Source: Saccostrea echinata
Lineage: Eukaryota
Length of the DNA stretch: 64,000 nt
NCBI RefSeq assembly: GCF_033153115.1
Contig: NW_026889754.1
Location: 14,880,001-14,944,000, forward strand
Direction of reading: 5' to 3'
The notes beneath the pieces are model-generated. The model was not told where the DNA came from. It did no database searches and saw nothing but the letters and a program-made list of their open reading frames with translations. Shown here piece after piece: positions 1 through 64,000 of the stretch; position 1 is the first letter of the stretch; the number at the start of each line of letters is the position of its first letter. A program made the position numbers and the translations under genes.

Positions 1-36346: not shown

Positions 36347-37302
36347 TTACTCCCTGAGAGGCCTGCCTCTACCTCTGCCTCTGCCGCGGAACTCTGTTCT
36401 GCCTGAGAAGGGAGGTCGCTGGTTAACGGTCAACGGCTCCATAAAGTCTGGCCTTCCGGGTGGGAGTGGAGATGAGTGTCTTGGAGGAGGTGGTCTCAAT
36501 CCTCGACCGCGAGGTGCTGCATATCTCGAACGCCTGCGTCGACAAAGAGGGCAGCATTGGTTCATCTGTACCAGCACAGCTGAACACTCGAGACAAGCCG
36601 GTCGACGGCGACACTGGCAGCAGATGTAGTTAGACATCCGATCCTCCTCCAAGCAAACTGAACAGGAATCCAGCCTGCCTGCCGTTACTTGAATCCCCCA
36701 TCTAGGAATTGACCCCGTAGTACTCGCACCTGGTGACATCTCCGGGGTCGGGGGTGGTGGTGGTGGTCTAGCCAGCTCCGGGGAGGGTGGTGGTGGTCTA
36801 GCCAGCTCCGGGGAGGGTGCCCAGTCATCGTTGACGGGAGAGGACCAATCCGAATCAACGGATGAAGAATCCCCCTGTCCAGCCCAATCGTTGTTAACGG
36901 GAGGGGTCCAATCCGAATCTACGGAGGAATCCACTGTCCAGCAGCTGCTCCCAGGGGATGACTGGGTGACCAGGTCGGCGTAGGTGGTCTTCTTGGAGGG
37001 GACGGGCTTCTCGGGGTGTTCTCGAGTAGTTCCGGACTACTCAGAGGGGCCGAATAGGAAGCAGCAGGTGATTCTGTCCTCCACCTCCTCCTTGGCTGGT
37101 CATCTTCGTTAGTAGAAGACCTATGTCGTCGTCTTCGTCTTCTTCGTCTACTTCTCCCCCTCATCAGGTCACTGGCTAGGCCCAGAGTGGCAATAGGCCA
37201 TCTAGCCAGCTCCCTCCCGGTGATTAAGTCCCGGACAATCCAGACATTTACGACCTCAACGCCATCAACCAAAAAGTAGTTAGGAATGTCTTCCTCAGCC
37301 AT
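36347..37302 (-). CDS. Pro/Ser/Arg-rich RING-finger protein (probably one gene with a frameshift at ~36930)
   Basis: CSVCLE...CCQC....CLEC.........CPLCR; GC-rich; repeats DSSVDSDW x2 and PSPELARPPP x2; upstream TATA-like site at ~37370. Confidence 0.7.
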
Positions 37303-37820
37303 ACTGATACAGTGACTGGAAACCAGCTACTAACAGAATGACACCGAGCTCTGGCAAGCTGCCGTATTTATGCGCACAGTACGAGCGTAAAAGAGAGCAC
37401 CCTAAAGCGAGAGCCAAAAAAATCATGGCGACGTCAAATTGTGTTATTTTGTGCTTCATAATCTATACATTGGAGTGAATAACTTATTATGGGATTAGAA
37501 ATACTTGGTAACATCTTAGCCATAAGATGAAGGTAAGTTTCAGGCATGATTTCACAGTATTTTTGATGCATGATATTTATCTGTCGTCTAGAAAAGAAGC
37601 ATTGATGTTGAACCGAAGGGCTAAAATAGGGTCACCTGAATACATAAAATAAGTATTTTAACCTTTTTTAAAGTGTGATACAAGGAAAACTTAATCTATA
37701 CAATGAGATTAAACCTAGGGAAAAGTGTTGATGCTGTTTTTAAATCAAAGGAATGGTTTCAAGTGTAAAAATATACCCAGAGTCGGTTTAGGCATAGACA
37801 CAAGAAGGCGAAGGTCGGCC

Positions 37821-37851
<31 letters not shown>

Positions 37852-38292
37852 AATCACTGTATAGACTTGTATAAAGAATATAGGATTTTTTTTAAATCGT
37901 GACCTTTTCTGACTGGAATTTTTAAATAAATAAAATCAGTTTAGTTGAAAAACAATTTGAATCCACTTTATTTCCAGTGGGAATGTCTAGATGTTTTATA
38001 AATAACAATATTGATAAAACACAGCGTCTTATTACAAGACACAGCATTCTATACACATAGGCATGATTTTTTTAGGAATCCTAAAAGATTTTGAGATAAA
38101 ACAGAATCGGATTAGTTAAAAATCAATTTGTATCTACTTTAATTGAAATGGGAATAATTTTTTTTTCTTACTAAACAAAAAAATAAAATCTCAGCGTCTA
38201 AAAAATCTTAGCGTCTAAACAAGGGCACAAGATGGAGTCATATTTGTATAGAAATAATAACAAAAGACTTATTGTGTGTTCAATCTTGTTTT

Positions 38293-38493
38293 TTATTTTT
38301 TCTTTAATAATTGTTCAAACTGTCGAATTCTCCTCTGAAATCGTAATCGATCTGCTACTATAGCCATCCATGGACTTTTTCGATCTTCGGGTGGTAAATG
38401 ATGAATTTCATTGAGGCTGGTATCAAAAGTTACACACTTGTGCCTTTTAGCATTTCTGAAATTCCCACATATTTCATCCCGTATTGGATGCAT
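38293..38493 (-). CDS. GADD34/ICP34.5/DP71L-like PP1 regulatory protein
   Basis: KCVTF (RVxF-type) followed by RKSPWMAIVADRLRFQRRI; the start could be 38556 or 38493. Confidence 0.85.
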   Translation of the reverse strand: MHPIRDEICGNFRNAKRHKCVTFDTSLNEIHHLPPEDRKSPWMAIVADRLRFQRRIRQFEQLLKKK

Positions 38494-38855
38494 ATTTTCT
38501 CTACCGCTTCTATTTCCTTCCAGAGTACAAATACTTTGCTCCCTTCGGGATGACATAGAAGACTGTAAGGTTTTCCTAAATATTCGCTCATTTTCATCCC
38601 GTACATTTTTTCTGGTAGAGTCTTTTTGATCCGTTTACAAAGGAAATGTATAATCGCTAGTCTCCCCACTGTCGGATGATGTAATAAAGCCAGGCATTGT
38701 AACCACAAGTCCTGAGTGTTTTCTATGATGGTCGTCGCTCTCTGGAACACTGGTTCCGCCTCCGGGGGTAAAGCTTCTTGATTTTTCTATATACATCGCA
38801 TTAAAAAATCATACCCTTCCAACACTAAAGAGTGAGTGTGTTTATGTGTTGACAT
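38430..38855 (-). CDS. Unknown protein (~141 aa, one internal TAG)
   Basis: ATG 38855 is in frame with the 38430-38750 ORF; TATAAATA at ~38893-38901 on the minus strand. Confidence 0.6.
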
Positions 38856-38929
38856 GATAGTCAATTGTGAAGAAATGACAAGAAATGTTTTCTTATTTAT
38901 ACCCCTGTTCTTCAAAACATATATCTATA

Positions 38930-39133
38930 CAAGACGTACACAGTACGTACACCCATAATGTACTGACTGACTCAGCAAAACGTAGGTAAAACGAGAGAGG
39001 GGTACTAAGCGCGAGGGTACAAAACGTAAGTCAAACCTATTTTTGCACACGAAATCCAAAAGGGTATATAAACCAGAGCTGGAAATTTAGGATCATTCTT
39101 AGTGGGCACTTTGAACTTGACAGACGTAGAAAT
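38930..39133. promoter_or_regulatory. Divergent promoter region, inverted homolog of 17836-17962
   Basis: TGACTCA 38968, cgtacacagtacgtac, aaacgtaagtcaaac.tatttttgcac, and a leader ending in gacagacgtagaaatATGGCA shared with the left end. Confidence 0.8.
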
Positions 39134-39795
39134 ATGGCACAGGCGACGATGAATTCCGTGGAAAATCGTAATTATATTCCAGCTAGCAATGAAGGGTTAG
39201 GATATGCTCTACCGACAATGCCTGACACGCAGGATCCGATCGGATTTGATCTGGGACTTTATAATATGCCAGAACCCATGAGAAAGGAAGATATGGGCAT
39301 CTTAACCACCACTCTGGATGGCATTGTTAACATGCTGACTCAACTGAAAGAGTACAACACCAGTGAATTTTGTTTGATACGTGGGAAATTGTCCCGATTA
39401 GAAGTTAAAGTGGCTAGAATGGAAGAAAAAAATGAGAGGAAACTCTTACCAGAAAAATGAAAACACAGGAGCTGCCAAGAAAAGTAAACAGATAGACCCA
39501 TGTTTTATATGTAAAGAATTAGGACATTGGGCTCCGGACTGTCCCAGAAAAAAACAACTTATGCTACAAGTGTGGAAATTTTGGACATTGGGCCCATCAG
39601 TGCACAGATGACAGTATGGAATTTGTTAAAGAAGTCGAAAAACTGGAGAAAAAGGCTCAAGAAAACAAGACCACCCATCAGGAACATAAGACTAGTCAAC
39701 AGGATAAAATTCAGGCTAACAACAAGAGGAAACTTCCTGCTACTACAACCCAGACGGAGAAGAAACAACCCCTGAAACTCCAGAAGAAAAAGTAA
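39134..39795 (+). CDS. Right terminal protein: coiled coil, two CCHC zinc knuckles and basic tail (two frameshifts in A7 runs)
   Basis: CFICKELGHWAPDC at 39501 and CYKCGNFGHWAHQC at 39562; the last frame runs to NNKRKLPATTTQTEKKQPLKLQKKK* at 39795. Confidence 0.85.
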
Positions 39796-40129
39796 ATATT
39801 ATGGAATTTTTTGAATAAATCATCTTACAAACTTTTTTTTCTGTGTTATTGTTTTTTCCGTTTTCAGAAAATAGAGAGAGAGGCTTGCTCTGTGTGACAC
39901 ATGACGTCACAATGCATACCTAGCTGTGATTTGAATCGATGCCAAGTTTTTGTGTATTGCCTATGTATTGACTGACTCAGCGATTTTACAAACGTAGATC
40001 AAACGTACCCCCCTTTTTCACAAGACATGGGTTTTTCCATGGGTGTATACTAGATTGAACCGGCCATCTCCCCCAGGGGACAAAAAAGTGCACTCAGTTG
40101 ACCCACCCATCCAGGCTGCTAATACTACT
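39717..40129 (-). repeat. Right TIR of the Polinton
   Basis: Inverted copy of 17178-17578 plus an 11-bp extra gatcaaacgta. Confidence 0.95.
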
Positions 40130-40381
40130 GTGGTGGAACTTGTTTTATTGCGTGGACCCTGAGGTCCACGCAAAAAATATATAAGCGGGGTTAAACCAAA
40201 TGCCATGGGCGAATTCGAACAATTCGCCCTTTTCGAATTAGAATATGCTAATCATTGGCAAACATCGCTCTAAAATCTGCACATCGTATTTATGTATTCT
40301 TTGGCGTAACCAAAATCCGATTTTCTCTTTTATACATACATCCTTATATACAAACTAAATTCTATGGTACAAGCAATTTAA

Positions 40382-41290
40382 GGAAGGTCCATACTTTTAA
40401 GGATCCGGTTTTAATTTTATACGCATATTATAAAACTACGAATGTCAGTTTTCTATTGAAATGATTTTCTTACATGATGCTTTAACTATAAAGCAACTAT
40501 TTAAAAGTTTATTATAGTGTCATTGTGCATATAGGACATTGAATATATATTATTAATAGAAAAAAATACACTTAGGACTCTGCCCGGTGGATGTATAAAT
40601 CATTTTATACACACAGACACAGACATTTTGATTGCCTGCATGGACCAAAATTTTTAGTATTTTTCATGCAAATTGACTTGAGATCTTTTTCAATTGATTT
40701 TATGACTGCACCATCTTTTAATATTTTACTTTTTTCCAAATTTTGCAAAGAATGATAGTAAAAAATGATATCCCCAAAATGGGGGTATACATGTTCAAAA
40801 GGCTTTTTATAATATTTATCTGGTCAGTCATAATAAAGTATGTGTTTTTGTTAACCTTAGATATAATTCTAAATAATTTTAAAGAGAAAATGTCATAAAA
40901 ACATTTTAGATTTTGAGAATTATTATGAATTATGATATTTTGTGATTTTTTTTCTGAAGGACGTCGACAGGTTCAACATCTTGTTTATGATTTCCAGAGA
41001 AAATTGTCAAAAATTCTCTTTTCAATTGAATATTCTTTTGATTTTCATAAATTTTAATCTAAATCTGACGTGTTTTGTGCATAACTAAATAAGATATGAG
41101 ATTATACTTCTCTATGTTAAATATTGGCTGTTGAATTTTTAGGGGTATGTACTCTAAGACATGTTGTATGAAAATAAGCATGCAAAGGTACGTCTTTTAC
41201 GGGCGTTTTAGTTAGTTTATGAGTTATTTCAGGTATTCCAATGAAAAAAAATATTAGTTTGACAGAAATTTTTAAAAGCCTGGAACTACC
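40382..41290. mobile_element. Possible TTAA-flanked non-autonomous DNA transposon (Kolobok-like)
   Basis: ttaa|ggaaggtcca ... tggaactacc|ttaa, 8/10 inverted match. Confidence 0.35.
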
Positions 41291-44200
41291 TTAAGGATAT
41301 GCAATCCTCAGCCATGAAGGATAACTCTTAAAATTACTATTTAATTTAAAATTACTGTTTAATTTGAAAAGTCTCAACATGAAGCTTGAAATTGAAAACT
41401 ATTCATGCAACAATTTCCATTTTATGCATCTTAATATGACTTGAGGTTTTTGAAGTCTTAGAAAGGGTCTTGTAAAAAGTTGACATTTGTTCCTTATACA
41501 AGTAAAAAATAAATACAGTTTTAAATGAATAGGATTTTCTTGAGTTTAACCTTAAACACCAATGCTTTTTAGCATAATGTGAAATTGGAAGTGATTTGTG
41601 ATGTCTTGCAATGATAGCACAAGCTTTTTACACTATGTATTATATAAATTTTGGAAGGAAACGGAAGACCTATACATGTAAAACCAAAAAGTATTTTTTT
41701 AAAAACATGCAAATTTCCCTAGAAGCCTGGATACCTATTTTTTTTTTTTCAACTTAAAATATATTTGTTGATCAGCTTTCAATTAGAAAATGCATAGTTG
41801 ATGTTTCTATTCGTCTTCTGAATATATTGGAGATTTGATTATTTTCCCTATGTAATATAAAAAACTATAATGATTAACTTTTAAGAAATACAGTGGGTAA
41901 ATATACATTAATTTGTGAAATTCAGATATATTTGTAATCATTTTCAATTACATAACTGCCGAGGATATTTTTGTATTACTTGAGTATAAAAATTCAATAA
42001 CTCTGCAAATTCCAGGTGAGGTTCGAACCTCCCCGACGCCACCCCCCCCCCCCCCTCTTCCCCCTCTCCAGCTCCAGGCATGAACTCCACCTACACATTG
42101 AATTATCTACGGGTTTTCCATTTAACCGATAATGATACAGAGCACACTGTGGATTTGACCGATCGACAGGGGTTGTTTATTCCTTCTTGGCCACTAAAAC
42201 AACCTCTGATGTTTTTAGAGGTCCGTGTTTTCTCTGTTCCAAATTTATATTGTTTCAATAGACTTTTGAGCTTTATTACTGTTCGTTATCTTCATAATTT
42301 TCTTTCGTCAGTAACGCTTATTGAAAACTAGTAAAGTCAATCTCTTTTTTTCCCTCAAAAGTTAGAATTCTATGTCATATTTGGCTTAACACCCTTTTGG
42401 GAAATTCATTAAACCACTCTTGAGTTTAGATTCTTTATTTGTTCTATATCAAACTAAAACATGTATGTACTTAGTTCTAACAAAAGGTGGTTAAGGGTAG
42501 ACCAAAAATGCAAAGTCAACGAATAAAGACGAATCAGATAAAACAGAGACAAAAGCGAAGAACAGTGCGTAACTGTGAAAGGCAATCACAGAAAACTAAA
42601 TTAAAACTAAAATAAATTACTGTGAATTCAGTAATTATTGCGAGTCTTTTATATTGCGAATAATGCAATGTAAGAATCGCAATAATTAAATCTGGAATCT
42701 GTATTTTGGTTACAATAGAGATTTATAATTCAGAGGTTTTAAAACTTATACCATATTTTCGAACAGGTCAAGATCATACACATTTCAGTGATTATGAGAA
42801 ATGCCAAAAACACTCTTTGTTATTTATTTTTTTAATTAATTTATTTTTTTTTTTGTTGAAGTTAAGTATTCTAAAACGAGAGAAATGATAGCCAAAAATT
42901 CGAATTGTGTGCCTGCCATTTTAAATATTTAGATTTAATGAAATTTTCTGTTGTTACTTCACGTTTTCCTAACCTATGACAACCTTTGTTTCCGATAACA
43001 AAAACCGAAATTTCCGGTAACAAAGTGAACCATTCAACCGTATTTCCGATAACATCCTAAAAGTTAAGAAACGGGAATTTTACCCTTTAATTGCATCTTT
43101 GCGAGATTCTGACGATGTCACATTGTGGACAATAACTAATGTTAGGTAAATATGAGGATTTTGAAGAAGGAGGCTATACACAGCAATGCCAATCGGACAG
43201 AAACTTGCAAAATATAACAAATTTGACTTTTAAAGTCTTCCCAAGACTCACAAATACTATAATAAGACATATTGGGGTTTTATTTTGTATCTGTATTCAT
43301 TCTTGTTCACAAAAAGCACAATCAACATTCTCTGTTTCTATTATTACAATGTTTATTTGCAACAATTTACTAACCTGTCAAAAGTTGTTATCCACCGAAT
43401 GCCCGATAACAACCGAATAGCCGATAACGCGTTGAGCAGTGTGTTCATCTCTGTAGCAAATACCGTCACCAGTCTAAGTGTCACTAGCAAACAGTGCACA
43501 CACCTGTGCTTGCAAGACCGAATAGCCTAGGTTTACACACGTCCGATGAGACTGTCAATCGCATCTTCTCAGACCTTTTTGGCGATCTCGGAAAAACACG
43601 TTGTTTTGTCTGAGTAATTACAGGTGTTGTATATTAACCATTCCGTTATTTAAAAAAGAGACAGAGAAAAAAAAACACGCACACACAAAAATAATCTGTT
43701 TTGTGTTTTAAAACTGATCGAATTCATCGAAAACCTAGCATTGCTTAAGATAACTCAAGACCCCCCAGTGCCGCTAGTGCTCCAGTACAGTGACCCAGCA
43801 GTTTTTGAAAGGGGGGTTCTAGGTCACACTGCTTTAGTGCTCAGTACACTACAGGGATCCAGCAGTTTTTGAAAAAAAGGGGGGGTTCTATGTCACCGCA
43901 GGCACTTAAATTCAAGCCCGTAGCAACGGCTTTCAAAGGGGGCAACCTCCAAAAAGAGTTCACAAGAAAAATAAATAAATAAAAAAAATAAAAATAACCT
44001 GTGCACCACACTGTTAAATCTTATGGGGGGGGGGGGGGGGCTTCGTCTAACTTTTCGGTACATTTTGATTTCTTTTAAATGTTTGATTTTCCGTTTTTTG
44101 AACCTTCCCGCAACAAAAAGTGCGGGGGAGCTCCCAATGCAAATCAAAACTTATATATTAAAATTATAACAAAAGATTGTTTTCAAAAAAGTGAGCCCTC

Positions 44201-45716
44201 TCCCTCACATACTATGGAGGCATTTTGAAACTTTCTCTTCATTGATTTAAATATTCCCCATAATATAAGGAGATAAATATTCTCTGATGGATACTCCCTT
44301 TCATGACTTTTTAAGAATACTTCTTAAAGTTAGTTACTTAGAAGATGGTCCAAAAATGGCATAGCCGTACATTCGCGGACTCTTCCGATGATATCACATT
44401 CATGTTACATATTGGTTTTCGAGGCCCGGGGCCGGGTTTGTGAAGGTATACGCAGGAAAGCAATAAGCAAAACTCTATCTAGAGAGCAGAATGGGCAGAG
44501 ATTGAAGTACTTATATATTGAAAATACTAGACGTAAAATATCTATATTACAGAAAGAAACATTCTTTCTCTCTTCCTCTTTCCGCAAAAAAGGGGAGTTC
44601 CAACACGCGGAACCCCCCCCCCCCTCCCTGGATCCGTCAATGGAGTTAAAATTCAACCATTACGATACCTGCACAATTTTGTTGTTAATTTTAAAGGCTA
44701 CATTACAATTGTGATAGATCAACTTTTCATATTCATATCATTTCAAAGTCATGTTTTTTTTCTCTCTTATCATTACAGCCTAATTAAGCAGAATTAAATA
44801 ACGATGAAAATTACAAGATACATGTTAAAAAAAAGATTTAATTACAACTTTGTTAATTCACTAAATCTAGAAATTTTCTTTGAATTTTTTTAGAAACACA
44901 TGCATATGGTCCACGTATTGCAGTCCTTTTTTAAATGGCAGCAACTTACTATGAACATTAATTGCAGTGGTCATATTGAATAAATCGTCTACTACAATAT
45001 GAAGTGCATGCATGTATAGCCAATATAGTAAATCTGTCACTGATAAAAATTCGAAGTGTTTTACATTTGGAAAATTTAACAATACAATTCAAATGTCTTT
45101 ACCTTTTTCATGGTCAGAGGACTCGAGTTTAGCGAGATGTCTTCTCTCCACTGACACAAGTGCATGTTAGTAATGGTTATAACCGTTTCCGTTATTGTTA
45201 CATGTTATTTCTTCTGAGTAGAATCTCCCCATAACTTACACACCGCCATTTTTGCTCTTTCTAATGATCCTTTTGTCAACTCTCTTCTTCTGCTATTTGG
45301 CGACTCTTATGTCTGAATGTTTATTATTAGATATACATTAATATTTGGTAATCGATTCGTGAAGTCTTAATTATCACTTTTGTATGCATATCTTTGTATG
45401 TATGCAAACAGATTTTTTTGGTTTGCATAATTTGAAGCACACTGAAAAATAGGGAAAGGTAAATTCCTAACATATTTAAAGTTATTCCCTCAGTACTTGC
45501 CTGCATATGCCAATACAGTCTAGTACGGACTCATCTTAGACATTACCAATCTCAGTAACATATACTACTTTTTTAATAATCCAGTTGAAAATGTTAAAAC
45601 ATAAATATATTTACTAGAAATGGCAGAATATTTGTAATTGAGAATAGTGATCACTTTCTCAGTGAAAGAGATGGCCTCTCATATATGAGACGCATGTACA
45701 TTTTTAAAATTGACAG

Positions 45717-46103
45717 CAAGACCGTAACTAGGCCCAAATTTTTTAGTGAGGCAAAGGATTTTGGGACAACCCGAGTCCCAAGCTGGTCCAGGGTAGTGTC
45801 CTGATCGAGATTCTCGTGGGGAGGGGAGAGTTCCTGAAACCTGGGTTCTTTAGCAAGTTAAAGACTTAATCTTTGAAAGTTTTCAAGTTTTGAATTATTT
45901 TTCATATGTTTTCATAACTATTATGAAGCACCTGGTGAGATGATCGATTTACAGATACTGAAACTAAAGTTGAAAGTATTGATTTAGTACAAAGACACAC
46001 ATAATTAATTAAAGTTCAAAGTAAAACCTTTTCACTTGTCAGAAAACTTTGAATTTTTAGTTAGGCATTTGCCTCACTTGCCTCAATGGTAGTTACGGCC
46101 TTG
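45717..46103. mobile_element. MITE with 5-bp TSD
   Basis: TIR caag(a/g)ccgtaacta; GACAG at 45712-45716 and 46104-46108; subterminal tgaggcaa repeats. Confidence 0.8.
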
Positions 46104-46151
46104 GACAGAGACCTATGGGACTCTAATTTCTATTTTGTATACCCTAAGGAC

Positions 46152-46443
46152 CTGGGGCGGTAAGAATAGGTCCCAGGCACTCCCTTGAATGTCGTTATTG
46201 GTTACTATTGGGCATCCTATGGAAAAAAAATAATACTCGACACTTTGGATTGAAAGTTGTGGGTCTTTCGAATGAGGCCCTTAAAACCGAGGCCCCATAT
46301 CACGGTAGGCGTTGGCACGATAAAGAACCCTCACTGCTCAATGACCCTAAGGGCAGAGTAAAGGTCTAAATTTCAAGCCCTTCCCCGGTATATGGTGACG
46401 TCTCTATATGAGTGAAAGATTCTCAAACGGGACGTAAAACACA
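46152..46443 (+). mobile_element. SINE, related family with a different head
   Basis: Shares the body aaccgagg.ccc..tc.c.gtagg.g.tggcacg.taaaga.ccctcactgctcaatg...gggacgtaaaac. Confidence 0.7.
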
Positions 46444-47190
46444 AAATCTTAGAGATTCTATGAACTTTAAAAGTCCTACTATTGCTGAATTGCAAATGGT
46501 CTTTGCAGCTGCAGGATGGCATGGTTTATCTAAGAAAAAATAAACACGTACATACAAGAAACCCATCATAGACACCCCCTTTTCATAAGAATTATATATT
46601 TTTAAAAGTGCATCCTTTACGTATAACAAAACCCCAAATATTTTCTTTTTGATTTTTTATGTACTGAAAGGAAAACGCAGGGGTAAAATCCCAATCTTAA
46701 CGTGACGTTACGCGCCAACGTAATCGTCACGGTTGGTTGGAAACCCTTCAAGTTCCTCTCGAAGGATGAACAAGACGTAATATGGTGGACAGTTTTCCCA
46801 CAAACTGTAAAGCAACCAGTTTTTGCCCTTTTCATGACTTATGCTAGGCATACCCCCATGGAACTTCCGTAAGGCGTACCACGATTGGAAGATATCAAAT
46901 TGTCTGAAAATATCGAAAAACGATTTGTACACATCAGGCGCGTCAAATGGTAGTACACGATGTCTTGAAAAAAGATCATCATTAATATGCCCGTGTTTTT
47001 GGCTTTTTATCTTTTTCCTTAGGTTACCTCACACATTTCACGGTTGAGTAATGCTGAACACCGATTTTAGTGCACAGTAACCAAGATACCCCTCCGCCCA
47101 GTTTTCTTACTTTTTAGCTAGACACTCAAAAATCTCCGCATATTATGTCACCCTATGTTTCCTTTTCTTTTCAGTATATAAAATAATTTT

Positions 47191-48157
47191 TATTATGCCC
47201 CCGTATCGAAGTTTCGGGGGTATATAGTTTTTGCCCTTTCCGTCCGTCTGTCTGTCCGCAAAAACTTCAACCTTGCCCATAACTTTTGATTGGTTGGAGC
47301 TATGGCTTTCATATTTCATATGTGTATTCCTTGTGACAAGACCTTTTCTTTGGGTACCACCATATTTGACCTTTTGACCTTGGAGTTTGACCCAGTTTTG
47401 CTAAATGTTACCAAACTTAAACCTTGGCCATAACTTTTGAACAATTGAAGCTAGGGCTTTTATACTTCACATATGTAATCCTTGTGACAGGACCTTTCTT
47501 TGGATACCAACAACTTTGACCTTTTGACCTTGACCTAGGAGTTTGACCTACTTTTGAAAAACTTGAACCTTGGCCATGACTTTTGAATGGGTTATTGCTA
47601 GGGCTTTCATACTTCACATGTGTAATCCTTTTGACAAGACCTTCCTTTGGATACCAAAAACTTGACCCTTTCACCTTGACCTTGGAGTTTGACCTACTTT
47701 TAGAAAACTTTAACCTTGGCCATAACTTTGGAATGGTTGGTGCAAGGGCTTTCATACTTCACATATGTAATCCTTGTGACAATACCTTTCTTTAGATACC
47801 AACAACTTTGACCCTGGAGTTTGACATACTATTGGAAAACTCTAACATTGGTCATAACTTCTAAACACTTGGTGCTTCGGCTTTCATATTTCACCAGTGT
47901 ATTTCTTGGGAGAAGGCCTTTCCTTGGGCACCATAAATTTTGACCTTGACCTTAATGTTTGACATACTTTTGAAAAAACAAACTTTTTCCATATCTATTT
48001 AATGGTTGCTGCTAGGGCTTTCATATTTCACAGGTTAATTCCTCGAGACAAGACCTTATTTTGGGTACCAACATATTTGATTTGCATCTGAGAAAGTTTA
48101 ACCTTTCCTATAAGTTACCATACGGGGGCATTAGTGTTTCACAAACACATCTTGTTT
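47191..48157 (+). mobile_element. Non-autonomous Helentron-type element with ~150-bp tandem repeats
   Basis: 5' tgcccccg..cggggg hairpin and (gtcc/gtct)n; repeated ccttggccataactttt units; 3' cgggggcat, gtgttt..aaacac hairpin, cttgttt. Confidence 0.8.
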
Positions 48158-48210
48158 ACATTAAGTATAACTTGTGTAGAATGAATCCCCGTTCTCTCTT
48201 CAATAGATAT

Positions 48211-48682
48211 TATTAGTCCCCTACCGGTGAAACCGGAGGGGACTATAGGTTTCCTCTGAGTCTGTCCGTCCGTCTGTCCGTCTGTCTGTCTGTCCCTCTG
48301 TCTGTCTTTCAGTCTGTCCCACTTGGTTTTCCGCACTTTTTTCCTAAACGCTTGCAGATATTGAGCTGATTTTTGGTATGTGAGTGTATCTTGATGAGTT
48401 ACAGATCAAGTTTGCATTTCGTTCCGCTTCATTGATTTTTGACGGAATTACGGCATTTTCAATTTTTAAGGGTTTTCCGCAATTTTCTTCTAAACGTTTG
48501 TAGATATTGAGCTGATTTTTGGTATGTAGCTTTACCTTGATTAGTTATAGATCAAGTTTGCATTTCGTCCCGCTTTATTAATTTTTGACGGAATTATGGC
48601 ATTTTCAATTCTTAACGGGAACCAGATTACACTTGCCGGTAGGGGACTAGTATTGCTAATGCAATACTCTCAGAAAGCTTGT
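48211..48682 (+). mobile_element. Non-autonomous Helentron-type element
   Basis: 5' tagtcccc.accgg..ccgg.ggggacta hairpin, (gtct/gtcc)n, two internal repeats, 3' ccggtaggggacta. Confidence 0.8.
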
Positions 48683-50578
48683 ATTTTTTTTATTATTTAA
48701 CGTTGATTTTTTTTATCAGATTGCATGCTTTAATATTCATCATGTTTTACTTGTCTAAGTAGGCTGTCATACTTTCAACGAGGAAAACGGATAAATTACC
48801 GTTGAATGGTTTTCCTCTTCGACTAGCTACTACAAGTTGGATTATTTTCCCATCGAACTGGCAAAGCCATTAATTGAAAAAGCCCTCTTTGGAGAAAATC
48901 ACATGGACTTAGTTTTTTTTTTCATGCAGTACCTCCTGAACAGACTGTTTCAAAGAATGATGTTGAAGTTTTTGAAAATCCATTTTATGAAGAGCTTTGT
49001 GCTATTGTAAGTTCACATGATTGTCTAAAATTTCCAACTGCCGGAAACATTAGAGGAACCTTCCTATCAAATCTCAGTTCAAACGTTGTCAATTCTTCTC
49101 ATCATTACGCCATCTAGAATAATTTGTAGATAACGATGTCATCAGTTAATTTACATTGTTTGTGACAACACGGATCCAAACCTAATTAACTTCAGTGGGG
49201 GACAATTCATCCTGACCTACAGCTTCAAAGAGTGAACGACCTTTTATTTTAAGTAATGGACAGCGAAACAGGAAAGTCCTAGTTCTTTATGTGACTAGGT
49301 GTGATAGTTTTAATGGATTTTAATTATTTATCTTTTGCATTTTGATCCTCCTTTCCCTAAAAGTCATACAAATCATGAGAGAAGTGAAATATCATGTACG
49401 CATTTTATAACAAGAGGAAAAGAAATTAACTTTAATAAAAGATCCTTTCGAGATACTTGGTATCATTTAAAAAAAAATGATGAAAGTGTTACCCGTTCCT
49501 TTTTAAGGAGTGATCGTAATAATCTTAGGAATACATGTATATGTTTAATAAAGTAGATAAATTAAAGCAAACAGTCAGGAAGGTTTTTCAAGCTTTATTT
49601 GATATGGTAGTGGTTAAGCAATTTTGGTTACAAACATCACTATTTTCATTTTGGTTACAAACATGACTATTATTGTATATTTCTTATCAAGTGCGCGTTT
49701 TCTATCATACAAAAACAAAAACACAAAAAATAGCAATATTGTTAATTATCACTTATACTCAAATTCAAAATATTTTTTTTTTCATTCAGACACTTGTTTT
49801 TAAACACATGCAGTACACAAAAATATCTCGAGATAACAATTATCTCGAGGTATTTTGCTTGTGATCATTGTTAATCACATCATAAAATCACTCCCAAAGT
49901 TTTTTTCTGAAAGAAAATGTGATGACAACAAAAGAAAATCAAGCTCAATAGTCCAATAAAATATTCAAATTTGGAGCAGAGCAAACATTGTACCCTGAGC
50001 ACACCGAAGGTGAAATGGAGCAGTAAGGATCCCTTTCGAATGGACACACCCGTCTTAATCATCTTGCCACAAGTTTAATCACTCGAGTACTGAAAATAAT
50101 CAAAATTAAGAGAATGTTTCTAATACTGAATTTTTCCAAGTTACTTGTAAGCATAACTCAAATGCAGCTCAAATTCATTTTTTTCATATACGTATGGTAT
50201 GTAAATCTGCATTCAACCTCCTGACAAAGGAGTTTTTTCTCAATCAGAACAAATCTATACTTATAAATTAATAAATTTTGCAAATAAACTCCGAAAGGGG
50301 TGCACCAGAGTTCTTAATTATTCCTCTAATAATACAATATATACAAGATGATGTCCGTAAACTATATTTAGATTTCACTCCCATAGTAAGTATCGTACAT
50401 TAAATTAAAAGTTTACTTTTATTTTCTATAAATGAAAGTAGCAAAAACGTGAGTACGGTGGCGTTTCCGGTTGGCGGATCTAAGTTACTGGCAATTTTTA
50501 ATGAAAATGACAACAAGCAATCATTTATTCATTTCATAAAACGTCATCACTGAATTATTCAATCAAAACTTGATTTAA

Positions 50579-51611
50579 AGTGACAGTACGGCGCATCTCA
50601 TCAAAAAACTGACTTGATAAAATTTTCCGACAAGATTTGGTATTTTTTTTACTGCTCATAAATGTATAAACTTTCAGAAAATTACAACTGTCACAATTAA
50701 ATAATTTAGATTATTTCGTTAAAATTAATAGTTATTTATGGGACGTAAATATATACATCGCAACGTGTTCGGGGTTCCACATTCCATGCTATGCACGCAT
50801 GCGTAGTTTTCATAAACAAAACAGCATGGTTAGAGAGGGAAGCCCGGTAGGCCAGCTACATTGACAAAGTCGACCAAAAAGAAAAAGAAACTGAAAATAG
50901 AACTTGAAAAAGCAACTTTCCTGACTAAAATTTAGTTTGGAGATTAATATAATCGCTGGATAAGGAAGAAACGGGAACTCGGCGACACTCGTGCAGGGCT
51001 CTCGAAGGTTCTATTCGACAGGCCTGTTGATACTTGTTATCATTTCTCATTTTTCCATCGCTTTCAAAGAAAAAAATTAGTGTAAACTCAACATAAAAAT
51101 ACACCTTTGACTTATAAATATTGTTGCCATTTGAAGTGCTAATTTTTTTTAACTGTGCAGAAAAATATTTTGTTTGATAACGTATGATTAGTTGGTTTTT
51201 CCTTTCTCGGACCCCAATACACAAAACGTCAACATTTGTACTTTTAATTCTGTTAAATTCGCCTGAAAGCAGACTAAAATCTTTACAATTATTATTTTAG
51301 ATTATTTTATCAGAAAGTTATGATAATTTGCTTTTGAAAATTGCTTTTACCTAATATTCATTATAATTGTAAACTATACAGTGTAGGCACGTGTCATTTT
51401 AGAATTCACGTGGTACTAATAAACAGATCTAAGATTGCTCCAGTTCGTACGACCCTTGATTTTCCGGCAGATTCTAATTACGTTAATTTTGTTTGAGTAG
51501 AGAATATTTCTGTTTCTCAAACTGCTTACAACAACTTTATACCTTATTTCTTAGTGACATATTGGGTAAATTTGAATGAAAAAGCACACATTTTGCAGCC
51601 GTACTGTCGCT
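50579..51611. mobile_element. TTAA-flanked non-autonomous DNA transposon (Kolobok-like)
   Basis: ttaa|ag(t/c)gacagtacgg TIR at both ends. Confidence 0.75.
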
Positions 51612-52145
51612 TTAAATGATATAAAAAAAAAATAAAAAATTAAAAAAGGGAAATATGCAAATTATTTTCGAAATTCACCGATCTTAATATTGACGGAAGC
51701 TTCTAGAACATCATATAGTATCGAGCCCGATGTTAAAAAGAAAAACGAGGCGATTACAGCTGCATGAACATAAAAAAAGCTTTTGTGTGAATGGTCATTG
51801 AAATAATGGTAAATCATTGATAACACTATAAGTTGTGAATATATCTATATATCGAAAGACTATTACATATGTATAGTAGGTTTTCCTAATAAATTAAACG
51901 GTAAAATTTGTATATATTCCTTACTGAGAGCATCGTGGCAACGAACCCGAAATGCAATTTGTACTTCGTAATAAAACTTGCTTACATGAAGAGAGAAAAT
52001 TGATAAATACATGTAAAGTATTGTTCAAATACAATTAAAGCTGTAAAATTTTGTGCTTTAATCAATACATTTCAGGTTTTTTTTTCTGAATAGTCTTTTG
52101 TTTCAAATACTCGGCCTATTCATAGGGCGTTAAATTTATTTTTTC

Positions 52146-52273
52146 CACAGGTACTTGGGTCTTGGTTTATAAATATGTACCTTATTGATATGTAAAATAA
52201 AGAAAGTAAAGTACATTTTTTACATATCAATAAGGTACATACATTTTTATAAACCAAGACCCATGTACCTGTG
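52146..52273. repeat. 128-bp near-perfect palindrome (foldback/MITE-like)
   Basis: cacaggtac.tgggtcttggtttataaa..tatgtaccttattgatatgtaaaa and its reverse complement. Confidence 0.85.
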
Positions 52274-54087
52274 AATTTTTACCCCCCCCCCCCCAAATCA
52301 ATTTATCAGTAAAATGTGCATATTCGCTGCTTTTATCCTTGACAGAAATGAAATTAGAGCATCTTAAGCACAATATCCATAAAATAGTATTACAGGTTTC
52401 AAAATAAACGTCAATTAATGAAATTGTTATTTTTTTTTTATTTTTTCCAAAAAGGGGGAGGGTTGGAGACGTACGTCTACTTTATGCGGGACTTTGAACA
52501 AAGTATTTCTTCCTGCTGTAAGCCTGTAGGCTGTCAGTAAAAACTACGATATATTTTCTGTCGGTAGTGGTTTAAATTCAATTCCCCGCGTTTGCGCGGG
52601 ATTTCATCTAGTTATGTTTAAGGATGCGATTGCAAGGCGTCACGTGATCGACTTATGTGATGTTTAAAAAAAGAAGATTTACGGTAACCATTTCCGGAAT
52701 AACAGCTGAATAAGGAACGTGATTATGATTACGCCCATGACAAAGGTCTTCGTGGCAATATTTTTAAAACAGAGAAAGAATAAGATAAAGATGTAATTTT
52801 GCAGTGTTGGTGAGCGTCGACGCAGTTTTTTTTTTATCCATGTGTTTTTTTTTCGTTTTGACATGTCTACCTTTTATCGTAGTTCTGAACACTGAAATCT
52901 ATTTCATTAATAAATTTAATCCATATCTGGATCTTCATGTCCTCTAGTTTTATTTAAAATATTAGATTTTTATTTGAGATCGGTTTCTTTAATAGGCCTA
53001 TAGGATCTACATCTATGAATAGATACTCATTTCCTAGAAGCTTCAGACGATGTGATTTCCTCAGTGATTATAATAAATATAGGCCTATATGGATGAACAG
53101 ATAAACGAATGCGAATTTCACATATACGTGTATAGACCAGTTTTAGGTTGTATGCTGGGCATGAACGTATTTTTAAAATATCGCAGAGGAAATTGCTTTC
53201 CTCTGTAAGATCTTCTCCAGCATTTTCAACTCTTACATCGACCATGTAAACATGGAATGGCCGGCATATATACATGTATTGAGTAAACATTTGTTGTAGT
53301 AAAATGTTTTATGCGTCGTATTTGGTAAACAATTGAAACTCAACACAATTCTTCTGTTAGAAAAAAGTTTCTTTTTGCAAGTTTTCACAAATCAGGTGTA
53401 TTAAATAATGTAATGTATATGTAATAATATATAAATTCTCTGTATTCTAAGTGTTTGAGTAAATTGTCCTGGACTAGACAACAAAATATACAAGACAGAA
53501 TTCATATCTATTTTTTTTTTAAATTTGATAAAATGAAGTAATAAATTATTGTGCTAAATTTTATAAAGAGTATACATATTTTTAGCAAGATTATTTAGGC
53601 TGATGCCCATTTTTATGTTTTAGGGAGAAGAGCTTGCTTAAGTCCTGCCAATCGGAAGCTTGCTGTGTGTCTTAAACCTTAAATTACAGTGCACTTCTTG
53701 ACCATGTCAACATAGATATGAGTTTTGGCTTCTAGAAAAAATATTGGATTGCATTGAACCATGCAAATAAAATTGCAGAGCTGTTGGACTGTATCTTTGT
53801 TTGCTCTATAATACTCTCTGGTGGTCTTAGTATCCGAATAAAACAATTTTAAATAAATTGAGGAACTGTTTTGTATGTTGCTAAATCTTTTTTGTTTGTT
53901 TTTTTTAAAAAATGTTCTAAAATAAAAAAAATATTTTCAAAATATAAATTATACTTTCACTGTATATGTGTATGGACATGAGATTTTGTAAATTGATAAA
54001 ACTGCTTATTAGTACGTGGCATTTCAGCAACATTGCAGGTTATTGAGTCTGTGGCAGTTACCCGGTAGGCAGGTTTAGTTGCTAGTT

Positions 54088-54153
54088 GCCAGATAGCTCA
54101 GTTGGTAGAGCACCTGACTAGTCATGCAAGTGCCTGGGTTTTGAATCCTGGTC
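54088..54153 (+). pseudogene. tRNA-derived sequence (SINE head or tRNA pseudogene)
   Basis: tagctcagttggtagagc D-arm/A box; degenerate B box gggttttgaatcc; poor acceptor stem. Confidence 0.6.
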
Positions 54154-55446
54154 ACATTTTTCTTCTTTCCAGTAACAAGTGAGTGTAGATGCTTAACTTA
54201 AATATTACATAGTTGATTCTCTGTGCAGTATCTTGACCACCACTGAGGCAGTACACGCAACTTTAGATTGAATTCCAGTGTCAAGTTTGATACACTTAAT
54301 ACAAGATACATGTATTTCCTCAGTCGTACATCATTGGAGGTCTTGAACAATTTTAGTGTCAAGCAGTAGCAAGATATTTTTTCAAACTGATTTATTGAAT
54401 TGAGAGATTTTACATGTTTATATTGATTCAGTTTAAGAAACCGAACAAGTCTTTTTTTCCCCCAAAAAATAATGCCTTGATCTTGTGTGTGGAATTTGGA
54501 ATATGAACAAGACTTTTGAGCTTATGTACCCAATTGTCAGGCTTTTTACAATGAACTTCCATTTCATCACATATTGGAATAATGTTTAAATATGTTTAAC
54601 AATCATATATACTTTTAGAACTTTGTGTGTTTATAGAATGCAACAACTCCTCCCCCCCCCTTTTTTTTTTAAGTTGCTGCAATTCCGCCCAATTGACAAA
54701 TCACGACAACGCATGTTGACACTACACGTTCTAGAATGAAGTACATGTACAACTTATAGAGTAAAATACAACAAAGTAGTCGTTAAATAGTGTTTTACTA
54801 TGTATTATTTCCGAAGTTACATAATTGATACTGATATCGCGGGAAATATGTACAAGAACTGGTTTTGACTCAGAAAGGAGAACCATAGATATTTCAAATA
54901 AACGTACATTAAAATATACTTCTACCTTCATGGTAAACACATTATATTACACGCATAAATCGACGATTTCAGGCGTACATAATCTCGATTTCAGGCGTTA
55001 CTAAAGTAAACAACTCGACCCAAATGTAAACCGGAAGTAACCCTGTGGAACATTTTCCTAAAATCACGTGATCGGCGTGACTAAACGGGGAATAAAAACG
55101 GCGTTCCGGTATAACTCGAAACGCGGCTATTGAAATGCGTGTAGCTTCAAAAAGAATGTGATAACCCCACTTCATATTTTAACCAAAATTCACTTTATAA
55201 TAATTGTTACAAAATATATTAATTTTAGGAAAAGAAGATGGGTGAACATTGCGATCAATAAACCTATTCACGACTTAAGACAACGATCGCGAATCGGGAA
55301 TTTAAATTCCACATTGATTTTACCTTTATTTTACAATGGGTACAGTACCGTACTAAAACGTTACCTTGAATGTTTAACGCAGACAATGGAGAATATAAAA
55401 AGAAATAAAACGAATAAAAAAGGAAGAAATATTCTCCAAAACATAC

Positions 55447-56200
55447 CTAATCAGAATCATCATCGGAGTTTGTTTCACAAGCTGCATCGTGTATATTGGA
55501 CATTAAGTGGTTTTTTACTGACACATAACTACATTGATGTCTGGAGTACCCAAGATACCATATGACGCTGCATATGTGCGCGCAGCATCCTACGGTTCGG
55601 GCCCCACATTTGCACTGACAAAACCAACCAGAAATATCCGTGGATGAATATGACACCTGACCCCACCTCTGATGATTGGAGGTCCGTGTTTGCTCTGCTC
55701 CTATTTTGTATTGTTTTTGATCTTGAATACTGTTCGTTATCTCCATATATTTCATCTAATCCACAAATTATAAACAAGTTTATTTCTGTGTCGAGATTGA
55801 ATCTTTGCATGAATTAAATCACTGTCATTCTTGGACACATCAATAAGATATTGTCCATTTTCAAGATGTTCTGAAACGTAAGAACTTGCTTGTTTCAATT
55901 GGTAAACGCCAAAAGTTATTTGACGGACATAGTCCTCAGTGAGGACTGAAAAATCTGTGATAATGTCTTTGGCGTCTATACGCCTCCATGTTTTAGAATT
56001 TTCACGATATTTTAGAGAGGATACATCATCTCACCCCATTCGTTGTTTTGCTGTAGCATTTTCCTTTGACTTGAGGAGCATTTGGTAACCAACTTTAAGA
56101 TCATCGGCATCATTCGATTTAAGTGGTGGCTTGTATTTATTTATTATGCTACTCACAATTCTAATATAATCACCAATAAATGAAACTTGACTATTGTGTA
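55447..56200 (-). pseudogene. C-terminal relic of a DNA transposase with a SWIM-type zinc finger
   Basis: ITFGVYQLKQASSYVSEH, KIQSRH and WFCQCKCGARTVGCCAHICSVIWYLG in broken frames. Confidence 0.7.
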
Positions 56201-56203
56201 CTA

Positions 56204-56447
56204 CTGATCCTTACGTCGCGGGTTCGAAACCCACTGTGGGACGGGAGACCGGTCCTTCGGTTGAGATCATATTAACCGAGGTCCCGTGTCGCAGCAGGTG
56301 CTGGCACGAAAAAGATCCCTCACTGCTCAATGGACTTGACTGTCGTGTATAGGTCAAAATTTGCAGCTCTCCACCGGCAAGTGGTGGCGTCTCCATATGA
56401 GTGTAACATTCTCGAAAGGGAAGTTAAACAAAACACAAACAAAACAA
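56204..56447 (+). mobile_element. 5'-truncated tRNA-derived SINE
   Basis: gatccttacgtcgcgggttcgaa...; same family as 13519 and 13944. Confidence 0.85.
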
Positions 56448-56449
56448 TC

Positions 56450-56835
56450 TATCGTCAACTTCCCTTATTTAATTAGCAGTAAACGAGGCAAACTATTGAC
56501 AAAAAGTTTCTGAAACAAGAATATTAACGGTCTCGTTTAGAGTCAATATTTCGCAAACTATATGGTAGTTATAATGACCTTGTCAGCAAATACAATCTAT
56601 CTATCTAAGTCGAATGTTTACTAACGTTTTTTCATACTAATTGTTGTGCCATTTTTTTTACACTGAATTATCTACGGATTTTTCCGTTTGTCCGATCATA
56701 ACAAGGAGCACACGGAGAGTGTGATCCGTCGACAGGGGGTGCTTAGTCCTCCATGACACTTGACCCGCTTCTGATGATTTTAGAGGTCATTGTTTGCTCT
56801 GCTCCAAATTTATATTTCAGCGTGATTACTATTCG
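56450..56835 (+). repeat. Dispersed retroelement-derived repeat (Penelope-like 3' region)
   Basis: Similar segments at ~42090-42290, ~6870-6910 (minus), ~49970-50055 (minus) and ~55660-55700 (gaggtccgtgtttgctctgctc); family assignment is inference. Confidence 0.5.
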
Positions 56836-58080
56836 TCTTTATTTTTCGTACATGACATATATTAACACCCCCACCCCACCCCCGCTTCTCTGTTAATAAA
56901 ACTATTTTACTGTACCTGTTGGTGATCATTCTCAAAATTTTGTCTACATTTCTTTTTGGATGCAACAAAATACACTTACTGACCAATACCCTAAAGAACT
57001 CTAATCAAATGTTTCAATTAAAAGAATTGTGTCCAGACAAGGTAAGTATATGTGGTGGGGAGGGGTTATACAAGGTTCAAATCTTTATACTTATATGTAA
57101 GTACATGTACACTCTAACCTTGACGACTGTATATATCATGCCAGCAAATGTTTGTTAAAACAACAACACAGAACGTGCCTTTTACTCCCCAAATTGTATC
57201 TTAAATAAATACGGATAAATGATGACTTTAAGCTCTCTATTAGACTATTATTAAGTGTTTTTTATAATTGTAAGTAAAAGTGAATGACAAGGCGTAGAAA
57301 GTTTAAATACATATTTCAAAATACAAAAATTATAATTATGCATTTTTAAAGATAAAAAAATTACCACTATAGTAACTACAGATGTAATTTTTTTATATGT
57401 ACATGCACAGGTGACGTTTTTACCATTTTACTTTCTAAATACAAATAAAAGTTGGATTTATATTTAACATTCGGGGTCCGGTTCGGGTTCGTTTTGTTTG
57501 AGGTTGTGTCTGTTTTGTACTTTACTATCTGTCAAATCTCATTACCTCTTCTAAATTTCTATTATTATTATGCCCTTTAGATCATTTTAACATTTAGTAG
57601 ACAAGAGATAAGATTAGAACACTGTACATGTATATTAAAGACTTATGAACCTTATGACTTCAGTGGAGGACTAAAAAAATACTTAACATTTTAAATGATT
57701 GAGAGAAATCTAACAATTGACATATAATTACATAAGATAAACTTTAATGGAAAAAACAAACATTTAAACAAGGAAGTTCATTTCTTCATGTGACTAGATA
57801 TGGCGGATTTTCAATCAATTTCGTAATATTTTTTCTTTTGAATTATGGCGTATTTTTCCCCAAAAGGTCACCCAAATCATAAAAGATGTGAAAAGTTATG
57901 TACGCAGTTTATAATGAAAGGAGAGGAAATTACCTTTTCAATTAAATGACCCTTTGAAAATCCCTGGTTTCGGATCTAAAGAAATTTATGAAAGTGTTAC
58001 ATGTTCCATTTAAAATACAAAGCTATATTCAACAATATAAATGTATAATTGATACTAAGGCAAATAAAATAAAGCAATAA

Positions 58081-58082
<2 letters not shown>

Positions 58083-58139
<57 letters not shown>
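58083..58139. repeat. (AT)n microsatellite
   Basis: Pure AT dinucleotide run. Confidence 0.98.
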
Positions 58140-58141
<2 letters not shown>

Positions 58142-58397
58142 CATAGAATCAGGAAGATTTTTAGAGCCTTTTTTGTTTTGGTAGCAGTAGAAAGAACTCT
58201 GGATAATAACATAGCTATCCGTGTACATTTTTCATCACTTGTGTGTGTTGAATATCACGAACACATTCAAGCCATTGCCTTAAGCTGGGATTTGATCTCA
58301 CTTTTCCTACTTCAGATATAAGTGTTTTCCAATTATAGTAATCAAAATTCTAATTGAAAATACAAAGAATTTTAAGGAAGTATAGTGCGGAGGAAAA

Positions 58398-61300
58398 ATG
58401 GTGGAATGGTTCAAGTTATTGTGCCTTTTAGTGGTCTTCGTTGTTGCAACAGAATGCTTTGGTAATGTTGTTTAATAATTTTAAAATAGAAGAGTTGTCA
58501 ACAGAAATAATACATTTTTGCTAAATCGGACTTAAATTCAAGTTAAATGTTAAAACTTATAAAAATCAAACATTACATTCATTTTTCTTTTTTTCGGGCA
58601 GCAATTTATTTTCCATGATATACATGTATACTTGGAAATTATCCCGGTGTATTTTGCTCGTTGCGATTGTGAATCACAATCATTATAAAATGGTCTATTT
58701 TAAAAAAAAAAATACTTGTGACAGAAATGTGAAAATATCTAACAATTATCAAGCTCAAGAATTCAATTAAACAATACAGAAGCATCCTATGTCCCGTCGT
58801 GAAACCTTGGTCTTGATCCGATAAACAGCGTGATTTCTAGTAAAATAAAAACATCAGTGTAAATATAATGACCTTAAATTTGGCGCAAGCACATATACTC
58901 CCTATGCATTATTGAAAATGACTTGAATAGAGAGAATGTTCTTGCTTATGGATTTTTCAAGGTATCCTAGCCTGTATTAAAATAATTGAATATCACTCAA
59001 GTTTTTTTAGCACCTTCTCAGCTCAAGAACAATGACCACAGTAATTATCAGTAAATCTCAGCATCGACAGCACATCAACAGTATTTATAAGTATTTATCA
59101 GACTCAACAGTAAAGACGACAGTAATTATCAGTATTTATCAGAAACAACTAAAATTATCAGTAACAACAGTAAGAATAACAGTAATTATCAGTATTTATC
59201 AGAAACAACTAAAATTATCAGTAACAACAGTAAGAATAACAATAAATATCAGTATTTATCAGCAAGAACAGCACAGTATCAGTAATTATCAAACATTATC
59301 AGTAAATTTTGGGATTCTCAGCACTTTTTTCGTCCAGTAGTGCCTGTAAGTGTGACTTGGGTTTGGCTTTACTGGAATTCTTTTTTGAGTTTGGGTCTCA
59401 AATTTACATCCACCCTATATCTAAAATCTTTTTATCATTGCGTTTACGATCTAAATCGGCCTACAAGCTGTGAAATAATATGTATAAGCAAAGATATGAT
59501 TACATTGTCTTATATTTCACAAAGTATAATCATCTTCCATCAACCTATTTTTTTTATTTATTCATTTGTAGAAAATCTCAGTCAACTCTCGGAGTATGCA
59601 GGCCATGCGACGCAGAGTGAATCTTACAGGTACCCGGCCAAGTACACAGCCGACAAAGCAGTTGATGGATATTTTCAAGAAGATTTTGGTGAAGACACCT
59701 GTAGCATCACCCTAGCTAACCCCCATATTCGAAGGGCTTGGTGGAAATTCCCCTTAAAACGAAAGGCCAATGTAGCTTATTTGACAATCTTTTTTCGAAA
59801 TTCAAGTAAGATTTTTATCCATGAAAAAGAATGCGACAGTATACGTAATATTTTATCACAACAATATGATCTAATCCGAAGAGGTTTTAGCAAATAAATA
59901 TATAACGGCCTATTAAATGGTAAACATAGATATTTTTTTGTTTGTTTCAAATCTGATTTTTGGATGAAAAAAAAAAATGAAATTTATATTTGTGGAACTC
60001 TTCCGTTTTATCTGTATTTTCGTTAACTCCATATAATTAAGCAAAAATGACAGAACAAAAGAAAAAACATTCTTTGCAAACTATTTCAGCTGTCAATCGG
60101 CACACGGGATTTTCTGTTTTTGTATTTGATGACTCGTCTTTTACACCGCCTTATGGATATGGAGAAAAAGTCTATTCCCACAATCCTTCTACGTGCCCAC
60201 AGGTAGAGATGAATATAACAGTCAATAAAGTGACTCAAGGAATAGCTCTGTATAATTCAAAGAATCCTCCCTTGGACACAAACTGCACAGAATATGAACC
60301 GACATTTGCTACCATTGAAATATGCGAAGTACTTGTTATAGGTATGTTTTTCTACATGTTAGGTGCAATAGATATGCCTCTATTTTTATGCCCCCGGATC
60401 GAAAGATCCTAGGGGTATATTGTTTTTGTCCTGTCTGTCTGTTGTTAACTTAACCTTGCCCAAAACGTTTGATTGGTTGGAGCTATGACTTTCATATTTC
60501 ACATGTGTATTCAGTGTGACAAGACCTTTCTTTGGGTACCATCATATTTGACCTTGACCTTGGAGTTTGACCCACTTTTGCAAAATTTTATGAGACTTTA
60601 ACTTTGGCCATAACTTCTGAACAGTTGGTGCTTGGGGTTTCAAACTTCACATGTGTATTCTTTGTGACAAGGCCTTCCTTTGAATACCAACAACTTTGAC
60701 TCTTTGACCTTGGAGTTTGACCTACTTTTGAAAAACTTTAACCTTGACCATAACTTTTGAAGGGTTGGAGCTACGGCTTTCATACTTCACATGTGTATTC
60801 CTTGTGACAAGACCTTCCTTTGGATACCAACCACTTTGACCTTGACCTAGGAGTTTGACCGACATTTGAAAAACTTTGACCTTGGCCATAACTTTTGAAT
60901 GGTTGACTCTAGGGCTTTCATACTTCACATATGTATTCCTTGTGACATCACCTTCCTTTGGATACCAACCACTTTGACCTTTTGACCTTGACATAGGAGT
61001 TTGAACTTCTTTAGAAAAACTATAACCTTGGCCATAACTTTTGAATGGTTGGTGCTAGGGCTTTCATACTTCACATATATAATCCTTGTGATAAGACCTT
61101 CCTTTGGATACCAACCTCTTTGACCTTGATCTAGGATTGTGACCTACTTTTGAAAAACGTCAACCTTGGCTATAACTTTTGAATGGTTGATGATAAGGGC
61201 TTTCATACTTCAGATATGTAATCCTTGTGACATCACCTTCCTTTGGATATCAACCACTTTGACCCTTTGACCTTGACATAGGAGTTTGACCTACTTTTCA

Positions 61301-63157
61301 AAAACTTTTACCATGGCTATAACTTTTGAATGGTTTGTGCTAGGGCTTTCATACTTCACATATATAATCCTTGTGACAAGTCCTTCCTTTGGATACCAGC
61401 AACTTTGACCTTGACCTTGTCGTTTTACTTACTTTTAAAAAACTTTAACTTTCGCCATAACGTTTGAACAGTTGCAGCTGGGCTTTCAAATTTCACAGGT
61501 ATATTCCTCGAGACAAAACTTTTCTTTGGGTACCAACATTTTTTATCTTTTGGCCTGGATTTTGACTTGCATTTGAGAAACTTTAACCTTCGCCATAAGC
61601 TGCCATACGGGGGCATCAGTGTTTCACAAACACATCTTGTTCTTCCTGATATACACGCAAGGCATGATGCATGATTATGGTTTAGCTATTTGATTAAATA
61701 TTGAATGCTTTCAGGTTGCCCAGTAAAACATTATGGGAAAAACTGTACCTTTTGCAGTCAGAGATGTCGGGATCGACAGTGTGACGTATTTAGTGGTTCC
61801 TGTATCAATGGATGTAGCAACACATTTATGACGTCATCAGATTGTTGTATTATGCCATAGCATAAAATCAATTTTAAAAACAAATTGCTGCCATATCCTT
61901 TTGAGATCAATTTCAATAGATATAAATAATATAGTTTTTACCATCAGAAATGTATATTTAAATTCTAACAAGCCATTCTTTCAATCAGAGTTAATGCACC
62001 TGAAGTTGGTCTATTTTCACTAAGAAGGTTAAAGAAATAGATATTGATGCAAATGAAAGTTTCGCTTCGAGAAGATATTTTTCCTTCTATTTAATTTTCA
62101 TTTTTTAAAAAAGATTTCTTTCTCATTTTGTGAATGAGCATAAATATCTCCATTAAGAGGTCGTAATACCGTACTTGACGTCAAAATTGCGTAGTGCGAA
62201 CTGTCTGTTTTTAAGGGAGCCGACTGGGGTTTTTTGGTGTGAAAACTATAATAAAGAAATTCTTTTATTTATATAATATGTAATATACATTGACTTCAGT
62301 GTACATGCCAAGTAAAGGGAAAAACTATCGTCTAAGTATTTTTAGGGGTCGTCTCAAAATACGGGTACATTTACTATAGGATTAAATGGAAAGTGTTTAT
62401 GTTTTGCGCTTCGGGGCAAATTTTACAAATACTGTAATAGACTATTTGCTCAAATTATAATATTTGATGAGTAATACTACAGTGTTCATTATATGCAAAA
62501 AACACAAAATTTAACCGTCTGGTTTCCGGAGGGGGAGTCTCAAAATGTCAAAATTAACCAAATTTTCCTGTATGGAGTACTACAACATAAGACAGATGCT
62601 AAGAATTTTTACAGAAAATAAGAGAAAATAATTTTGTAATTCTCAACTTCCTNNNNNNNNNNNNNNNNNNNNNNNNNNNNNNNNNNNNNNNNNNNNNNNN
62701 NNNNNNNNNNNNNNNNNNNNNNNNNNNNNNNNNNNNNNNNNNNNNNNNNNNNNNNNNNNNNNNNNNNNNNNNNNNNNNNNNNNNNNNNNNNNNNNNNTTT
62801 GATGACTCTCTTTGAAAGAACTTCAGTACTATATAGTGTATCATAACATCAAAAACACACTACATTATGACGTCCATCTAGGTATCAATTGAAAAATCGT
62901 TTAAAAATTTAAGAAGATATCTAATTTTCTTTAAATTTTAGGCAACATATCTTTTTAGGAATGCTTTTTATGCCTTGTGATAAAATTAGTTTGAAAAATA
63001 CCGTTGTTTTGTTTTCACACAGCATGTGTAAAGGGACACTATGGAACTGTATGTGAAGAAACCTGTGGAAATTGTCTCACAGGAACAGACTGTAATCAGT
63101 ATTCTGGGATATGTCCTCAAGGATGTGTAGAGAATTGGCAAGGTCCCAAATGTGATG
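58398..63157 (+). CDS. Host multi-exon gene (5' part): signal peptide, F-type-lectin/galactose-binding-like domain, EGF-like repeats (MEGF10/SREC/receptor-PTP-like). Exons ~58398-58461, 59572-59805, 60090-60341, 61715-61846, 63023-63157
   Basis: MVEWFKLLCLLVVFVVATECF; ATQS...A.KAVDG...CS.T...AWW; IEICEV; GCP..HYG.NC; C.KGHYG..C...CGNC....C....G.C..GC...WQG.KC; phase-1 GT-AG junctions (exon 4 donor weak). Confidence 0.85.
59035..59305 (+). repeat. Minisatellite-like tandem repeat
   Basis: cagtaattatcagtatttatcag units, including an exact ~60-bp duplication. Confidence 0.85.
60385..61641 (+). mobile_element. Intronic Helentron-type element, same family as 47191-48157
   Basis: Same 5' tgccccc hairpin, ~145-bp repeats and 3' cgggggcat..gtgtttcacaaacacatcttgtt. 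Confidence 0.8.
62653..62797. other. Assembly gap (N run)
   Basis: Run of n. Confidence 1.
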
Positions 63158-64000
63158 GTAAATCAAGAAAGAATGATCTTCTATTTATGAGTTGCAAGAA
63201 TCATAACATGTGATAGGGTGACCAGGGTTTCATTATTGTTGTCGACACTGTTTCCAACTTTATATAATAACATGGGTAGTGGCTGTTGCTTAGTGCCCAT
63301 TATTAAAGGTGAAAGTCATGGGTCTTCTCGACAACAGATTAAAACGGACGTCCCATATCACAATAAAATATATTGATAAAAACCCCTCACCACTACGTGA
63401 TATGGTAAGATATTGCTTCTTTACTACGTTTCTGCACAAAAACCTTTTTTGCCTCGAGTCCTATATTTTAATTATTTTACAAAATCCAGCTACATCCCAA
63501 ACATCTGATGAAATAATAAATTGTTTATTAGGAACTAAAATAAGAGTACTATTAAATACAATAACAATAAGTAGTACATTGGAAACAGCTGATGCAGATT
63601 TATTCACGCAGTGATAATGAGTTGGGATAAAGAAAAAATGTCTGTGAATCAGCTTCAATCAAATTCGTATTTTACATCAATTAGAGAAGAGGGACACGAA
63701 CTATGAATGACCATTTCTTTCCTGGGTATATATAAATCCTCTGCATTAATGATGTATTTTGAAAAATCTACATCTGTTCTCTGGACATCTTGCAGAGAAA
63801 ATACATGCATAAACATTTTGCTCGATTCTTTAGAATATAATTATAAAATCCTTTAATATTTTGCAACATCCCTGGATAATCACCAAACAAGCATTATGCA
63901 ATGCAATGATGATCAGTGGGACTCTACATGTGTTAATCGTTGCTTGAGTTATTTGATGTACATAGTAAAGTAGCTAAAAGGGAGTTTTCTTAGTGAAAAA

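Follow-up and report, generated by a model that had tools for sequence, protein, structure and literature searches.

A predicted PPP1R15-type PP1-binding domain encoded by a decayed Polinton element in overlap with a second gene

Introduction

Viral mimics of the host PPP1R15 proteins are already known from HSV, ASFV and avipoxviruses (PMC5346070, PMC13712846). The locus described here raises the question whether a Polinton, a small integrating dsDNA element, encodes such a mimic as well, and whether its product would counter the phosphorylation of eIF2α. The locus lies in a stretch of 64,000 nucleotides, referred to below as the window. The initial annotation had reported a short ORF with the sequence KCVTF and a downstream motif of the GADD34/ICP34.5/DP71L type, had assigned this ORF to a Polinton and had regarded it as a trait of an actively infecting virus. 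Genes for host countermeasures are not new in kind for Polintons, since Bcl2, IAP and oncogene-like (Oncoid) accessory genes have been reported in animal Polintons/Mavericks (adintoviruses) by Starrett et al. (PMC8502044).

Results and Discussion

The PP1-binding ORF is placed 1.2 kb inward of the right terminal repeat of the element listed in Table 1. The flanks of the element, GTGGTA and GTGGTG, represent a 6-bp target-site duplication with five of six positions identical. Polintons are described as elements of 13–25 kb with terminal inverted repeats (TIRs) of 100–1500 bp and target-site duplications of 5–8 bp (bioRxiv 2023.08.22.554363). The element agrees with this description in its size and in the lengths of its TIRs and target-site duplication, and it encodes a protein-primed polymerase B, a retroviral-type integrase and a packaging ATPase. 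The assignment of the ORF to a Polinton is thus confirmed, as it lies within a TIR-bounded element that carries these genes. The pPolB, chromodomain integrase, ATPase, TIRs and IAP homolog are common to the element and to the animal Polintons/adintoviruses (PMC8502044).

Table 1. Positions of the Polinton element, its genes and the overlapping reading frames in the window
Feature	Position	Strand	Basis
Polinton/Maverick element, 22,952 bp	17178..40129	.	AGTAGT...ACTACT ends
Left terminal inverted repeat, 409 nt	17178..17586	+	95.0% to right arm over 422 columns
Protein-primed DNA polymerase B	18072..22721	+	PF03175 in three successive pieces
IAP (BIR + RING), open	22820..23362	+	PF00653, E 6.4e-19
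A32-like packaging ATPase	23411..23968	+	PF04665, E 2.9e-7, above cut-off
Retroviral-type integrase with chromodomain, open	26357..27442	+	PF00665 (42.4 bits), PF00385
Putative minor capsid gene, split between two frames	29628..30658	+	gene order; no family match
Putative major capsid protein, open, 473 aa	31673..33094	+	sequence motifs, gene order
Putative maturation protease	33094..33597	+	weak match to ASFV S273R, E 0.093
Macrodomain-like protein	35613..36107	+	
AATAAA overlapping the frame-B stop	38292..38297	-	sole AATAAA from TATA box up to this position; putative function
PP1-binding ORF, frame B, 87 aa	38293..38556	-	ATG-to-stop, 87 codons
66-aa form of frame B (predicted)	38293..38493	-	conserved ATG, purine at -3, open in this copy
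134-codon long form of frame B	38293..38697	-	colinear with P0001 (134 aa)
R59-x3-W63...D69-R-x-R-F73-x-x-R76-I77	38326..38382	-	alignment to CReP/GADD34
RVxF-type PP1 docking motif K40-C-V42-T-F44	38425..38439	-	alignment and pattern
Gene A, 141 codons, all-helical (predicted)	38430..38855	-	overlaps frame B
TATA-like box preceding gene A, putative promoter of both genes	38895..38901	-	putative function
Right terminal inverted repeat, 421 nt	39709..40129	-	95.0% to left arm

We presume the minor capsid, major capsid and protease functions at 29628–30658, 31673–33094 and 33094–33597 from sequence motifs and gene order. The major capsid candidate gave no match in Pfam, PHROG, NCBIfam or the PDB, and its single-sequence fold reached a pLDDT of 32. 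Inside the polymerase, a weak nuclease-domain match (PF18741, E 0.0037, below cut-off) is reminiscent of the polymerases with a VSR domain that are described for Polintons of molluscs (bioRxiv 2023.08.22.554363). The DNA flanking the element may be of a bivalve type.

The copy of the element in the window is decayed, because the polymerase is broken by a stop codon (20337–20339) and by a MITE-like insertion (21271–21885), the putative minor capsid gene is frameshifted, and premature stops are found in gene A and in the long form of frame B. The insertion comprises 615 nt with 18-nt perfect inverted ends and has no other copy in the window. The identity of the terminal repeats is 95%. For this copy, with its broken genes and diverged TIRs, the description as an actively infecting virus is not supported; it is a decaying insertion in which the PP1 domain is still open.

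Several further features of the element were recorded. The IAP gene (22820–23362, +), the macrodomain-like gene (35613–36107, +) and the PP1-binding ORF represent three candidate host-countermeasure genes in one element. The region 36347–37302 (-) is rich in proline and arginine, spreads over two overlapping frames with a RING-finger match (PF13920, E 0.0013, below cut-off), and is possibly one spliced or frameshifted gene for an E3-ligase-like protein. PF02407, Viral_Rep, is the N-terminal domain of the rolling-circle Rep proteins of ssDNA viruses; weak matches to it (E 3.6e-4 and 8.4e-3) are found in two tandem paralogues, 34187–34555 and 34906–35391 (+), which share 73% DNA identity over 290 nt. 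A promoter-like block occurs four times in the element (38959–39050, 28403–28492, 34761–34847 and 17830–17947). Nine AP-1-type TGA(C/G)TCA sites are present in the 23-kb element versus three in the remaining 41 kb of the window. The sub-terminal ORFs 39134–39795 (+) and 17500–17835 (-) share their start and end through the repeats, and the former contains two CCHC zinc knuckles in different frames.

The assignment of the ORF product to the PPP1R15/GADD34 family was based on profile, structure-database and residue comparisons. The Pfam profile PF10488 (PP1c_bdg) matched the 87-aa ORF with an E-value of 2.8e-6 and 27.6 bits, which exceeds the curated gathering cut-off of 26.1; the 134-codon form, with stops read as X, scored 30.0 bits. 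In a phmmer search of the PDB, the ORF matched CReP/PPP1R15B (4v0x, E 1.8e-5) and ASFV DP71L (9nb9, E 1.7e-4), and CReP (4v0x, 4v0u) and DP71L (9nb9) were its sole PDB matches at E<0.001. The PP1 docking pattern RVxF is [RK]-x(0,1)-[VI]-{P}-[FW]. Upstream of the conserved arginine of the ORF it is matched by K40-C-V42-T-F44. The KCVTF sequence occupies residues 40–44 and is followed, after a spacer, by RKSPWMAIVADRLRFQRRIRQFEQLL; both elements noticed initially are therefore present, with 14 residues between KCVTF and RKSPW and not about 13 as first counted. When all six frames of the window were scanned for a loose RVxF...R...W...D..RF pattern, a single instance was found, versus none in 300 triplet shuffles of the element.

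In GADD34, the contact residues are V556/F558 of the RVxF motif, R578 in the PP1 pocket, and the actin-recruiting W582, F592, R595 and I596 (PMC10743859). By alignment, V42/F44 of the ORF are equivalent to V556/F558, and R59, W63, F73, R76 and I77 correspond to R578, W582, F592, R595 and I596. The contact residues listed in that article align without gaps between the ORF and CReP, the VxF-to-R spacing of which is identical to that of the ORF, and the equivalents of R658, W662, F672 and I676 of CReP are kept. The segment 38326–38382 thus corresponds by alignment to the part that contacts the PP1 arginine pocket, eIF2α and G-actin. The RVxF motif, the predicted PP1-contact residue R59 and the predicted G-actin-contact residues W63, F73, R76 and I77 are all encoded within the final 46 codons of frame B. 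With PF10488 above its cut-off, matches to CReP and DP71L, and the contact residues kept, the family assignment made at the outset holds: the ORF encodes a domain of the PPP1R15/ICP34.5/DP71L type.

Like the ORF product, ASFV DP71L (PDB 9NB9) is a bare PP1-binding and eIF2α-binding domain. The two share the RVxF motif, R..W, DRxRFQRRI and the leucine at position 57 of DP71L. The ORF differs from DP71L in its linker, in a serine in place of glycine (also found in the ASFV variant P0050), in its weakly supported position in the tree, where it is not placed as a sister of DP71L, and in its location on a 23-kb integrating element in overlap with another gene. The F-to-R linker has the length of the CReP linker, one residue longer than in DP71L, and the CReP linker gives weaker PP1 binding (bioRxiv 2025.02.28.640897). 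In comparison with PPP1R15A/GADD34 and PPP1R15B/CReP, the ORF is devoid of the ER-targeting helix, the PEST repeats, the N-terminal eIF2-binding regions and the C-terminal actin helix (W616–R620 / F696–Q700; PMC10743859), and even its long form is below 140 aa versus about 700 aa in the host proteins. HSV-1 ICP34.5 and canarypox CNPV231 are, according to their descriptions, viral captures of the same C-terminal module (PMC5346070, PMC13712846). The RARA motif of ICP34.5 and GADD34 is absent from the ORF, as it is from DP71L.

Relatives of the ORF were collected with an exhaustive HMMER search of 1.84 billion representatives of a library clustered at 50% identity. At E≤0.001 this search yielded 24 unnamed proteins of 38–190 aa with less than 50% mutual identity, many of which are stand-alone ORFs of 52–85 aa. 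PF10488 was found at E≤0.1 in all 24 and above its cut-off in 12. A word-indexed homolog search with the 87-aa ORF returned no match, whereas the HMMER and profile searches did. A family profile built from 18 of the relative sequences matched DP71L (E 1.4e-14), CReP and GADD34 chains in the PDB and nothing else at E≤0.01. Among 726 candidates, it matched 35 proteins. Two of these are ASFV DP71L proteins and one is a PPP1R15B-like protein of a fish; the other 32 are unnamed or labelled "hypothetical" and are encoded on contigs of 530–4,318 nt. The first match in the ESM Atlas was a 71-aa cluster (score 0.92; recognition 1996, below the tool threshold of 2300) with PF10488 on 29% of its members; its commonest phylum, Preplasmiviricota, derives from one member only. 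This suggests that an unannotated record of this ORF type is already present in Preplasmiviricota. No relative of the ORF was found among 408 pattern matches in GTDB genomes, and the phage records gave no match for either the ORF or the capsid candidate.

The tree of the family comprised 56 columns and 49 rows, with four of the 52 relatives dropped for want of an anchor and with no invertebrate host protein included. The comparison with host and viral proteins places the ORF beside its best relative, P0001, and apart from DP71L and the fish protein, albeit without strong support, as no well-supported set in the tree contains the window ORF.

Two departures in the sequence bear on a possible action of the ORF product on eIF2α. 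According to Rojas 2015, as cited in PMC5346070, eIF2α binding follows the consensus Rx[Gnl]x1-2Wxxx[Arlv]x[Dn][Rg]xRFxx[Rlvk][Ivc]; the ORF deviates from it at one position, S61 for G/n/l. A serine at this position is found in 46 of the 48 anchored relatives (near-duplicates included), in the fish PPP1R15B-like protein and in one ASFV DP71L. Only two of the 48 satisfy the strict consensus, versus 38 when serine is allowed, and the sequences that then pass include the fish protein and the ASFV DP71L. The second departure concerns the C-terminus. The ORF ends three residues past the position of DP71L L57; in terms of the LSAVL segment of DP71L, the L57 equivalent is present as L84 and the L61 equivalent is absent. 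The L61 position is hydrophobic in 40 of the 48 relatives, and eight end at or before it, one of these being a 38-aa fragment. In DP71L, the L61A exchange leaves an activity of 57% instead of 98%, and 18% remain when residues 57–66 are deleted (PMC5346070). Since P0001 ends almost as early as the ORF, the short tail is a trait of the lineage and not a result of decay.

The serine and the short C-terminus leave some doubt on the activity towards eIF2α. It is conceivable that in this sub-lineage, owing to the short C-terminal helix, the product has little or no function as an eIF2α adaptor and instead sequesters the PP1 to which it binds or directs it to other substrates. The missing L61 equivalent and later actin helix would agree with this, as would the finding that DP71L without residues 52–66 still binds PP1, does not dephosphorylate eIF2α and may sequester PP1 (PMC5346070). 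We nevertheless regard this explanation as unlikely, for the ORF has retained R59, W63, D69, R72, F73, R76 and I77 as well as the counterpart of L57, and the eight relatives mentioned also end at or before the L61 position. Viral domains of similar size are active: DP71L binds PP1 and dephosphorylates eIF2α (PMC5346070), forms a PP1–eIF2α–G-actin complex and suppresses the effect of all four kinases (bioRxiv 2025.02.28.640897), and in CNPV231 a similarly sized domain is sufficient (PMC13712846). An eIF2α-dephosphorylating activity of the ORF product is thus likely but not certain.

The ORF is open as initially called, but it is not free-standing, since its first 41 codons overlap a second gene, designated gene A, and its start codon is not conserved. 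The ATG at 38556 is absent in P0001 and has a weak context with T at -3. The alignment to P0001 extends beyond this position, across an in-frame stop (38637–38635) that breaks the long form in the window copy, back to an ATG at 38697. This ATG and the one at 38493 are both conserved with respect to P0001 and have A at -3. From the sequence, the 66-aa form starting at 38493 is favoured as the product. The short DP71L of 70–72 aa is close to it in length, and a domain of such size suffices (PMC5346070).

Gene A has a premature stop at 38789–38787. It is a real gene, because it has an intact 140-aa relative, P0027, with 84/137 (61%) identity and an E-value of 2.5e-42. Searches of Pfam, PHROG and NCBIfam assigned gene A to no family, and its ESM Atlas matches stayed under 0.8. 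Its structure model is all helical with a pLDDT of 58 and gave no match in BFVD at E≤0.001. A short YGMK repeat was noticed within gene A.

Frame B is the -1 frame of gene A and covers its 3′ two-thirds, and the PP1 domain starts where gene A ends, the terminal stop of gene A (38432–38430) being located in the V-T codons of the RVxF motif. P0001 and P0027 can be read from one DNA at the offset found in the window, with 87 of 88 overlap codons compatible and a longest run of 61, versus at most 10 in 200 shuffles. The stop of gene A falls at V-T of VxF in this pair as well as in the window. At least one further element has thus kept the overlap; the context of the overlap-showing relative is a 1,013-nt contig, which is not established as a Polinton. 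In more distant relatives a shadow of gene A was rejected, P0001 being the sole positive among the 17 of 52 relatives that were scored (11 were left out because their N-termini were too short).

The identity of frame B to P0001 is 34/46 (74%) after the stop of gene A versus 38/85 (45%) in the overlap. Within the overlap, single changes fall 21 times on codon position 1 and 10 times on position 2, about equal numbers being expected under the null model; position 1 of frame B is the wobble position of gene A. Constraint in frame B thus falls on the domain itself. These figures bear on another explanation, in which part of a host PPP1R15 gene was captured and is now carried along, inert and untranslated, within the 3′ untranslated region of gene A. 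The domain does follow the stop of gene A, probably on one common transcript on which many ATGs precede it, and much of the frame-B overlap resembles a shadow of gene A. An inert fragment is nonetheless highly improbable, because gene A is less well conserved (61%) than the domain (74%) when these two elements are compared, many relatives stand alone as ORFs of 52–85 aa, and in the poorly resolved tree the ORF groups with unnamed short proteins and not with the single host PPP1R15B-like protein included.

The arrangement of the frames could also mean that genes A and B are fused by -1 frameshifting or splicing, which would tie the PP1 module to the helical protein A. Besides the frame relation itself, a U UUU UUA heptamer in gene A at 38808 and the openness of frame B, with one stop over codons 53–141 of gene A versus 5.4 expected, point in this direction. 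The openness is only suggestive, given that 11 control genes are also depleted of stops in their -1 frame (196 observed, 255 expected; one gene at 0.3 of the expected number). The heptamer is incompatible with the matching residues of P0027, the candidate splice acceptors contain at most five pyrimidines in 12, and for the acceptor nearest to the motif the relative cannot have a counterpart of equal phase. A conserved route by frameshifting or splicing is hence unsupported, the heptamer being unconserved and the acceptors weak, and we consider a fusion very unlikely.

The reading that we prefer is a separate, minimal adaptor encoded by frame B. Genes A and B probably share a 3′ end, as the first AATAAA after the TATA-like box overlaps the frame-B stop. 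On a transcript from this box, nine ATGs precede the one at 38493, so that simple scanning would translate it poorly. ATF4 and GADD34 have an overlapping upstream ORF and are translated mainly when eIF2α is phosphorylated. The PPP1R15 mRNAs are under uORF control (PMC10743859). The overlap with gene A might act in a similar manner, the adaptor being made mainly under eIF2α phosphorylation and providing the 23-kb element with an ISR feedback of its own. It is quite unlikely that both this switch exists and the unnamed short PF10488 proteins are widespread stress-response antagonists of animal Polintons. The motif variant R-x-S-x-W is present in nearly all of the clusters (50% identity) of the 24 relatives; an ATF4-type CARE site was not found upstream of gene A.

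We propose that the protein would dock on host PP1 via KCVTF, while the downstream helix would recruit G-actin and phosphorylated eIF2α. Removal of the Ser51 phosphate of eIF2α would then allow translation to continue during replication of the element or particle assembly. The PP1 module may act in parallel with the element's own IAP and macrodomain genes. That the ORF counters eIF2α phosphorylation is a well-founded inference from knowledge of the family. We proposed with less confidence that the product is the 66-aa form, or the 134-aa form in intact relatives, and that frame B may be translated from an mRNA sharing the 3′ end of gene A. An oyster PERK that responds to poly(I:C) has been reported (PMC9680061), so a bivalve host, if this is what the element resides in, would possess a pathway to be targeted. 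Taken together, the Polinton lineage probably encodes a minimal PPP1R15 mimic that is a working adaptor; expression from the copy in the window is rated as less probable than this.

The kind of viral mimic is known, and the module has already been explored as a stress-response inhibitor, with 391 orthologues tabulated (bioRxiv 2025.02.28.640897). We could not find the Polinton carrier and the overlapping gene arrangement described, and to this extent they are new. No report of a PP1/eIF2α module in Polintons was found in the literature searched, though subscription papers, Repbase or bioRxiv supplements could hold one. None of the matches listed linked Polintons or adintoviruses with DP71L, ICP34.5, PPP1R15 or eIF2. 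The available text of the coral polintovirus paper (PMC11131425) and of two 2026 preprints mentions no PP1 or eIF2 module, and that of PMC8502044 mentions none for the adintoviruses, unlike the element in the window.

PPP1R15 mimicry, known from herpes-, pox- and asfarviruses, would with this locus also be represented in a dsDNA element that is small and integrates. A constrained anti-shut-off gene near IAP and macrodomain genes would lend indirect support to the idea that the Polinton cycle provokes cell-intrinsic defence, and it bears on the question whether animal Polintons have an infectious phase. That the domain is conserved speaks for selection acting within the lineage and leaves an infectious and a purely intracellular cycle unseparated; an intracellular self-replicating element could also gain from blunting the stress response. 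The known PPP1R15 mechanism is unchanged by these results, and the window copy does not prove present-day activity. The relatives supply natural minimal variants of the PPP1R15 module.

Further observations were made outside the element. Two fragments in its flank, 2346–2650 and 3484–3682, are 78–81% identical to the 5′ region of the polymerase and are judged from this identity to be relics of a second, older Polinton. A broken ORF at 55447–56030 (-) has a weak SWIM zinc-finger match and is probably a transposon relic. The region 59286–60412 (+) comprises two probable host exons with an extracellular lectin-like domain, which has no Pfam match and which we take to be typical of bivalves. In the GTDB genomes, a relative with 30% identity to the capsid candidate is encoded on one 1,387-nt contig (WPAE01000227.1), which was binned in a bacterial MAG and is probably a mis-binned fragment of a Polinton-like virus.

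Follow-up and report, generated by a model that had tools for sequence, protein, structure and literature searches.

Matched outer repeats, a duplicated inner block and two unequal terminal genes in oyster Polinton/Maverick elements

Polintons (Mavericks) and Alpha adintoviruses are the closest described systems to the element reported here, and their core genes, terminal inverted repeat (TIR) sizes and accessory genes have been set out in several accounts (PMC8097293, PMC8502044, PMC6431247, PMC10294476, 10.1101/2023.08.22.554363, 10.64898/2026.10.13.758929). In the available text of one of these, Polinton TIRs are reported as 46-1447 bp (PMC8097293). Adenovirus and PRD1 resemble the oyster element in having linear genomes that replicate by protein priming and in the proposed pairing of their ends, by which each would restore the other; for protein-primed genomes, panhandle pairing of the inverted terminal repeats is presented, in the part of the source available, as a model for restoring end homology for which direct evidence is still lacking (PMC11886824). 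The oyster element shares with Polintons and Alpha adintoviruses, as far as the available text describes them, a protein-primed DNA polymerase B (PolB), a retroviral-like (rve) integrase, a packaging ATPase and a double-jelly-roll capsid (PMC8502044, PMC8097293, 10.1101/2023.08.22.554363), together with AGT-type ends, a 6-bp target site duplication (TSD), a length of 23 kb and a TIR within the reported range (PMC8097293). Unlike the Polintons described in those portions of the literature, in which we found no mention of such features, it has a terminal CCHC-knuckle gene, an unequal gene pair entering the TIR, a duplicated inner block that is probably a promoter, and whole-element palindromes among its relatives. 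Searches for a Polinton TIR zinc knuckle, an adintovirus CCHC protein or Maverick snap-back defectives found no describing paper; Repbase, subscription papers and supplements lay outside the search.

The window is a stretch of 64,000 nucleotides of Saccostrea echinata (NW_026889754.1, positions 14,880,001 to 14,944,000). At 17178-40129 it contains an endogenous Polinton/Maverick of 22,952 bp (~23 kb) with termini AGTAGT...ACTACT and the following features.

17172..17177: left TSD copy, GTGGTA, 5/6 identical to the right copy
17178..17586, + strand: left TIR (AGTAGT end), containing the 3' end of the left terminal gene L
17500..17835, - strand: left terminal gene L, 111 aa, open in the window copy, with a long helix and basic tail
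17826..17947, - strand: left inner block, between L and the diverging PolB gene; likely L promoter, leader and start
18072..22721, + strand: protein-primed PolB, in three pieces in the window copy
23411..23968, + strand: A32-like packaging ATPase (PF04665, E 2.9e-07)
26357..27442, + strand: rve integrase with chromodomain (PF00665, E 8.6e-11; PF00385)
28335..28520, + strand: internal upstream motif module before ORF 28546, 75-88% alike to other copies by self-BLAST
31673..33094, + strand: double-jelly-roll major capsid protein (ESM Atlas clusters)
34739..34870, + strand: second internal motif module, before ORF 34906
38293..38556, - strand: GADD34-like PP1-binding gene (PF10488, E 2.8e-06), diverging from the right terminal gene R
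39017..39143, + strand: right inner block; likely R promoter, leader and start
39134..39795, + strand: right terminal gene R, with N-terminal motif, long helix, two CCHC knuckles and basic tail
39501..39542, + strand: CCHC knuckle 1 (CX2CX4HX4C)
39562..39603, + strand: CCHC knuckle 2 (CX2CX4HX4C)
39709..40129, - strand: right TIR, containing the last ~28 codons of R and an AATAAA (39814)
40130..40135: right TSD copy, GTGGTG

The (AGT)n ends and 6-bp TSD are Polinton traits, the two TSD copies agreeing at five of six positions here and at all six in 19 of the 25 elements compared below. All three PolB pieces match PF03175 in Pfam (E 2.7e-20, 1.2e-24 and 3.3e-08). The capsid ORF had no match in Pfam and is assigned from the ESM Atlas, where it scores 0.98 to clusters in which 14-24% of members carry PF21738 and 0.95 to virophage capsid clusters. 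From position and motifs, 33094-33597 is a candidate adenain-like maturation protease and 29939-30658 a candidate minor capsid protein; the candidate protease had no Pfam or NCBIfam match and only a weak best PDB match, to the cysteine protease S273R (E 0.093), and the candidate minor capsid protein had no match.

Accessory genes resembling host modulators comprise a BIR-RING (IAP-like) protein at 22820-23362, a RING protein at 36347-36739 and the GADD34-like gene, and a macro-like protein with a weak DarG match (35613-36107, E 8.6e-05) is similarly host-modulator-like. ORFs 34187-34555 and 34906-35391 are tandem paralogs (73% DNA identity over 290 bp), one of which has a weak Viral_Rep match (E 0.008). 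Outside the element, window positions 2346-2650 and 3484-3682 are 78-81% like the 5' region of its PolB and are likely remnants of an older copy.

The two ends of the element match as inverted copies in two separate blocks. By self-BLAST the outer block (17178-17586 against 40129-39709) is 95.0% identical over 422 columns and takes in the last ~28 codons of L as well as of R. The inner block (17826-17947 against 39143-39017) is 90.6% identical over 127 columns (E 4e-44); it spans an upstream motif block, a TATA-like box and the leader, and reaches into ATGGCA. The DNA between the blocks gave no convincing alignment of the two ends. The original prediction had described just this layout, with ~400 bp of outer inverted identity that includes the last codons of both genes, different middles, and identity resuming at promoter, leader and ATGGCA. 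It had also given the left gene a coiled coil only, in agreement with a predicted single helix at residues 12-81 of L and the absence of a knuckle, and had placed two hidden knuckles in the right gene. Both motifs are there, and they are the only CX2CX4HX4C matches in six frames of the entire window, but the window copy of R is broken into three frames that change at A-runs near 39430 and 39550. The ATG frame (39134-39460, 108 aa) ends before the knuckles; a second frame holds knuckle 1, and a third holds knuckle 2 and, after it, the shared tail (39562-39795 for the two together). The ORF track therefore misses the knuckles, and it is sister copies rather than this one that carry both knuckles in a single frame, of 221-225 aa in 10 of 25 copies by script and in 11 when one copy missed by the tail pattern is added.

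A search of the oyster's own genome, in which 40 of 241 R candidates and 40 of 149 L candidates were scored, allowed 27 elements to be paired. We kept 25, dropping C25a, which has the TSD of C25b and is the same insertion seen twice, and C33e, in which the start of R is missing. L adjoins PolB and R adjoins the GADD34-like gene in 25/25, and the TSD agrees at five or more of six positions in 23/25. A further 23 L/R pairs lie 21-32 kb apart (coordinates only, hand count), and partner-end searches found the opposite gene type in 10 of 14 cases, with no end within the 20 kb fetched in the other four. The asymmetry, together with the TSDs, thus rules out both a mis-assembly and a one-off rearrangement, which had been expected to reveal themselves through sister copies with continuous TIRs; instead, every one of the 25 has unequal ends. 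Separately, an older, internally deleted element of 8.5 kb, with TIRs 79% alike and the L/R layout retained, was seen twice with an identical TSD (G000:C25:~676400-684900 and C25:~6795700-6804200), and C25:599138/6850544 is likewise one insertion seen twice; these repeats suggest a duplicated or doubly assembled region on C25.

Comparison of the 25 elements separates the outer from the inner block. In the outer block the distance between an element's own two ends is 0.043 and that between ends of different elements 0.124, with no permutation out of 20000 giving a within-element distance as low; an end's own partner is its nearest relative for 21/25 left and 20/25 right ends. The outer distance of C13 is inflated by a left terminus that was not located. 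The 75-bp coding tail behaves like the outer block (0.052 within and 0.087 between elements). The corresponding values for the inner block are 0.157 and 0.160 (p=0.11), the partner is nearest in 0/25, and the inner blocks of L ends resemble those of other L ends. The true TIR is accordingly the outer ~400 bp, coding tail included, which is kept matched within each element; the inner block lacks the mark of a TIR, in that the two ends of an element are no more alike there than the ends of different elements. Its distal ~38 bp are present at 25/25 R ends versus 10/25 L ends. Some inner-block variants occur on both sides of the alignment, which suggests occasional exchange between ends. Six columns of the inner block appeared diagnostic of side, some of them through alignment-edge effects, with one column in the 50-bp core.

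The distal inner block is part of a module that recurs ahead of two internal genes and, in truncated form, within the TIR. The copy at 28335..28520 carries the motifs TGACGTCA, TGACTCAGC, AAACGTA, TTTTTGCACAC and TATA. We take the inner-block motifs to be CRE-, AP-1- and TATA-like, and on these grounds the block is likely a duplicated promoter/enhancer. Contigs from sequencing runs (four runs presumed to be RNA, from at most three samples and two studies, library type unrecorded) lie on L, on R and on sequence upstream of each, and we draw nothing from them as to expression.

Eleven elements of other subfamilies were examined, two of them without PolB in the fetched span and one nested. Subfamily B (two elements) has TIRs of 369-444 bp and a 67-bp inner match at 87-88%; its left gene is a different, knuckle-less one of 102 aa, which lacks the shared tail and which the L profile finds at 27-32 bits. 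Among the six subfamily C elements with PolB, TIRs are ~80-120 bp and the left gene is absent from all six, and four of the six retain an inner match of 66-89 bp (92-97.5%), one copy of which lies immediately inward of the left TIR and the other ahead of the knuckle gene. This block is unlike that of the window's subfamily, the best local match being 8 bases. Since such a block differs from subfamily to subfamily, matches at the two ends and does not depend on a left gene, we regard it as most plausibly a regulatory module that is occasionally re-copied from one end to the other, rather than a remnant of a single event. The subfamily C block carries GGGTTTTTCC and GGAATTTCC (L146, L155, L157, L158; left ends L166-L175, L180-L181), which we take to resemble NF-kB/Rel sites, in place of the CRE/AP-1-like motifs of the window's subfamily, and Polinton subfamilies may answer to different host signals.

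R belongs to a family with a conserved pair of knuckles, which are the sole Pfam domain found in it (PF00098, E 2.1e-12, in the R of a sister copy). The two motifs are intact in 23/23 and 22/24 copies. Among codons 1-97 (24/25 copies), shared variants number 15 synonymous to 1 non-synonymous and private variants 13 to 28, and dN/dS between the window subfamily and subfamily B is 0.11, all of which points firmly to purifying selection on R while the elements multiplied. The model contains a single helix at 51-107, mostly with pLDDT >90, preceded by the motifs P[ED]SQD..GL.LG.Y and KEDF.ILTTTLDGI.N, and this N-half was found only in the R family. Homologues are named from three oyster genera, Saccostrea, Crassostrea and Ostrea, with about 20 more distant proteins bearing two or three knuckles; databases annotate them as uncharacterised or as Gag-like or snRNP-like host genes. 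Foldseek of R against BFVD gave no match at E <= 0.001, every ESM Atlas match was below 0.8, none of 96 pattern matches in viral contigs was confirmed, and one of 67 candidates in metagenome contigs belongs to the family. One frame of 212 aa (L161:7954-8592; G000:C2 near 10335900) joins a PolB-like N-terminus to the R-family helix and knuckles.

The closest solved structures to the R knuckles are those of retroviral NC/Gag (E 7e-08 to 1e-04), followed by TUT4 and Lin28. Like retroviral NC/Gag (PF00098), Lin28 and TUT4, R has tandem CX2CX4HX4C knuckles with aromatic residues and basic flanks, and from this motif class it is likely to bind nucleic acid. It differs from retroviral Gag in having a family-specific N-half, in being encoded by a DNA element and in lacking a matrix domain and, by both Pfam and the model, the capsid domain upstream of the knuckles that would mark a retroelement Gag. 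The tail shared with L (KRK...KLQKKK) resembles a bipartite nuclear-import signal.

L is less constrained. It is open to the tail in 22/25 copies by script and 23 by eye, and several alleles exist that are 56-66% identical to that of the window. Allele dN/dS values range from 0.51 to 2.28 and shared variants number only 3 versus 2 (20/25 copies), so that purifying selection on L is not evident. The pooled dN/dS of 0.92 was set aside as mixing alleles and post-insertion decay, and five of 25 L rows and one of 25 R rows were dropped from the variant counts as shifted or other alleles. Absence or replacement of L in some elements, together with the lack of clear purifying selection, marks it as a fast-changing, dispensable gene.

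Replacement of one whole end by the other is recorded directly in several insertions. In G000:C33:29109101-29132310, which has a perfect TSD and retains PolB, integrase and capsid, the right end has been replaced by 1.4 kb of the left end (96.7%), comprising an L-type gene, the promoter and the initial 488 bp of PolB. Two other insertions, both with perfect TSDs, are C40:4019946-4052115, where L stands at each end, and C5:6983518-7007642, which lacks L. Five further insertions of 18-28 kb, each with a perfect 6-bp TSD, are palindromic over all or nearly all of their length, their arms of 8-10.6 kb being ~99% identical.

G000:C12:12355703-12376789: palindrome, R at both ends
G000:C3:13644612-13665648: palindrome, R at both ends
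G000:C60:112393-134103: palindrome, R at both ends
G000:C85:563326-591166: palindrome, L at both ends
G000:C30:15598921-15617260: palindrome, L at both ends

These palindromes are built from right-arm accessory genes, and tblastn found no PolB, integrase or capsid in any of the five. Those of C12 and C3 turn round at a place matching the module at 34739..34870. A sixth is likely at C6:~5153700-5172600, implied by inverted pairs. At least three end types make more than one origin likely, and the palindromes are likely snap-back defective genomes moved in trans. One end copied over the other, and half-genomes that fold back into palindromes while retaining both origins, are familiar from the snap-back defective genomes of parvoviruses and AAV and from the mirror-image end duplications of poxviruses; the oyster palindromes differ in being integrated, with perfect TSDs, as several dispersed copies. 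As further observations, C54:~21797100-21806300 is partly palindromic, both tandem ORFs noted above are retained in the C12 and C3 palindromes, and the centre of C85 (L081-L083, ~9500-21000 of 30 kb) holds an insertion of ~11 kb with ORFs that by eye resemble a reverse transcriptase and a tyrosine recombinase (DIRS/Ngaro-like).

Whether L and R are paralogs with and without a binding module, as had been proposed, has evidence on both sides. They have in common the motif [LM]P[ED]TQD[SP]I; one L allele is intermediate, with NEGYALPETQDSI where R has NEGLGYALPTMPDTQDPI; the L profile (hmmsearch), run on a set of 184, places three R N-halves at 15 bits, with reversed sequences and decoys at no more than 6; and in L141, a distant metagenome element (32% identity), a degenerate knuckle gene occupies the L position, diverging from the PolB start (E 1e-09) and ending near a Polinton-type terminus. 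Against this, hhalign gave probabilities of 21.6 and 10.0, with 4 of 60 heptad-block shuffles scoring equally high, BLASTP of L against R found nothing beyond the tail, and 5' coding DNA similarity (24) falls below the shuffle maximum (37). Helical proteins also resemble one another by chance. Homology outside the tail is therefore moderately supported, and L is likely an R paralog that lost its knuckles. It is rather unlikely, in our judgement, that the two are unrelated, L being an independent coiled-coil accessory ORF that came to lie between the TIR and a promoter copy and gained the tail of R as the TIR expanded. The weak profile scores, the tailless left gene of subfamily B, the L-type genes found internally with their own tail in palindromic elements, and the lack of an L homologue among database proteins of 61-195 aa would all fit such an origin, but the common motif, the intermediate allele, the decoy margin and the arrangement in L141 would not. 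A longer ancestral TIR, as originally envisaged, with the whole knuckle gene at both ends, subsequent divergence or replacement of the left middle, and the inner block as what is left of the inner edge of that TIR, is possible but doubtful. The knuckle gene does lie inside continuous TIRs of 1.85-1.9 kb in G000 C8 (95.7%) and C13 (94%), it stands at the PolB end in L141, and the shared block of the window's subfamily extends into ATGGCA. However, the fetched C8 and C13 gave no PolB, integrase or capsid match and may be derived, the inner blocks of the subfamilies differ yet match between ends, for which one ancient event is insufficient, and the block is present where the left gene is absent. 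The longer TIR is also unneeded, the inner block being not homogenised and its module repeated internally. Such an origin is nevertheless compatible with the explanation we prefer, as the first source of L.

The suggestion that L co-assembles with R through the helix, tuning or poisoning its nucleic-acid binding, strikes us as improbable. Both proteins are predicted to form one long helix, would share a promoter and an import tail, and L is open in nearly all copies; but L is missing from all six subfamily C elements and from one of the window's subfamily, and an L without clear purifying selection beside a strongly conserved R helix is hardly what an obligate interface would lead one to expect. 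A predicted complex of R(25-105) and L(10-80) scored 0.02 in both runs, which, made without alignments or folded controls, weighs neither way. We give very little credence to programmed slippage at the A-runs of R, yielding knuckle-less and knuckle-bearing forms. The breaks do concentrate at two A-runs that differ in length from copy to copy, but ~11/25 copies are open, private variants look neutral, and the genes nearby are interrupted about as often (open in 3/6 for IAP, 7/12 for macro-like, 1/5 for integrase and 5/8 for capsid), so that decay or homopolymer error is explanation enough.

The preferred reading, to which we attach fair but by no means complete confidence, combines a matched outer TIR, a re-copied promoter, a conserved knuckle gene R and an optional paralog L. 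The outer TIR is matched continuously, probably because its two copies pair and are repaired against each other as the element replicates by protein priming, although homogenisation of this kind could also come from ordinary gene conversion between the two ends or from recombination among elements. It would have grown into the coding ends of R and L, so that R and L end alike in a basic tail predicted to serve as a nuclear-import signal. The duplicated promoter/enhancer would drive the terminal gene at either end together with the gene that diverges from it, which is PolB at the left and the GADD34-like gene at the right; its re-copying from end to end would be infrequent, with subfamilies as its time scale. 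R would be a nuclear, helix-oligomerised binder of single-stranded nucleic acid acting through its two retroviral-nucleocapsid-type knuckles, and L a stripped, optional paralog that lost them. Compared with adenovirus and PRD1, as described in the available text, the oyster element integrates, and its repeat extends into two genes, whose otherwise different proteins end in the same tail (PMC11886824). We infer its end-matching mechanism from comparison of copies alone.

A bolder proposal, which we hold to be improbable, is that the knuckle protein is a nucleocapsid-like strand-annealing protein of bivalve Polintons that coats the displaced strand and anneals the TIRs into a panhandle, with L as a knuckle-less decoy subunit. 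Single-strand-binding proteins do this work in adenovirus and PRD1, and no Polinton gene is known to be assigned to it. If the proposal were true, strand annealing would account for the homogenised TIRs, the re-copied promoter, the end-over-end replacements and the fold-backs of 18-28 kb, which would be integrated snap-back defective genomes mobilised in trans.

Two differing end genes are in themselves a modest variation on a known class of element, and it is the derivatives that form palindromes, and the role of the knuckle protein, that most deserve attention. With R comes a conserved but uncharacterised family of zinc-knuckle accessory proteins in oyster Polintons, a candidate for nucleic-acid handling. 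To our knowledge no animal Polinton has been watched replicating. In this oyster, dozens of copies record the interplay of the ends as continuous outer matching, rare promoter copying and whole-end or half-genome fold-backs, and the strand-displacement/panhandle model thereby becomes testable from the sequences of the copies.
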